In this document: positions 1-64,000 of the stretch, piece after piece
Layout: every line of letters starts with the position of its first letter
Numbering within the stretch: position 1 is the first letter of the stretch
Source of the DNA: an uncultured Candidatus Saccharibacteria bacterium
Lineage (GTDB): Bacteria > Patescibacteriota > Minisyncoccia > 2-02-FULL-40-12 > GWA2-44-9
Direction: 5' to 3'
DNA: 64,000 nucleotides
NCBI GenBank assembly: GCA_964444955.1
Contig: CAYUJB010000001.1
Location: 77,368 to 141,367, forward strand
Program-made: the position numbers and the translations under genes
Notes under the pieces: generated by a model
What the model saw: only the letters and a program-made list of their open reading frames with translations
Databases searched by the model: none
What the model was told of the DNA's origin: nothing

Positions 1-50
1 TGTAGCGATAGAATGGTACAATACCCTAGTAATTTGTTGACGTATATACT

Positions 51-173
51 ATGGACGAAGAAAAAAAGACCTGCGCCTGTGGCAACACTGAGTTCGCGGA
101 TGGTAAGTGCACCAAATGTGGTGCAGAAGAGCCAGCAGCCGCAGCCCCTGCAGCAGAAGAGGCAGCGATGTAA
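51..173 (+). CDS. small Cys-rich zinc-ribbon-like peptide (40 aa; below ORF-track cutoff)
   Basis: ATG at 51, translates to MDEEKKTCACGNTEFADGKCTKCGAEEPAAAAPAAEEAAM, stop at 171-173. The pattern is CxC...CxxC. A strong hairpin terminator follows directly. Confidence 0.3.
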   Translation: MDEEKKTCACGNTEFADGKCTKCGAEEPAAAAPAAEEAAM

Positions 174-212
174 GCATCATAAAACCACCCGCTCGGGTGG
201 TTTTATGATGCT
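174..212 (+). terminator. hairpin terminator after the small ORF
   Basis: Perfect 17-bp stem gcatcataaaaccacccg / cgggtggttttatgatgc, followed by a T-containing tail. Confidence 0.55.
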
Positions 213-213
213 T

Positions 214-422
214 GTGCTCCCGGCAGGACGCTCGCTCCGCTCGCTATCTCACGCGTGTCGGGCTCGATTGCCTCTGGCTATCCTCGCCCTCCCTTTCTGA
301 AACCATGCGGTTTCAGTACTTCCACCACGGGAGAGACTTTCTCTCCCGACCCCTCTCTGTTCGATCCCTGCCGAGGACGAGTAACAACAACGCCCGGATA
401 TATCCGGGCGTTGTTGTACCTG
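214..422 (-). other. tRNA-3'-flanking module D: hairpin, element with inverted tRNA T-arm copy, and 16-nt direct repeat of the tRNA-Arg 3' end
   Basis: tgtgctcccggcagga at 214-229 repeats 421-436 (the tRNA-Arg 3' end). A perfect 13-bp hairpin lies at 383-417, next to the tRNA. On the tRNA-sense strand the element begins ctcggcagggatcgaac, an inverted copy of the tRNA 3' end. Confidence 0.6.
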
Positions 423-494
423 TGCTCCCGGCAGGAATCGAACCTGCATTACCTCCTTCGGAGGGAGATATCCTATCCATTGAACGACAGGAGC
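423..494 (-). tRNA. tRNA-Arg(CCG)
   Basis: Cloverleaf folded manually on the minus strand: acceptor gctcctg/cgggagc, T-arm gcagg-ttcgatt-cctgc, anticodon loop ctCCGaa, discriminator A. Confidence 0.8.
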
Positions 495-509
495 GTGTTG
501 TACTGAGCG

Positions 510-1310
510 CTAGATGGCAAGCTCGATACTGATAGGGCAGTGGTCACTACCAAGAACATCGGCATGGATTGCTGCTGTTGTTACCTTTGGCGCGATATTC
601 TTTGATGCCATGATGTAGTCAATGCGCCAGCCGACATTGCGCGCGCGGGCATCTGCCCAGTGCGACCACCAGGTGTAGTGGCCATTACCTTTGTGGAAGA
701 GGCGGAAGGTGTCCACAAAGCCTGCCTGAACAAACGCATCAAATCCGGCGCGTTCCTCTGAGGTAAACCCCTTGAGTCCCTCGTTTTCTTTTGGGCGCGC
801 TAGATCATCTGGAGTATGGGCGACATTGAGATCGCCGCAGAAGACGACTGGCTTTTTTTGCTCTAGCTCTCGCATGTAGGCAAGAAACGCCGGATCCCAG
901 TGCTTGTGGCGCAGCGGGATGCGGGTGAGATCGTCTTTGGAGTTAGGGGTGTAGACGCACACGACGAAGTAGTTCTTATACTCGGCTGCAATCACACGCC
1001 CTTCGGTGTTGGGGTCGCCATAGGCATCGGCAAGTGGTGCGTACGGCGTGGCAACGAGGGGAGGGATGTCGGTGAGGATGGCAAGCGCTTCCTCTTTGGA
1101 AAATATCGCAGTACCCGAATAACCTTTTTTGGTGGCGCTGTTCCAATATTCATGGTAATCGGGCAGATCGAGGGTCGCCTCGCCCTGCATTGCCTTGGTT
1201 TCTTGCAGGCAGAGAATATCGGGTTGGTGCTGCGCGATAAACGGCGCAAAGGTTCCTTTGCGTACGCCTGCGCGGATGCCATTCACGTTCCATGAGTAGA
1301 TGCGGGTCAC
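510..1310 (-). CDS. xthA: exodeoxyribonuclease III (AP endonuclease)
   Basis: 266 aa. N-terminus MTRIYSWNVNGIRA and a C-terminal LGSDHCPI motif are typical of the Xth/EEP family. Confidence 0.9.
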   Translation of the reverse strand: MTRIYSWNVNGIRAGVRKGTFAPFIAQHQPDILCLQETKAMQGEATLDLPDYHEYWNSATKKGYSGTAIFSKEEALAILTDIPPLVATPYAPLADAYGDPNTEGRVIAAEYKNYFVVCVYTPNSKDDLTRIPLRHKHWDPAFLAYMRELEQKKPVVFCGDLNVAHTPDDLARPKENEGLKGFTSEERAGFDAFVQAGFVDTFRLFHKGNGHYTWWSHWADARARNVGWRIDYIMASKNIAPKVTTAAIHADVLGSDHCPISIELAI

Positions 1311-1385
1311 TGAGGCAGTGTAGCGGAGGTGGAGGAAAAAGAAAACACCGACCCGGAGGGGTCGGTGATGAGGCGTTGAGTGCCG

Positions 1386-1706
1386 CTAGAGTAGGAGGCT
1401 CAGCTCGCCAGAGAAGTAGTCCTGGTCGACGGGTTGTCCTGGTGATGGAGCGTAGGCCATCCACTCGGACCCTCCCCACGCAAGGCACACCAGTGGTTTT
1501 CCCCAAAACCTTGGACTCGAAACGTAGAGTTGGGTTCCGCCTTCATCGGAGATCTCAACGGCTTGAATAGTCCCCACCAAAATCGTGTGGTGAGACCCGT
1601 GGTGTGCTTCAAATCGGTAGTTTTTTCCGAGGAGTTCGAGAGCGGATGGGAGGCCGATTTCCTGGAGAGATTCCTCGAGTGGATCGGTTTGGTTGCTGCG
1701 AGGCAT
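1386..1706 (-). CDS. hypothetical protein
   Basis: 106-aa ORF with a consensus sigma70 promoter directly upstream; no recognisable family. Confidence 0.5.
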   Translation of the reverse strand: MPRSNQTDPLEESLQEIGLPSALELLGKNYRFEAHHGSHHTILVGTIQAVEISDEGGTQLYVSSPRFWGKPLVCLAWGGSEWMAYAPSPGQPVDQDYFSGELSLLL

Positions 1707-1750
1707 TGGACATTTCCTTTGGCGTTTGTAAGGTGCAAAACAGTAAAAGT

Positions 1751-1779
1751 ATTATACTCTTACTTTACAAATATGTCAA
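1751..1779 (-). promoter_or_regulatory. sigma70-like promoter (TTGACA-17-TATAAT) for the ORF at 1386..1706
   Basis: Minus-strand sequence ttgacatatttgtaaagtaagagtataat. Confidence 0.55.
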
Positions 1780-1787
1780 TTTAATTG

Positions 1788-1869
1788 TGCCTGGGGTGGG
1801 AGTCGAACCCACATGCCTTGCGGCGCCCGATTTTAAGTCGAGTGCGTATACCAATTCCGCCACCCAGGC
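1788..1869 (-). tRNA. tRNA-Leu(UAA), type II
   Basis: Acceptor gcctggg/cccaggc, T-arm gtggg-ttcgact-cccac, anticodon loop ctTAAaa, long variable arm, discriminator A. Confidence 0.8.
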
Positions 1870-1885
1870 GTTGCGTATCATCGCT

Positions 1886-1913
1886 AGTATACTGATTTTC
1901 TTCGTTTTTTCAA
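1886..1913 (-). promoter_or_regulatory. sigma70-like promoter (TTGAAA-16-TATACT) for tRNA-Leu(UAA)
   Basis: Minus-strand sequence ttgaaaaaacgaagaaaatcagtatact, about 16 nt upstream of the tRNA 5' end. Confidence 0.5.
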
Positions 1914-1932
1914 GAAATCATGCGCACAAGAA

Positions 1933-1951
1933 AGCCCGTCAGTGACGGGCT
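1933..1951 (-). terminator. hairpin downstream of the GNAT gene
   Basis: agcccgtc-agtg-acgggct, perfect 8-bp stem, followed on the minus strand by ttcttgtg. Confidence 0.4.
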
Positions 1952-1956
1952 CGGGG

Positions 1957-2445
1957 CTAGTGGGGGACGATGTTCATCTTGTACAGATTGGTGCCCCACA
2001 CACCCACGGAGCGAGCAACGAGCACAAATCCGAGTTTCTGATACAGCGCATTTGCCGCAACGCGACTGGGACGACTAGTGAGAAAGAGTTTGATCTTCTG
2101 GCCGCGTTCATTGGCGAATCGTTGCGCCGTGGCAATCAAGGCGCGCGTGATGTGTTCGCCAATATGTTTGCCGCGTTGCGGCTCATCGACGACGACATCG
2201 TGGATTTCGGCAATCCAGCGAGCGAGATTGCGTTGGAAGAAGATGCTTCCCATGCCGAGATAGTTTTCCGGGAATTTCGATTGGTCGTCGACTGCGACAA
2301 AGAGGTGGAAGTTTGGATTTGCGAGTACTTCGCGCACGTCCGCTTCGGTCAACACTCGCTCACCGGGGGATTGCTGCTCGATGAGGTAGGAGAGGCGATC
2401 GACGAACGGGAATTCATCGGTGTCGTTGCAGCGTAGAATACGCAT
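1957..2445 (-). CDS. GNAT family N-acetyltransferase
   Basis: 162 aa. QRGKHIG...ALIATAQRF is an acetyl-CoA binding motif A-like segment. A Shine-Dalgarno aggagg lies upstream. Confidence 0.8.
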   Translation of the reverse strand: MRILRCNDTDEFPFVDRLSYLIEQQSPGERVLTEADVREVLANPNFHLFVAVDDQSKFPENYLGMGSIFFQRNLARWIAEIHDVVVDEPQRGKHIGEHITRALIATAQRFANERGQKIKLFLTSRPSRVAANALYQKLGFVLVARSVGVWGTNLYKMNIVPH

Positions 2446-2592
2446 ATTTCCTCCTTAGGAAAGAACTGTTGAGGTGCCGGCGGGATTTGTCGTACCTTCG
2501 GTAGATCTCCCGTAGGGACGACACCCGCGAATGTCGGTTTTGTCCTGCTGCGCAGGATCTCGCGTAGCGAGACAGACCAACACTACCTCTTG

Positions 2593-2664
2593 AGGCGCAG
2601 AGGGGAATCGAACCCCTGCATTGCGGTTTTGCAGACCGCTGTGTTACCACTTCACCACTGCGCC
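2593..2664 (-). tRNA. tRNA-Cys(GCA)
   Basis: Acceptor ggcgcag/ctgcgcc, T-arm agggg-ttcgatt-cccct, anticodon loop ctGCAaa, 3-bp D stem. Confidence 0.8.
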
Positions 2665-2901
2665 ATATTTCTTTTTCAATAGCTCTTTTTGTTGATGATT
2701 TTTAAGAAATAACTCTCGTTTTACTGCTTCGCTTCGTGTAATTAATGTCTCCGCCTGCAGTAACGTCCATGGTCGATATCCTTTTGTCGATCGAACTCTT
2801 CCCGCATTGTGAAGCGCCAAGCGTTGAATGACATCAGCAGTACTTCCGATATACATATCACCGTTTGCCTCGCTTCGTAAGACGTACGTGTAGTATGCCA
2901 T
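2644..2901 (-). CDS. small GIY-YIG nuclease-domain protein (YhbQ/UPF0213-like)
   Basis: MAYYTYVLRSEANGDMYIGSTADVIQRLALHNAGRV is a GIY-YIG motif. Likely start at the internal Met. The last 21 nt of the CDS overlap the 5' end of tRNA-Cys. Confidence 0.75.
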   Translation of the reverse strand: MAYYTYVLRSEANGDMYIGSTADVIQRLALHNAGRVRSTKGYRPWTLLQAETLITRSEAVKRELFLKNHQQKELLKKKYGAVVKW

Positions 2902-2956
2902 AGAACCACTTGTCATAGCTTCGCTAGATCTCGCGAAGCGAGAGCTATGCCGCCGA

Positions 2957-4489
2957 CTATAACGTTTTCTTCACCTGCTCCTCGGTGATGAATTCTAGCA
3001 CATCACCCTCGTGGATTTCACCCTCAAAACTAGCGGTATCAATACGCATACCACAATCGGCACCCTGTGCCACCTCGCTGACGTCTTCTTTTTCGCGCTG
3101 CAGACTGGAGATTTTGCCCACGCGCGTGGGTACGTCGCCACGCATGAGATCCACCAGGGAGCCCTTGCGGATGGCTCCTGAAGTAACACGACCGCCGAGG
3201 ATGACACTGCGTGCGTCAGTTTTGAAGATGGCAAGCACCTTGAGTTTGCCTATGACTGTGCGCTGGGTTTCGGTGGGGAGCTGTGCGGCAAGATCGGTGC
3301 GGATTGCTTCGATGAGTTCGTAGATAATATCAAATGATTTGATGACAATACCATCACGTTCGGCAAGCTTTGCGGCGGCGGGGTCGATCTGGACGCGAAA
3401 GCCCATGATGATAGCGCCCTTGGCGGCAGCGGTCTTCACGTCGCCTTCGGAGATGTTGCCGATGCCCGAGGCGAGCACGCGCAGGCCAATCTGTTCGGTG
3501 GGAATCGCGCTCATCGAGAGATCGAGAGCTTCCAATGAGCTTGCCACGTCGGCCTTGAAAATCACGTTGAGCGTGAGGCTGTTGGCATTGGGAGTTTGTT
3601 CGCCACGGAAGGTATCAAATGCTGCGGGTGGGGGAGTGACCGAGTCTCCCGCGAGCTCTTCGGCCGATTTCTTCGATGGCGCTGTGTGAAATTGTCCGCC
3701 GACGCGCGGCGCTTCTTGCCAGCCGGTGATGAGCACGGGTTGCGATGGGCGCGCTTCAGTGATGGCGACACCCAGGAAGTCTTCCATACTTTTGACTTTG
3801 CCGACTACGTGGTCCACGACGATCCAGTCGCCGACGTGCAGGATTCCTTCTTGCACGAGTGCAGTCGCCACATAACCGCGACGCTTGTCGAGATTCGACT
3901 CGATGATGACACCGGAGGCAACGGCGGGCAGGACCTCTTTGAGCTCGAGCAGCTCGGCGACGAGGTTGATCATTTCCAAGAGCTCGGTGATGCCGTTCCC
4001 GTCTTTTGCGGAGATTTCCAACGCGGGCGTTTGGCCACCCCACTCTTCCACCAGCACGTCTTCTTGCGCCAGATCCTGCTTCACCTTGGCTGAATTGGCG
4101 CCTTCTTTATCTATCTTGTTGATGGCGACGATGGTCGGAAGTTTGGCTTCTTTGATAATACGAATAGCTTCTTTTGTTTGGGGCTTGACCGATTCGTCTG
4201 CAGCGACGACCAAAATGGCAATATCGGCAACGTTGGCACCGCGACTACGGATGGCGGTGAACGCTTCATGGCCGGGAGTATCGAGGAAGGTGATGAGCTT
4301 ATCATTGATGGTGGCCTGATAGGCGCCGATGTGCTGCGTGATGCCGCCCGATTCTCCCGCGACCACGTTGGTTTTGCGGATGACATCCAAGAGTTTGGTC
4401 TTGCCATGATCAACGTGCCCCAAAACTACCACGACGGGTGGTCGGGATGATGGCGTTGCGCCGGGATTGTGGGCGGGTGCAGTGCTCAT
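2957..4489 (-). CDS. infB: translation initiation factor IF-2 (short form)
   Basis: 510 aa. G-domain VVVLGHVDHGKTKLLD, DTPGH and NKIDK motifs, plus the C-terminal beta-barrel region. Confidence 0.95.
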   Translation of the reverse strand: MSTAPAHNPGATPSSRPPVVVVLGHVDHGKTKLLDVIRKTNVVAGESGGITQHIGAYQATINDKLITFLDTPGHEAFTAIRSRGANVADIAILVVAADESVKPQTKEAIRIIKEAKLPTIVAINKIDKEGANSAKVKQDLAQEDVLVEEWGGQTPALEISAKDGNGITELLEMINLVAELLELKEVLPAVASGVIIESNLDKRRGYVATALVQEGILHVGDWIVVDHVVGKVKSMEDFLGVAITEARPSQPVLITGWQEAPRVGGQFHTAPSKKSAEELAGDSVTPPPAAFDTFRGEQTPNANSLTLNVIFKADVASSLEALDLSMSAIPTEQIGLRVLASGIGNISEGDVKTAAAKGAIIMGFRVQIDPAAAKLAERDGIVIKSFDIIYELIEAIRTDLAAQLPTETQRTVIGKLKVLAIFKTDARSVILGGRVTSGAIRKGSLVDLMRGDVPTRVGKISSLQREKEDVSEVAQGADCGMRIDTASFEGEIHEGDVLEFITEEQVKKTL

Positions 4490-4563
4490 AGGACGTCAAA
4501 GAATACCACGAAAAATGTGATGTAGCAACGATCGAGCTGAGTCGTCGTGCGCTCACGAGCCGA

Positions 4564-4746
4564 TTACGGTTGAGCGATGTTGAGCGCGTCCCACACTTTC
4601 TTCATTTGAGTCTTGAGCCGATCTACTTCTTCACGAAGATCGAGCTTCTTTTCGAGTTCATCAAATCGACGTGCGACAATAGTAGCGAGTTGTCCCACTT
4701 CCTGTTCTATTTTTTCATCGAAATATTCCTTTGTGAGATCTGTCAT
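4564..4746 (-). CDS. small coiled-coil hypothetical protein
   Basis: 60 aa, charged and helical, immediately upstream of infB on the same strand. Confidence 0.4.
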   Translation of the reverse strand: MTDLTKEYFDEKIEQEVGQLATIVARRFDELEKKLDLREEVDRLKTQMKKVWDALNIAQP

Positions 4747-4798
4747 GTTTGAATGCTATCACCACAAGAATGCTAGTCAATATGGTAATTTCTTTTGT

Positions 4799-4990
4799 AA
4801 TTGCGGGAAGGGTGGGATTTGCCCGCACCTCTCGCCTCGCCGTCGCGATGCTCGGGCCTGCCTACCGGCAGGCAGGTTGGGCACCGCCTCCGGGCGACAT
4901 CTACTGATATCGCATCCGTCCGGCGTTCGAATCTCACTTTCTGTCTGCGTTTCTCTATAAACTACCAAACGGCAGTTTATAGAGAAATTG
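4799..4990 (-). other. tRNA-3'-flanking module A: hairpin, conserved-core element, and 21-nt direct repeat of the tRNA 3' end
   Basis: aattgcgggaagggtgggatt occurs at 4799-4819 and again at 4987-5007 (the tRNA 3' end). A perfect 13-bp hairpin lies at 4951-4986. The core blocks cggacggatgcgat, gtcgcccggagg and gcgacggcgag are shared with modules B and C. Confidence 0.7.
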
Positions 4991-5077
4991 CGGGAAGGGT
5001 GGGATTCGAACCCACGAGACCCGTAAAGGTCCGGCGGTTTAGTAAACCGCTGCTTTCAGCCGCTCAGCCACCTTCCC
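4991..5077 (-). tRNA. type II tRNA, Ser-like; anticodon reads as ACU (unusual, needs verification)
   Basis: Acceptor gggaagg/ccttccc, discriminator G, 3-bp D stem, long variable arm, T-arm gtggg-ttcgaat-cccac, anticodon stem gcggt/accgc with loop ttACTaa. Confidence 0.7.
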
Positions 5078-5315
5078 GTGATAATAACTTCTTAAACGCG
5101 GCACCTCCCTTGTAACTTTTCAGCACCATCTCTCTTCGATACGCATCTTGCTTCGTGGCGAATTCTTCCTGATAGACGACACGCCAAGGTCGTCCTGTCT
5201 TGGTAGATATATTCCTTCCTGCGTTATGCCGTGCAATCCTCTTCGTAAGATCACTCGTAGATCCTATGTAGTGCTTTCCGGTCTTCTCGCTTTTGAGAAT
5301 ATAGGTGTAATGCAT
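5064..5315 (-). CDS. small GIY-YIG nuclease-domain protein (second copy)
   Basis: MHYTYILKSEKTGKHYIGSTSDLTKRIARHNAGR. Likely start at internal Met17 of the listed ORF. The last 14 nt overlap the 5' end of the downstream tRNA. Confidence 0.75.
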   Translation of the reverse strand: MHYTYILKSEKTGKHYIGSTSDLTKRIARHNAGRNISTKTGRPWRVVYQEEFATKQDAYRREMVLKSYKGGAAFKKLLSREGG

Positions 5316-5420
5316 TGTAAGCCACCCCCGCCAGGCGCTTCGCGCGTGGCGGGGCCTCGCCATAGGCGATGGTCAGCCACCTTCCCGTGGAGTGCTCGCA
5401 TGATACTAGCACAGGTTTCG

Positions 5421-7190
5421 CTATCGCGGCAGCACTTCTTTCCAACCGGGGACGCGCTGCTGAACGGGGAGCGATTTGGTCTGCACGCAGGTAAACGTGC
5501 CGTCGGAGACGGAGAGGTTCACGGAATATGAACCCGGTGCGGTGTAGGTGTGGGTGGGGTCGGGGAGCGCTGAAGTGCCGGTGTCACCAAACGTCCAACT
5601 CCACGACGTGCACAAGCTTGGTGTCACACCCACTGAGTAGCACGTGGTGCTGCCGTCGCTGAAGGCGACCTCGGTATCCACCGGAGGCTTGGTAGGCGAC
5701 CAGGTAAAGGTGCTCACATTCGACGGATAGGCGTGGGCGGGGGATTGCCACGACGTGTTGCCACCCGAACAGCCCGAGGGATTGCCCGGAGGGCCCTCAC
5801 ACTCGGTCTGGGTAACCCAAGAGGAGGGAGCATCAAACGCATCCCACACTTTCACGCGGGAATAGTAGGTGGTGTCCCAGTCGATGCCACTGCTGGTGAA
5901 GACTGAGGTGGACGTGCCGGTGAGTTTGCCGCTGTCATAGACGGGACTGCCAAATCCCACACTGTCATCGAGTTGTACCTGGTATGCTGATTGCGCATCG
6001 CCATCAGCATCGCTATAGCTCCACGAAACGGTCACCGCAGGGCCAGAGCTGCAGTAGTCGGGCTCAGCGGCTTTGACATTCGATGCGGTTGGCGAGGTGT
6101 TGGCGAGTACCGTGACGGTCACGCTGTCGTTAGCAGACGTTCCCCCTGCACCATCACAGGTGAGGGTGTACGTTTTGTTGGCGAGGAGATTCGTTTTTGA
6201 TTCGCTGCCCGTGGTTGCCTTTGCACCTGACCAGTCCACTGAAGCGGTGCAGCTGGAGGCATTTGTGCTGCTCCATGAGAGATTGGCCGTGCCGCTATAG
6301 GCAACAGTACACGCTGCATCACTCCCATTGCAAAGAAGTGAGATAGTCGGAGTGATAGCGGTGCAGGTGACCGTGAATGTCTTGTCAGGCGCACCAGAGT
6401 TGATGGCTTTAGACCACGCATCGGGAGTGCAGGTGTAGTCGGCGGGGGGAGTGAGACTGATGGTGTAGGTGGCGAAGTCTAAGTCGGTGTACAGCCCCGA
6501 GGTGCCCGAGCCACTGCCGGCACCGGGGATCGTCCAGGACACTCCTGCGTTGTTGGTGCTCACGGCGATAGAGCCCGTGGTGGGTGCACAGGACTGATTG
6601 GTGCAGCTGTCGCTGCATGATGCTGGGCAGGTGCCGTTGCTCGCCCCATCATCGCACTCTTCACCACCGTTGACGATGCTGTCGCCGCAGTAGGCGCAGA
6701 CACCGCAATCGTCGGAGCAGCTCCCACACGTTTCCCCTCCGTTGCACGTTCCATCACCACACGAGGGTCCCGGGTCGGGGGTGGGAGTTGGGTCGGGAGT
6801 TGGCGTCGCACAGGCACCACAATCTTCGCTACAGTTTCCGCACGTTTCTCCCGCATCGCACGAGCTGTCGCCGCAGGACGGAGTTGGCTCGGGAGGGGGA
6901 GGGTCATTACAGATGACATCATATTCAGCCCAGGCGCAAACACCTCCACCCGGGTCACCGCTGCAGTATGTTGTGGCTCCGTTCATGACACACCCACCAC
7001 CATAGGGGCAGTTGTCTGATACGGTGCCACCTAGACAAATATTTTGCTCGTCCTGATCTATGTAGGGACTACAATAAAAACCGCCTGTGCAGTAGATAGT
7101 TTCAGCGCGGGATATCGTAGGGACAATAAATAGTATTGAGCATACGGCTCCAATACTGAAGAAAGAAATATCTTGAAAAATCTTTTTCAT
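5421..7190 (-). CDS. secreted Cys-rich repeat / PKD-like surface protein
   Basis: 589 aa. N-terminal signal peptide, repeated CGDGxCNGGETCGxCxxDCGxC units, Pro/Thr linkers, and C-terminal Ig/PKD-like beta-rich region. Confidence 0.7.
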   Translation of the reverse strand: MKKIFQDISFFSIGAVCSILFIVPTISRAETIYCTGGFYCSPYIDQDEQNICLGGTVSDNCPYGGGCVMNGATTYCSGDPGGGVCAWAEYDVICNDPPPPEPTPSCGDSSCDAGETCGNCSEDCGACATPTPDPTPTPDPGPSCGDGTCNGGETCGSCSDDCGVCAYCGDSIVNGGEECDDGASNGTCPASCSDSCTNQSCAPTTGSIAVSTNNAGVSWTIPGAGSGSGTSGLYTDLDFATYTISLTPPADYTCTPDAWSKAINSGAPDKTFTVTCTAITPTISLLCNGSDAACTVAYSGTANLSWSSTNASSCTASVDWSGAKATTGSESKTNLLANKTYTLTCDGAGGTSANDSVTVTVLANTSPTASNVKAAEPDYCSSGPAVTVSWSYSDADGDAQSAYQVQLDDSVGFGSPVYDSGKLTGTSTSVFTSSGIDWDTTYYSRVKVWDAFDAPSSWVTQTECEGPPGNPSGCSGGNTSWQSPAHAYPSNVSTFTWSPTKPPVDTEVAFSDGSTTCYSVGVTPSLCTSWSWTFGDTGTSALPDPTHTYTAPGSYSVNLSVSDGTFTCVQTKSLPVQQRVPGWKEVLPR

Positions 7191-7678
7191 TTCGACGCTA
7201 CTGCTATGCCGAACTTTGCTGTCCCGGTGGAAAGATCAAGAAGCACAAGCCTCCCTTTCCAGCGCGGAGTTTCCAGCTCAAATGTCAATGCATCGGCATT
7301 ATATCCACCTGACGTTAACGTCCACCCCATCTTTTTTACTTGATTGCCATAGGTGTTTGAGAATGTTGCGGCGTCAATCCATGGAAATGAGCCGAGCATC
7401 AGATATCCTGTGGTACCATTTGAATACCTGACACTTTTTATAGTCACATCAGAGCTATTGGCAGGTAAAAGTACCTGCGCCTCGGTGGATATTTCCCTCA
7501 AGGAGATATTTCCCGTAGATGTAACTTCAGAGAATGAAAGAATTGCTGTTTTCGAGAGACCTCGCTGCCCAACTTGAAAGCGCTCAAATATCTTCGTATC
7601 TGTTTTGTTCTTGCTGCTAACAAAAAACAAAATAATGCCAAAAACGATAACCGCTACCGTGAGTGATTTTTTACTCAT
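7187..7678 (-). CDS. membrane-anchored hypothetical protein
   Basis: N-terminal TM MSKKSLTVAVIVFGIILFFV. Its stop overlaps the start of the downstream gene by 4 nt, suggesting an operon. Confidence 0.5.
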   Translation of the reverse strand: MSKKSLTVAVIVFGIILFFVSSKNKTDTKIFERFQVGQRGLSKTAILSFSEVTSTGNISLREISTEAQVLLPANSSDVTIKSVRYSNGTTGYLMLGSFPWIDAATFSNTYGNQVKKMGWTLTSGGYNADALTFELETPRWKGRLVLLDLSTGTAKFGIAVASK

Positions 7679-7731
7679 TTCAATATTAGTATACAGTATC
7701 ATGACTCATGGCGAGTAAGTTATGTGTGGAC

Positions 7732-7762
7732 GAAAAAAGGCCGCACGATGACGTGCGGCCCC
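7732..7762 (-). terminator. rho-independent terminator for the lipoprotein gene
   Basis: Minus-strand hairpin ggccgcacg-tcat-cgtgcggcc followed by tttttt. Confidence 0.7.
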
Positions 7763-7780
7763 TGAGGGTCTGCAGCTCTC

Positions 7781-8278
7781 TTAGGAGTCCGGGGTGAACC
7801 ACACCTCGACGAATCCACTGGTGGTGCCGGTGATGCCCCGGGTCCAGACAAATGGCGCGGAAACACCAGCTGGAAAACGAACGTTTGCAATTTCTTTTGG
7901 ATGCGCATCGCTTATGTTTTTGGCGAGCATCCCGGGGCAGTTGAAGTCTCGGAAGCAGGTCTGGAGATCGGTTTGATTCTGCACAACCAGAAGATATACC
8001 TGTCCCGCGGGTGGCTCAGGAGTCCAGCGTGCCTTGAATGTATAGGTACCGTTGGTTCCAGCGGGGAAGTTGATAAAGAAGCCGATGATATCAGGCCTCG
8101 TGCTGAAGGCAACTGACAGAATTTGACGCGCCACTGGCGTCGGGACTGGGGTCGCGGTCGGGGTGGGGGACGGACCGACGCCACCTCCGCCACCGCAGTT
8201 GGCCAGGATGCCGATCACCGAGATGACCAGCAAAACGAGGACGAGCCTCGTCGGAAACGACTTTTTCTCTTGGGTCAT
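7781..8278 (-). CDS. putative lipoprotein (hypothetical)
   Basis: Lipobox-like ILANCGGGGG after a TM-like signal, then a PTPTATPVPTP linker. Confidence 0.55.
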   Translation of the reverse strand: MTQEKKSFPTRLVLVLLVISVIGILANCGGGGGVGPSPTPTATPVPTPVARQILSVAFSTRPDIIGFFINFPAGTNGTYTFKARWTPEPPAGQVYLLVVQNQTDLQTCFRDFNCPGMLAKNISDAHPKEIANVRFPAGVSAPFVWTRGITGTTSGFVEVWFTPDS

Positions 8279-8359
8279 GATGACCTCCTTGTATACTAGG
8301 TTTTCAACGAACCTCAGTCTTTTAATTATAGCACCAAAGCTATAATAAGTCAATATGTG

Positions 8360-8875
8360 CTACTGCGGGAGGATTTGGATCTTGGTGGGGGTCACGGACA
8401 CGAGGGTTTTACTGGGGATTTGCACGGCAACCGTGGCGCCTACCTTTATATCAGTGATACGGGCGGGAGTTTCTTTGTAGTATGGCTTGCCGTTGGCAAA
8501 GTCTTTGGTGACCGTGTAGACGTCGGTGGTTGCTAGGAGGGGAAAGGAGATGACCTTGTAGTCGGCGCCAGCCATGTAGCGAATGGTGAGCTTGGATGAT
8601 GTGATTGCCATGACCGTTCCCGATTGAGAAAATACCGCAGGGACTTCGGTGGGAGGAGTCTTGGAGGGGTCGGACAAAACAGGATAATTGCGCGACGGGA
8701 AGATGATGCCCTGCTGGTAAAGGCCAAAGGCGATGCCCAAGAGTGCGACCAGGGTGAGCGTGATGATCGCCGTTGTTTTGCTCACCTCTGCAGGCGCAGG
8801 TTGCACGGGGGACGCGGGTGGGCGTGTCTCACCGATCGGCTGAAATTGCGGGGGGAGCGGTTGCGGTGTTTCCAT
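8360..8875 (-). CDS. Pro-rich membrane-anchored hypothetical protein
   Basis: Pro-rich N-terminus, one TM (TTAIITLTLVALLGIAFGLY), and a beta-rich C-terminus. Confidence 0.5.
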   Translation of the reverse strand: METPQPLPPQFQPIGETRPPASPVQPAPAEVSKTTAIITLTLVALLGIAFGLYQQGIIFPSRNYPVLSDPSKTPPTEVPAVFSQSGTVMAITSSKLTIRYMAGADYKVISFPLLATTDVYTVTKDFANGKPYYKETPARITDIKVGATVAVQIPSKTLVSVTPTKIQILPQ

Positions 8876-8879
8876 GTCA

Positions 8880-9344
8880 CTAGTATAGCACTTGCGTGAG
8901 CGCAGCCTCAAGCTTGGCTGGTTCGTCGGTGCCTATACGATAGATCCTTCCGTTGCGCATGGTGAGCTCTACGGCGTCAAAACCCGAAATAGAGTAGATC
9001 CACATATACGGCCAGAACCATACTTTCACGCCCCATCCGTAGTACCACCGATTTTTAACTGTCCGCACTGAAGTGATTTCTGCGCGCGTGAATGATTTGG
9101 AAAATATGCCGTAGCCAAACTTGATGCGGAGGTTTTGTTCGTCTACGGTTATGGTTAGCGTGGTAAACGACGCGAGAATAAGTACGATGAGCACCATCAC
9201 GGATGTGACCAAGAGATTGGGTCCGGAATCTATCGAGACTTGCTCAGCCAATGCCGAAGCATACACCCATACGAAGAGTGCTATCACAGCAAGCGTGACG
9301 ACGATCATGAGGTAGCCGATTTGCTTGTGTTTGTAGTATTGCAT
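8880..9344 (-). CDS. membrane protein with bacterial PH (DUF304-like) domain
   Basis: Two N-terminal TM helices followed by a PH-like segment ...ITVDEQNLRIKFGYGIFSKSFTRAEI.... Confidence 0.5.
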   Translation of the reverse strand: MQYYKHKQIGYLMIVVTLAVIALFVWVYASALAEQVSIDSGPNLLVTSVMVLIVLILASFTTLTITVDEQNLRIKFGYGIFSKSFTRAEITSVRTVKNRWYYGWGVKVWFWPYMWIYSISGFDAVELTMRNGRIYRIGTDEPAKLEAALTQVLY

Positions 9345-9423
9345 GGGTGCGAGCTAACAATTTCAAGATAAATCAAAACTAAAAAACCCGCCAGAGCTCC
9401 GAAAGGAGATAGCGGGTGGGGGT

Positions 9424-10206
9424 CTAGTTGAAGGACACGAGGGGATTGCGAGTGAAGTACTCTTCCCGTCCGTTAACTCCCGACGAAACGATTCTCAAAA
9501 ATTGCCGGTTGAAGTCTCGCTGCATCGGCAGGCTCTCGTGCGGAGTCAAAATGCCGATCTCGTGGACTTCACCAGCTTTCAAGAAGATTGCGTCGCGGTA
9601 CGGATAATCCGCTGCAGCGTGTCCGATGTCGCCGTCAAGCGAAGTGTCTTCATGTTCGGCATCCCACACGGCGCAGCTGTTGTCGAGGTTGTTAGCGAGC
9701 AAGATCCTGACGCCACGATCGAGGGTGACACGGTGTTGCGGTTTTTGCTTCGGCTTCGGGCCCGGTTTTGGGTCTGGTTGCGGATGTGGTTGTGGACCTG
9801 GTTTGCCCCAACCACCTCCAGATCCCCAGCAGTAGATTTGACCCGGGATTCTTCCTACTTCTGTGTGCAGAGCGCGATCGTATTGTGCGCGCTGCCCGCG
9901 ATGGGGAATCCCCGCGATGGCAAGAGACTCGTCGATTGTTAAGAAGCCGATATCACCTTTTTCCAGAAATACCGAATCGATGATATCCCTGTAAGATGAG
10001 TAGATTTCAGGGACCGATGACGAATCGCCTTGGACGAAAGGCATCATCAGGCACCGAATCCCCGAGAACTGGGGGAATGCTATTGTCTGACCCGAATTTG
10101 TATTCACTTTCTGCTCCTTTTTTAAGGTTCGATTTTTAGCTATGCACGCTGCAAGGATCGAGGTGTAGCTATAACATACTATGCAATAAAAATCAATGCT
10201 CGGCAA
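9424..10206 (-). CDS. hypothetical protein with internal duplication and Gly/Pro-rich linker
   Basis: Two related halves (IFLEKGDIGFLTIDESLAIAGIP versus IFLKAGEVHEIGILTPHESL) joined by GSGGGWGKPGPQPHPQPDPKPGPKPKQKP. Confidence 0.45.
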   Translation of the reverse strand: MPSIDFYCIVCYSYTSILAACIAKNRTLKKEQKVNTNSGQTIAFPQFSGIRCLMMPFVQGDSSSVPEIYSSYRDIIDSVFLEKGDIGFLTIDESLAIAGIPHRGQRAQYDRALHTEVGRIPGQIYCWGSGGGWGKPGPQPHPQPDPKPGPKPKQKPQHRVTLDRGVRILLANNLDNSCAVWDAEHEDTSLDGDIGHAAADYPYRDAIFLKAGEVHEIGILTPHESLPMQRDFNRQFLRIVSSGVNGREEYFTRNPLVSFN

Positions 10207-10276
10207 ATTATTCGATGAGCGGAAATGTATGACGCTCTGCGTTGAAAAAGGTCTAAATCGTGCTAGAATGGTCTCC

Positions 10277-10366
10277 TGGAGACGTGTCAGAGTGGTCTAT
10301 TGTACCTCTTTGCTAAAGAGGCAGGGGGTAATTCCCCTCGGAGGTTCGAATCCTCCCGTCTCCGCC
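10277..10366 (+). tRNA. tRNA-Ser(GCU), type II, CCA encoded
   Basis: Acceptor ggagacg/cgtctcc, anticodon loop ttGCTaa, long variable arm, T-arm ggagg-ttcgaat-cctcc, 3' gcca. Confidence 0.85.
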
Positions 10367-10565
10367 ATAATACCCCGAACTAGCATTTGCTAGTTCGGGG
10401 TATTACTATGGTGTGAAAACGGAGGATTCGAAGCCCGGAGCGATGTGACGACAGCAGGAGTCACCGCGAGGGCGGGAGCCCAGAACCGAGATGCCGCGAC
10501 TGGCGGCGTCGAGAGTGGCGGGTGAATCCCTGCCTGTCGGCAGACAGGCTCCCGTCTCCGCCATA
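10367..10565 (+). other. tRNA-3'-flanking module C: hairpin, conserved-core element, and 17-nt direct repeat of the tRNA 3' end
   Basis: ctcccgtctccgccata occurs at 10350-10366 (the tRNA 3' end) and again at 10549-10565. A perfect 16-bp hairpin lies at 10370-10401. The element begins cggaggattcgaagcccggagcgatg, an inverted T-arm followed by a conserved block. Confidence 0.7.
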
Positions 10566-10616
10566 GTTCGTGGATTGTCGCTTGTCGCTTTACGCTATAC
10601 GCTTACCCCTTTCGGC

Positions 10617-11288
10617 TTACCCATGCGCTAGCACGATTGCGCTGACGGTGCGTGCGCCAGATGCTTTGAGGGCGCGGGCGCAGTCGTCGAGGGTGGCACC
10701 GGTGGTGGACACATCATCGATGAGCACGATGTCGCGGCCCGTGACTGTGGCGGTGTCGATCACTGCAAACGCGCCTTTCATATTCTCTCTACGTGCGCCG
10801 CGATCCGCTTGTTTGACCTGTTGGTCGGTGGCGCGTGTTCGCGCAAGTGACGTGGCGTCCATCGGCATTGCCGCCACCGAGGCGATACGCCGCGCTAATA
10901 GATCGGCTTGGTTATAGCTGCGCTGCCGAAGGCGCGTTGGGTGCAGGGGCACGGGAATGATGAGTGGATTGGTGCCAAACAGAGCACGCGTGGTCTGGCG
11001 CAGCGCGAGCACATCGCACATACGGTCTGCCAGGGGAGTGGCGAGATCCTGGAGACCGCGATACTTGAGCGCGTAGACGAATGCTTCGGTTGTTTCCGAA
11101 AGCGCGCTGCAGGCCACGAAGCGATCGAGGTGTTCGAATACGGGAGGTCGTCGCCACGCAGGCGCGATCTGCGCGAGGCATGCCGGGCAGGCAAATCCCG
11201 AACCCTGACGACACGCCACACATCGTGCGGGCCAGAGGAGTTCGACAATAGATTTGATGAGGAGGCGAAGAGTGTCCACAGAAACCAC
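10617..11288 (-). CDS. comFC: ComF family phosphoribosyltransferase (competence protein ComFC)
   Basis: Cys4 zinc finger CVACRQ...CPAC, then the PRTase motif VLIDDVSTTGATL. Confidence 0.85.
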   Translation of the reverse strand: MVSVDTLRLLIKSIVELLWPARCVACRQGSGFACPACLAQIAPAWRRPPVFEHLDRFVACSALSETTEAFVYALKYRGLQDLATPLADRMCDVLALRQTTRALFGTNPLIIPVPLHPTRLRQRSYNQADLLARRIASVAAMPMDATSLARTRATDQQVKQADRGARRENMKGAFAVIDTATVTGRDIVLIDDVSTTGATLDDCARALKASGARTVSAIVLAHG

Positions 11289-11324
11289 GCATGAATGCGT
11301 GTGCGTGGTATACTTTATTTACGC

Positions 11325-12437
11325 ATGGCATTCAACCTGTTCAACTTTCTTGGCGTCTTTAAGCCCAAGAGTCGGTTGGGGATCGATATTGGTACTTCGG
11401 CTATCAAGATTGTCGAGCTCAGCCAGGATAAGGGTCGCTGGAAGCTCGAAAATTATGGCATCTACGAGCTCCATTCTGATGGGGGTGTTGCCGATACCGC
11501 AAAATCCATCATGGATCTGTCGGACGCCGAGATTGCTGCGGCGATTGGGCAAATCCTCACCACCGCTGGCATGAAAAGCCGCCAGGCAGTAGCGTCGGTT
11601 TCGTCATTTTCCACCTTTGCTACCGTCATCGAAATGCCCTACACCACCGAGGAGGAGTTGGCGAAGACGATTCCGTTTGAAGCGCGTAAATATATTCCGG
11701 TACCTATCGATCAGGTGGTGCTCGACTGGTCCATTATTGGCGTGGTGGGAGACGATGGACCGGTCAGTCTCCCGCAGGCGCCTGCTGCGCAGGGGACGAA
11801 TGTGATGGTGGAGGTGTTTTTGGCAGCAGTACCCAAAGACGAAACCGCTCGCTACCAGCGCATCATGAAAGCCGCAGGGATCGATCTGGTCGCACTCGAG
11901 CTCGAGAACTCGAGTCTCGTGCGCGCATTGTTGGGCAATGATCTTTCGTTGACAGCCATCGTGAACATCGGGGGGCGCAGCTCGACCATTGTGGTGGTGA
12001 GCAAAGGATACGAGCGCTTAGGGCATAACTACGAGATTGGTGGGTATGAAATGACCAAGGCCATCGCTACAGCGCTCTCGATTAGCGAAGACCAAGCAGA
12101 GGCGCTCAAGAGAAAGTACGGCCTCATCGACAATCCTGACAATAAGATCCGAGGCGCGATGATGCCGCTGGTGGATATGATGGTATTTGAGACCAAAAAA
12201 ACCATCGAGTCATTCGAGCAATCCAAAGGCCAGCACATCAGCCGCATCGTGCTCATCGGGGGGCTGGCCAATACGCCAGGGTTGGCACAGTACGTGAAGG
12301 ATCGTATCGGACGCGATGTGTTTATCGGCAATGTGTTCGCGCGGCTCATGTATCCCGAGGAGCTCGGGCCGCTCACACAATCACTCAGCAGCACTATCTC
12401 CGTTGCCGTGGGCGCTGCGATGCGTGAGTCGAGTTGA
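11325..12437 (+). CDS. pilM: type IV pilus assembly protein PilM (actin-like ATPase)
   Basis: GIDIGTSAIKIVEL motif. Start taken at MAFNLF. Confidence 0.85.
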   Translation: MAFNLFNFLGVFKPKSRLGIDIGTSAIKIVELSQDKGRWKLENYGIYELHSDGGVADTAKSIMDLSDAEIAAAIGQILTTAGMKSRQAVASVSSFSTFATVIEMPYTTEEELAKTIPFEARKYIPVPIDQVVLDWSIIGVVGDDGPVSLPQAPAAQGTNVMVEVFLAAVPKDETARYQRIMKAAGIDLVALELENSSLVRALLGNDLSLTAIVNIGGRSSTIVVVSKGYERLGHNYEIGGYEMTKAIATALSISEDQAEALKRKYGLIDNPDNKIRGAMMPLVDMMVFETKKTIESFEQSKGQHISRIVLIGGLANTPGLAQYVKDRIGRDVFIGNVFARLMYPEELGPLTQSLSSTISVAVGAAMRESS

Positions 12438-12463
12438 CCATGGTATACTTTTAATACTGCACC

Positions 12464-13060
12464 ATGCCATATAAAGGGGGGGTACAACTGTTGCCAGAGT
12501 CCGAGCGCCGTCCGACGCTGCGTTCGTATACGAGTGGCAACACCTATTTTTACACCGCGATTGTCATCGGTATTTTTATCCTCGTCGCTTCTGCTACCTT
12601 GGCCACCTATAAGAAGAGTCTCAACGATCAAATCGATCAAGTGCGCGCCGAAATCGTTGCCGGAGATGCAGCACGCAATCTGACCGAAGAGAAGGCGCTT
12701 ATCACCGCATCGAAGCAGTCGCGTACCATGAAGCAGCTGTTGGAGCACAAGCTTTACTGGTCGCAAGCGTTTCAACGGCTTGAGCAAATGACGCAGTCAT
12801 CGGTGAAATTTGTGAATTTCAATGCCAAAGTACAAAAGGGTAGTATTGAATTTAAGGCCGCCGCTGATAGCTATGCCACTGTCGCCAAGCAGTTGGCTGC
12901 ATTTGCAGCGGGCGCGGGTGTGAAAGATTTTACGATTGGGAAAATTGAAACGACGTCCAAGGATACCGTTGAATTTACAGGGGAGATTTTCATTGATACC
13001 AAGGCGATGCTCCTGCGCATAACGCCATCACCGTCGCCGCGACCCATACCAACACCATGA
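12464..13060 (+). CDS. pilN: type IV pilus assembly protein PilN-like
   Basis: Single N-terminal TM then a coiled coil; position after pilM. Confidence 0.65.
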   Translation: MPYKGGVQLLPESERRPTLRSYTSGNTYFYTAIVIGIFILVASATLATYKKSLNDQIDQVRAEIVAGDAARNLTEEKALITASKQSRTMKQLLEHKLYWSQAFQRLEQMTQSSVKFVNFNAKVQKGSIEFKAAADSYATVAKQLAAFAAGAGVKDFTIGKIETTSKDTVEFTGEIFIDTKAMLLRITPSPSPRPIPTP

Positions 13061-13593
13061 ACGCAAAGAATATTTTTGGAGCATTCTCAATAGCCATCGC
13101 CCTGTTCTTCCTTTGGCCGGCGGTGTTCTCATCGTGGTCCGAAGTGCGCGCGCTCAAGGAATCGCTGGCCGCGCATCAGGATGCGCTTAAGGAGCGCACC
13201 GACATACTCGACAAGGCAAGCTCCGAATTCATCAAGTATCAGGCAGTGCTCCAAGGTGCCAACGGCAAAAAATATTTTGAGTTAGTACCTGCCAAGAAAA
13301 ACACCGCCGAGCTTCTCTCTGCTACGCAGTCGATTGCCGCCAACGCGGGGATACAAGTCACAACCATTCAATTCGGAGAAACTCCTTCGACGAATAAAAA
13401 AACAGTGGAATCCTATGAGACGATGACGATGACCCTCGAGGGCACAGGTTCGTATTCGGCGCTGCGGTCGTTTCTGGATAACCTGGAGTCCTACGTGCGC
13501 ATCCTCGATGTGCAATCCATCGAGTTGGGGCAAGCGCGACAAGAGGGGACGTTGAATCTGAAGGTTCAAGCAAGCGCATATTTTAGTAAATAA
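13057..13593 (+). CDS. pilO: type IV pilus assembly protein PilO-like
   Basis: N-terminal TM, coiled coil, and start/stop overlap with pilN. Confidence 0.6.
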   Translation: MNAKNIFGAFSIAIALFFLWPAVFSSWSEVRALKESLAAHQDALKERTDILDKASSEFIKYQAVLQGANGKKYFELVPAKKNTAELLSATQSIAANAGIQVTTIQFGETPSTNKKTVESYETMTMTLEGTGSYSALRSFLDNLESYVRILDVQSIELGQARQEGTLNLKVQASAYFSK

Positions 13594-13594
13594 C

Positions 13595-13858
13595 ATGACG
13601 CAACTTCGCGAAAGCAAATTACTGGTCTACCTTATTATAGCGCTGGGTCTTGTGCTGGGTTTTTTGTATGGCAATAGCCTTGATCCAGCTGTGAATACTC
13701 CACAACTTGATGGGAAATATCTTCCCGTGACGCTCCAAGCTCTTCGTTCTGCGCGCATTGATGAGTCCCTCCTTTCCAGTGAGGTCTTTAAATCGTTGCG
13801 CATCTTTGGATCACTTCCAGTGGTACCCGCTACTGGTGGGACTACCAATCCGTTTTAA
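13595..13858 (+). CDS. small membrane protein in the pilus operon (PilP-like?)
   Basis: 87 aa, one TM, tightly packed between pilO and pilB. Confidence 0.4.
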   Translation: MTQLRESKLLVYLIIALGLVLGFLYGNSLDPAVNTPQLDGKYLPVTLQALRSARIDESLLSSEVFKSLRIFGSLPVVPATGGTTNPF

Positions 13859-13870
13859 ACGTCGTAACCA

Positions 13871-15655
13871 ATGCCTGGAAAAGTCCCTCAAACACTCATC
13901 AACGAACTCGTTCGTGCCGGGCGCCTGGCGCAAGCGGACGCCGACACGCTGGTCGCCACGGCAATCAAGGAGCAGAAAGACGTTGGGGCACTCCTCATCG
14001 AGTCGAAGATTATCTCAGATGCGGATCTCGCTAAATTCAAGAGCGAGCTCTATCGGATGCCACTCATCGATTTGGAGCGCGTGGAGCCGGACCCCAATGC
14101 GTTCAAAGAAATTAGCGAGGATGTTGCCGGCTTCTATCGTGTTGTACCGTTTTCGGTGGGGGATGGCATACTCAAGACTGGTATTTTGGATCCCGAAGAT
14201 ATCAATGCTCTGGAGGCGCTGAAATTTATTGCGTCCGACAAAGGGCTCAAGTTGGAGAAGTACGTCATCTCGTACAAAGATTTTTCTACGACGCTCAAGA
14301 AATTCAAATCGCTCTCCGGCGAAGTGGGCAAAGCGTTGCAGTCGATCGCCGAAGAGGCCAGCAAAGACGCGGCACCCGTGGATGCGGAGCTTGATCTGAA
14401 AAAAATCACCGCCGAGAGTCCTGTGACCAAAGTAGTTTCTGCGCTGTTAGCTTCAGGCATCGACGGGCGAGCTTCGGATATTCACCTCGAGCCGTTTGAT
14501 GAGTTTACACGAGCGCGCTTTCGCATTGATGGCGTCCTCCAGACGGTACTCAAAATTCCCAAGACACTCCAGTCGGCGGTGGTGACGCGTATCAAGATTC
14601 TCTCAAAGCTGAAGATTGATGAGACACGCGTCCCGCAGGATGGGAGGTTTAGTATTCTGCAGGGGACGACCAAGTACGATTTTCGTGTAAGCACGTTTCC
14701 TACCAAGTCAGGCGAGAAGGTGGTGATGCGTATTTTGGATCCGCTCTCCAATCGTATTGATTTGGCTGGGCTGGGTATCACCGGGCGGAGCAATGAACTT
14801 TTGCAAGAGGCGATCGGGCGACCCTACGGTATCATTCTCATCACGGGCCCCACGGGTTCTGGAAAATCTACGACCATCGCTGGCTTGCTCAAGCAAATGA
14901 ACACCGATGAAGTCAATATTGTGACCCTCGAAGATCCTATCGAGTATTTCATCGAGGGCGTTAACCAATCCCAAGCACATGAGGAGATCGGGTATACGTT
15001 TGCCAATGGATTACGATCCATCCTGCGTCAAGACCCCGACGTTATAATGGTGGGAGAGATTCGTGACCGCGAGACTGCTGGTCTGGCGGTGCAGGCGGCG
15101 TTGACGGGGCACATCGTGCTGTCCACGCTCCACACCAACGACGCGCTGGGTGTTATCCCGCGCTTAGTCGACATGGGTATCGAGCGGTACCTGTTGCCTC
15201 CGGTGCTCAGTCTCGCCGTGGCGCAACGCCTCTTGCGGCGTCTGTGCACGACCTGCAAGATCAAAGACACCGCTACAGCCATTGAGGCCAAGATCATTGA
15301 TGATGCGCTCGTTGGAATGCCTGCCGAGCTGGTTGCTCGCTACCAGAAGCCACAGTATGAACTGTATCGCCCCAACAAGAAGAGCGACTGTCGCGAGTGT
15401 GGCGGCAAGGCGTTCAAGGGTCGTATCGGAATTTATGAGATGCTTAAGATGACTGACGAACTTGAGAAGATTATTCTGGGAGATCTCTCAGAATCATCAC
15501 TCCGCACGGAGGCGACGCGACAGGGGATGGTGGCGATGTTTCAGGACGGCATTATGAAAGTGCTCGATGGCACATGCTCACTGCAGGAGCTTCTCGAGGT
15601 AGCGCAGGGCGCGCCCGAAGAAGAAGATAAAAATAACTTAAAAATTATAACTTAA
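13871..15655 (+). CDS. pilB: type IV pilus assembly ATPase PilB/GspE
   Basis: Walker A ITGPTGSGKSTT, Asp box, His box, and the tetracysteine CTTC...CREC. Confidence 0.95.
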   Translation: MPGKVPQTLINELVRAGRLAQADADTLVATAIKEQKDVGALLIESKIISDADLAKFKSELYRMPLIDLERVEPDPNAFKEISEDVAGFYRVVPFSVGDGILKTGILDPEDINALEALKFIASDKGLKLEKYVISYKDFSTTLKKFKSLSGEVGKALQSIAEEASKDAAPVDAELDLKKITAESPVTKVVSALLASGIDGRASDIHLEPFDEFTRARFRIDGVLQTVLKIPKTLQSAVVTRIKILSKLKIDETRVPQDGRFSILQGTTKYDFRVSTFPTKSGEKVVMRILDPLSNRIDLAGLGITGRSNELLQEAIGRPYGIILITGPTGSGKSTTIAGLLKQMNTDEVNIVTLEDPIEYFIEGVNQSQAHEEIGYTFANGLRSILRQDPDVIMVGEIRDRETAGLAVQAALTGHIVLSTLHTNDALGVIPRLVDMGIERYLLPPVLSLAVAQRLLRRLCTTCKIKDTATAIEAKIIDDALVGMPAELVARYQKPQYELYRPNKKSDCRECGGKAFKGRIGIYEMLKMTDELEKIILGDLSESSLRTEATRQGMVAMFQDGIMKVLDGTCSLQELLEVAQGAPEEEDKNNLKIIT

Positions 15656-15673
15656 AAATTATAACTTCCGGAG

Positions 15674-16885
15674 ATGCAATTTTCTTATCAAGGAAAATCG
15701 AGCGACGGGAAAATGGTCAGTGGCCTTATCGAGGCTGCCGATGAAAACAGCGCGGTTGCGGAGCTGCAGTCGCGGGGTGTGCTGGTGGCGGGACTTGAGT
15801 CTACGAAGAAGAGTGTTTTTTCAGCGGACATTTTGGCGCGCTTCAATAAGCCGAAGACGAAAGACGTAGTTATATTCACCCGACAGCTTTCGACACTGAT
15901 CGAAGCTGACATTCCACTCGCCGAGAGCATGCGTACGTTGGCACTCCAGACAGCAAATGAATCCTTCGCAAAGATAGTCACCGAAATCGGCGAAGATATC
16001 GAGGGTGGTATGCAGATGTCGGCAGCATTTGCCGCGCATCCCGAACTCTTTACCCAATTTTATATTAAGCTCGTTCGTTCGGGTGAGGCATCGGGGCATC
16101 TCCAGCAGTCGCTCATCTATCTCGCTGATTACTTGGAGCGCAATCAAGCCATTGGGAGCAAGGTGCGTAATGCGCTGGCATATCCCATCTTTGTGGTGGT
16201 CGCTATGATTGCGGTCGCGTTGGTGATGATGCTCTTTGTGCTGCCACAGCTGCTAGTTATTTTCAAAGAAGCCGGTAACATCCAGCTTCCCATCACCACA
16301 CGAGCGTTGATTTGGCTCACTGATTTTGTGAACAACTATTTTATTCTCGTGGCCATCTATGTCGTCGCCGTGAGCGTGGGGGCACTCCAGTGGCTGAAAA
16401 CTCCCGAGGGCCGGCTGTGGTGGGATCGCGCAAAAGTAAAGCTGCCGGGATTCGGTGTCATTCTCAAATCGGTGTACCTGGCACGCATTGCCGAGAATCT
16501 TTCCACGCTTATCAAGTCTGACATCGCCATTCTCGATGCGCTTCGTATCACCGCAGGCGTGGTAGATCATGACGAATATCGAGATATTCTTTTGCATGCT
16601 GAGGAAGAGGTTCGGGGTGGGGGAAACATTTCTGATGTGTTGCGGCAATACAAAGAGCAAATCCCCGCCATGATGGCGTCCATGATTGCGATTGGTGAGC
16701 GAACCGGGAAGATGGATTATATGCTCGAGCATGTGAGTAAATTCTATAGAACCGAGTCGGAGAACCGTCTCGATAGCATCACGTCGCTCATAGAGCCAGT
16801 ATTGGTTACTATTTTGGGCCTTGGCGTCGCCATCTTAGTTTCGAGTATTCTTCTTCCGATGTATTCACTGACCGGAGTGACGTGA
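15674..16885 (+). CDS. pilC: type IV pilus platform protein PilC/GspF
   Basis: 403 aa with duplicated GspF domains and 3 TM helices. Confidence 0.95.
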   Translation: MQFSYQGKSSDGKMVSGLIEAADENSAVAELQSRGVLVAGLESTKKSVFSADILARFNKPKTKDVVIFTRQLSTLIEADIPLAESMRTLALQTANESFAKIVTEIGEDIEGGMQMSAAFAAHPELFTQFYIKLVRSGEASGHLQQSLIYLADYLERNQAIGSKVRNALAYPIFVVVAMIAVALVMMLFVLPQLLVIFKEAGNIQLPITTRALIWLTDFVNNYFILVAIYVVAVSVGALQWLKTPEGRLWWDRAKVKLPGFGVILKSVYLARIAENLSTLIKSDIAILDALRITAGVVDHDEYRDILLHAEEEVRGGGNISDVLRQYKEQIPAMMASMIAIGERTGKMDYMLEHVSKFYRTESENRLDSITSLIEPVLVTILGLGVAILVSSILLPMYSLTGVT

Positions 16886-16901
16886 TGTTGATAACCGGCT
16901 A

Positions 16902-16929
16902 TTGTTTCAAATGCGTGCGGGTATATAGT
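16902..16929 (+). promoter_or_regulatory. candidate sigma70 promoter upstream of the pilin gene
   Basis: ttgttt-16-tatagt, about 30 nt upstream of the pilin ATG. Confidence 0.3.
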
Positions 16930-16955
16930 GAAGGGGTATCGCTAAAGAAACTCGA

Positions 16956-17447
16956 ATGGATTATCTAAAAGGAATCTGGGATCTGCGTCGGAAGGGGAGC
17001 CGTGGCTTCACCCTTGTTGAGCTCTTGGTAGTTATCGCTATCATCGGTGTATTGGCAACACTGGTGTTGCTCCAGCTCGGTACAGCCCGCGCCCGCGCCC
17101 GTGATACCAAGCGTATCGCCGATATCGCACAGTACCGTAGCGCAATTGAGCAATACTACGAAGATAATGCCGGTGCATATCCTGCAGCACTTTCAGATAC
17201 TGCTTCGTATTTCTCAAGTGGCGCTATTCCTACCGATCCGCTCAACAATGGCACCTATAATTATGTCTATTGCGTGAATGGCTTGAAGTATCAGGTGTCA
17301 GCAGAGCTCGAGCAGAAGGCTGCGGCGCTCAATGCGGACTCTGATCTTACGGATGCTCTCATTGGTGTTGCTGGTTGCCGCGACGGAAGCGTCGAGACAT
17401 GCGCAGTTGCAGGTGATGACTGCGTGTACGACCAAGGCACGCAATAA
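16956..17447 (+). CDS. pilA: type IV major pilin (prepilin, class III signal)
   Basis: GFTLVELLVVIAIIGVLA N-terminus with a Gly-Phe cleavage/methylation site. Confidence 0.85.
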   Translation: MDYLKGIWDLRRKGSRGFTLVELLVVIAIIGVLATLVLLQLGTARARARDTKRIADIAQYRSAIEQYYEDNAGAYPAALSDTASYFSSGAIPTDPLNNGTYNYVYCVNGLKYQVSAELEQKAAALNADSDLTDALIGVAGCRDGSVETCAVAGDDCVYDQGTQ

Positions 17448-17465
17448 TCCTCTTCGACTCTTTTC

Positions 17466-17492
17466 GAAGACCCGCTCCGGCGGGTCTTCTGG
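17466..17492 (+). terminator. hairpin after the pilin gene
   Basis: gaagacccgc-tccg-gcgggtcttc with a weak T-tract. Confidence 0.4.
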
Positions 17493-17504
17493 TATACTGG
17501 GGGC

Positions 17505-18266
17505 ATGATACTTGCAGCTGCAATTGCACTTGGACTTCTGTTGGGGAGTTTTTTGAGCGTGCTCATTGCACGGTGGCCGCAGTGGCAGGGAGTTTCTGCT
17601 GGACGATCGCGTTGCCCGCACTGCCGTCACGAGCTGGCCTGGTACGATCTGGTGCCGTTGGTGAGTTGGCTGTGGGTCGGCGGGAAGTGTCGCTACTGTC
17701 GTGCGCCTATCGCACGGTTCTATGTCGTGCTCGAGGTGACGATGGCGGGCGTGTTGGGACTCTACGCGTATCTCTACGGTGTCCCGACGGGATGGTACGG
17801 AGTGGACTATGTTATTTTATTTGGCCTCGTCGCATTATTTTTCTTTGATTTGCGGCATCAGGTGCTTCCCGATGCGATCATGGCTCCATTGGCGGTCGTG
17901 GTGGTGGGGCGACTGGTGAGCATGCGACCTGATCTGCTGGTCAACGCGCTGGTAACCGGAGTTGTGCTGAGTGGACTCTTGGGCGCGTTGTACGCACTGT
18001 CGCGTGGCCGATGGCTTGGGTTCGGTGACGTGAAACTCGCATTTGTCATTGGTGCTCTCTTTGGATTTCCTGCTGCGGTGGGAGTGACGTTGATTGCTAT
18101 TTGGTCGGGAGCGCTTGTGGGCATGGTGTTGATGGCGCGCCACCGAGCCACCATGCAAACCGCGCTACCGTTTGGATCTTTCTGGACTGCCTCCGCGCTC
18201 CTAGCGCTCTTTGCCCCTGGAGTGGTTGCATTTCTGAGTGGACTTTTTATCCCGGCATTTCTATGA
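17505..18266 (+). CDS. pilD: prepilin peptidase PilD (A24 family)
   Basis: CPHCRH...CRYC zinc motif, multiple TM helices, GFGDVKL catalytic Asp region. Confidence 0.9.
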   Translation: MILAAAIALGLLLGSFLSVLIARWPQWQGVSAGRSRCPHCRHELAWYDLVPLVSWLWVGGKCRYCRAPIARFYVVLEVTMAGVLGLYAYLYGVPTGWYGVDYVILFGLVALFFFDLRHQVLPDAIMAPLAVVVVGRLVSMRPDLLVNALVTGVVLSGLLGALYALSRGRWLGFGDVKLAFVIGALFGFPAAVGVTLIAIWSGALVGMVLMARHRATMQTALPFGSFWTASALLALFAPGVVAFLSGLFIPAFL

Positions 18267-18808
18267 GCGATCAACGCGGATTTACTCTAGCAGAGATTTT
18301 GGTGGTGATGGCCATCATCATGATGCTATCGGGATTTATGGTGCGCAATTTTGCGCGAGGACGAGTGGATCTGGATCAAGCACGTGCGGTCGTGATGGAG
18401 GCGTTACGAGAAACGCAATCACTGGCTCTTGCGGGCGCGCAATTTCAATCTACATTGCGTTGTGGCTACGGCATTCGATTGGAAGAGACGGGCTATACGC
18501 TCTATGCTGGACCGGTGGCATCCACTGATTGCGCTACGCACGATCGATCGTACAACGCAGGTACTGACCCCATCGTTCGTAGTGCGACGTTTCCTGCGGG
18601 GACTGTGGAGCTCGTGGGCGGGACGATTGATATCTTCTTTGAGCCACCAGATCCCGTGATGTATGTGTGCTCCGGCGGGACCTGTGATGCAGCGACATCG
18701 ACGACCGCGGTGGTGCGTCGCGTGGGCGCAGCCTGCACCGCTGCCAATCCATCTGCTGATTGTCGCGCTATTTCCATTGCGACTTCGGGACTTATTACTG
18801 CTCAGTAA
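18263..18808 (+). CDS. minor pilin / pseudopilin
   Basis: MSDQRGFTLAEILVVMAIIMML. The ATGA start overlaps the pilD stop. Confidence 0.75.
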   Translation: MSDQRGFTLAEILVVMAIIMMLSGFMVRNFARGRVDLDQARAVVMEALRETQSLALAGAQFQSTLRCGYGIRLEETGYTLYAGPVASTDCATHDRSYNAGTDPIVRSATFPAGTVELVGGTIDIFFEPPDPVMYVCSGGTCDAATSTTAVVRRVGAACTAANPSADCRAISIATSGLITAQ

Positions 18809-18811
18809 CGT

Positions 18812-19315
18812 ATGAAGCTCCGCGAACACGAAAAAGGATTTACGCTTATCGAGGTGCTCATGGCACTGGTGCTCTTGTCGACGGCACTGGTGCCCACGTT
18901 CGTGTTGGCAGGGGATGCGCTGAAGCTCTCAGAGCGTATCAAGAATTCGTTGATCGCAGCCAACCTCGCGCAAGAAGGGGTAGAGGTGGTGCGTGCTCTG
19001 CGAGATAGCAATTGGTTCAGCGACCAACCATTCGATACTGGGCTGACTGCGTGCACCGTGCAGTGCACCGTGCAATACGATAGTGGCGCGCTGATTATCG
19101 GCACGTACGATGGTGTGCCGCTCAAGCTTGATGCAGCAACGGACTTGTACCAGTACGATACGGGCACGGCGACTGCCTTCCAGCGCAAAATCATAGTTAC
19201 TTCCGTGTCGGCGACGCAGCTGAAAGTGGAAAGTATTGTTTCCTGGCGTGAGCGAGGTATTGCCGCGGAGAAGTCGCTGACCGTGGAGTATTTCCTCTTT
19301 GATTGGGCGCAATGA
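18812..19315 (+). CDS. minor pilin / pseudopilin
   Basis: KGFTLIEVLMALVLLSTAL N-terminus. Confidence 0.75.
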   Translation: MKLREHEKGFTLIEVLMALVLLSTALVPTFVLAGDALKLSERIKNSLIAANLAQEGVEVVRALRDSNWFSDQPFDTGLTACTVQCTVQYDSGALIIGTYDGVPLKLDAATDLYQYDTGTATAFQRKIIVTSVSATQLKVESIVSWRERGIAAEKSLTVEYFLFDWAQ

Positions 19316-19833
19316 ACGACCACACTTCCACACGGGGATTTACCCTCATCGAGCTCCTGATAGCGTCAATGGTGTTTTCATTTGTGATACTGAGTGTGAC
19401 GCAGCTATTCTCGGATGCGATGGGGCTCCAGCGACGTGCGGCCGGATACCAGAAGATTCAGGATACAGCAATTTTTGTGCTGGAGTCCCTTGCGCGTGAG
19501 ATTCGTGTGAGTACCATCCTCACCGCGTCGGGATGTTCGGCAACGCTGACCATGGATCATCCGGTCAACGGCACGATTGTCTACGCCTATGATTCTGGCA
19601 CGCACACGATCTCTCGCACCAAAGATGGCGTTACGTCGCCGATTACGTCGACCGACGTGAGTGTCGCAGCTTTTTCCTTTTGCGTTGCGGATGCCGGTAT
19701 CAATGATGCGCAGACGCGCGTAACCATGCCGATCAAGCTCGAGGCCAGCACGGGGAGGGGAGCAACTACGGTATCGGTGTCCTTGCAGACCACGGTGGTC
19801 TCGCGTGATATCACCGAAGAGCTCAGTAATTAA
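19312..19833 (+). CDS. minor pilin / pseudopilin
   Basis: RGFTLIELLIASMVFSFVIL N-terminus. Confidence 0.7.
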   Translation: MNDHTSTRGFTLIELLIASMVFSFVILSVTQLFSDAMGLQRRAAGYQKIQDTAIFVLESLAREIRVSTILTASGCSATLTMDHPVNGTIVYAYDSGTHTISRTKDGVTSPITSTDVSVAAFSFCVADAGINDAQTRVTMPIKLEASTGRGATTVSVSLQTTVVSRDITEELSN

Positions 19834-19836
19834 TCG

Positions 19837-20199
19837 ATGCAAACACACCAGTCACAACGCGGCTCCATTATTATCTACACCATGATGACGGTGGCTGCGA
19901 TGCTGGCTATCGGCATCACCCTCACGGGCGTGTTCATCAGCCGATTGAAGCGCTCACGTGCAGCGCAAGATACGATTATTGCTGTCTATGCCGCCGACAG
20001 TGCGGTTGAACATTGTCTCTATGAGGCGCGCACGGGTGTCGCAGGGCCACTCACACTCACCAGTGGCGCCACGTACGTCATCGCGAGCGGCTCGACCGAT
20101 CTTACGGCAAGCTGCACGGCCCTTTCGGCAGGAACATTTGATTTCCGCGCCACCGGCACCTATCGTGGCGTGAGCCGCGCTCTCGAAGTGAGCCAGTAG
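19837..20199 (+). CDS. PilX-like pilus assembly protein
   Basis: N-terminal hydrophobic helix MMTVAAMLAIGITLTGVFIS; last gene of the pilin cluster. Confidence 0.5.
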   Translation: MQTHQSQRGSIIIYTMMTVAAMLAIGITLTGVFISRLKRSRAAQDTIIAVYAADSAVEHCLYEARTGVAGPLTLTSGATYVIASGSTDLTASCTALSAGTFDFRATGTYRGVSRALEVSQ

Positions 20200-20248
20200 C
20201 TTTCTGGAGGGGCCTCGCTGATGCTCTCGTAATCTCTATGCCGCTCCA

Positions 20249-20443
20249 CCCTCCGCGCCGTCTCGCAGGATGCGGAGCTCGAGCCTCATGCATCATGAGG
20301 CTCGATGTATTCATAACTCGCTCTAGATGAAAGGACTGTATCTCGCTCATACAGATGAATAGCATCGGCCTCAGATGCAATCGGCTTCTCTCGCTTCCTC
20401 CCTGTCTTCGTCGGCATCGGAGGGCTACGCTGACATGGACCCG
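20249..20443 (+). repeat. dispersed intergenic repeat, copy 1 (about 195 bp)
   Basis: Near-identical to 27749-27943 with only a few mismatches. Contains a 10-bp perfect palindrome gagcctcatg/catgaggctc. Confidence 0.85.
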
Positions 20444-20574
20444 CTGAGCGAGTCTTCTCCGTTTCCCAGCGAGCCATAGCATGCGGCTTCGCACAAATAA
20501 GTTGCAGTCGTCGTCCGCAGCTGCGAGCATCCGCATGACTTGCCTGCCGGCCGGCAGGCCGGCCGGAGCACAGA

Positions 20575-20603
20575 GAACGGCTAAAACGGCGTTTTAGCCG
20601 TTC
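20575..20603. repeat. palindromic hairpin module gaacggctaaaac-ggc-gttttagccgttc
   Basis: Perfect 13-bp inverted repeat; related copies at 27947-27977 and 41606-41636. Confidence 0.8.
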
Positions 20604-20747
20604 GGATGCGGAGATTCGGATGCTGCGCTTGCTGCGGACAGACTGCAGTACCAATGCGAAGTGGCGAGTCGGGGAACGGGGAAGCGAGTGATCTCACGCG
20701 AATTTAGATGAGATAAAATAATGGAAAATGTTGAGGCAATGGGGTAG

Positions 20748-22772
<2,025 letters not shown>

Positions 22773-22816
22773 TCCATTATTTGTGAGATAATAAAATCAA
22801 CAGGAAAGGAGAAGTC

Positions 22817-23290
22817 ATGAGTCTTCCGCGGTGGTTGGAGAGGTTGCTGCACTGGGTGCTCTGGCTCGTTCGGCCGAAGTACTTGGTGGGGGTGTTCCCG
22901 ATCTGTATTGATGATGATGAGCGCGTGCTTTTGATCCGCAAGCGACTCGGGGCTTCACTGGGATGGCAGTTGCCCGGAGGAGGGAAGGCCTACGGCGTTT
23001 CGTTTGAGCGTACGGCATGCAATGAGCTCGAGGAAGAGACGGGACTGCACACCGATCCCGAACGTTTACGGTTTGTGTGCACGCAGTGCGTGGAGGAGAA
23101 TTGGGATATCAACATCGCGTATCTCGTGGTGGCCTGCTCTGGTGAAGTTGCGGTGCGTGATACGCTGGAGATTCATGAAGCGCGGTGGGTGCCGATTGTG
23201 CAGGCGCGCACCTTGCTCTTACCTTCCCATCGTCCGATGCTCGAGAGCGCCCTGAAAGCGTTCTACCGCTGGGGATACGGATTTCGGTAG
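22817..23290 (+). CDS. NUDIX hydrolase
   Basis: Nudix box GGGKAYGVSFERTACNELEEETGL. Confidence 0.8.
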   Translation: MSLPRWLERLLHWVLWLVRPKYLVGVFPICIDDDERVLLIRKRLGASLGWQLPGGGKAYGVSFERTACNELEEETGLHTDPERLRFVCTQCVEENWDINIAYLVVACSGEVAVRDTLEIHEARWVPIVQARTLLLPSHRPMLESALKAFYRWGYGFR

Positions 23291-23466
23291 TCGTAGTGTC
23301 CCGCCTTGTGCGGGACTTTCTTTTCACGTCAGACGCTGTACCATAAGAAACGGCAGCGTGGCGAAGAACAACGCGCAGAGCCTGAAAACTCTGTACTCGG
23401 TGGGCTGAAACTCCCATCCGCTGCTTCCATTCTCTCCCATTTCAATGGGAGTTTTTTTGTGCTAGA

Positions 23467-23778
23467 ATGCGGCAAATGCTTACGGATACTGAGGTAGATC
23501 ACATCGCAAAACTTGCTCGCATCGAGCTTGCGCCCGAGATGCGTGAACGTATGAAACGAGATCTCTCGAGTGTTTTAGACTACATTGCGCTCTTAGACGG
23601 TGTTGACACATCCGGCGTCGACGCGCTCTACCAGGTGACAGGGCTACAAAACAGTACACGCCCCGATGAGTATCGCGGTGATTTTGTCGTTGACGACACA
23701 CTGCTTGAGCGTTTGGTCGGCCAAGCGCCCGCGCAACAGTCACGCATGGTGAAGGTAAAATCTATTAAAGCAAAATGA
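23467..23778 (+). CDS. gatC: Asp/Glu-tRNA amidotransferase subunit C
   Basis: About 100 aa; LARIEL and VLDYIALLD are typical of GatC. Confidence 0.85.
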   Translation: MRQMLTDTEVDHIAKLARIELAPEMRERMKRDLSSVLDYIALLDGVDTSGVDALYQVTGLQNSTRPDEYRGDFVVDDTLLERLVGQAPAQQSRMVKVKSIKAK

Positions 23779-23880
23779 ACCCCGTTAGAAACGAACAAGA
23801 AGTGAATATTTTCGTAATCGTCGAACAAGCACACTCACCAACAGTATGTGATAACGTTTTGTTTTATCATTTCTAACGGG

Positions 23881-25290
23881 ATGAAGGACTTTGGATTTAC
23901 TATTGCATCAGCACGCGAGGCATTCGCCAATGGTACGCTCACGCCAGAGCGACTCTTTGCGCACTATCAAGAGCGTATCGCCAAGCACAATAGTGAGCTC
24001 AATGCGTATCGTCCCACGCCATTTGCTTACAAGTCACGCGAGCTCGATAGCTCGGTACTTACGGGCATTCCGTACGCGCTCAAAGACAATATGCTTGTCG
24101 CCGGCACGGTAGCGACGGGAGGTTCGCGTATTCTTGAGCACTACGTGAGCGCCTATGACTCCACCGTGTATCGCAAGCTCGAAGCCGCTGGGGCGCAACT
24201 TTTGGGAAAGACGAACATGGATGAATTTGCCATGGGCTCGTCGGGTGAAAATAGCGCCTACGGCGTGGTGCGCAATCCGTGGGACACGACGCGTGTGCCA
24301 GGAGGGAGCTCCGCCGGATCGGCAGCGGCGGTGGCGGGGGATCTGTGCGTCTTCTCGTTGGGTTCTGATACCGGTGGCTCTATTCGCCAGCCCGCCGCGC
24401 TCTGTGGCGTGGTGGGTATCAAGCCAACCTATGGTCGTGTTTCTCGCCATGGCTTAATGGCGCTAGCATCATCGCTCGATCAGATTGGCACCTTCACCAA
24501 GACTGTCCGTGACGGTGCGCATGTACTCGCAGAAATCGCAGGAGCTGATCAATTTGATTCAACGACGGTGCCGCGCGACGTGCCTGATTATATCGAGTCG
24601 CTTGAGCGGGACATCACTGGGTTACGAATCGGAATTCCCAAAGAGTATTTTGGTGATGGGCTTGCGGTAGAAGTGCGGGAGCGTGTTGAGCAAGCAATCG
24701 CACACCTAGAAAGGCGAGGTGCTACTATCGTGCCAATCTCATTGCCGCACAGTAAGTACGCACTGGCGGTCTACTACATCGTCCAACCCTCTGAGTGTGC
24801 CGCGAACCTCTCGCGCTACGATGGGATTCGCTATGGGCACCAGACGACTGCCGCTGATTCGCTCTTGGAGGTGTATACCAAGAGTCGCGCAGAAGGATTT
24901 GGACCTGAACCGACGCGCCGCATCATGTTGGGCACCTACGCGCTCTCGGCAGGATATTTTGACGCCTACTACACCAAAGCACAGAAAGTGCGCGCGCTCA
25001 TCCGTCAGGATTTTGATCGTGCATTCGAGCACGTCGATGTCATTGCTGGACCCACGGCGCCCACTATTGCCTTCAAGATAGGGGAGAAGTCTGATGACCC
25101 ACTCGCGATGTATCTTTCTGATATCTATACTGTCCCCGTAAATCTCGCTGGTGTTCCTGCGCTTTCGGTCCCGTGTGGCCTTGGCGCCGAGTCAGGGCTC
25201 CCTGTGGGGCTACAGCTCATCGGCGCCGCTTTTCAGGAGGCCAAAATTCTCAATGTTGCCTGGCACGTGGAGCAAGCACTCTCGCAATGA
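23881..25290 (+). CDS. gatA: Asp/Glu-tRNA amidotransferase subunit A (amidase)
   Basis: Amidase signature [13 protein letters not shown]. Start taken at MKDFGF. Confidence 0.95.
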
Positions 25291-25898
25291 CTATCTACGA
25301 ACAAATTCCCGATATCGTTACCGCCGCGGTTCAGTCGCTCTACCGCACGAACTACGTAGAAAACAACGCACTCTCTACGGCGCGCGTGTTTGATTTTTTT
25401 CAAACCAATGCGACCGTGGGGGATATCACGCTAATCCTTTCGCAGCTGGGCATCGTGGTGAGTGTATTTTTCGTAGGGCTTATCGTGTTTATTCGTCTCC
25501 AGAAGAGCATGCTGAAGCCAGCTGCTTTCTCAATTGCACCGACAGTTTCTGCGGGCACGCCGGAGCTTGTGTCTCGTGCGGGAGCGCTCCGTCAGCGGTG
25601 GGACACTGTTGTGGCGCATCTAAACTCGACCAAAGAATACGAATGGAAGGTTGCGGTCATGGAGGCTGACAAGCTCGTCGATGATGCGCTAGCGAATGCA
25701 GGATTTCCAGGCGCTACGTTTGGTGATCGCTTGAGCAACATTCAACCCGGGACACTCGTGTCACTTGATGGTATCTGGTGGGCGCACAAGATTCGCAATC
25801 GTCTTGCACATGAAGTAGATTATTTTTTGCGCTACACGGAGGCGAAGCAGGCGGTGGGGTACTTTGAGGCAGCCCTGTCTGAGCTCCAGCTAATCTAA
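25287..25898 (+). CDS. hypothetical membrane protein
   Basis: ATGA overlap with the gatA stop; one TM ([21 protein letters not shown]). Confidence 0.5.
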
Positions 25899-27718
25899 TG
25901 AATATACAGGGCATTATGCAACAACTATCCCAGCGAAAAGTTCTTCGCGCCGTCGCGGCTGTCGTTGGTGTTTTTTTCTTTGCTGCAACGGCAACAGCGG
26001 GATACTATCGAGATCGCATTGTAGCCAACACCCTTGTAGGCGGCGTTGCTGTTGGTGGTCTCTCTCGTGACGATGCGGCACAAAAAATTGACGCGGCTGC
26101 GCGAAGCGTAGAGCAGGCGGGTATCCGCGTGGCGGTGGGGGGCGTTGTTGAGCCGATTCGTACGGAGAGTATTAGTTTTATTGTCGACACAACGCGAGCG
26201 GTAGAAGAGGCGTTTGGGCGTGGGCATAGCGGAGCAGCGTTTGCACAGCTTCGCGATCGCGTCCGTGCTTTGTGGCGTACGCAGTACATGCCTGCTCCGA
26301 TTGTGCTTGATGAGGAAGCGCTTGCTTCACAGGTATCCGACGTTGCAGACCTGGTAGACATCGGTCGCCACGATATCCGGCTTGAGATTACGGGTACCCG
26401 CGTACTCTTAGCGACTGACACTGCTCCCGGTCGAGCGATTGATCAGTCCGAAGCCCTCCAGAAAATACACAGTACGCTTGTGATGCTCGATACGACACCG
26501 ATTGCGCTTGAACTGCGTGACGATCCACCACGCGCTGATCGAGTATTAGCGCAGCATGCGGTAAGCGATGCGCAAAAAATAATCGCTCGTCCGATAGTGC
26601 TTTCGTATGAGGATTTACAGTATTTTATCTCACGCGACCGCATCGCATCCTGGATTATCTCTGAATACGAGAACAATCAGCTCGTCGCTGGGCTCAATGA
26701 CGAGCTGGTGAGCGCCTATGTGACCACAGTGGCAGTCGCACTCAACATCCCGCCAGTGCCTGCACACATCACAACTCAGGATGGTCGGGTGACGGGGTTT
26801 ACCCCTCCCAAAGTTGGACGAGCGGTCCAAGAGGAGAAACTGGTACAGATGATTTTAGATACGCTTCGCTCGCGCATCACATCCAAACCGATGGCAGACA
26901 ATTTTATTGTGCCACTCAAATCTACCAATGTGTCACTCACCGGGCTGGAGGCGGGCACCGGCATTACGGAGTTGATCGGGAAGGCGACCACACCATTTAC
27001 CGGCAGTCCTCGGAATCGAATTTCGAATATAAAAAATGGTGTGAAGTTTCTCACGGGCACCATTGTTGCTGCGGGCACAGAATTTTCTACGCTAGGCACT
27101 CTGGGCATTATAGACAACACAACGGGATATTTGCCCGAACTAGTCATCAAGGGCGATCGCACTACACCAGAATTCGGCGGGGGACTGTGCCAGGTGTCCA
27201 CGACGCTCTTTCGCTCGGTAATGAACGCGGGCTTGCCGGTGACAGCGCGTCGCAACCACAGCTATCGCGTTTCCTATTACGAAAAGGATGGTAGCGGTAA
27301 CATCATTGGTCCGGGACTTGACGCGACCATTTATGAACCAAATCTTGATTTCAAATTCAAAAACGATACCGCGAATCCCGTGCTCATCATCGGCTATGTG
27401 GCGGGCGACAAGGTTACCTTTGAGCTCTACGGCACCCGCGATGGCAGAACTAGTACTATTGATGGCCCGCATACGCTCACGACAACATCTCCGGGTGAAC
27501 CCGAGTATATTCCCGAGCCCTCTCTCGCGGTAGGCGTGACCAAGCAGGTTGAGTTCCCTCATCCGGGTGGCTCTGCAGTTGCAACGTACACCGTCAACTA
27601 TGCGGACGGCACTACCACGTCCCAAGTCTTTACGAGCTGGTATCGTCGCTGGCCCGCCAAGTATCTTGTTGGCACCGGGGGAGTGATTTCGTCACCCACA
27701 CCTCCTCCCTCGCAGTGA
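25898..27718 (+). CDS. VanW-domain protein (YoaR-like)
   Basis: N-terminal TM, peptidoglycan-binding-like region, then VanW core GGGLCQVSTTLFRSVMNAGLPV...RNHSY. Confidence 0.8.
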   Translation: MNIQGIMQQLSQRKVLRAVAAVVGVFFFAATATAGYYRDRIVANTLVGGVAVGGLSRDDAAQKIDAAARSVEQAGIRVAVGGVVEPIRTESISFIVDTTRAVEEAFGRGHSGAAFAQLRDRVRALWRTQYMPAPIVLDEEALASQVSDVADLVDIGRHDIRLEITGTRVLLATDTAPGRAIDQSEALQKIHSTLVMLDTTPIALELRDDPPRADRVLAQHAVSDAQKIIARPIVLSYEDLQYFISRDRIASWIISEYENNQLVAGLNDELVSAYVTTVAVALNIPPVPAHITTQDGRVTGFTPPKVGRAVQEEKLVQMILDTLRSRITSKPMADNFIVPLKSTNVSLTGLEAGTGITELIGKATTPFTGSPRNRISNIKNGVKFLTGTIVAAGTEFSTLGTLGIIDNTTGYLPELVIKGDRTTPEFGGGLCQVSTTLFRSVMNAGLPVTARRNHSYRVSYYEKDGSGNIIGPGLDATIYEPNLDFKFKNDTANPVLIIGYVAGDKVTFELYGTRDGRTSTIDGPHTLTTTSPGEPEYIPEPSLAVGVTKQVEFPHPGGSAVATYTVNYADGTTTSQVFTSWYRRWPAKYLVGTGGVISSPTPPPSQ

Positions 27719-27748
27719 TGTGTAATATATAAGCTCTGTGCCACTGCG

Positions 27749-27943
27749 CCCTCCGCGCCGTCTCGCAGGATGCGGAGCTCGAGCCTCATGCATCATGAGG
27801 CTCGATGTATTCATAACTCGCTCTAGATGAAAGGACTGTATCTCGCTCATACAGATGAATAGCATCGGCCTCAGATTCAATCGGCTTTTCTCGCTTCCTC
27901 CCTGTCTTCGTCGGCATCGGAGGGCTGCGCTGACATGGACCCG
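27749..27943 (+). repeat. dispersed intergenic repeat, copy 2 (about 195 bp)
   Basis: Near-identical to 20249-20443. Confidence 0.85.
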
Positions 27944-27946
27944 TTT

Positions 27947-27977
27947 TGAACGGCTAAGACGAAGGTTTAGCCGTTGG
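27947..27977. repeat. hairpin module aacggctaagac-gaag-gtttagccgtt
   Basis: Variant of the 20575-20603 palindrome, directly abutting repeat copy 2. Confidence 0.7.
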
Positions 27978-28217
27978 TAATGCCGAAGGCATACCGAGCG
28001 TCGCTGGCATATCGATGGGAAGACCTCCTCGGAGCACGGCTGGTGCGAGAGCAGAAGCGTCCCGCTAGCAAGCGGGAACGCTGTGGCTGACCAGGCGATA
28101 TGCCAGCAGAGCGATGCGATTGTCGGCTGATAGGTAGGGCTATGTCAGTGTGAGATGGAGCAGTAAAGATCATATTCTTTTGCAAAATATGCCGTTTTTT
28201 CGTACGATGAACGAACT

Positions 28218-31200
28218 ATGTTTGATTTCAAGCAGCGCGAAGAGGAGATACTGAAATTCTGGGAAAACAACAGTATCTTCGAAAAAAGCATGGAGCAGCG
28301 CAAAGGCGGCAAACCGTTCGTGTTTTTTGAGGGGCCACCTACTGCCAATGGCAGCCCGGGCATCCATCATTTCGTATCGCGCGCATTCAAAGACTTGTTT
28401 TGTCGTTTTCAATCGATGCGTGGGCGCTACGTGTTGCGCAAAGGGGGATGGGATACCCACGGGTTGCCCGTGGAGCTCGCGGTAGAAAAGGAGCTCGGTT
28501 TTAAGAGTAAGAAAGATATCGAAGTGTATGGTATTGCTGCATACAACCGTAAGTGTCGTGAGTCGGTGTGGAAATATCAAAGTGAATGGGAGCGATTCAC
28601 CAAGCGCATGGGCTATTGGGTAGATCTCAAGCATCCCTACATCACCTATGAGAATCCCTATATCGAGTCGCTCTGGAATATTATCGCGACCATTTGGGAC
28701 AAAAACCTTCTCTACCAAGCGCATCGGGTGGTGCCATTCTGCACACGCTGCGGCACGCCGCTCTCCAGCCACGAGGTGGCGCAGGGGTACAAGACCGTCA
28801 CTGATACGTCGGTGTTTCTGAAGTTTCGTGTCGCGCGCTCGAAGCTCAAACTTCCTAAGAATACTTCTATTCTCGCCTGGACGACCACACCGTGGACGTT
28901 GCCGGGCAATGTTGCGCTGGCGGTCGGGCGAGATATTCGGTACGTACTTGCGCATCACGCTGGAGCCGATGAGTATTTTATTCTTGCGGCTGATCTCGCT
29001 AATACCGTGCTGGGCGCGCCACTGGCCATTGATCGAGAATTTTCTGGTGCTGAGCTCATTGGGACAAGCTACGAGCCGCTCTTCGCAGTGCGTAGCCTCA
29101 AGAAGCCCACATCGTACAAGGTCTACGCCGCGGATTTTGTGTCTACATCCGACGGCACGGGCGTAGTGCACACCGCGGTGATGTATGGCGAGGATGATTA
29201 CCAATTAGGCACCACACTCAAGCTGGTGAAACAGCACACGGTGGATGAGCAGGGCAAGTTCTTTGGTGTGTCAGAGGCACTCGATGGCAAATATGTAAAA
29301 TCATCGACCACGGAGGCGATGATCATTGATTCGCTCACAGAACGCGGATTACTCTTGCGTGCGTTGCCCTATGAGCACGAATATCCGTTCTGCTGGCGGT
29401 GCGATACGCCGCTGTTGTACTACGCAAAGGATAGTTGGTTCGTGCGCGTGAGTTCGCTTAACAAGCAGATGCTCGCCAACAACGACCAGGTCAACTGGGT
29501 GCCATCTCACCTCAAGGACGGCCGGTTTGGGCAGTGGATTCGCGAAGGCAAGGATTGGGCATTTTCTCGTGAGCGATACTGGGGTACACCACTGCCGATT
29601 TGGCGATCCAAAGATGGCAAGAAAACGATCGTCGCTCGTTCTCTGGAAGATTTGGATACCTATCGTGCGCGCAAGGCAAATACCTTTATTCTCGTTCGCC
29701 ACGGCGAGAGTACGCGCAACAGTATCTCACGCGCAGACTCTACCATCTCGAGTTCGCTCGATCACGATACCTATCATCTCACCGAGCGGGGAGTGTCGGA
29801 GGCGCAGTCGTTGGCGGCAACGTTGAAAGCAAAAAAGATTGATGCGATCTATGCGTCACCATTTGTGCGCACGCAAGAAACGTCAAAAATTCTTTCGGTC
29901 GTGCTCAAGAAAAAAATTATCACGGATGAGCGACTTGGGGAGTTGCAGTACGGTACTGCATACGAGGGCAAAAAAGTGTCGCAAGCTGGTGACGATGTGG
30001 TGCGCAAATCATTCCATGATGCACCAGCCGGAGGAGAATCGTGGCAGCAATGTCGCGCGCGTATGACCGCATTCTTTACGGAGGTGAATGCGAAGTACGA
30101 GGGCAAGACTATTGTGGTAGTCTCCCACGGAGATCCGTTATGGTTGGCTCGCACCATGCTTCGAGGGCTCACCGAAGAGGAGGCCATCCCTCAGTACGGC
30201 GATCTCTATCCTACGTTTGCGACCTCGTACGTTGAAACGATGCACAACTGGCCGTACGACGAACGGGGTAATCTCGACATGCATCGTCCTTACGTCGATG
30301 AGATTGTCCTCAAAACAAAAGGTTCGAGCACGCTCCTGCGACGTATTCCGGAACTTTGTGACGTTTGGTTTGACTCGGGATCCATGCCGTATGCGCAGTG
30401 GCACTGGCCGTTCGAAAACAAGGCGCTCGCTGAACAGAATTTCCCAGCAGATTTTATCGCAGAAGGCGTTGATCAAACGCGCGGCTGGTTTTATCTGCTC
30501 TTAGCAGTGAGTACACTCCTCGGCAAGGGCGCGCCGTATCGCACCGTGCTATCCAATGGTCACGTGCTCGATGAAAAGGGGATCAAGATGTCCAAGTCAA
30601 AGGGGAATATCGTGAAGCCCGATGAGGTTATCGATGCGGTCGGGGTTGATGTGGCGCGCTGGTATTTTTACACCATCAATTCACCGGGTGATTCCAAAAA
30701 CTTCTCGATGAAAGAAGTGCGTGAGCGTCTGACGGGATTTATGATGACACTCCAAAACTGCGTGCGCTTCTATGAGCTCTACAGCACCGAACACGTCACC
30801 AGCGACGCGCCCACGACGACGAATCTCTTGGACGCCTGGATCCTCTCGCGTCTTACCGAGGTGACAAAGATGACGACCGAGCGCTTGGAGACATATGAAC
30901 TCACCGAGGCATCACGCGCATTGGAGAAATTTATTGTTGATGATTTTAGCCAATGGTGGCTGCGCCGAAGTCGCAAACGCGACGATGCGTTACCGCTTCT
31001 ACGTCGTATCCTCAAATCACTGGCTCTATTGTTGGCGCCATTTACTCCGTATGTCGCCGAAGATCTCTGGCTCAAGCTCAAGACAGATGGCGATGTAGAG
31101 TCCGTACATCTTGCCGATTGGCCACACTACGATGCCGCCGCCATCGACGCCGCGCTCTACGAACAGATGGATCGTGTGCGCTCTGGTATTAGTGCTGGAT

Positions 31201-31646
31201 TGGCAATTCGCAAAAACGAAGCAATCAAAGTGCGCCAACCACTTGCGTCTGTGACAATTCCTGGCACACCTCTCCAGCCAGATTTAGAGCAACTTATTCT
31301 TGATGAACTCAATGTGAAAGCGGTGCAGTATGTCGTTGGCGCTGATGTGGCACTCGATCTCCGTATTGGCACCGAACTGCGCGCCGAAGGATTCGCACGC
31401 GAAGTGATGCGTGCCATCCAAGACATGCGTAAAGAGGCCGGCTGTCAGGTCTCCGATCGTGTCCACTGCGAGTGGGCAAGTACCGACGCGGATGTGGCCG
31501 CTGCCCTCCGCGTGCACGATGCCTTAATCCGCAAAGACACCGGACTCTCTGCGTTTATCGAAAAGCCCGATAACAGCACGCTTACGGTTGAGAAGAATTT
31601 CGATCTCGCGCCCGGCAAACCGATCTGGATTGGTATTCGCGTCTAA
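28218..31646 (+). CDS. ileS: isoleucyl-tRNA synthetase with inserted histidine-phosphatase (PGAM-like) domain
   Basis: 1142 aa with HIGH-type PPTANGSPGIHH, WAFSRERYWGTPLPIW, HRPYVDE and KMSKS motifs. An extra in-frame segment of about 200 aa with RHGES...VVSHGD lies between PIW and HRPYVDE. Confidence 0.95.
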   Translation: MFDFKQREEEILKFWENNSIFEKSMEQRKGGKPFVFFEGPPTANGSPGIHHFVSRAFKDLFCRFQSMRGRYVLRKGGWDTHGLPVELAVEKELGFKSKKDIEVYGIAAYNRKCRESVWKYQSEWERFTKRMGYWVDLKHPYITYENPYIESLWNIIATIWDKNLLYQAHRVVPFCTRCGTPLSSHEVAQGYKTVTDTSVFLKFRVARSKLKLPKNTSILAWTTTPWTLPGNVALAVGRDIRYVLAHHAGADEYFILAADLANTVLGAPLAIDREFSGAELIGTSYEPLFAVRSLKKPTSYKVYAADFVSTSDGTGVVHTAVMYGEDDYQLGTTLKLVKQHTVDEQGKFFGVSEALDGKYVKSSTTEAMIIDSLTERGLLLRALPYEHEYPFCWRCDTPLLYYAKDSWFVRVSSLNKQMLANNDQVNWVPSHLKDGRFGQWIREGKDWAFSRERYWGTPLPIWRSKDGKKTIVARSLEDLDTYRARKANTFILVRHGESTRNSISRADSTISSSLDHDTYHLTERGVSEAQSLAATLKAKKIDAIYASPFVRTQETSKILSVVLKKKIITDERLGELQYGTAYEGKKVSQAGDDVVRKSFHDAPAGGESWQQCRARMTAFFTEVNAKYEGKTIVVVSHGDPLWLARTMLRGLTEEEAIPQYGDLYPTFATSYVETMHNWPYDERGNLDMHRPYVDEIVLKTKGSSTLLRRIPELCDVWFDSGSMPYAQWHWPFENKALAEQNFPADFIAEGVDQTRGWFYLLLAVSTLLGKGAPYRTVLSNGHVLDEKGIKMSKSKGNIVKPDEVIDAVGVDVARWYFYTINSPGDSKNFSMKEVRERLTGFMMTLQNCVRFYELYSTEHVTSDAPTTTNLLDAWILSRLTEVTKMTTERLETYELTEASRALEKFIVDDFSQWWLRRSRKRDDALPLLRRILKSLALLLAPFTPYVAEDLWLKLKTDGDVESVHLADWPHYDAAAIDAALYEQMDRVRSGISAGLAIRKNEAIKVRQPLASVTIPGTPLQPDLEQLILDELNVKAVQYVVGADVALDLRIGTELRAEGFAREVMRAIQDMRKEAGCQVSDRVHCEWASTDADVAAALRVHDALIRKDTGLSAFIEKPDNSTLTVEKNFDLAPGKPIWIGIRV

Positions 31647-31649
31647 CCG

Positions 31650-32360
31650 ATGCTCAGCGAACTCAAGCAACAACTACGGGCCCATGCGAGTCCTGCGAGA
31701 GCGCGGGTTTCGGCGAGTTTTTTTAAGACTGGAGAGGGTGAGTATGGAGCAGGGGATGTATTCTTGGGCGTGACCGTGCCAGATACGCGGCGCGTCGTGA
31801 AGCAATTTCACCAGCTTCCACTCGTTGATATTCAGGAGTTGATCAACTCGCCACTGCACGAAGAGCGCCTGTGTGGCTTCCTGATTTTGGTTCATCAGTT
31901 CGAACGTGGCGACGCAAAAGTACGTGCACGTATCTTTCGTTTCTATTGCGCCAACAGTAAGCGCGTCAACAATTGGGATTTGGTTGACCTCACCGCCCCG
32001 AATATCGTTGGGGAGTATCTCTTCGAAACAAAGGACTCGGGTGCGCTCTTGGTTCGCTATGCGCGTTCTCAAAATCTCTGGCAGCGTCGCATCGCAATTT
32101 TGGCAACGTTCGCGTTCATTCGAAAGGGAAGATGGGTGCCCACGCTCAATATTGCACGCATCCTCCTCAACGATCCCGAAGACCTCATTGCCAAAGCGGT
32201 GGGGTGGATGCTGCGCGAAGTGGGAAAGCGTATCGATCAGGATATCGAAGAGGAGTTTCTCAAAAAACACTACCATCGCATGCCCCGCACGATGTTGCGG
32301 TATGCGATCGAGCGCTTCTCGAAGCGTCGCGCGCGTATGTACTTGGACGGCAAGATATAA
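31650..32360 (+). CDS. DNA alkylation repair protein (AlkD/AlkC-like HEAT-repeat glycosylase)
   Basis: 236 aa, helical-repeat, with an NNWDLVD motif. Confidence 0.7.
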   Translation: MLSELKQQLRAHASPARARVSASFFKTGEGEYGAGDVFLGVTVPDTRRVVKQFHQLPLVDIQELINSPLHEERLCGFLILVHQFERGDAKVRARIFRFYCANSKRVNNWDLVDLTAPNIVGEYLFETKDSGALLVRYARSQNLWQRRIAILATFAFIRKGRWVPTLNIARILLNDPEDLIAKAVGWMLREVGKRIDQDIEEEFLKKHYHRMPRTMLRYAIERFSKRRARMYLDGKI

Positions 32361-32389
32361 AAATCCCCCCGCCAAGGCGGAGGGAGGGC

Positions 32390-32881
32390 TTACGCTTTCG
32401 GATCACCATCCGGATGCGTTTTCTTGAAGAGTCTTATGCGCTCGTCGATCTCGCTAGGAGGCTCGACAATCCGTAGTTCGACATCAGCGGAAATAACGCT
32501 GAAGACGCTTTCTTCGCAAAGGATTGGCGCCTTGCTTCGTAATGCTAGCGCAATTCCATCTCCGATTTCGCAATCAGCGCACCACGTTTGCTCTCCTTGT
32601 CGTAGCGTTAGCGAGCAATTGACGCCGCCGTCATCGTCGATGGAATTAATCGAAAAGTGAACGAGCGCAACTTTGCACTTATGAAGTAGCTCATAAAGGA
32701 CGATATGAACGCTGGGATGCTGGTCTGAAAGATTGCGAATTGCCATAAAGATTTCACGCAGTATGGCTTGGCTGAAGATGCAGGTGGCGTGTCGCGGTCC
32801 ATTCTTTTCTGCGAGGATTAAGATTGGTTCCGTCTCTCCATCTGCTCGTACGCCGACCATCGGTTCTAATTCAATGAGCAT
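32390..32881 (-). CDS. bifunctional nuclease family protein (DUF151/BFN)
   Basis: PILILAEKNG...HPSVHIVLYELL...DGIALALRSKAPI pattern. Confidence 0.55.
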   Translation of the reverse strand: MLIELEPMVGVRADGETEPILILAEKNGPRHATCIFSQAILREIFMAIRNLSDQHPSVHIVLYELLHKCKVALVHFSINSIDDDGGVNCSLTLRQGEQTWCADCEIGDGIALALRSKAPILCEESVFSVISADVELRIVEPPSEIDERIRLFKKTHPDGDPKA

Positions 32882-32952
32882 GACTCGCCTCCAGTAGAAG
32901 TGATAGCGTAGTATTTCATTTTAGTAAAGAGTTCCTATGGTATACTCCATCC

Positions 32953-33513
32953 ATGTTAAAATCTGCTTCTGAAGTTGCAGTGTTCGGTGGTGGATGCTTC
33001 TGGTGCACGGAGGCGGTTTTTTCGATGTTACGGGGCGTGCGCGCGGTGGCTCCCGGATACGCTGGAGGAGATGTGCCAAATCCTACCTACTATCAAGTTG
33101 TGTCAGGCACGACGGGCCACGCGGAGGTTATTCGATTTGAGTATGATCCTCAGGTTATCTTCTATCGCGATTTGCTCGACGTCTTCTTTGCTACCCACGA
33201 TCCAACCACTATCAATCGTCAGGGTGCGGATGTTGGTCCCCAGTATCGATCGGTGATTTTCTACGCGTCGCCTGAGCAGAAGATAGAAGCAGAGCAGCGC
33301 ATTCGTGAGCTCAATACCTCCGATGAACAAGGCGCTCCGATTGTGACACGCGTGGAATCGCTCACGCATTTTTGGCCGGCAGAGGACTACCACGAGAAGT
33401 ATTACGAGAATCACAAAGAGCAAGGATATTGCCAAATTGTGATCAATCCGAAACTCCAAATTGTCAAAGAGCGTTTTGCGCGATTACTCGAGCAGTCCAC
33501 AGGCCAGAGCTAA
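32953..33513 (+). CDS. msrA: peptide methionine sulfoxide reductase A
   Basis: GGGCFWCTEAVF active-site motif. Confidence 0.95.
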   Translation: MLKSASEVAVFGGGCFWCTEAVFSMLRGVRAVAPGYAGGDVPNPTYYQVVSGTTGHAEVIRFEYDPQVIFYRDLLDVFFATHDPTTINRQGADVGPQYRSVIFYASPEQKIEAEQRIRELNTSDEQGAPIVTRVESLTHFWPAEDYHEKYYENHKEQGYCQIVINPKLQIVKERFARLLEQSTGQS

Positions 33514-33538
33514 CAGTATGTAAAAGACGGCGTATACT

Positions 33539-34105
33539 TTGCTCATGACACAAACCTCTTCAATAACGTATTCGGATCCACCCGTAGCAACGTATCTTTT
33601 TTCAAACACCAGAACGGCCCTCTTCTGGTTGGTCGTCCGCTTGTATGTCGGATGGGCGTGGCTAGAAGCGGGGTGGGGGAAGATTCATGCAGCGGCATGG
33701 GTGGGGGACACATCAGGATCAGCACTCGCCGGCTTTGTGCGCGGCGCACTTGCGAAAGCATCGGGACCGCATCCCGATGTGCAATCATGGTATGCATGGT
33801 TTTTGCAGCACGCAGTGCTGCCGCATGTGGCGACATGGGGACACGTGGTAGCGTGGGGTGAGTTCGCTGTCGGGCTGGGTCTTATCCTCGGCGTCTTTAC
33901 CGGCGTGGCAGCGTTTTTCGGAGCGTTTATGAATTTAAATTTTCTTCTCTCGGGTACCGTAAGTATTAATCCTATTATTGGCGTACTGGCACTAGGTATA
34001 CTCATGGCATGGAAAGTTGCGGGATACTATGGTATAGACCGTTGGCTCCTACCGATGCTCGGAACGCCCTGGAGGCCAGGCCGGGCATTTCATGGGAGGG
34101 GATAA
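33539..34105 (+). CDS. DoxX family membrane protein
   Basis: Four TM helices; the WAWLEAGWGKI region is DoxX-like. Confidence 0.65.
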   Translation: MLMTQTSSITYSDPPVATYLFSNTRTALFWLVVRLYVGWAWLEAGWGKIHAAAWVGDTSGSALAGFVRGALAKASGPHPDVQSWYAWFLQHAVLPHVATWGHVVAWGEFAVGLGLILGVFTGVAAFFGAFMNLNFLLSGTVSINPIIGVLALGILMAWKVAGYYGIDRWLLPMLGTPWRPGRAFHGRG

Positions 34106-34119
34106 CTACTATTAAATCT

Positions 34120-34428
34120 ATGAGCGACGAACGTGAAGTGCAGCAGGCGGTTGATGATGTGGCTGCTGGAGCAGCGGTGCTTTTGGATGTTCGCGGTGAA
34201 GACGAATGGAACGACGTACGCGCGGAAGGTGCGCTGCATTGGCCGCTCTCACGTCTTCGCGCCGATGACATTCCCGATGTCCCACTCGAATCGAAGATCT
34301 ATATTTATTGCGAGAGTGGAGCACGATCTGAAGAGGCACAAGACATTCTCGTGGCGCATGGCTATGCTGACGTTGTGAATATTGGCGGTCTTGCTGATTG
34401 GCAAAAGGCGGGCGGTGAAATTGAGTAA
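34120..34428 (+). CDS. rhodanese-domain sulfurtransferase (single domain)
   Basis: Active-site loop YCESGARS. Start taken at MSDEREV. Confidence 0.85.
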   Translation: MSDEREVQQAVDDVAAGAAVLLDVRGEDEWNDVRAEGALHWPLSRLRADDIPDVPLESKIYIYCESGARSEEAQDILVAHGYADVVNIGGLADWQKAGGEIE

Positions 34429-34436
34429 GATCGAGC

Positions 34437-35006
34437 ATGCATATCGAAGCCATCGTTATTCGTAAGCGACCCGTTCGAGAGCACGATCAAATGGTCGTGC
34501 TCTACTGTCGTGAGCTTGGGAAGATTACGGCAATTGCAAAGGGCTCGCTGCGCTCACACAGTCGTCAGGCATTGGCGCTCGACGAGGCCAGTCACATCCA
34601 GTGCGAGCTTGTGGATGGTCGGAGCGGTCCCATCATGACCGGCACGCAGGCGATGGGTTCATTGAGTTCTGCAAAGCGTCACCCGCGAGCGTGGGCGGGT
34701 GTTCAGGTATTTCTCCAACTCGTGGATGTGGCGGTGTTCGAGAACCAGCCCGATCAAACGTTATGGGAGTGCTTACTAGATATTTTGGCGACGCTCGACA
34801 GCGCCTCCGAGAAGGATGTGTTGGTCGCGTATAGATCGGGGCAAGAAAAGCTGTTGCGCGCGCTTGGGTATGGTCAGCCGCTGTCGCACAACGCCATGCT
34901 GCGGTGGGTGCGCACCGAACTCGACGAGCAATTTGAGATTCTTGCGCAACGTCGTCTCTCCGCAATCGACCTTCTCTATGACGTGGCCGCGATGTCGTCT
35001 TCGTGA
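34437..35006 (+). CDS. recO: DNA repair protein RecO (short form)
   Basis: N-terminal OB-fold pattern AIVIRKRPVREHDQMVVLYCRELGKITAIAKG. Confidence 0.65.
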   Translation: MHIEAIVIRKRPVREHDQMVVLYCRELGKITAIAKGSLRSHSRQALALDEASHIQCELVDGRSGPIMTGTQAMGSLSSAKRHPRAWAGVQVFLQLVDVAVFENQPDQTLWECLLDILATLDSASEKDVLVAYRSGQEKLLRALGYGQPLSHNAMLRWVRTELDEQFEILAQRRLSAIDLLYDVAAMSSS

Positions 35007-35020
35007 TAAACTAAGGTTCT

Positions 35021-36844
35021 ATGCCGTTTGACTTTGAGATCTCGCCATTGATTACGCCACCGACGCCTCAGGCGCCGACTGCTCCACCCGTAGTGCCCGC
35101 AGCGCCTCGGGAGACGTCCACCATGCCACGCAAAACAAACAAATTATTACGGATACTCATGCTTGTCGCCGCGGGACTCTTTATCGTTGCCGTCGGTGCG
35201 CTGTGGTGGGGAGGTAATTCATTTTCGGATAAGGATATCGTGCTTACGATCGATGCGCCAACAGCGGTTACGTCCGGCGACGAGGTGACGTATACTGTCA
35301 CGTATAAGAACAACACCAAGCTCGCATTGTCTAATATGAGTTTCCGACTGTTCTATCCCGCGGGTTCGATTGTGATGAAGGACGGCAATCCAACCACACC
35401 GGAGAGTGAGGGGTTCACCGTCGATACGCTGGGCGCGGGACAGACAGGTACGAGGGAGATAAAACTATTCATGGTTGGGGATAAGGGTACGATTCGAACA
35501 GCGCGTCTCAACCTCATTTTTTCCGCGGGTTCACTGCGGTCGTCATTCCAAAAGGAGGTTACCGCCTCAACTACCATCACTACGCTCCCCGTATCGATGA
35601 CGTTGGTGGCGCCTCCTACGGCAGTAACTGGTCAGCCGGTGCAGTACTTGCTCGATTTTCGTAATGACTCAGGAGAGGACCTCTCGGATTTGAAGCTCGT
35701 GCTGACGTTCCCTGATGGGTTCGTAGTGCAGACAACGCGTCCTGACCCTTCGGTGGGCACCACCACGTGGACAATACCAGCGCTGGATGTGAACCAGGGC
35801 AAGCGCGTGACGATTAACGGTGTGCTGTCGGGGAACGAACGAGAAACAAAAACTGTTACTGCGGTGCTGCAGCGTAATCTCAATGGTCAGTACGTAGATT
35901 ATGTGAGGACAGAAGCGTTCACGGTAATTTCCAGTCCACTGCTTTCCGTATCTATTACACCCTCAGGAGGTCGTGATTATATTTCGTTCCCAGGTGATAC
36001 CTTGCGATATACGGTTTCGTACACCAATACATCTCGCTACACACTCTTGGGCGTTTCGTTGGGCGTGAAGTTGGAGGGGGATATGTATGATACGGCGCGG
36101 CTTCAGGCGCAGCAGGGATTTTATAACGATACTACGCGTACATTGGTGTACGACTCTTCGGGTGTGAATGGGTTCGCGGCACTTTCGCCGGGGCAGAGCG
36201 GGCGATTGGAATTCTCGATTCCCTTGAAGGCGGGACTCTCGGGAAGTGGGTTTGGGGGCTCGCAGAATTTCTTTGTCAAAGCCACTGCTCGTTTGAGTAC
36301 TTCCAATGTGCCGTCAGGCATTGATGGTGATGAGGTTTTCTCACTTGATAGCGTCATCACCAAAATCGGTTCACAGCCATCACTGTCTCAGGCACTCTTG
36401 TTTGATGCACCCTACGGAAGCGGCCCATATCCGCCCGTGGTTGGCACTGAGACGGTGTTTACCGTTCGGTGGCAGCTTACGAACCCGGGAAATGATGTAC
36501 GGAACGGTGTGGTAACGGCGACACTGCCGCCCGGGGTAACCTTTAAGAGCAACGCCTCCACGCTGAATGGATCGGCGCCGACATTTGATACAAAAAATAA
36601 AACGATTACGTGGAATGTGGGCACGGTACCATTTGGCGTCGGCAACGGCACGCCGCGCTACGAAGCGCTATTCCAAGTCGGCATAACACCCTCGACTACT
36701 CAGCAAGGACAGAGTCCTAAGGTTATGACGGGTGCGGTGCTCAACGGAGTTGATGGCTACACCGGGCAAGCGGTGCAATCATCAGCACGCGACCTCACCA
36801 CCGATAGCGTTGAAAATCATACCGGCCAAGGCCAGGTGCAATAA
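35021..36844 (+). CDS. membrane-anchored surface protein with DUF11-like repeats
   Basis: Pro-rich N-terminus, one TM, then repeated beta-rich units (DEVTYTVTYKNNTKLALSNMSF...). Confidence 0.6.
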   Translation: MPFDFEISPLITPPTPQAPTAPPVVPAAPRETSTMPRKTNKLLRILMLVAAGLFIVAVGALWWGGNSFSDKDIVLTIDAPTAVTSGDEVTYTVTYKNNTKLALSNMSFRLFYPAGSIVMKDGNPTTPESEGFTVDTLGAGQTGTREIKLFMVGDKGTIRTARLNLIFSAGSLRSSFQKEVTASTTITTLPVSMTLVAPPTAVTGQPVQYLLDFRNDSGEDLSDLKLVLTFPDGFVVQTTRPDPSVGTTTWTIPALDVNQGKRVTINGVLSGNERETKTVTAVLQRNLNGQYVDYVRTEAFTVISSPLLSVSITPSGGRDYISFPGDTLRYTVSYTNTSRYTLLGVSLGVKLEGDMYDTARLQAQQGFYNDTTRTLVYDSSGVNGFAALSPGQSGRLEFSIPLKAGLSGSGFGGSQNFFVKATARLSTSNVPSGIDGDEVFSLDSVITKIGSQPSLSQALLFDAPYGSGPYPPVVGTETVFTVRWQLTNPGNDVRNGVVTATLPPGVTFKSNASTLNGSAPTFDTKNKTITWNVGTVPFGVGNGTPRYEALFQVGITPSTTQQGQSPKVMTGAVLNGVDGYTGQAVQSSARDLTTDSVENHTGQGQVQ

Positions 36845-36847
36845 AAA

Positions 36848-36877
36848 AGCGAGCCATCCCGCGGGGATGGCTCGCTA
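36848..36877. terminator. bidirectional hairpin between convergent genes
   Basis: agcgagccatccc-gcg-gggatggctcgct, 13-bp stem. Confidence 0.6.
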
Positions 36878-36880
36878 GTA

Positions 36881-38656
36881 CTAGCGAGCGCGCTGATGCT
36901 TGATCTGGTCTCGATACTGCACGCAAGATTCGATGAGTTCAGCGTGAGAGCCGGATCCAACGATTGACCCTCGATCCATAACGTAGATCCGGTCTGCGTT
37001 GCGAATCGTACTGTACCGATGGGCGATGATGATTGTTGTTCGCCCTCGACTAGCAATATCAATAGCTTCCTGAACGGCTTGTTCATTCTTAGGGTCAAGC
37101 GAGCTCGTTGCTTCGTCGAAGATAAGAATGTCCGGGTCTTTCATGAGCGCTCGAGCTATGGCGATGCGCTGGCGTTCACCGCCAGACAACTTGATGCCTC
37201 GTTCTCCGACTACAGTGTCGTAGCCATCTTCAAGTCGGTCCATGAAGCGATCGATGCATGCCATTTTTGCGATACGGTCGAGATGCTCTTCATTTGGGAC
37301 TGCGTCCAGTTCGGTAAGACCGTAGGTCATGTTGTATCGCAAGCTTTTGTCGAACAAGAATGTGGTTTGCGAGACAACACCGATGTGCGATCGGAAGTGT
37401 CGATGATCCAGCTCCGCTGCCATGTCGTGCCCATCAACAAGGATGCGGCCGCTATCGAGCTCTTGGGAGCGTAGGAGTGCATAGACGATGCTACTCTTGC
37501 CTGCACCTGATTCGCCAACAAACGCGACCGTTTGACCAGCGGGAATGTGGAAGGAGACGTTGATGAGACTGGGATCCCGATCCTGCTCATCTTCGGGCAG
37601 TTCTTCCGCGCGACGCTGGTATCGCAGAGTGACGTCTTCGAACTTGATGTTTCCCGTATAGCGTTCGGGGCGGAGTGGGTTAGCAGCGCTTATGATTTCG
37701 GGAGGAGTTTCCATCAGCTCGAAGAACTTTGCGACCGCTGCGATGTGCTCGAGCATGGTTCGTGTGATGGGGCCCACGCTCTGCACTCGATTGAGTGCGC
37801 TAATCGACCACGTCCACAACGTGATCATCATGCCAGTCGTATGGACGTGCTGGAAGACGAGATTGATACCAACAAGCATGATGACTGCGCGCGTTGCGGT
37901 TACCACGTTATCGCGCCATGTTGCTTGGTTCACATAGGGAAGCCAGATACTCCGGTGGCCTTGCTGGACGGTAGCGACGCTGGCGTCAGATTCCCGGATT
38001 GCACGATCTTCCTGCGCGCTTTGCAGAACGAGATCCATGTTTTTGAGAATCTCACCACGAAACTTTCCTTCGTGATTTGCAAGATCTTGTTGCTGGATGA
38101 GCTTGGGATGGATCGTGCGGTTCATAAAGAATGACCACAGAGCGAACGTTATCGTTCCGACGAGGAGTACGCATCCGAGCTGCCAGCTCTTGATCATCAG
38201 AATCACTGTAACTGCACTGAGCTCGACGAGGAGGGGCAGTACCTGATTCAAACTCATGTCGACGAGTGCGCGTATGGATGCTTGCCCGCTCGAGATAATC
38301 GTCTGCTTGATCCCGCTATTCTCTCGGATGTGTTGTCCGATTGATAGCTTGGTGAGTCTCTCCATGCTGATGGTAGCGGCATGACGAGAAATAGGGTTGA
38401 GCAGTCCGTAGACGTTCGCCTCCCATGTTATCCGCTCGATAAGGTTATGCACTACAAGCGCACCACACATGAGTGCGACGGTGGTGTAGAGTTCGCGATG
38501 CGGCACACTCGCGAAGAGTTGGTCAATGAGTTTTCCCTGAAACCACGGTATGGTGAGCAGGATTGCTTGACCAAGCACCAAAAGCCCCAGTACGGCTATG
38601 GCGGGCCTTACGAATGGCCCACAAAACGTACGCAGACGATGAAGTTGCTTTCGCAT
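36881..38656 (-). CDS. ABC transporter, fused permease and ATP-binding protein (exporter type)
   Basis: Six TM helices, Walker A GESGAGKSS, signature LSGGERQRIAIARAL, Walker B ILIFDEATS. Confidence 0.9.
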   Translation of the reverse strand: MRKQLHRLRTFCGPFVRPAIAVLGLLVLGQAILLTIPWFQGKLIDQLFASVPHRELYTTVALMCGALVVHNLIERITWEANVYGLLNPISRHAATISMERLTKLSIGQHIRENSGIKQTIISSGQASIRALVDMSLNQVLPLLVELSAVTVILMIKSWQLGCVLLVGTITFALWSFFMNRTIHPKLIQQQDLANHEGKFRGEILKNMDLVLQSAQEDRAIRESDASVATVQQGHRSIWLPYVNQATWRDNVVTATRAVIMLVGINLVFQHVHTTGMMITLWTWSISALNRVQSVGPITRTMLEHIAAVAKFFELMETPPEIISAANPLRPERYTGNIKFEDVTLRYQRRAEELPEDEQDRDPSLINVSFHIPAGQTVAFVGESGAGKSSIVYALLRSQELDSGRILVDGHDMAAELDHRHFRSHIGVVSQTTFLFDKSLRYNMTYGLTELDAVPNEEHLDRIAKMACIDRFMDRLEDGYDTVVGERGIKLSGGERQRIAIARALMKDPDILIFDEATSSLDPKNEQAVQEAIDIASRGRTTIIIAHRYSTIRNADRIYVMDRGSIVGSGSHAELIESCVQYRDQIKHQRAR

Positions 38657-38763
38657 GAGGAGACCTCCGACTTAGTTGTAAAAGAGTAGGTATTAACTAT
38701 AACATAACATATAAGGGGCGTCAATAATACTGCCCAGCCTGGAAGAAAGAAGGGTAATGGGCT

Positions 38764-40083
38764 ATGATGGGCGCAATGAATGCAGAACAAAATCGGATGG
38801 AAAAGATCGTGTCGCTCACGAAGCGTCGTGGTTTTGTGTTCCCTGGATCCGAAATCTATGGAGGCCTAGCGAGCACCTTCGACTATGGTCCGATGGGCGT
38901 GGAACTCAAAAACAATCTCAAGCGCCTCTGGTGGAAGTATTTTGTCCAAGACCGAGAAGACATGACGGGCTTGGATGGGGGAATCATCCTGAGCCCCAAA
39001 ATCTGGGAGGCGAGTGGGCATGTCCAGAATTTTAAGGATCCACTCGTCGAGTGCAAAAAATGTCATCACCGTTTTCGTCCTGACAAGCTCGCCGATGCCA
39101 CGAAGTGTCCTGATTGTGGCGGTGAGTTTACGGATGTGAAGATGTTTAGCGGTATGTTTGAGACATCGATCGGGCCCGTCAAAGAAGAAGGGCTGCGGGT
39201 ATACCTCCGTCCTGAAACAGCTCAGGCCATCTTCGCCAACTTCAAGAATGTCTTGGACTCGACCAATAAGAAGCTTCCGTTCGGTATCGGGCAGATCGGA
39301 AAAGCATTTCGCAACGAGATTACAACTGGCAATTTTATTTTCCGAACGCTTGAGTTTGAGCAAGGCGAAATTGAATACTTTATCTCTCCCGAAGCCGACT
39401 GGAGTGCGCTCTTCGAACAGTGGGTGGAGTACATCTATGGCTTTGCAGATATCATAGGATTGCCACGCTCGCAGTTTGTGAACCACGAGATCCCCGACGA
39501 TGAACGGGCATTCTACTCCAAGCGCACCATAGATATCGAGTACCAGTTTCCTTTCGGTCAGGACGAGCTCTGGGCGATTGCCTACCGCACCGACTACGAC
39601 TTGGCGCGGCATCAGGAAGCGTCAGGCAAGAAGCTTGAATATTTCGACGAGGGTGAAAAGAAGCATTATATCCCGCACGTTATCGAGCCGACGTTTGGCA
39701 TTGATCGTACATTTTTGGCTGTCTTGTCGGAGGCGTACGATGATAGCGATCCCGAGCGCGTCGTGTTGCACCTCAAGCCCGAGCTTGCGCCGTACAAGGC
39801 AGCGGTGTTCCCACTTCTCAAAAATAAGCCTGAGCTGGTTGCCAAGGCGCGCGAGGTATTCGGCGCACTCAAGCGCGATCTCACCGTGGCATGGGATGAG
39901 CGCGGCAATATTGGTAAGCGCTATCTTGCTCAAGATGAGATTGGTACCCCTGCGTGCATTACAGTTGATTTTCAAACACTCGAAGACAACACCGTGACGG
40001 TTCGTGACCGCGACACCAAAGAGCAGACGCGTGTTGCGATTGCATCGCTCCGCGAATATCTCCACGAGCGACTCGCTCTATGA
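38764..40083 (+). CDS. glyQS: glycyl-tRNA synthetase (alpha2 dimeric type)
   Basis: 439 aa with class II motifs and an eukaryote/archaeal-like GlyRS N-terminus SEIYGGLASTFDYGP. Confidence 0.95.
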   Translation: MMGAMNAEQNRMEKIVSLTKRRGFVFPGSEIYGGLASTFDYGPMGVELKNNLKRLWWKYFVQDREDMTGLDGGIILSPKIWEASGHVQNFKDPLVECKKCHHRFRPDKLADATKCPDCGGEFTDVKMFSGMFETSIGPVKEEGLRVYLRPETAQAIFANFKNVLDSTNKKLPFGIGQIGKAFRNEITTGNFIFRTLEFEQGEIEYFISPEADWSALFEQWVEYIYGFADIIGLPRSQFVNHEIPDDERAFYSKRTIDIEYQFPFGQDELWAIAYRTDYDLARHQEASGKKLEYFDEGEKKHYIPHVIEPTFGIDRTFLAVLSEAYDDSDPERVVLHLKPELAPYKAAVFPLLKNKPELVAKAREVFGALKRDLTVAWDERGNIGKRYLAQDEIGTPACITVDFQTLEDNTVTVRDRDTKEQTRVAIASLREYLHERLAL

Positions 40084-40538
40084 TTACTATTAATACGCTG
40101 GCCTCATACCTGGCGATGGTGCGCAATAGCGTGAAAGGGGAGACGCATCTCTTCCGTACCGTGATAGCCGATGTGGATGGAGAGCAGAAGGATATTCTTC
40201 GCGATGGCGCCCTCTCGTGTGGTTTTTTTGTATCTTCAATTCTGTATCTCAACAAGCTCATCGGTGACATGCACACAGGTGTGGCGGGGCTTGAGCGTGA
40301 TATGGCAGCGTCCGGGTGGGTGCAAATTCCCGAGCTACGTGAGGGCGCGGTGGTGGTCTGGGAGCCGCGCGAGGGGGCTAGTGGCGCCCCGCATCTCCAC
40401 GCTGGCTTTGCCATCGGCAATAATCGAGCGATTTCAAATGGCTCCAATAGCACTCATATGCCAGAGGAGCATCACATCACGTATGACGATACGCGTACTG
40501 TAGATCGAATCTGGTGGAGTCCGAAATTAGGCGAGTAG
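40080..40538 (+). CDS. hypothetical protein (possible Cys/His papain-like hydrolase)
   Basis: Cys in SCGFF and His in PHLHAGFAIGNN. The start overlaps the glyQS stop. The 3' end is duplicated downstream at 41215-41326. Confidence 0.5.
   Translation: MITINTLASYLAMVRNSVKGETHLFRTVIADVDGEQKDILRDGALSCGFFVSSILYLNKLIGDMHTGVAGLERDMAASGWVQIPELREGAVVVWEPREGASGAPHLHAGFAIGNNRAISNGSNSTHMPEEHHITYDDTRTVDRIWWSPKLGE
40437..40538 (+). repeat. direct repeat DR1 (about 100 bp) flanking the GT2 cassette
   Basis: gagcgatttcaaatggctccaatagcactcatat...gtagatcgaatctggtggagtccgaa; about 96% identical to 41215-41326. Confidence 0.85.
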
Positions 40539-40556
40539 AGTATAAAAATAGAGTAA

Positions 40557-41180
40557 CTATTGTTTCAATATTTGAACCAAGATGCTCGCCCCTTGCTTGG
40601 CATATTCCCACACAGCTTTAGGAAGTGGATACTTATGGAATTTCTGAGGATGTTTATAATCAGTTAGCAATATAAATCGTCCGTTCTTGTGAGATAATTT
40701 ATTATTAAGGAATACTTCGAGACCATATCGAGTGGTCCGTTTCATTTGTTCAACTAAAGGTGACAGGTCTTTACTCCAGTACGCCCGAATTCCACTGGAA
40801 AACTTAGTAATTCTATCGTCAGTTAACTTCAGAGTGTAGTCACACTCATTATCTACGATGGGCCTCACAAGAAGTCCTAAGTCATTTTCAGTGTAATTAC
40901 TGATATCAGCATCCAAAAGAACGACAAGTTTACCTCGTGCAATCTCTAACCCTCGAGCAACACTAAATCCCTTGCCCCTATTTGCATCATTACAAATAAC
41001 TTTTACTCTATTGGCCATCGCGGAATTCAGCAGAAGCTTCAGGGTTTGATCTGTCGATCCGTCGTCAATAACGATTATTTCACTTAAAAAATCAATCTGC
41101 GATAAATCTTGAATAACACGTAAGATATTATTCGCCTCATTATAGGCAGGCACTATAGCTGATATGGCGATATCTTTCAT
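40557..41180 (-). CDS. family 2 glycosyltransferase (DPM1-like)
   Basis: SAIVPAYNEANNI...VIDDGSTDQT GT-A motifs. Confidence 0.85.
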   Translation of the reverse strand: MKDIAISAIVPAYNEANNILRVIQDLSQIDFLSEIIVIDDGSTDQTLKLLLNSAMANRVKVICNDANRGKGFSVARGLEIARGKLVVLLDADISNYTENDLGLLVRPIVDNECDYTLKLTDDRITKFSSGIRAYWSKDLSPLVEQMKRTTRYGLEVFLNNKLSHKNGRFILLTDYKHPQKFHKYPLPKAVWEYAKQGASILVQILKQ

Positions 41181-41214
41181 AATTGATATTAAAGCAGAAC
41201 TCTAGACGCTTGAC

Positions 41215-41326
41215 GAGCGATTTCAAATGGCTCCAATAGCACTCATATACCAGAGGAGCATCACATCACGTATGACGATACGCGTAGCGTAGATCGAATC
41301 TGGTGGAGTCCGAAGTTAGGAGAGTA
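41215..41326 (+). repeat. direct repeat DR2 (copy of the 3' end of ORF 40080..40538)
   Basis: See DR1; followed by a hairpin at 41332-41354. Confidence 0.85.
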
Positions 41327-41331
41327 ATCAT

Positions 41332-41360
41332 AATGCCACCGCAAGGGTGGCATTATTTCT
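41332..41360. terminator. hairpin aatgccacc-gcaa-gggtggcatt plus T-rich tail, between DR2 and tRNA-Asp
   Basis: Perfect 9-10 bp stem then atttct. It sits right after the 3' end of tRNA-Asp (minus-strand sense). Confidence 0.5.
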
Positions 41361-41361
41361 G

Positions 41362-41435
41362 CGCGGGCGGCCGGATTCGAACCGGTGACCTTCCCCGTGA
41401 CAGGGGGACGCTCTAACCAGCTGAGCTACGCCCGC
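41362..41435 (-). tRNA. tRNA-Asp(GUC)
   Basis: Acceptor gcgggcg/cgcccgc, anticodon loop ctGTCac, discriminator G. Confidence 0.8.
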
Positions 41436-41605
41436 AAGCGAGGGTACAGCGTACGCCCGCAATGCAGGTCATACTATAGTCCATTTCAGAGTAAAAGAAA
41501 AGAGCTTGCTACGGTTGTCTTGGCCGCTCCGGCACCCGCATCGGTCTCGCACACGGATGATGCCTTCGCCGATATCGGGTGCCTGCGCTGACAGCGACGC
41601 GTTTT

Positions 41606-41636
41606 GAACGGCTAAAACCTCCATGCTAGCCGTTGG
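41606..41636. repeat. hairpin module gaacggctaaaac...tagccgttgg (copy 3, with the flanking gcgctgaca...cgttttg)
   Basis: Shares cgttttgaacggctaaRac and ttagccgttgg with 27941-27977 and 20575-20603. Confidence 0.65.
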
Positions 41637-42042
41637 CAGAGCGATGCGGTCTCTGTTTTGCTATACTAGTGCTATGCGTATTCGTCCTGTTTTTGTAACC
41701 GTTACGAGTGCTGTGATTTCATGTGCCGCCATTGCGGTTGTTGTGCTTACTGCGAGTCCGCAAGAGACTGGATCTAGGATTATTGTGCTGTTATGGCTTG
41801 CGATATTCTTGGGCGCATGGTCGGTTGTGTCGACACTGCTCTTGATGTTGCGCCAATCGATGGCGCAGGCGATATTGGTGGGGATTTGGCCAGCGCTTTC
41901 GGTTGTATGGCTTCTCCTGCTACTCCAGAGAGGATTGATGTCTCAACGATTGCTGATAGCTGTTATTTTGACCACGGGAGTGCTATCGTTTGTTATCTGG
42001 TGGAAGATTCGACGGGCGCAAAGGCAATATGAACACCATTAA
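41623..42042 (+). CDS. hypothetical integral membrane protein
   Basis: Four predicted TM helices; the start may be the internal MRIRPVF. Confidence 0.45.
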   Translation: MLAVGRAMRSLFCYTSAMRIRPVFVTVTSAVISCAAIAVVVLTASPQETGSRIIVLLWLAIFLGAWSVVSTLLLMLRQSMAQAILVGIWPALSVVWLLLLLQRGLMSQRLLIAVILTTGVLSFVIWWKIRRAQRQYEHH

Positions 42043-42048
42043 ACAATA

Positions 42049-43185
42049 ATGAAAATCACCATCGAAACGCCGGAAGAGTTATCAGTCCGAAAGAAGTTAA
42101 GCGAGAAGAAAGACGCGGTGAGCGAACGACTGAAGCGCTTTTTGGCTTTACCCGATTTATCGAGGACTCCCGGGAGCCCTATTTACGAGCTCGCGGAGCG
42201 CATCATTTCTATTCCCAGTTTTAAAGACTTTGATGTTGTGACCGTTCCGGAAATCGTGCCTGCCGATAAGAGTTTTGATTTGTTCGATTTTGCTCCGAAC
42301 CATCCTGCGCGCAGTCCATCTGATACCTACTACGTCGAAGACAATGCAATCTTGCGAACGCACACGACGATTTCTTGGTACTACTACCTGACATCGGAGC
42401 GGGCGAAAGAAAAGATTTCGAAGCGCGAGTCGCTCGGTGTCTTTACGTATGGCAAGGTGTATCGTAAAGATGAGATTGATCGGAATCACATGAACGTCTT
42501 TCATCAGATGGACGGCTATTTTCTGATACCGAAAGAGGAGGGTAGTATTGGCATCGAGGACCTGAAGAATGTTCTTATCAAGATCGCGCAGGCAGTATTT
42601 GGAGTGGACGTGAAATACCGATTTAATCCGGATAACTTCCCATACACTGACCCCAGTCTTGAAATGGAAGTAGAAAAAGGTGAGCGATGGGTAGAGGTTC
42701 TGGGCAGTGGAGTTGTGAAGGGGAGCGTATTGGAGAAGCTCGGCATCGACTCCGCGCTCTACACGGGGTGGGCGTTTGGGTTCGGTCTTGAACGTCTGGC
42801 AATCTTAAGCATGGACTTACCGGATATCCGATTGCTTTGGTCTCACGATCCGAGGGTACTCAAGCAGCTAAAGCTTGGCGCTATCTATAAGGAGGTCAGT
42901 AAGTTTCCACAAATCACGCGAGATATTTCGTTCATCGTGCCGAAAAATTTTGCGCCGAATAACTACTTCGATCTTATTCGCGATCTTGGCGGTCAATTGG
43001 TAGAGGAAGTGACACTGCTAGACCATTACGACAACGACGAGAAGTTCGGAGCTGGCAACACCAGCTACACTTACCGCATTGTGTATCGCTCTAATGAGCG
43101 TACGCTCGCCACTGCAGAGATTGACCCAATTCAGGCAAAGATTAGCCAGGAAACAACCGCACAGTTTAACGCTCAAATCAGGTAG
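42049..43185 (+). CDS. pheS: phenylalanyl-tRNA synthetase, single-chain PheS-like catalytic domain fused to C-terminal FDX-ACB anticodon-binding domain
   Basis: Class II motif 3 GWAFGFGLERLAIL ends at about aa 280. The next 95 aa (SKFPQITRDISFIVP...YTYRIVYRSNERTL) match the FDX-ACB domain normally found at the C-terminus of PheT. Confidence 0.85.
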   Translation: MKITIETPEELSVRKKLSEKKDAVSERLKRFLALPDLSRTPGSPIYELAERIISIPSFKDFDVVTVPEIVPADKSFDLFDFAPNHPARSPSDTYYVEDNAILRTHTTISWYYYLTSERAKEKISKRESLGVFTYGKVYRKDEIDRNHMNVFHQMDGYFLIPKEEGSIGIEDLKNVLIKIAQAVFGVDVKYRFNPDNFPYTDPSLEMEVEKGERWVEVLGSGVVKGSVLEKLGIDSALYTGWAFGFGLERLAILSMDLPDIRLLWSHDPRVLKQLKLGAIYKEVSKFPQITRDISFIVPKNFAPNNYFDLIRDLGGQLVEEVTLLDHYDNDEKFGAGNTSYTYRIVYRSNERTLATAEIDPIQAKISQETTAQFNAQIR

Positions 43186-43327
43186 CAAACGACTCATGTT
43201 GAGAGCTGTTTAAATTGCTATATTTGGCCGTTATTTGCTTGTTTTTGGCTGTTGCATTTGTCCGCTGAAAGTGTACAATTATAGAGCTTATTCTTGCCTT
43301 CTTCCGCGAGGGCCTACGATTCGAATT

Positions 43328-45445
43328 ATGGCATCTACCAAGGAACCAAAAAATACATCCTATACCGCGGCGGATATTTTCGTTTTAGAGGGGCTCGAGC
43401 CGGTCCGCAAACGACCGGGTATGTACATTGGTGGCACGGGAATCGATGGTTTGCATCACCTTATTTGGGAAATTTTTGATAACTCACTCGATGAGGCGAT
43501 GGGTGGTCATGCCAACCACATCATCGTGACACTTCTTCCGGACGATATGGTATCGGTGGACGACAATGGTCGTGGTATTCCTGTCGAAAAACACAAAGCA
43601 ACTGGAGTGTCGGCCCTCGAGACTATCATGACCACGCTTCATGCTGGTGGAAAATTTGGTGGCGACGCCTACAAGGTATCAGGAGGATTGCACGGTGTGG
43701 GCGCTTCGGTAGTCAACGCGCTCTCTACCTATGTGAAGGCCGAAGTGCATCGCGACGGAGGCGTGTACGTACAGGAATACGCGCAGGGTAAGGCAAAGAA
43801 GCCAATAAAGCGCGTCGGAGATTCCAAGAGACACGGTACAATTATCACGTTTCAGCCTGATCCTGAAATTTTCAAAGAGCGTGGCTACAAGTGGGAGACC
43901 ATCTTGGCGCACCTTCGCCAGCAGGCATACCTCACCGCAGGCATCACGATTGATGTCATTGATGCGCGCGTTGGAGTGAAGCCGCCCGGCGCCAAAGAGC
44001 CACAGTACCCCGGGTACACATTCCATTTCGAGGGCGGACTCGTCTCCTATGTGAGCTTCCTCAATCACGGCATTGAGCCCAAGCACAAGGCGATTTTCTA
44101 TGCGCATAAGGAACAGCAGGGGATCGATGTCGAGATTGCGTTCCAATACGTTGATGATCTCTCGCCAAAAGAAATAAGCTTTGCCAACAACATCCACACC
44201 GTCGAAGGCGGCACGCACATCACAGGATTTAAAACATCGATTACGCGCTCGCTCAACGACTATGCGCGCAAGAATGGCTACCTCAAAGAAAAGGACGATA
44301 ATCTCACCGGCGATGATGTTCGCGAGGGATTAGTCGCTATTTTGGCAGTCAAACTTCGCGAGCCGCAGTTTGAAGGGCAGACCAAGGCTAAGCTGGGTAC
44401 CCCTGAGGCGCGCGCGGCCGTGGAAACCGTGATGAATGCCGAGCTGGCTGACTGGCTGGATCGGAACCCAACCGACGCCAGGGCCATCATGGATACCGTG
44501 ATTTTGGCCGCCAAAGCGCGCGTAGCCGCCAAAGCCGCTCGCGATACGGTGCTGCGCAAGGGTGCGATGGACGGCTTCTCACTTCCTGGCAAGCTTGCGG
44601 ATTGCTCGAGTCGCTCGGCAGAAGAGACGGAGCTGTTTATTGTCGAGGGAGATTCGGCAGGCGGTACCGCCAAGCAAGGACGTGATCGTAATTTTCAAGC
44701 GATTCTTCCACTCCGCGGTAAGATTCTCAATGTGGAGCGCGCTCGCATCGACAAGATGCTTGGCTCAGATTCGGTTCGCTCGCTCATTATTGCGCTGGGC
44801 ACTGCTATTGCCGAAGAGTTTGATATTGCAAAGCTTCGCTACCACAAGATTGTCATCATGACTGATGCCGATGTTGATGGCGCCCACATCCGCACGCTGC
44901 TCCTCACGCTCTTCTATCGTCATTTCCCGCAGCTTATCGAAGCAGGGCACATCTACATCGCGCAGCCGCCGCTCTACCGCATCGCCAAGGGAAGCAACGT
45001 CCAATACGTCTATAGCGACGAAGAAAAAAACAAGATTGTCGATCAGTATGCCAAGATGGCCGGTATGGGGACTACTGAGAAAAAACCAGCAAAGGCCGCT
45101 GCCTCAAAAAAGGGCTTCGCGGATTTTGAAGCGGAAGCCGTTGATGGTGTTGAGGAAACGATGCAGCAACCTTCGGAGTCGGAATCTGAACCCGATGAAG
45201 CCGGAGAGGGTGTGGTTAAGATCGCCGGCCTCACTATTCAACGCTACAAAGGTCTTGGAGAGATGAATGCCGAACAGCTCTGGGATACGACAATGAACCC
45301 TGCCAATCGCATTCTCCTCAAGGTCAGCAACGAGGATGCTCAGGAAACTGATCGCGTCTTTGATGTGCTCATGGGCGCAGACGTGGCACCGCGCAAGAAG
45401 TTTATCCAGACGCACGCCCGTTCGGTTGAGAATATTGATATTTAG
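43328..45445 (+). CDS. gyrB: DNA gyrase subunit B (type IIA topoisomerase B subunit)
   Basis: GHKL ATPase N-terminus and the Toprim motifs EGDSAGG and PLRGKILNVE. Confidence 0.9.
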   Translation: MASTKEPKNTSYTAADIFVLEGLEPVRKRPGMYIGGTGIDGLHHLIWEIFDNSLDEAMGGHANHIIVTLLPDDMVSVDDNGRGIPVEKHKATGVSALETIMTTLHAGGKFGGDAYKVSGGLHGVGASVVNALSTYVKAEVHRDGGVYVQEYAQGKAKKPIKRVGDSKRHGTIITFQPDPEIFKERGYKWETILAHLRQQAYLTAGITIDVIDARVGVKPPGAKEPQYPGYTFHFEGGLVSYVSFLNHGIEPKHKAIFYAHKEQQGIDVEIAFQYVDDLSPKEISFANNIHTVEGGTHITGFKTSITRSLNDYARKNGYLKEKDDNLTGDDVREGLVAILAVKLREPQFEGQTKAKLGTPEARAAVETVMNAELADWLDRNPTDARAIMDTVILAAKARVAAKAARDTVLRKGAMDGFSLPGKLADCSSRSAEETELFIVEGDSAGGTAKQGRDRNFQAILPLRGKILNVERARIDKMLGSDSVRSLIIALGTAIAEEFDIAKLRYHKIVIMTDADVDGAHIRTLLLTLFYRHFPQLIEAGHIYIAQPPLYRIAKGSNVQYVYSDEEKNKIVDQYAKMAGMGTTEKKPAKAAASKKGFADFEAEAVDGVEETMQQPSESESEPDEAGEGVVKIAGLTIQRYKGLGEMNAEQLWDTTMNPANRILLKVSNEDAQETDRVFDVLMGADVAPRKKFIQTHARSVENIDI

Positions 45446-45595
45446 AGGCCTGTTTGACATAGATTAGTCGTTCTGGTAGTCTGTGGGAAACGCCTTCGGG
45501 CGATTTTTAGAACGACTTTTTAAAAGAAAAAGTCGTTCTAGGCAGATTTGACGTCGTTAGGCTGAGTCAAATCTGACATACCTTCAGTACTCGTT

Positions 45596-45778
45596 ATGAA
45601 CACTATTGCAACATTCCTTCGAGAAGTACGCGTCGAGCTCAGCAAGGTGAGCTGGCCGTCTCGTCAGCAACTTATCGCCTACACGGGCGTCGTGTTGGGG
45701 TTGAGCCTTTTTGTCGCGATCTATCTTGGTGGCTTGGACACTTTGTTTGCCTGGATCATCACTCGTCTTATCGGGTAA
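45596..45778 (+). CDS. secE: preprotein translocase subunit SecE
   Basis: 60 aa with a single C-terminal TM; position before nusG. Confidence 0.85.
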   Translation: MNTIATFLREVRVELSKVSWPSRQQLIAYTGVVLGLSLFVAIYLGGLDTLFAWIITRLIG

Positions 45779-45791
45779 TTTATACGCACCT

Positions 45792-46337
45792 ATGTCGAAA
45801 CAAGTAACCACAGGACAGCGCGAGTGGTATGCCATTCACACCTACTCAGGATATGAGGACAGTGTTGCTCGCAACCTTCTCCAGCGCATCGAGTCCCTCG
45901 GTTTTGAGGACAAGATTTTTTCGGTGTTGGTTCCCAAAGAAAAAAAGATCCGCGTCAAAGGTGGCAAGCGCGAGGTGGTGGAAGATAAGATCTACCCTGG
46001 CTATGTACTCGTCGAGATGGTGGTCTCCGATGACTCTTGGTACGTGGTGCGCAACACGCCAAGTGTGACGGGATTTATCGGTGCCGGCACCACCCCAACC
46101 CCGCTGGCGCGAGCAGAAATCGATGGCTTGCTTGCGCGCATGGGCGTCGAAGAGCCCAAGTATAAGGTGGATATCGCCGTGGGCGAGCGCGTGAAGATCT
46201 CCGACGGTCCGTTCAAGGATTTCGATGGCAAGGTATCCGAGGTAGATGCCGAAAAGGGTCGCGTGAAGGTGTTGGTGACCATCTTTGGTCGCGAGACGCC
46301 CGTGGAGCTCGATTTCTTGCAGATGAAGAAACTCTAA
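45792..46337 (+). CDS. nusG: transcription termination/antitermination factor NusG
   Basis: NGN domain WYAIHTYSGYE and C-terminal KOW domain GERVKISDGPFKDFDGKV. Confidence 0.9.
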   Translation: MSKQVTTGQREWYAIHTYSGYEDSVARNLLQRIESLGFEDKIFSVLVPKEKKIRVKGGKREVVEDKIYPGYVLVEMVVSDDSWYVVRNTPSVTGFIGAGTTPTPLARAEIDGLLARMGVEEPKYKVDIAVGERVKISDGPFKDFDGKVSEVDAEKGRVKVLVTIFGRETPVELDFLQMKKL

Positions 46338-46384
46338 GAATTATCACTTATAACTTATAACTTACAACTTATAATTTCCAAACT

Positions 46385-46807
46385 ATGGCAAAGAAAGTAA
46401 AAACAATTGTAAAACTGCAGGTCGAAGGAGGCCGCGCCACACCAGCGCCACCAGTCGGTACTGCACTCGGACCTCACGGCATCAACCTTCAGCAGTTTGT
46501 GTTGCAGTTCAACGAAGCAACCAAGGATAAGGTTGGCCAGGTGACACCTGTCGAGATTACGATTTTTGAAGACCGCACCTTTGAGTTCGAGCTCAAGACA
46601 CCTCCCGCAGCGTATCTCCTCCGTGTGGCAGCAGGTCTGGAGAAGGGAAGTGGCGAGCCCAACAAGAAAAAGGTCGGCTCCATCACTCGTGCGCAGCTCA
46701 AGGCCATCGCTGAGCAGAAGATGCAGGATCTCAACGCCAACGACGTCGAAGCCGCGATGGAAATCATTGCCGGTACCGCCCGCTCGATGGGCATCGAGGT
46801 GAAGTAA
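46385..46807 (+). CDS. rplK: 50S ribosomal protein L11
   Basis: [34 protein letters not shown]. Confidence 0.95.
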
Positions 46808-46821
46808 GACCACTCTCACCG

Positions 46822-46858
46822 CAAACAAACACCGCTCTTGTAGAGCGGTGTTTGTTTG
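46822..46858 (+). terminator. hairpin terminator after rplK
   Basis: caaacaaacaccgctc-ttgtag-agcggtgtttgtttg. Confidence 0.55.
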
Positions 46859-46911
46859 CTACACTGCAGTACTGTTCTTTAAGGAGGTGATAGAACCTGG
46901 AGCATAAAGGG

Positions 46912-47538
46912 TTGTTTGTAACATTCGAAGGTGGCGAAGCAGTCGGCAAGAGTTCCACTCTTGAGATTGTTACTGCAAAGCTTGAGAATGCGGGATTGAA
47001 TGTTCTGCGCACGAAAGAACCCGGTGGAACGCCGCTTGGTGTCGTATTACGAACGGTGCTTCTCGATGAGAAGACCGACCTCTCTTCTGAGACCGAGTTT
47101 CTTCTCTTCCAGACCGATCGAGCCCATCACGTCCGCAGTATTGTGGCACCGGCTCTCGAGCGTGGCCAGATTATCCTCTGTGACCGGTATATTCTTTCGA
47201 GCATCGCATACCAGATTGTAGCCCGTGGTCTGCCCAAGGATGTCGCATTGCAGATTATTAACTTTGCAACTGGTGGCCTAATCCCTGACCTGACCGTCCT
47301 TCTGACCGTAGATCTTGATGTCGGTTTTGAGCGGATGCGATCGCGTGGCAAAGAAAATCGTATTGATCGCGAGACTCGAGCGTTCCACGAAAAAGTTCAT
47401 GGAGCGTATAAGGACTTGTATGGAGGCGCGTTCGCGAAAGAATGGATTCGCATCGATACAACTCCTCGGGAGATGACGCCCGAAGTGGTCGCACAGCAAG
47501 TTGTTAGTGCCATTCTGGCGACCCGGTCCCGTATGTAA
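46912..47538 (+). CDS. tmk: thymidylate kinase
   Basis: P-loop FEGGEAVGKSS and DRY-like motif. Confidence 0.9.
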   Translation: MFVTFEGGEAVGKSSTLEIVTAKLENAGLNVLRTKEPGGTPLGVVLRTVLLDEKTDLSSETEFLLFQTDRAHHVRSIVAPALERGQIILCDRYILSSIAYQIVARGLPKDVALQIINFATGGLIPDLTVLLTVDLDVGFERMRSRGKENRIDRETRAFHEKVHGAYKDLYGGAFAKEWIRIDTTPREMTPEVVAQQVVSAILATRSRM

Positions 47539-47565
47539 GTACGGGGCTTTTTTTACTCGATAATC

Positions 47566-49050
47566 ATGCTAAACTGGCTGCACATGCCTGAATATCTCAC
47601 CACCATTGGCCTCGAAATCCATGCGGAGCTCAACACCAAGACCAAGATGTTTTGCGATTCTCGCAACGACGCCCTTGAGAAAACACCCAACACCAACGTC
47701 TGTCCCATCTGTATGGGACATCCTGGTACGTTGCCGGTCATCAATCGCGCCGCAATCGAGAAGATTATCGCCGTTGGGCTAGCACTTGGTTGCTCGATTG
47801 AGAAGCATTCGTTTTTTGAACGCAAAAACTATTTTTACCCCGACCTTCCCAAGGGATACCAAATCTCGCAATTCCAAGTGCCGTTCTGTCGCGAGGGGAA
47901 GCTGGAGGTCAACGGCAAGACCATTCGCATCGAACGTATTCACATGGAAGAAGACGCTGGTAAGCTCATGCACGAGCCAGGCTCTGATTATTCGCTGGTG
48001 GACTACAACCGTGCCGGTGTCCCACTCATGGAATTGGTGACGCATCCTGATCTTTCGGAGGCCGAAGATGTGCGACGATTTGCCACCGAGCTGCAACTGA
48101 TCCTGCGCTACCTGAAAGCATCAGACGCCGACATGGACAAAGGGCAGATGCGCGTCGAGGTAAATCTCTCCGTGCGACCCAAAGGACAGAAAGAATATGG
48201 CACGAAAGTAGAGGTCAAAAACATCAACTCTATTTCTGCTGCTGCAAAATCTGCAGACTATGAGGTGAAGCGCCAGATCGAAACTATCGAATCGGGCGGC
48301 ACACTGGTGCAAGAGACGCGTGGTTGGGACGATGTACACCAAAAAACCGTGAGCCAGCGCACCAAAGAGGGGAGCGCCGACTATCGCTATTTCCCTGAAC
48401 CGGATCTGCCACCCATTGCGCTCACCGATGACGAGATCGAAGCGATCCGTGCGTCACTCCCCGAGCTGCCCGCAGCGCGCCGTGTTCGCTTTGCCTCCGA
48501 GTACGGACTGCCGCAAGCCGATGTGGAGATATTGGTCGTGTTCAAAGAACTGGGCGACTACTTCGAAGAAGTGGTGTCTGAGCTCAAACACGAAGACAAC
48601 CCGCTCACGGGCCAGTCCACTGACTATGGCAAGCTCGCCAAGACTGCGGCCAACTGGCTTATCACCCAGCTGCAGCCCAAGCTCTTTGCTGCTTCGGCCG
48701 TGCCGCATGACACCAAGGTCACCGCTGCATCCTTTGCCGACTTTGTAGTGCGGGTTGCGTCTGGACAGGTGGGTAGTGCTGCTGCGCAGACGCTGCTCCA
48801 GGCGATGTGGGAAACAGGAGAAGACCCTGAAGAGATCATTCGCGACCGAGATCTTGGGCAGGTATCTGACTCCGTCTCGCTCAATCTGTATGTCGAAGAT
48901 GCAATCGCTCAATCTGAAAAAATCGTCGCCGATTTCAAAGCCGGCAAAGAACCCGCTCTCAAGGCTCTGGTGGGTAAAGTGATGGCGTTGTCGAAAGGCA
49001 AAGCGAATCCGCAGTTGGCCGAAGAACTTCTGCGCGAAAAACTGAGATAA
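47566..49050 (+). CDS. gatB: Asp/Glu-tRNA amidotransferase subunit B
   Basis: 494 aa; the GLEIHAEL N-terminus is a GatB/YqeY signature. Confidence 0.95.
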   Translation: MLNWLHMPEYLTTIGLEIHAELNTKTKMFCDSRNDALEKTPNTNVCPICMGHPGTLPVINRAAIEKIIAVGLALGCSIEKHSFFERKNYFYPDLPKGYQISQFQVPFCREGKLEVNGKTIRIERIHMEEDAGKLMHEPGSDYSLVDYNRAGVPLMELVTHPDLSEAEDVRRFATELQLILRYLKASDADMDKGQMRVEVNLSVRPKGQKEYGTKVEVKNINSISAAAKSADYEVKRQIETIESGGTLVQETRGWDDVHQKTVSQRTKEGSADYRYFPEPDLPPIALTDDEIEAIRASLPELPAARRVRFASEYGLPQADVEILVVFKELGDYFEEVVSELKHEDNPLTGQSTDYGKLAKTAANWLITQLQPKLFAASAVPHDTKVTAASFADFVVRVASGQVGSAAAQTLLQAMWETGEDPEEIIRDRDLGQVSDSVSLNLYVEDAIAQSEKIVADFKAGKEPALKALVGKVMALSKGKANPQLAEELLREKLR

Positions 49051-49371
49051 AAAAAAGTCCGCTGGGAGCGGACTATCGGACGGTGACTAACCAGTGGCCA
49101 CAGGGTAGCTCACGGATCCATTTTTGTTCGCGGGCTTTCAGAAAAAGTTCCCGCGTTCCAAAATCAGGTGAGAACGATGCCTGATTGCGAACCATGATGG
49201 CTGTGAGTTTCGACCATAAACCCTTAAACGTAAATATACGATTTTTGAGCGGTCGGAAATGAGATTTTAGTGAGCGCATTCTTGCCTCCGCATAGAGGCT
49301 ACTCTTTTAGATATTACCTGGCAAGTCTCGCGGCATGGCGGACTCATTAGTCGTCATTGTAAGGTGAGACC

Positions 49372-49629
49372 TTACAATGACGTATTTTCCGGGTAGAGGC
49401 GCCATGGGAAAATCCTTCGTGCGAACACCCAGTCGACAAGTTCCTGTGTCTTCCAGCCATTGTGGTTGATATGCTTGATAGCAATTCCTAATACGGCATC
49501 TTCGATGGCAGCATAGGATCTGAGAGACAGATTCTTGAGTGCGCGTAAATCACTTCTGACCTCTATCTCTGGATCCCCAAAACGATAGCGAATCGTCCTT
49601 GTTCGTTTTGGTTCGCGTTCTTTCGCCAT
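49372..49629 (-). CDS. hypothetical protein
   Basis: 85-aa ORF immediately downstream of miaA on the same strand; no recognisable family and no Sm/Hfq motif. Confidence 0.4.
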   Translation of the reverse strand: MAKEREPKRTRTIRYRFGDPEIEVRSDLRALKNLSLRSYAAIEDAVLGIAIKHINHNGWKTQELVDWVFARRIFPWRLYPENTSL

Positions 49630-49671
49630 ACGACCTCCTTAGAGTTGAGTTGTGAAGAGCGGTGACCTACT

Positions 49672-50697
49672 CTACCTCTTGAGTATTGACGTGTCAATAA
49701 TAGAACTTATGAATTTAAATGTATTACTTTTCATTTGTATCCAATGAATATCTTTATTTCGCTTCCACCAGGTGAGCTGGCGTTTTGAGTAGGCAATGAT
49801 GTCTGCGAGCAATGCGTTCCGCATCGCTCGCAATGACAAATGAGTAATGCCCAATGACGAATGAAGAGAGGAACGTTTCCGATTCTTCATTATCAACTTG
49901 TCATTTTTCATTTGTAAATATCTTGCTACCCAGCGATATTCGAGGCCGAAGGATTCCAGTCGTTTCCAGGATACCCCGTTAGAGGCGGACCCGCCTCTAA
50001 CGGGGCGAGCACCAGAGGCATGGAGGCGCTGCACTTCTGCAACCATCCCACCGCGTAGCCGAGCGTCGAGGCGTTTGGTGATTCGACGCAGAAGCGTAGA
50101 GCGTGAAGGGGTAAGGGCTAAGTACAGAACGGAATACCGAGATTGTAGAAGATGCCCTTCTACAAGGGGCGGGACTGGTTTGCCGGTGGTAAGCACGATT
50201 TCGAGTGCGCGGATGAGGCGGACGGGGTTATGACGGTCGATTGCTTTGGCGCGGACGGGGTCGAGCTTTTTGAGGCGGTGAAATAACTCGCTAACCGATA
50301 ATTTAGATAACTCTTTGCGGAGGACCGCGTTCGGCTTCACATCGGGGAGCGATTGATCATAGACGAGCGCATCGATCCAAAATCCGGTGCCACCACAGAT
50401 GATGGGGAGTTTGCCGCGCCGGAGGATGTCGCGGATTGCTTTTTGCCCGTCGCGCTTAAAATGTGCCACGGTGTACTGGCGTGTAGGGGAGGCGATATCG
50501 ATTAGCCAATGGCGAGCGAGGCGCTGCTCTCGCTTCGTTACTTTGCCGGTGCCGATATCCATACCGCGATAGACTTGGCGCGAATCAGCAGAAATAATCT
50601 CGCCGTTGAATTTTCGCGCTAACGAAATAGCAAGATCAGATTTTCCTGATGCAGTAGGACCGGCGATTACCAGAATGCGGGGAGATTTGATTTTCAT
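49672..50697 (-). CDS. miaA: tRNA dimethylallyltransferase
   Basis: P-loop IAGPTASGKS and SADSRQVYRGMDIGTGK. Confidence 0.9.
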   Translation of the reverse strand: MKIKSPRILVIAGPTASGKSDLAISLARKFNGEIISADSRQVYRGMDIGTGKVTKREQRLARHWLIDIASPTRQYTVAHFKRDGQKAIRDILRRGKLPIICGGTGFWIDALVYDQSLPDVKPNAVLRKELSKLSVSELFHRLKKLDPVRAKAIDRHNPVRLIRALEIVLTTGKPVPPLVEGHLLQSRYSVLYLALTPSRSTLLRRITKRLDARLRGGMVAEVQRLHASGARPVRGGSASNGVSWKRLESFGLEYRWVARYLQMKNDKLIMKNRKRSSLHSSLGITHLSLRAMRNALLADIIAYSKRQLTWWKRNKDIHWIQMKSNTFKFISSIIDTSILKR

Positions 50698-50750
50698 CGA
50701 ATTGCGTGGTATAATATACCCTAGCTCGTTTACTTATACAAGGAGGCGAT

Positions 50751-51347
50751 ATGCGTCGATGGTGGGTCTCGTGGCCAATGGCAGTGTCTCTCGTGGCGTC
50801 GGTGGTAAATGTCGAGCTCATCTTAATTCCGATATTCGTAGCGCAGGGGATGACGGGAGCTTCGCTTTTCATAGCAACAGCCGTGGCGGCGTCAGTCGAG
50901 GTGTCGTACTGGTACTGGTTCGCTGGCTGGCTGGGCAGACAAGCCCCCTTTATTCCAGCGGTGCGCAACACTGTTACGGAATTTCAAGGCGAGGGCTTCG
51001 TGGCTCGTGTTCGTACCCAAATTGATGCTGGTATCGGACTCTTCAACGCGATGTGGGATTGGTTCACGCAGCGAATGCACCAACAGATGGCCGCGCACAA
51101 TCCCGTATCACGCTTTTTGCTCGATAACGCACTCCGTATCATTCAGGTCAGTCCGCGCGGCATGATGTACCCCTTAATGATGGGGCTGGGGTTGTGTCCA
51201 TTGGGTTGGATTCCCGGCATACTCCTGTGCCGTCAAACGCGGCAGCGAGGCGCCTTCGTAACGCTGCTCGTGTTTAACGCGATCAAGACCTACGCAGTCG
51301 GTCTTGGGTGGACGGCGACCCTGCATCACATTATGGCGTTGCCCTAG
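50751..51347 (+). CDS. hypothetical integral membrane protein
   Basis: 198 aa with multiple TM helices. Confidence 0.5.
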   Translation: MRRWWVSWPMAVSLVASVVNVELILIPIFVAQGMTGASLFIATAVAASVEVSYWYWFAGWLGRQAPFIPAVRNTVTEFQGEGFVARVRTQIDAGIGLFNAMWDWFTQRMHQQMAAHNPVSRFLLDNALRIIQVSPRGMMYPLMMGLGLCPLGWIPGILLCRQTRQRGAFVTLLVFNAIKTYAVGLGWTATLHHIMALP

Positions 51348-51379
51348 CTCGCCTACCACTACCTCTCGGGGTAGTGGTT

Positions 51380-53119
51380 TTATTTTTTCGAGGATTGTTC
51401 CTGGAGAAGCAATGCAAGGAAATCCTCAAGCTTTAGCTGCCCAAGATCTTCACCACCGCGACGGCGCACCGAAATGACACTGGCGGCGATATCCTTATCG
51501 CCCAGAATGATTGCGTAGGGGACTTTCATGGTTTCGGTTGCGCGAATCTTCTTCCCAATCGTATCGTTGTCGGTGTTGAGTTCTACGCGAATCCCGGCTT
51601 TTTTGAGCGCTTCCGCTACACTTGCCGCGTGCTCAAGATGCTTCTCACTAATGGGCAGCACCGACACCTGTACTGGTGAGAGCCAGAGCGGGAATGCTCC
51701 TGCAAAATGCTCGATGGCTATAGACAGGAATCGCTCGATGGATCCCATGATCGCCGCGTGAATCATAACGATACGCTCCTTCTCTGCTTTCTCATTGATA
51801 CAGGTCAGGTCAAATCGCTCGGGCATATTCATGTCCAGTTGAATGGTAGCGACCTGCCACTCGCGACCGAGTGAGTCCTTTGCCAGGAAATCGAGCTTTG
51901 GCCCATAGAATGCCGCTTCGCCAAGACCATCGATGTACTCCACGTTTTTTTCCTTCACGATTTCTTCGAGGATTCCCTCGGCAGTTGCCCATTGGCCCGG
52001 GTCGCCAAGGAATTTTTCGGGATGAGCGGGATCGTGACGCGAAAGCCGTACCTGGAGGGCGAATCCGAACGGGGGATAGAATTCATGGATGATATCCCAG
52101 ATTTTCAGAAACTCCTCCTTTACTTGCGACATACGGCAGAATACGTGGGCGTCGTCTTGCGCGAAGGCGCGTACGCGCGAGAGTCCTGAGAGCTCGCCAG
52201 TTTGCTCGTCACGATAGCAGGTGGTCGTGTTCGCGTAACGCTGCGGGAGCTCACGGTAGCTGTGCTGTTTGCGCGCGTAGATCTGCGTGTGATGGGGGCA
52301 GTTCATTGGCTTCATCGCGAACTCATGCCCCTCGCGTGTTTTGATGCGAAAGAGATCGTTTTGATACTTTTCCCAGTGGCCCGACGTTTCGTAGAGCGCA
52401 CGCTTGGTGATGTGGGGGATTTCTACTTTCTGGTATCCATGTTTTTCACGCAAAGACCATACGAAATCATCGAGCAGATTGCGAACCAACGTCCCGCGAG
52501 GCGTCCACAGTGGCAGCCCTGGGCCTACCAAATCTGAAAAGGTAAAGAGATCGAGTGCTGGGCCAAGAATCTTATGGTCCCGCTTTTTTGCTTCCTCGCG
52601 CATGGTGATATGTGCGGCAAGGTCGTCACTGGTGGCAAATGCGAGCCCGTAGATGCGCGTGAGCTGGGCGTTTTTCTCGTCACCGCGCCAGTAGGCACCG
52701 GCGAGTTTATCGAGCTTGAATGAATTGGCATCGATGGAAGAAGGATTTTCGACGTGGCCACCGCGACACAGGTCGGTAAATTCGCCAGAGGTGTAGAGTG
52801 TGATAGTTTCGCCTTTGGCAACAATCTCATCGACAAGCTCGAGCTTGTAGGGGTTGTTTGCAAAAAGTTCCCGAGCTTCGGCGGCGTCTACCTCGCGATG
52901 GGTAAATGCGGTCCATCTCGGCAATAGCTTCTTCATCTCTTTTTCTATCTTGGGCAGCGCCTCATCCGAGATGGGGGATGCAAATGCAAAGTCATAGTAA
53001 AAACCCGTATCGATAGCAGGTCCAATCGTGCGCTTAGCATCGGGGTAGAGCCGCAGCACTGCGGCCGCCAAAAGGTGGGCAAGGGTGTGCCGCTGATGCT
53101 CGAGGTTGGTTGCGTCCAT
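51380..53119 (-). CDS. thrS: threonyl-tRNA synthetase (lacks N-terminal TGS domain)
   Basis: 579 aa. Begins at the editing-domain motif HTLAHLLAAAV, then the class II core and anticodon-binding domain. Confidence 0.95.
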   Translation of the reverse strand: MDATNLEHQRHTLAHLLAAAVLRLYPDAKRTIGPAIDTGFYYDFAFASPISDEALPKIEKEMKKLLPRWTAFTHREVDAAEARELFANNPYKLELVDEIVAKGETITLYTSGEFTDLCRGGHVENPSSIDANSFKLDKLAGAYWRGDEKNAQLTRIYGLAFATSDDLAAHITMREEAKKRDHKILGPALDLFTFSDLVGPGLPLWTPRGTLVRNLLDDFVWSLREKHGYQKVEIPHITKRALYETSGHWEKYQNDLFRIKTREGHEFAMKPMNCPHHTQIYARKQHSYRELPQRYANTTTCYRDEQTGELSGLSRVRAFAQDDAHVFCRMSQVKEEFLKIWDIIHEFYPPFGFALQVRLSRHDPAHPEKFLGDPGQWATAEGILEEIVKEKNVEYIDGLGEAAFYGPKLDFLAKDSLGREWQVATIQLDMNMPERFDLTCINEKAEKERIVMIHAAIMGSIERFLSIAIEHFAGAFPLWLSPVQVSVLPISEKHLEHAASVAEALKKAGIRVELNTDNDTIGKKIRATETMKVPYAIILGDKDIAASVISVRRRGGEDLGQLKLEDFLALLLQEQSSKK

Positions 53120-53212
53120 AGTGTGAGTATCCTAGCAAATAGAGGGCCTGGTCGCAATGAAACTTGCGATAATACAAGATATATGTTATAAAATAGCCCG
53201 AGAGGAGATTGC

Positions 53213-53464
53213 ATGAATAGCATTGAGCGTGAGGTGTTCACCCGGGTGCTGTACGAGTTCTTGATGGCTCGAATCGCAAATGCACCAGTCGGCGGATCGA
53301 TAGTGATCATTAGCCTCGAGAGGAGTCTTGCGCAATCTATCGCGCGTAATGCCCTTGAGCCGTCGCGGTACAGTCCTCAAGAGCTCGCAGAGCGCGTTGA
53401 GATCGCAAGAGTAGTCGTGGCTCGCATCAAGCGCGAGCTGCGATCAAAGAAGGCTCCGCGGTAG
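53213..53464 (+). CDS. hypothetical small protein
   Basis: 83 aa with a basic C-terminus; followed by a strong terminator. Confidence 0.45.
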   Translation: MNSIEREVFTRVLYEFLMARIANAPVGGSIVIISLERSLAQSIARNALEPSRYSPQELAERVEIARVVVARIKRELRSKKAPR

Positions 53465-53468
53465 TAGC

Positions 53469-53499
53469 AGCCCCTCGCCGTTTGCGAGGGGCTTTTTTA
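53469..53499 (+). terminator. rho-independent terminator
   Basis: gcccctcgc-cgtttg-cgaggggc followed by ttttttat. Confidence 0.8.
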
Positions 53500-56400
53500 T
53501 GCAACGATAGCGATCGGTTTAGCGGTATCACAGAGAAGCTTCATGTTGCCATCGCGATTGTCGATCTTGCCCGACAAGATCACTACGGTATTGGGCGCCC
53601 AGGCGTTTTGTGTTTTTTCTAGTACCGTGGGGAATACCACTACTTCGATTTTGCTCGTGAGGTCCTCGACTGTTGAAAAGAGCATTGCCTTGCCGGTCTT
53701 GGTGATAATCTTGTGGTTGGAAAGGACGAGGCCGGCGATGCGAGCGACTTGCCCGGGGTTGGGCTTGAGATCACGAATGGCGGTGGGCTTTTCCAGATTA
53801 ATGCGTGCGGCGTACTCATTGAGTGGGTGGTCGCTTACGTACAGACCAATGAGTTCTTTTTCCCAACGCAAACGCTCCGCCTTCGATGAGGGGGCCGCGG
53901 GGGAGAGCTTCACGGCAGGGAGCTCGACCGTGAGTTCGTCACCAAAGAGCGATACTTGTCCCATGGTAGAGTGCTTTTGCTTTTCACGGGCATGGATGAG
54001 AAGGGTGTCGATGTTGGCTAGCAGGGTATTGCGCTCACCAAACTGATCAAGCGCGCCGCACTTGGCGAGGGTCTCCAGTGATTTGCGCGACAGATCTTTG
54101 TGTTGAATGCGCGTGATGAGATTTTCGATATCACCAAACACGCCACCGGTTTTGCGTTCGGTGATAATGGCGCTTACGATATTGACCCCGATATTTTTGA
54201 CAGCAGTAAGACCGAAGCGGAGGGTTGGCTTTTCGGCATTGGGCACCACGGTAAACCGCTCCGCACTCTCATTAATGTCGGGTGGAAGCACCTGGATATT
54301 CATTTGGCGCGCTTCGTCGACAAGAAAGGCGATGCGTTCAATGTCGCCGGTTTCTGAATTCATAAACGACGCCATGAATTCAGAGGGATAGTTGGCTTTC
54401 AGGTAGGCGGTCTGGTAGGCGACCATCGCATAGCAGGCGGCATGACTGCGATTGAACGCATACCGGTTGAACGGCTCTACAAGCTCCCAGAATCTATTGG
54501 CAATGGCCGCAGGTGTGCCGGTGGTGGCGCATCCTTCTTTGAATTTTCCTTCTTGCTCATCCATGAGCGATTTGATTTTCTTTCCGACGGCTTTGCGCAT
54601 CACATCCGCTTCGGCGAGCGTGAATCCCGCCAGCGCTCGCACGGCTGCCATGAGCTGCTCTTGGTAGACCATCACCCCGTGGGTGTTTTTGAGGATTGGC
54701 TCGAGCGAGTGATGGAGGTACTCAACGCGCTGTCGTCCGTGCTTGCGCTCGATGTAGTCGGGGATAAGGTCCATGGGTCCTGGGCGATACAGCGCGACCA
54801 TGGCAATGATGTCTTCGATTTCGGTTGGCTTGAGCTCTTTGAGGTAGCGTTTCATTCCGGATGACTCGAGTTGGAATACGCCAGTTGTTTTGGCGAGCCG
54901 CAAGAGCTTGAATGTCTTGGCGTCGTCGAGCGGGATGGCGTCAATGTTGATGGTGATGCCGTGATTTTCCTGCACCATGCGGAGCGTGTCTTCGATGATG
55001 GTGAGGTTGGCAAGGCCGAGAAAATCCATTTTGAGAAGGCCCAAGTCTTCGACGGCGTGCATTTCATACTGCGAGATGATATCGCCCTCATGGGTGCCTT
55101 GTTGAAGGGGAACATACTCGGTCAGCGGCTTTGGCGTGATCACGACTGCGCAGGCGTGGGTGGACGCATGACGCACCACCCCTTCGAGCTTAGAGGCAGC
55201 ATCGATAAGCGCTTTGGCCTGTGCGTCAGAAGCGTACAGCGTCTTGACCTCGTCGATGGTCTCGACGCAATGGGTGAGAAAGGGCTTTCCTGCGCGTTTG
55301 CCGGGGTAGTCGGGGACCGGCCCGCCGGGGATGAGCTTGGCGACACGATCACAGAAGTCGTACGCGTAGCCCAGCGCGCGTCCCGCATCGCGAATACTGC
55401 CACGTGCAGCCATGGTTCCGAAGGTGATAATCTGCGCCACATGATCATGGCCGTACTTTTCGGCAACATAGGCGAGTACTTCGGCGCGGCGTGCATCCGC
55501 GAAATCCAAATCAATATCGGGTTGACTGATACGTGCGGGATTGAGGAAGCGCTCGAAGAGAAGGTTGTACTTGAGTGGGTCAACGTTGGTGATGTTGAGG
55601 AGATAGGAGACGAGTGAGCCCGCTGCTGAACCGCGCCCTGGGCCGACGAAAATGCCACGATCTTTTGCCCAATTCACGAAATCTTGGACGATAAGAAAGT
55701 ACCCTGCAAATCCGGACTGCCTAATAATGTCGAGCTCGTAGTCGAGTCGCTCCTGCACGTGAGTGCCGCTGGACGAACCATAGCGACCTGTGAGTCCCTG
55801 GTGGGCTAGTACAGCAAGATAGTCCGCAGGATCTGTGTGTCCCTCGGGGAGCGGAAAGCTGGGCAGGTGCATCGCGCCAAGCTCGATCGTGAGCTTGCAA
55901 CGATCCGCGATGGCGACGGTGTTGCCAAACGCCTCGGCGCGCACATCATCGGAGAGCGACGCAAACTTCGTCTCCATGTCGGCGGCAGAACAAAACGAGA
56001 AGTCGTCCTGGTTCATCGAGAAACGTTTTTCGTCGTGGATGGTGTTTCCCGTTTGTACCGCAAGCAGAATGTCATGCGCTTGCGCATCTTCCGGCGTACA
56101 GTAGTGAGAGTCTTGGGTTGCTACCAAGCCAATACCCAGCTCGCGTGCGAGTGCGACAAGTTTGGGAGTTGTCGTGTTTTGCTCCGGCATGTTCGCGTGC
56201 ATCTGAAGCTCGATAAAATAATTATCCTTGCCCATGATGTCTACGTACTCACGCGCGATTTTGCGCGCAGTTTCGTCGGCGCCCTTCATGAGCGCTTGTG
56301 AGACTTCGCCACCAAGACACGACGAGAGCGCAATCAGTCCCTCGTGATGCGCACGCAAAAGTTCGCGATCGATACGGGGTTTGTAGTAGAAACCTTCCAG

Positions 56401-56730
56401 GTGTGCGGCGGTCACCATTTTGACCAGGTTGCGGTAGCCGATTTCGTTGGTGGCAAGCAAGATCAGGTGAGCGCGTTTGTCGGTGTCGATACCCGGCCGT
56501 TTGTCGTGGCGCGACGCATCAGTGATGTACATCTCGCACCCGATGATTGGCTTGATGCCTGCTTTCGTGGCCTTCTTATAAAACTCGATAGCACCGTAGA
56601 GCACCCCGTGATCGGTGAGCGCCATGGCGGTCATGCCATGGTCTTTGGCGCGTGCCACCAGCGCATCAATCTTTGAAAGTCCATCTAATAACGAGTAGTG
56701 GCTATGGGTGTGGAGATGGACGAAGGACAT
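53497..56730 (-). CDS. dnaE: DNA polymerase III alpha subunit
   Basis: 1077 aa. PHP domain N-terminus MSFVHLHTHSHYSLLDG, pol III core, and OB fold. Confidence 0.95.
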   Translation of the reverse strand: MSFVHLHTHSHYSLLDGLSKIDALVARAKDHGMTAMALTDHGVLYGAIEFYKKATKAGIKPIIGCEMYITDASRHDKRPGIDTDKRAHLILLATNEIGYRNLVKMVTAAHLEGFYYKPRIDRELLRAHHEGLIALSSCLGGEVSQALMKGADETARKIAREYVDIMGKDNYFIELQMHANMPEQNTTTPKLVALARELGIGLVATQDSHYCTPEDAQAHDILLAVQTGNTIHDEKRFSMNQDDFSFCSAADMETKFASLSDDVRAEAFGNTVAIADRCKLTIELGAMHLPSFPLPEGHTDPADYLAVLAHQGLTGRYGSSSGTHVQERLDYELDIIRQSGFAGYFLIVQDFVNWAKDRGIFVGPGRGSAAGSLVSYLLNITNVDPLKYNLLFERFLNPARISQPDIDLDFADARRAEVLAYVAEKYGHDHVAQIITFGTMAARGSIRDAGRALGYAYDFCDRVAKLIPGGPVPDYPGKRAGKPFLTHCVETIDEVKTLYASDAQAKALIDAASKLEGVVRHASTHACAVVITPKPLTEYVPLQQGTHEGDIISQYEMHAVEDLGLLKMDFLGLANLTIIEDTLRMVQENHGITINIDAIPLDDAKTFKLLRLAKTTGVFQLESSGMKRYLKELKPTEIEDIIAMVALYRPGPMDLIPDYIERKHGRQRVEYLHHSLEPILKNTHGVMVYQEQLMAAVRALAGFTLAEADVMRKAVGKKIKSLMDEQEGKFKEGCATTGTPAAIANRFWELVEPFNRYAFNRSHAACYAMVAYQTAYLKANYPSEFMASFMNSETGDIERIAFLVDEARQMNIQVLPPDINESAERFTVVPNAEKPTLRFGLTAVKNIGVNIVSAIITERKTGGVFGDIENLITRIQHKDLSRKSLETLAKCGALDQFGERNTLLANIDTLLIHAREKQKHSTMGQVSLFGDELTVELPAVKLSPAAPSSKAERLRWEKELIGLYVSDHPLNEYAARINLEKPTAIRDLKPNPGQVARIAGLVLSNHKIITKTGKAMLFSTVEDLTSKIEVVVFPTVLEKTQNAWAPNTVVILSGKIDNRDGNMKLLCDTAKPIAIVA

Positions 56731-56824
56731 GTTCGTAGTATATCTGTTCTCACGCTCGGCTCAACCTAGTGGGCCAGGCTCATTCGTGGTATAAGAAAGT
56801 CTGTTTTTTACCAAGGAGCAAAGT

Positions 56825-57466
56825 ATGAACGATGCTACGATACAAAAGGTTCTCGAGCTCGATGAACGGTATTTTGGCCGCCGTCCACTCCCGCGCCTTA
56901 TCCGCGCCATGGCAGCACAGGTCGAAGCAATGCAGAAGACCCCGACGCGCACGAATGTCCATAAGCAGCTCGGAGATCTTCTCTTTATCATCACATCCGT
57001 CGCCCGTAATAATGGCTGGACACTTGAGGAGCTTCTCGGGGATACTCTCGCAAATCTGGAGAATCGGCGTAGCGCTCGCCACTACTACGAAGCTCATGTC
57101 ACCATCGAGCCGGTATTCGAGGATCGGCTCCAGGAACTGACGCATCTCGCTGAGATGAATGGATTTCGAGTTGCCACCCTCTTGATGCAGCAGCGTCCTG
57201 AGGATACTCCAGAGCGCTCAAAGAACGATGCATTTTGCACTGCGCGCGGCGTATCTTATTCAGATCTTCTCGATCGCACCCTTGAGTTTGTCGCTCTCTT
57301 ACGGGAGAAGGGATTTACCACGTGGCGCTATAAGATTGAGAGCACACTTCTCGATTCTCGGTACGACGATTCCTTAGCTCCTCTGGATCGAGCGAGTATT
57401 CCGCAAAAGGAGCGAGATCCGCTGGCGCCTGCTGACGGTGCGCTCGCTGGTCGGAGAGAGGCGTAG
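56825..57466 (+). CDS. MazG-like NTP pyrophosphohydrolase domain protein
   Basis: N-terminal half has a MazG-like EE/ELGDLLF helix pair; the C-terminal half is unassigned. Confidence 0.5.
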   Translation: MNDATIQKVLELDERYFGRRPLPRLIRAMAAQVEAMQKTPTRTNVHKQLGDLLFIITSVARNNGWTLEELLGDTLANLENRRSARHYYEAHVTIEPVFEDRLQELTHLAEMNGFRVATLLMQQRPEDTPERSKNDAFCTARGVSYSDLLDRTLEFVALLREKGFTTWRYKIESTLLDSRYDDSLAPLDRASIPQKERDPLAPADGALAGRREA

Positions 57467-57469
57467 ATA

Positions 57470-57503
57470 CCCACCCCCAACGGAAACGTGGGGGGTGTTT
57501 TTG
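57470..57503 (+). terminator. rho-independent terminator
   Basis: cacccccaacg-gaaa-cgtggggggtg followed by ttttt. Confidence 0.75.
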
Positions 57504-57577
57504 AGAGTATTGCCTGATACGAATTGCTGTGGTATCATTGGCTCCACAGCAAGTATCTATAACTAATACCTTACGAC

Positions 57578-57802
57578 ATGGGCGTTCCACGACATCATAT
57601 GGCAAAGGGCAAGCAGCTGCGCCGCCGCAGCCACCTGGCCCTCAAGAAGCAAACACTGCAGGCATGCAGTCAGTGCAAGAAAATGATACAATCACACACA
57701 GTGTGTAAGTATTGCGGCTACTATAAAGGTCGCGAAGTGGTCAATGTGCTCGCGAAGCAAATGAAGAAAGCGGAAAAGAAAAAGCAGCAGGCAGCGAAGT
57801 AA
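57578..57802 (+). CDS. rpmF: 50S ribosomal protein L32
   Basis: RRSHLAL...C..C...[13 protein letters not shown] zinc-ribbon pattern typical of L32. Confidence 0.75.
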
Positions 57803-57834
57803 TAGCGAAGGTTCGTTCATCCCAACATTACTCA

Positions 57835-58320
57835 ATGGCATCACGTCACCTCGCACGCTCTGTCGCGATGCAAGCCCTCTACGAGTGGGATTTTAAAGGT
57901 CGCAGTGACGACCTTTTGCCGGCCATCCTCGAGCACACGATCAAAGAATTCGGTGATGGCATCGAAGAGCCCGAGTTTATTGTGCTCTTGGTGAAAGGGA
58001 CGCTTGGGCACGTTGAGGAGATCGATCGCATCATCGAACGCGCTGCACCGCAGTGGCCGATCGATCAGATCGCTATGGTAGATCGCAATGTACTCCGTCT
58101 GGGTCTCTATGAGCTCATGTGGGGAGATCGCGATGCGGTGCCACCAAAAGTTGCCATCAATGAGGCCATCGAGCTGGCCAAATCGTTTGGCGGAGAGTCG
58201 AGCGGGCGCTTCATCAATGGTGTGTTGGGCACGGTGTACAAAGAAATGGGTGAGCCAGGCAAGGATGACGCGCCATCGCGCAAGAGTGAAGAGAAAAGCG
58301 AAGAAGAAGTGCAGTCTTAA
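57835..58320 (+). CDS. nusB: transcription antitermination factor NusB
   Basis: [15 protein letters not shown]-terminus; all-helical, about 160 aa. Confidence 0.9.
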
Positions 58321-58386
58321 TTTCTCGGGCCGTAGATCAAGCATGGTGGTTAGCCGCCCTGCTCGCTGTGTGGCTCGCATCGACCT

Positions 58387-59091
58387 ATGTCGAGCAAAGA
58401 ACTCGCGCAATTCCAAGAGCGCATCGGGTACCGATTCAAGGACCCCAAGTTGTTAGGGCAAGCAATAACGCACCGCTCATACCTCAATGAGCATCCCGAT
58501 TGGCCAACCGGTCACAACGAACGGTTGGAGTTTTTGGGTGATGCCGTGCTCGAGTTAGTTGTCACCGAGTACCTCTATGAGCACTACCCCTCGACCCAAG
58601 AAGGGGAGATGACCAACTGGCGCGCTGCACTAGTGAACGCCAACATGCTTTCTGGCATTACGAATGAATTTGATCTCAACGCCCACATGCTGCTCTCGCG
58701 CGGCGAGGCGCGTGATACCGGGCGCGCACGCCAATACATCTTAGCCAACGCCATCGAAGCACTCATTGGCGCGATGTACCTCGATGGTGGGGTTGAACCG
58801 TGTCGTGCATTCATCGGGCAGTTTGTGTTAGCGCACCTACCCGAAATTATCTCCAAGAAACTCTATCGCGATCCCAAGTCGCTGTTGCAGGAAGAAGCGC
58901 AGGATCGCATTAGTGTCACTCCCACCTATCGGGTGATGGAAGAGTGGGGACCGGACCACGCGCGCCAGTTTAAGATTGGCGTGTATCTTGGCCGCGAGCT
59001 CGTCGGGGAGGGACAGGGTGAATCCAAACAAGATGCGCAGCAGGTTGCCGCTGAGGATGCCCTGAAGAATAAGAAGTGGGCCGGTAGGTAA
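58387..59091 (+). CDS. rnc: ribonuclease III
   Basis: RNase III signature ERLEFLGDAVLELVVTEYLY and a C-terminal dsRBD. Confidence 0.95.
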   Translation: MSSKELAQFQERIGYRFKDPKLLGQAITHRSYLNEHPDWPTGHNERLEFLGDAVLELVVTEYLYEHYPSTQEGEMTNWRAALVNANMLSGITNEFDLNAHMLLSRGEARDTGRARQYILANAIEALIGAMYLDGGVEPCRAFIGQFVLAHLPEIISKKLYRDPKSLLQEEAQDRISVTPTYRVMEEWGPDHARQFKIGVYLGRELVGEGQGESKQDAQQVAAEDALKNKKWAGR

Positions 59092-59224
59092 CCCTGCCGC
59101 CTGCTGGCTCTAGGGCACTTTTTGACGGGTACAAAAAGCGAGCACTGGGCAGGGAGGTAGAGAAAAGTTCTCTCCAGTGTGCGGGGCTTGCCACTTTTAC
59201 CCCAATAGTGTAGGATAATGCACT

Positions 59225-59512
59225 ATGTTGAAGATTCGACTACAGCGTATCGGCAAGAAGAAGCAGGCCCATTATCGTATTTCGGTGATGGAGCACACCA
59301 AGAAACCCCAGGGCAAATACCTGGAGCTTTTGGGCACCTATGATCCTCACGCCAAGGTGTTTAAGGTCGACCGAGAAAAGGTCGAGACCTACATGAAAAA
59401 CGGGGCCCAAATCAGCCCTACGGTTAACAACCTCATGGTCAACTACAAAGTGTGGGATCGACCGAAGATGGAGAGCTGGAAGCCAAAGCAGAAAAAGGCG
59501 GAGGGCAAATAA
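59225..59512 (+). CDS. rpsP: 30S ribosomal protein S16
   Basis: MLKIRLQRIGKKKQAHYRI. Confidence 0.95.
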   Translation: MLKIRLQRIGKKKQAHYRISVMEHTKKPQGKYLELLGTYDPHAKVFKVDREKVETYMKNGAQISPTVNNLMVNYKVWDRPKMESWKPKQKKAEGK

Positions 59513-59560
59513 TGACACTGACAACAAGGAGCCATACGGCTCCTTGTTGCTAAAAACCCC

Positions 59561-60193
59561 ATGCAGACGCTCAAGATTGATCTTGAAGCAGACTACATGC
59601 CCTCGCTCGACCGCGTCGTCGCTGTACTACGGCGTGGCGGCACCGCGGTAGTGCCCACTGACACCATGTACGGCTTGGGATGCAATGCACTCAATCCCGT
59701 GGCGGTTGGGCGTGTGTTTGATATCAAGCATCGCAGTTACGTCAAAGCGCTCCCCATGCTGGTGCGCGATTTGTCGTGGGCCAAAGAGCTGGTGTACATG
59801 ACACCCGAACACGAAAAACTCATCGCGCAATTTTGGCCGGGCAAGGTGACCTTTGTACTCCCGCGTCGCCCCATCGTGCCTGCTGTTACGTGTGGCGGGG
59901 GACAGGCGGTTGGCATCCGCGCGCCTGACCTGCCTTTTTTGCAGACACTCCTGCGCCATTTGGGGTATCCCATCGCGGCAACATCGGCCAATCGCAGTGG
60001 CACGGAGCCAACCAACGACGCAGAGCGTATCGCGTTTAATTTTGCGCAATCAGCCCCACAGCCCGATCTCATTATCGATGCGGGGGTGCTCTCTGATTCG
60101 TTGCCATCTACCGTGGTCGATTTGTCCGGCCGCATCCCGCGCATCTTGCGCCAGGGTGCGGTGCGAGCTGACAAAATCATGGCGCTCTTGTAA
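59561..60193 (+). CDS. tsaC: L-threonylcarbamoyladenylate synthase (TsaC/YrdC)
   Basis: VVPTDTMYGLGCNA motif. Confidence 0.85.
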   Translation: MQTLKIDLEADYMPSLDRVVAVLRRGGTAVVPTDTMYGLGCNALNPVAVGRVFDIKHRSYVKALPMLVRDLSWAKELVYMTPEHEKLIAQFWPGKVTFVLPRRPIVPAVTCGGGQAVGIRAPDLPFLQTLLRHLGYPIAATSANRSGTEPTNDAERIAFNFAQSAPQPDLIIDAGVLSDSLPSTVVDLSGRIPRILRQGAVRADKIMALL

Positions 60194-60204
60194 TATAGAT
60201 CGTC

Positions 60205-61008
60205 ATGGAAGCTACTATCATCAATGGACGTGCCATAGCCGACACCATACTCTCGGGTTTGGCTACGCAGGTCGCAGCGTTGGGCGTGCCACTGCAGTTG
60301 GCTGCCGTGTGTGCAGGTGATAATGAGGGACTCAAGACATTCGTGCGTCTCAAGCAAAAAGCTGCGCACTCGATCGGTGTACAATTTTCGAGTTACTTTT
60401 TTGATGCCAATCAGGAGTCGGAAGCGCGCCAAGCACTGCAGTACCTTGCCGCTGATGACGATGTGCAGGGGATTTTTGTGGAGCTCCCACTGCCAGCGTC
60501 GTGGGATAGCGCGGCACTCACCAAGCTTATTGTTGCACAGAAGGATGTCGACGTGCTCGCTAAAGGCGTACTACTACCACCGGCGGTGCGTGCGCTCCAA
60601 TACGTGGTAGACGCTCACGCCATACCCATCAGCGGCGTACGTGTTGCCGTGGTGGGTGCGGGGGCGCTGGTTGGACGACCCGTTGCTCAGTGGCTCGCAG
60701 CGCAAGGCGCACTCGTTGAGGTGATTGATATTGATACGACAAATCCCCAGGATAGATCACGCCACGCCGATGTTGTTATCGCAGCTACGGGCGTTCCGGG
60801 ACTGGTCACCGATGCGTGGATCAAAGAAGGCGCTACGGTGATTGATTATGGTTATGGCAAACAAGGCGATGCCTACGTGGGTGATGTTGATCTTGCGTCG
60901 GTGCACAAAAAAGCCGGCTTGCTAACGCCGGTGCCGGGAGGGATGGGGCCGCTCGTGATTGCGGCGGTTTTGGAGAACCTCGTGCTCCTTGCGACTAGCA
61001 GCTCGTGA
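60205..61008 (+). CDS. folD: bifunctional methylenetetrahydrofolate dehydrogenase/cyclohydrolase
   Basis: 267 aa; the GVPGLV and PVPGGMGP motifs are typical of FolD. Confidence 0.95.
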   Translation: MEATIINGRAIADTILSGLATQVAALGVPLQLAAVCAGDNEGLKTFVRLKQKAAHSIGVQFSSYFFDANQESEARQALQYLAADDDVQGIFVELPLPASWDSAALTKLIVAQKDVDVLAKGVLLPPAVRALQYVVDAHAIPISGVRVAVVGAGALVGRPVAQWLAAQGALVEVIDIDTTNPQDRSRHADVVIAATGVPGLVTDAWIKEGATVIDYGYGKQGDAYVGDVDLASVHKKAGLLTPVPGGMGPLVIAAVLENLVLLATSSS

Positions 61009-61243
61009 TGCGGACGGTGATTTCTTGACCGCAGTGTTGGCACCGCTTTTCGTGGAGCGCACATGCGAGACAGAGATGAAAATCTTGACTCGTCGTATCG
61101 ATAGGACAGTGCGCACATGAACCGTGGCGACTATCCACCCACGTGCCGTCACATTCGGGGCAGAGAAGATACGACTCGGGGAGTGTTGGTTGCTCGACTC
61201 GTTTTTGTTTCTGAAGTTGTCGCATCCCTCCGTTCACGGTCAA
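60995..61243 (-). CDS. small Cys/His-rich zinc-ribbon hypothetical protein
   Basis: 82 aa with CPECDG...CAHCP...CLAC...CQHCGQ. Coding status uncertain. Confidence 0.35.
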   Translation of the reverse strand: MTVNGGMRQLQKQKRVEQPTLPESYLLCPECDGTWVDSRHGSCAHCPIDTTSQDFHLCLACALHEKRCQHCGQEITVRITSC

Positions 61244-61442
61244 TAATATTTTTCATGATAGCACTTTGAAATTTCATGCAATGCAATTTCTGTGCATAAA
61301 AAATACAAATAAAAATGCGGGAGCTTTTCAGCCCCCGCGTGTGGCGCGCCGCCACGTATTGAACCCCGGGCCTCTTCTAGACCGACGTTCAAGCTAGTAT
61401 TAAGTATAGCATACTTCCAGCACTAAGTCAAGTAGCGGAAAA

Positions 61443-61613
61443 TGAGGTGGGAATTGCCCTCGGTTGGAATCTCGCCGTCGCGAGCCTCCACCTCCGGGAC
61501 CGGGCCTCGCGGCGACACCTCCTGGCATCGCATCGCTCCGGCCGTTCAACTCCCACCTTCTGGCCATCAGCACTACAAAACCGTCCCGCAAGGGGACGGC
61601 TTTGTAGTGTAGC
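61443..61613 (-). other. tRNA-3'-flanking module B: hairpin, conserved-core element, and partial direct repeat of the tRNA-Leu 3' end
   Basis: A 15-bp hairpin lies at 61572-61606. On the tRNA-sense strand the element begins gaggtgggagttgaac, a 16/16 match to the reverse complement of the tRNA T-arm/acceptor. It ends gagggcaattcccacctca plus tttt. The core blocks cggagcgatgcgat, gtcgccgcgagg and gcgacggcgag are shared with modules A and C. Confidence 0.7.
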
Positions 61614-61697
61614 GGTGCCTGAGGTGGGAGTTGAACCCACAAGTCCGTGAGGACACGCGATTTTGAGTCGCGCGCGTATGCCAATTCCGCCACTCAG
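61614..61697 (-). tRNA. tRNA-Leu(CAA), type II
   Basis: Acceptor gcctgag/ctcaggc, anticodon loop ctCAAaa, long variable arm, T-arm gtggg-ttcaact-cccac, discriminator A. Confidence 0.8.
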
Positions 61698-61797
61698 GCT
61701 ACATGTATCTTGTAGCGGGTAGTATACCTGCTTAGCACTGATTTTTCAATGTTATCCGCATTGCAGCAGTCATCTCGCGTGCTATGATTCGTGGTAT

Positions 61798-62559
61798 ATG
61801 GCACGTGTGATTGCAGTGTGTAATCAGAAGGGTGGGGTAGGCAAGACCACCACGTCCGTCAATCTTGGCGCGTATCTTGCTGCACAAGGCAAGTATGTGC
61901 TGCTTGTCGATTTGGATTCACAGGCCAACGCTACCATGGGCTTGGGTGTGGAGCTCCATCCCACCGCACAGAACGTCTATCACTCGCTCGTGTCCGATGT
62001 GAGTCCCGAATCCATGGTTATCAAGACGCCGATGTTTGGCTACGACATTTTACCAGCGGCACAATCACTCGCGGGGGCGACCGTAGAACTGGTGGGCATG
62101 CAAGAGCGTGAGTATCGTCTGCGTCGCGTGCTCAATCATTTGCGCAACAACTACGACTATGTGCTCATCGACTGCCCGCCATCGCTCGGGCTGCTCACCA
62201 TCAACGCGCTGGCCGCAGCGGATCGCGTGCTTATTCCCGTGCAGACCGAATACTACGCTCTCGAGGGACTGGGGCAGCTCATGCGTACCATCGAGTTGGT
62301 GCGCGGCACCATCAATAGCGACCTGGGTGTAATGGGCGTGGTGCTTACTATGCATGACAAGCGCAACCAGCTCTCGCGCCAGGTGGTCAATGAAGTCATC
62401 AATAATTTCCCCGGACGCGTCTTTGAATCCATCGTGCCGCGCGTCATCTCGGTTGCCGAAGCGCCGAGTTTTGGCAAAACTATTTTGCAGCATGACCCCA
62501 GCTCCAAGGCCGCACAAGCCTACCACCGCTTGGCACAGGAAATAATTCGTTTAAACTAG
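61798..62559 (+). CDS. parA: chromosome partitioning ATPase ParA/Soj
   Basis: Deviant Walker A KGGVGKTTT. Confidence 0.9.
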   Translation: MARVIAVCNQKGGVGKTTTSVNLGAYLAAQGKYVLLVDLDSQANATMGLGVELHPTAQNVYHSLVSDVSPESMVIKTPMFGYDILPAAQSLAGATVELVGMQEREYRLRRVLNHLRNNYDYVLIDCPPSLGLLTINALAAADRVLIPVQTEYYALEGLGQLMRTIELVRGTINSDLGVMGVVLTMHDKRNQLSRQVVNEVINNFPGRVFESIVPRVISVAEAPSFGKTILQHDPSSKAAQAYHRLAQEIIRLN

Positions 62560-62563
62560 CACT

Positions 62564-63469
62564 ATGGTCAAGAAACTTTTTGGACTGGGGAAAGGACTGA
62601 GCTCGCTGATTCCCGATGCAGTGGCAGATGCGGTCAACAATCGTCGCGAGACCATCTACTATGTTGAGGTTGCCAAGATTCAGGCCAACCCCGATCAGCC
62701 GCGCACCGATTTTGATCAAGAAGCACTCGCTGATCTCTCGCGCAGTATTCGGAAATTCGGTGTGCTTCAGCCGCTCTTGGTATCGAAGATAGAAGAAGAC
62801 TTGCCGCGCGGACGCGTAGTCAAATACCAGCTTATTGCCGGTGAGCGTCGGTGGCGTGCCGCGCAGCTGGCGGGCTTGCCGCAGGTTCCCGTGATTATTC
62901 GTGACGACCTCACGCCGGAAAGCTCGGGCAAGAAATCCAACAGTCTTGAAATCGCACTCATCGAGAATATTCAGCGCGAAGACCTCAACCCCATCGAAAC
63001 CGCCGAGGCGTACGCACGCTTAGCAGGGGAGTTTGGCCTCACCCAGCAAGAGATCGGCGATAAAGTTGGCAAGTCGCGCGAAGCGGTAGCCAATACCATG
63101 CGTCTCAATAATCTTCCTAAGTACATCAAGGATGCCACTCGAGCCGGCACCATCACGGGTACTGCGGCACGTGCACTGCTTTCGTTTCAGACCGAGAGCG
63201 CTCAAAAAGCTGCCTATGAACAGCTCACGACGGGCGGGTTCTCCACCAAAGATGTCGAATACTCAGCATCTGCCGCAAAGGCTGCCGTTGGTCGCCGTAC
63301 AGTCCGCTACAATGCCAAATACGACGACCTCATGCGCAACCTCCAAGAGCACTTGGGCGCGCCGGTTATCATTCGCACCGGGAGCTCCAGCTCCAAGACC
63401 GGGCAGATTGTGATTCGATTTGCCGATATCGAACATCTCAATACCGTGGTGAAGAAGATTATCGATTAG
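62564..63469 (+). CDS. parB: chromosome partitioning protein ParB/Spo0J
   Basis: ParB box LIAGERRWRAA and an HTH region. Confidence 0.9.
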   Translation: MVKKLFGLGKGLSSLIPDAVADAVNNRRETIYYVEVAKIQANPDQPRTDFDQEALADLSRSIRKFGVLQPLLVSKIEEDLPRGRVVKYQLIAGERRWRAAQLAGLPQVPVIIRDDLTPESSGKKSNSLEIALIENIQREDLNPIETAEAYARLAGEFGLTQQEIGDKVGKSREAVANTMRLNNLPKYIKDATRAGTITGTAARALLSFQTESAQKAAYEQLTTGGFSTKDVEYSASAAKAAVGRRTVRYNAKYDDLMRNLQEHLGAPVIIRTGSSSSKTGQIVIRFADIEHLNTVVKKIID

Positions 63470-63472
63470 CAA

Positions 63473-64000
63473 TCACGCTGACCACTCTGCGTCGAGCAGT
63501 CGCGTGGGTGATGCGGTGGTGATGTTGGTGCATGCCTCGTGATGCACAGTGACGCCGCGGGTCATGGTGAGATACCCCACGATAGGCTGGGGGTGCGCAG
63601 GTGTGCAGCAGCGTCCGAGTTTGTAGGCGAGGCCGGGCTGGCCGTCGATGGTCACGTGGAGTGCGGTCCCAGTTGCCGTGGGGCGTGTGGTGCCTTTGCG
63701 GTGCACTTTGCGCGTTGCCGTGGGCAACAGCTGTGCAGGCGCGATGGTACGCGCCACAACCGCGGGGTCAATATCGCCCACACCGACTTGCGTGAGCAGC
63801 TCCGTGAGCGTCTTGGATGCGCTCGCCTTAATCATCGCGGTGAGTTGGCGACGATTGATTTTATCCAGCGACAGTCCCATCTTGGCGAGTTCACGATTGA
63901 TGAGCACGCGACCGTCTGCGGTGATCATGCCGGGGTCGTTTTTCTTGAGCCAACTTTTTATGTGTTTGCTGGCTTGGCTTGTTTTGACGATGGTGAGCCA
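63473..64000 (-). CDS. relA: (p)ppGpp synthetase/hydrolase RelA/SpoT family, C-terminal part (truncated by window edge)
   Basis: Conserved CC/zinc-finger region LGRCCTPAHPQPIVGYLTMTRGVTVHHEAC and a C-terminal ACT-like end. The N-terminus lies beyond 64000. Confidence 0.7.
   Translation of the reverse strand, partial: WLTIVKTSQASKHIKSWLKKNDPGMITADGRVLINRELAKMGLSLDKINRRQLTAMIKASASKTLTELLTQVGVGDIDPAVVARTIAPAQLLPTATRKVHRKGTTRPTATGTALHVTIDGQPGLAYKLGRCCTPAHPQPIVGYLTMTRGVTVHHEACTNITTASPTRLLDAEWSA

What the first reader, a model, noticed from the sequence alone, without database searches (positions are those of the whole stretch)
42049..43185. Single-chain PheS fused to an FDX-ACB domain: mitochondrial-type monomeric PheRS architecture
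The 378-aa protein has the bacterial PheS N-terminal helical region and class II catalytic core, with motif 3 (GWAFGFGLERLAIL...DIRLLWSHDPRVLKQL) ending near aa 280. It then continues for about 95 aa as SKFPQITRDISFIVPKNFAPNNYFDLIRDLGGQLVEEVTLLDHYDN...TSYTYRIVYRSNERTLATAEID. That tail matches the ferredoxin-fold anticodon-binding domain normally found at the C-terminus of the beta subunit PheT. This alpha + FDX-ACB arrangement is the one used by monomeric mitochondrial PheRS. No pheT is adjacent.
Basis: partly seen in the sequence, partly recalled or inferred. Interest (0 to 1): 0.6.

Follow-up and report, generated by a model that had tools for sequence, protein, structure and literature searches.

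The report
Single-chain PheRS in a Parcubacteria genome
This gene encodes a one-piece phenylalanyl-tRNA synthetase built like the mitochondrial enzyme, and it appears to be the everyday enzyme of a large group of tiny, uncultured bacteria that seem to lack the usual second subunit and its proofreading domain.

Summary
Window 42049..43185 (+) encodes a 378-aa protein with a class IIc PheS catalytic core (aa 44-273, PF01409, E 5e-54). A full-length FDX-ACB domain is fused to it (aa 284-378, PF03147, E 5e-23). The best sequence and fold matches over the whole chain are to human mitochondrial PheRS (3CMQ/5MGH, TM ~0.8).

It belongs to a very large, strongly conserved Patescibacteria family, with at least 590 species genomes in GTDB. 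The family is more conserved than the neighbouring GyrB. Gracilibacteria carry the nearest sister forms.

All canonical Phe/ATP-site residues are conserved. So are the four residues that read anticodon base G34 in the human enzyme. The curated bacterial look-alike "SrmL" has lost many of these residues and forms a separate clade.

I found no pheT, second pheS or editing domain in the window, in 16 kb of extensions, or in 1.1 Mb of flanks from 80 relatives. In 11 relatives a free-standing 136-aa PheT-B2 domain gene sits directly upstream.

I could not test whether pheT is absent from the whole genome. I found no paper describing this enzyme in bacteria.

Verdict: a genuine bacterial single-chain PheRS without an editing domain, and probably the cell's only one. 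It is a new member of a known kind, of moderate to high interest.

The parts
42049..43185 (+). Complete gene for the 378-aa single-chain PheRS (ATG start to stop codon)
   Evidence: ORF list. An identical protein (P0001) is recorded on NCBI, ENA and Logan contigs. The family alignment is conserved from residue 3 onward, which supports this start codon.
42049..42177 (+). Short N-terminal helical segment (aa 1-43). It is not the PheS coiled-coil domain.
   Evidence: Pfam finds nothing N-terminal of aa 44. The AF2 model has helices at 8-19 and 23-33. E. coli PheS residues 1-106 have no counterpart.
42178..42867 (+). Class IIc catalytic core (aa 44-273) with motifs 1-3. Key residues are H85, R88, motif-2 R139, H147, F151, H152, Q153, F197, T200 (= E. 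coli T251), S203, E205, E216, A242 (= E. coli A294) and motif-3 R249.
   Evidence: PF01409 E 5.4e-54. The residue-by-residue table against E. coli PheS and the mitochondrial forms shows every site conserved. The sites are invariant in 49 family members.
42868..42897 (+). Linker or hinge between the catalytic module and the anticodon-binding domain (aa 274-283)
   Evidence: It lies between the two Pfam envelopes. pLDDT is slightly lower here, at 83-89. In the human enzyme the equivalent linkage allows the closed-to-open rotation (3CMQ versus 3TUP; TM 0.79 versus 0.59).
42898..43182 (+). FDX-ACB (PheT-B8-type) anticodon-binding domain (aa 284-378). D325, Y327, S339 and R378 are the predicted contacts with anticodon base G34.
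   Evidence: PF03147 profile positions 1-94 of 94, E 4.7e-23. TIGR00472 pheT_bact profile positions 692-798 match aa 271-378. The residues align with human D364, F366, S375 and R414 (PMC7540514). They are invariant or nearly invariant in the family.

Best explanation
The gene encodes the working, housekeeping phenylalanyl-tRNA synthetase of a Parcubacteria-group (Patescibacteria/CPR) bacterium, built as a single chain. A class IIc PheS-type catalytic core activates phenylalanine with ATP and transfers it to tRNA-Phe. A C-terminal ferredoxin-fold domain, homologous to the B8 domain of the bacterial beta subunit, reads the GAA anticodon, chiefly G34, through D325, Y327, S339 and R378. By analogy with human mitochondrial PheRS, the anticodon-binding domain probably packs against the catalytic module when no tRNA is bound. 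It would then swing out on a hinge (aa ~274-283) to hold the tRNA. The protein has none of the beta-subunit domains B1-B7, so it has no B3/B4 editing site and cannot proofread Tyr-tRNA-Phe or meta-Tyr-tRNA-Phe in cis. It is most likely the only PheRS of the cell, because the classical pheS-pheT pair appears to have been replaced in this lineage.

Shown here: the architecture, the fold, the conserved catalytic and anticodon-contact residues, housekeeping-grade conservation, wide vertical distribution in Patescibacteria, and absence of pheT from all sequence examined.

Inferred: enzymatic activity, the monomeric state, the hinge mechanism, lack of editing, and status as the sole PheRS.
For: - **Architecture:** PF01409 plus a full-length PF03147 in one chain.
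- **Sequence matches:** the best PDB sequence hits are human mitochondrial PheRS, at E ~1e-53 over both modules.
- **Fold:** the AF2 model has pLDDT 92.5 and pTM 0.88. Foldseek's best hits are 5MGH, 3CMQ and 8P8X, at TM 0.79-0.81 and rmsd ~3 A over ~390 columns. Bacterial PheS chains reach only TMq ~0.54.
- **Catalytic residues:** every canonical PheRS active-site residue checked is conserved, all but H105 (E. coli Q169) and D155 (E. coli E210) identical to E. coli PheS. This includes the specificity positions equivalent to E. coli T251 and A294.
- **Anticodon contacts:** the four G34-contact residues defined experimentally in human mtPheRS (PMC7540514) are conserved and invariant or nearly invariant across 49 family members.
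- **Distribution:** the family has thousands of members at 67-72% identity across many Parcubacteria lineages. At least 590 relatives occur in GTDB species genomes, and the best 80 are all Patescibacteria apart from one 4.5-kb contig labelled Candidatus Binatia. The nearest sister forms are in Gracilibacteria. The Patescibacteria clade has 95% bootstrap support.
- **Constraint:** the gene is more conserved than the adjacent gyrB in 35 of 39 genomes, at 63% versus 58% mean identity.
- **Synteny:** it sits in a conserved housekeeping block of tRNA-Asp, PheRS, gyrB, secE and nusG.
- **No beta subunit found:** there is no pheT, second pheS, or B3_4/B5 sequence in the 64-kb window, in 16 kb of extensions of the same genome, or in 1.11 Mb of flanks from 80 genomes. 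The probe was validated by a positive control.
Against: - Whole-genome absence of pheT and a canonical pheS could not be tested. If an unlinked pheT existed, only about 1.4 hits would have been expected in the sequence sampled, so zero hits is weak evidence.
- Some other CPR lineages do encode a PheRS beta subunit (PMC5370408).
- The window protein scores below the curated cut-offs of all three relevant NCBIfam models: pheS_mito 229 against 258, SrmL 237 against 300, and pheS 165 against 237. NCBI labels family members 'hypothetical protein'.
- The monomeric state, activity and lack of editing are inferences from homology. No experiment exists for any bacterial member.
Confidence: 0.72

Rival explanations
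1. The protein is an auxiliary or duplicate single-chain PheRS that coexists with a canonical (alpha-beta)2 PheST encoded elsewhere in the genome. It might be a stress-resistant, inhibitor-resistant or specialised copy.
For: Whole genomes could not be scanned. Beta subunits exist in some CPR (PMC5370408). Bacteria that carry the related SrmL protein presumably keep PheST as well (inference from the NCBIfam name 'mystery ligase').
Against: These genomes are small and reduced. The gene appears as one match per locus in at least 590 species genomes. It is more conserved than GyrB. No pheT or second pheS was found in ~80 kb of this genome or in 1.1 Mb of relatives' flanks. JGI's only 'beta chain' calls seen in these lineages are 136-aa B2 fragments.
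Confidence: 0.13
2. The protein is a member of the 'PheS-related mystery ligase SrmL' family (NF051887). That would make it a PheS-like enzyme with a different, unknown substrate, not a PheRS.
For: SrmL is nominally the top NCBIfam hit at 236.7 bits, and SrmL has the same two-domain layout. In the NJ tree SrmL groups loosely with the CPR clade.
Against: The score is well below the curated cut-off of 300, whereas true SrmL (P0249) scores 402. The SrmL clade has replaced key PheRS residues: H85 to N/S, F197 to H, S203 to G, G219 to E, F243 to L/M, Y327 to I/T and S339 to N, and it has no R378. The window's family keeps all of them. SrmL and the CPR family are separate clades, each with 100% bootstrap support, and their grouping has only 42%.
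Confidence: 0.04
3. The chain is not self-sufficient. It works as a hetero-oligomer with a minimal beta subunit, a free-standing PheT-B2 (tRNA_bind) protein of ~136 aa, which in this genome would be encoded outside the window.
For: In 11 of 80 related loci, plus L003, a B2-type ORF lies immediately upstream on the same strand. It matches pheT_bact profile positions 38-152 better than any other tRNA_bind family. It forms a conserved family of 941 members that JGI labels 'PheRS beta chain'.
Against: No such ORF occurs in the 64-kb window or its extensions, nor in 69 of the 80 loci. Most of the named adjacent cases are Doudnabacteria. Mitochondrial PheRS works without one. B2 is reported as dispensable for aminoacylation in E. 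coli (Roy and Ibba 2006, as cited in PMC5370408).
Confidence: 0.08
4. The gene is a recent transfer from a eukaryote or giant virus, or the contig is contaminated, so it is not a native bacterial gene.
For: The closest solved structures are eukaryotic. Short single-chain forms are carried by giant-virus or large-phage contigs.
Against: The gene is embedded in bacterial housekeeping synteny conserved across dozens of genomes. The Patescibacteria clade is monophyletic (95-100% bootstrap) and separate from the viral and mitochondrial forms. It lacks the 50-100-aa insertion of eukaryotic mitochondrial forms. GC content is unremarkable.
Confidence: 0.03

Closest known systems
Mitochondrial monomeric PheRS (human FARS2, yeast MSF1; 'PheRS-M'; PDB 3CMQ, 3TUP; TIGR00469)
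   Same: It has the same single-chain layout: a short N-terminal segment, a class IIc core and a C-terminal FDX-ACB. It has the same fold (TM ~0.8 to the closed form), about 30% identity, the same catalytic residues and the same G34-contact residues. Neither has an editing domain.
   Different: The window protein is bacterial and cytoplasmic, with no targeting peptide. It lacks the 50-100-aa insertion that eukaryotic forms carry within the catalytic module. It forms a separate, well-supported Patescibacteria clade. The window protein falls just below the TIGR00469 cut-off (229 against 258), although its cluster representative passes at 264. In some sister lineages it is paired with a free-standing B2 protein.
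Canonical bacterial (alpha-beta)2 PheRS, PheS/PheT (E. coli 3PCO, T. thermophilus 1PYS)
   Same: The catalytic core is homologous to PheS (E 1e-39 to E. coli PheS), with identical active-site residues. The tail is homologous to PheT domain B8.
   Different: It has no PheS N-terminal coiled coil. It has none of the beta domains B1, B3/B4 (editing), B5 or B6/7. B8 is fused in cis to the alpha core. No adjacent pheT is present. It scores 164.5 against the TIGR00468 cut-off of 237.45.
PheS-related mystery ligase SrmL (NCBIfam NF051887)
   Same: It is also a bacterial PheS-like core fused to an FDX-ACB-like tail of similar length. It is a loose phylogenetic neighbour.
   Different: The SrmL clade has diverged at many PheRS catalytic and anticodon-contact positions, and the window family has not. 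The window protein does not reach the SrmL cut-off. The two clades are separate.
Single-chain PheRS encoded on giant-virus or large-phage contigs (IMG/VR, including GVMAG bins)
   Same: They have the same two-domain layout, no insertion and a compact size of 340-360 aa. They pass the pheS_mito cut-off.
   Different: They group with the eukaryotic mitochondrial forms rather than with the Patescibacteria clade in the NJ tree, although support is weak. They share only 35-40% identity with the window protein. Their context is viral.

Membership tests
Monomeric mitochondrial-type PheRS (PheRS-M / TIGR00469) | Class IIc PheS-type catalytic core with motifs 1-3 and the Phe/ATP-binding residues | tested here: met
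   PF01409 at E 5.4e-54. All checked residues are conserved, nearly all identical to E. coli PheS or the mitochondrial forms.
Monomeric mitochondrial-type PheRS (PheRS-M / TIGR00469) | FDX-ACB (B8-like) anticodon-binding domain fused C-terminally in the same chain | tested here: met
   PF03147 profile positions 1-94 of 94, E 4.7e-23, at aa 284-378.
Monomeric mitochondrial-type PheRS (PheRS-M / TIGR00469) | Residues that recognise anticodon base G34 (human D364, F366, S375, R414) | tested here: met
   Window D325, Y327, S339 and R378 align with them and are invariant or nearly invariant in the family. The residue roles come from PMC7540514.
Monomeric mitochondrial-type PheRS (PheRS-M / TIGR00469) | Whole-chain structural similarity to solved mitochondrial PheRS | tested here: met
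   The best Foldseek hits are 5MGH, 3CMQ and 8P8X, at TM 0.79-0.81 and E ~1e-33, using a model with pLDDT 92.5.
Monomeric mitochondrial-type PheRS (PheRS-M / TIGR00469) | Score above the curated TIGR00469 equivalog cut-off (258.35 bits) | tested here: not met
   The window protein scores 229.3 bits. The family's 50%-cluster representative P0121 scores 264.3 and passes. The model was built on eukaryotic sequences that carry an insertion absent here.
Monomeric mitochondrial-type PheRS (PheRS-M / TIGR00469) | Active as a monomer without any beta subunit; the sole PheRS of its compartment | tested here: inconclusive
   No pheT was found in ~80 kb of this genome or in 1.1 Mb of flanks from 80 relatives (with the positive control). 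Whole genomes, oligomeric state and activity cannot be examined with these tools.
Canonical bacterial PheS alpha subunit (TIGR00468) | N-terminal coiled-coil domain, an adjacent pheT partner, and a score above the cut-off of 237.45 | tested here: not met
   Pfam finds no match N-terminal of aa 44. E. coli PheS residues 1-106 are unmatched. The score is 164.5 bits. No pheT is adjacent in any of the 80 loci.
SrmL, PheS-related mystery ligase (NF051887) | Score above the curated cut-off (300 bits) | tested here: not met
   236.7 bits, against 402.1 for the true member P0249.
SrmL, PheS-related mystery ligase (NF051887) | The SrmL-type diverged active-site and anticodon-domain signature | tested here: not met
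   The SrmL clade has N/S85, H197, G203, E219, L/M243, I/T327 and N339, and no terminal Arg. The window has the PheRS residues H, F, S, G, F, Y, S and R at these positions. The clades are separate, each with 100% bootstrap support.

The most novel reading that the evidence does not exclude
Several classes of Patescibacteria (Paceibacteria-type Parcubacteria, Doudnabacteria, Gracilibacteria) have entirely replaced the universal heterotetrameric PheRS with a single-chain enzyme that has no editing domain. They would then be the first cellular, non-organellar lineages known to do so. This bacterial clade would share a single origin with the mitochondrial and giant-virus enzymes. In that case the long-unexplained mitochondrial PheRS would have been acquired from such a bacterial or viral donor rather than assembled within eukaryotes. 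The B2-only 'mini-beta' of Doudnabacteria would be a frozen intermediate of beta-subunit decay.
Probability: 0.25. Interest if true: 0.8.

Novelty: new member of a known kind. Interest (0 to 1): 0.55.

Why it matters
Standard accounts describe PheRS as an (alpha-beta)2 heterotetramer in all bacteria, archaea and eukaryotic cytosol, with the monomeric form confined to organelles (for example PMC3275996 and PMC11580382). A single-chain PheRS without an editing domain, serving as the housekeeping enzyme of a large bacterial radiation, would matter in four ways.

- It would be a clear exception to that rule and another example of extreme streamlining of translation in CPR bacteria.
- It would raise the question of how these cells cope with tyrosine or meta-tyrosine mischarging without the B3/B4 editing site.
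- It would give bacterial and viral relatives of the mitochondrial enzyme. Its origin would then be testable by phylogenetics.
- It would correct annotation. NCBI labels these proteins 'hypothetical', and genome-completeness or phylogenomic marker sets that expect pheT (which I believe, from memory, include GTDB's bac120) would score these genomes as incomplete.

Tried and rejected
- **Single-sequence AF2:** the model was unusable (pLDDT 36) and was replaced by a model built from an alignment.
- **Literature:** nine full-text searches found no description of a bacterial or CPR single-chain PheRS, or of SrmL. The search terms covered SrmL, monomeric or mitochondrial-type PheRS, PheRS-M, pheT with CPR, and marker-gene lists. 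The only relevant remark is that many CPR PheRS-beta proteins lack B2 (PMC5370408).
- **Organism names:** two exact-sequence cluster look-ups gave almost none. The window's own cluster is unnamed, and P0123 comes from an Oligoflexia MAG.
- **Viral scans:** scans with P0151 alone and with the CPR alignment found nothing. Only the alignment of short forms found viral loci.
- **Whole-genome test for pheT:** this could not be done. Loci are limited to 10-kb flanks, and the large protein searches list only the best 120 hits. The B2 query was saturated by B2-only proteins, so no CPR full-length PheT could be retrieved.
- **SrmL membership:** considered and rejected.
- **Recent eukaryotic or viral transfer, or contamination:** considered and rejected.
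- **RNA regulation:** no T-box or leader RNA lies upstream. No promoter or terminator signal exceeds chance.
- **Deep branching:** the order among the SrmL, viral plus mitochondrial and CPR clades is unresolved. I used NJ with a single outgroup, and support is 38-42%.

Full report
**1. The observation**

The ORF at 42049..43185 (+) is real.

- Pfam places a class II core domain (F), PF01409, at aa 44-273 (E 5.4e-54).
- Pfam places a complete FDX-ACB domain, PF03147, at aa 284-378. It covers profile positions 1-94 of 94 (E 4.7e-23, 81.9 bits against a cut-off of 31.1).
- The tail also aligns with the last ~107 positions of the bacterial pheT model TIGR00472 and with the C-termini of solved PheT chains.

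There is no bacterial PheS N-terminal coiled-coil domain.

- Pfam finds nothing N-terminal of aa 44.
- E. coli PheS aligns only from its residue 107 onward.
- The N-terminus is a two-helix segment of about 43 aa.

**2. Architecture and fold**

The best PDB sequence matches are the human mitochondrial PheRS chains 8P8X, 5MGU and 3CMQ (E ~1e-53). They cover both modules. Bacterial PheS chains follow at 1e-39 or weaker and cover only the core.

A single-sequence AF2 model was useless (pLDDT 36). A model built on 49 family members is confident (pLDDT 92.5, pTM 0.88).

- Foldseek against the PDB puts closed-state human mtPheRS first: 5MGH, 3CMQ and 8P8X, at TM 0.79-0.81, rmsd ~3 A, ~390 aligned columns and E ~1e-33.
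- The open, tRNA-bound form 3TUP scores TM 0.59.
- Bacterial PheS chains cover only about half the query, at TMq ~0.54.

**3. Is it a real PheRS, or the look-alike SrmL?**

NCBIfam's nominal top hit is 'PheS-related mystery ligase SrmL' (NF051887), at 236.7 bits against a cut-off of 300. Next are pheS_mito (229.3 against 258.35) and pheS (164.5 against 237.45). All three are below their cut-offs. This explains why NCBI calls family members 'hypothetical protein'.

I collected 50%-identity cluster representatives, aligned them and classified the subgroups. Only the P0248/P0249/P0255 clade is true SrmL, at 402 bits. The representative of the window's family, P0121, just passes pheS_mito at 264 bits.

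A residue table settles the question.

- The window's family keeps every canonical PheRS catalytic residue checked. All but H105 (Q169 in E. coli) and D155 (E210 in E. coli) are identical to E. coli PheS.
- These are H85 (E. coli H149), R88, T104, T106, motif-2 R139 (R195), H147, F151, H152, Q153, F197, P198, T200 (T251), S203, E205, E216, G219, G221, A242 (A294), F243, G244 and motif-3 R249 (R301).
- Human mtPheRS recognises G34 of tRNA-Phe through Asp364, Phe366, Ser375 and Arg414. The Asp364Gly mutant is inactive (PMC7540514).
- In the alignment and in A1 these residues correspond to window D325, Y327, S339 and R378. They are invariant or nearly invariant in the family.
- The SrmL clade has changed many of these positions: H85 to N/S, F197 to H, S203 to G, G219 to E, F243 to L/M, Y327 to I/T and S339 to N. 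It has no terminal Arg.

By its residues the window protein is a PheRS, not an SrmL.

**4. Distribution and constraint**

The protein search returned thousands of relatives. The best 120 all have both domains, are 66-100% identical, and carry names from Yanofsky-, Lipton-, Harrison- and Colwellbacteria, Minisyncoccia, Paceibacterota and Parcubacteria.

The best 80 loci are all Patescibacteria apart from one 4.5-kb contig labelled Candidatus Binatia, which is probably mis-binned. They add Giovannoni-, Doudna-, Nomura-, Vogel- and Zambryskibacteria. The nearest sister group (40-49% identity, with an N-terminal extension) is from Gracilibacteria, labelled 'uncultured bacterium (gcode 4)'.

In an NJ tree of the catalytic core rooted with E. 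coli PheS, bootstrap support is as follows.

| Clade | Bootstrap |
|---|---|
| Window's family | 100% |
| Family plus nearest relatives | 95% |
| SrmL | 100% |
| Deeper nodes | 38-42% (unresolved) |

The gene is more conserved than the adjacent gyrB in 35 of 39 genomes, at a mean of 63.2% against 58.1% identity to the window. The synteny of tRNA-Asp, PheRS, gyrB, secE and nusG recurs; gyrB lies within the fetched flank in 59 of 80 loci. This is the behaviour of a core translation gene.

**5. The beta subunit**

- Pfam scans of the ten largest window ORFs show no PheT.
- A phmmer probe with E. coli PheT and PheS against the six-frame window hits only the target ORF.
- Extending the same genome by about 8 kb on each side adds none.
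- In 1.11 Mb of flanks from 80 genomes the PheT probe hits only two things: the FDX-ACB tails, and, in 11 loci, a small ORF directly upstream that matches PheT residues ~40-149 only.
- The probe works. It detects a genuine pheT at 243 bits next to a canonical pheS on an unrelated contig, L123.

Whole genomes could not be scanned with these tools. An unlinked pheT would have been expected only about 1.4 times in the sequence sampled, so this negative result is weak on its own. Some other CPR do have a beta subunit (PMC5370408). My conclusion that this is the sole PheRS rests mainly on three points: the enzyme looks self-sufficient, it is conserved like a core gene, and the genomes are small.

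**6. Mechanism (inferred)**

By homology with mtPheRS, the catalytic module forms Phe-AMP and transfers Phe to A76. The FDX-ACB domain reads G34. A hinge near aa 274-283 would allow the closed-to-open rearrangement seen between 3CMQ and 3TUP. With no B3/B4 domain there is no cis editing. No T-box or leader RNA lies upstream.

**7. Side findings**

- **Mini-beta.** The upstream mini-ORFs match pheT_bact profile positions 38-152 (94-116 bits). That is better than their matches to YtpR, TapR, the MetRS C-terminal domain or CsaA. They form a family of 941 members made of B2 only, mostly from Doudnabacteria, and JGI labels them 'PheRS beta chain'. This amounts to a minimal beta subunit next to the alpha-B8 fusion. 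None is present in this window.
- **Viral forms.** Compact single-chain forms of 340-360 aa lie on IMG/VR contigs of roughly 5 kb to 1.5 Mb, mostly above 60 kb, including giant-virus MAGs.

**8. Novelty**

The architecture itself is known as PheRS-M. The sequences are in public databases, and UniRef and JGI call some of them PheRS or the PheS alpha chain. However, nine full-text searches found no description of a bacterial housekeeping single-chain PheRS. Reviews and databases list the monomeric form as mitochondrial.

I therefore rate it a new member of a known kind, with moderate to high interest. It is an exception to the usual account of PheRS, and it makes the origin of mitochondrial PheRS testable.

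Noticed in passing
L003 9583-9993; L012 304-732; L015 2884-3363; L022 9373-9888; L023 9592-9996; L029 8335-8778; L042 3522-3956; L055 9545-9970; L058 1-270; L067 5098-5529; L081 2376-2813; L085 8670-9071: A free-standing protein of ~136 aa made only of a PheT-B2 (tRNA_bind) domain is encoded directly upstream of the single-chain PheRS, on the same strand. This occurs in 11 of 80 related genomes, plus L003. Five of the loci carry Doudnabacteria names; most of the others have only generic labels. The ORFs match pheT_bact profile positions 38-152 better than YtpR, TapR, the MetRS C-terminal domain or CsaA. They form a family of 941 members that JGI labels 'PheRS beta chain'. This may be a minimal beta subunit or a relic of beta-subunit decay. 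It is absent from this window.
   Followed up: partly
L088 10001-11065; L089-L124 (IMG/VR contigs): Compact single-chain PheRS genes (340-360 aa, no insertion, passing the pheS_mito cut-off) lie on viral contigs of roughly 5 kb to 1.5 Mb, mostly above 60 kb. These include GVMAG giant-virus bins and a 160-kb phage-like contig carrying ThyX, dCMP deaminase and a dNMP kinase. In the NJ tree they group loosely with the eukaryotic mitochondrial forms.
   Followed up: partly
Proteins P0248, P0249, P0255 (no window coordinates): The curated 'mystery ligase' SrmL clade has the same PheS-core plus FDX-ACB layout. It has replaced many Phe/ATP-site and G34-contact residues (for example F197 to H, G219 to E, S339 to N, and no terminal Arg). 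This suggests a substrate or RNA target other than Phe and tRNA-Phe.
   Followed up: partly
L087 9463-10833 (P0130) and one search hits: The nearest sister forms (400-458 aa, with a 75-114-aa N-terminal extension) come from Gracilibacteria, labelled 'uncultured bacterium (gcode 4)'. The L087 gene does not translate to the protein with table 11, which is consistent with a recoded stop codon in that lineage.
   Followed up: partly
window 28218-31646 (+): A 1142-aa class I synthetase with IleRS-like domains (tRNA-synt_1, Anticodon_1, DUF5915) carries a histidine-phosphatase-superfamily domain (His_Phos_1, aa 491-654) inserted within the synthetase body. This is an unusual domain insertion.
   Followed up: no
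window 4990-5077 (-): A type II tRNA with a long variable arm has the anticodon ACU, which makes it a tRNA-Ser with A34. An ordinary tRNA-Ser(GCU) lies at 10278-10367. The same gene is present in a second assembly (L128). As far as I know (from general knowledge, not checked here), A34 tRNAs other than tRNA-Arg(ACG) are uncommon in bacteria.
   Followed up: partly
window 38764-40083 (+): GlyRS here is the single-gene alpha2 type (tRNA-synt_2b plus HGTP_anticodon), not the bacterial alpha2-beta2 GlyQ/GlyS form. Both synthetases that are classically heterotetrameric in bacteria are therefore represented by one-gene forms in this genome segment.
   Followed up: no
L015 (DASPNG010000107.1, 4.5 kb); P0310; P0123: A few family members, or their B2 neighbours, sit on short contigs of MAGs labelled Candidatus Binatia, Verrucomicrobiae or Oligoflexia. 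These are probably binning contaminants from Patescibacteria, or rare transfers. Many TPA 'binchicken' MAGs that carry the gene are labelled 'uncultured Candidatus Saccharibacteria', which looks like a generic label.
   Followed up: no
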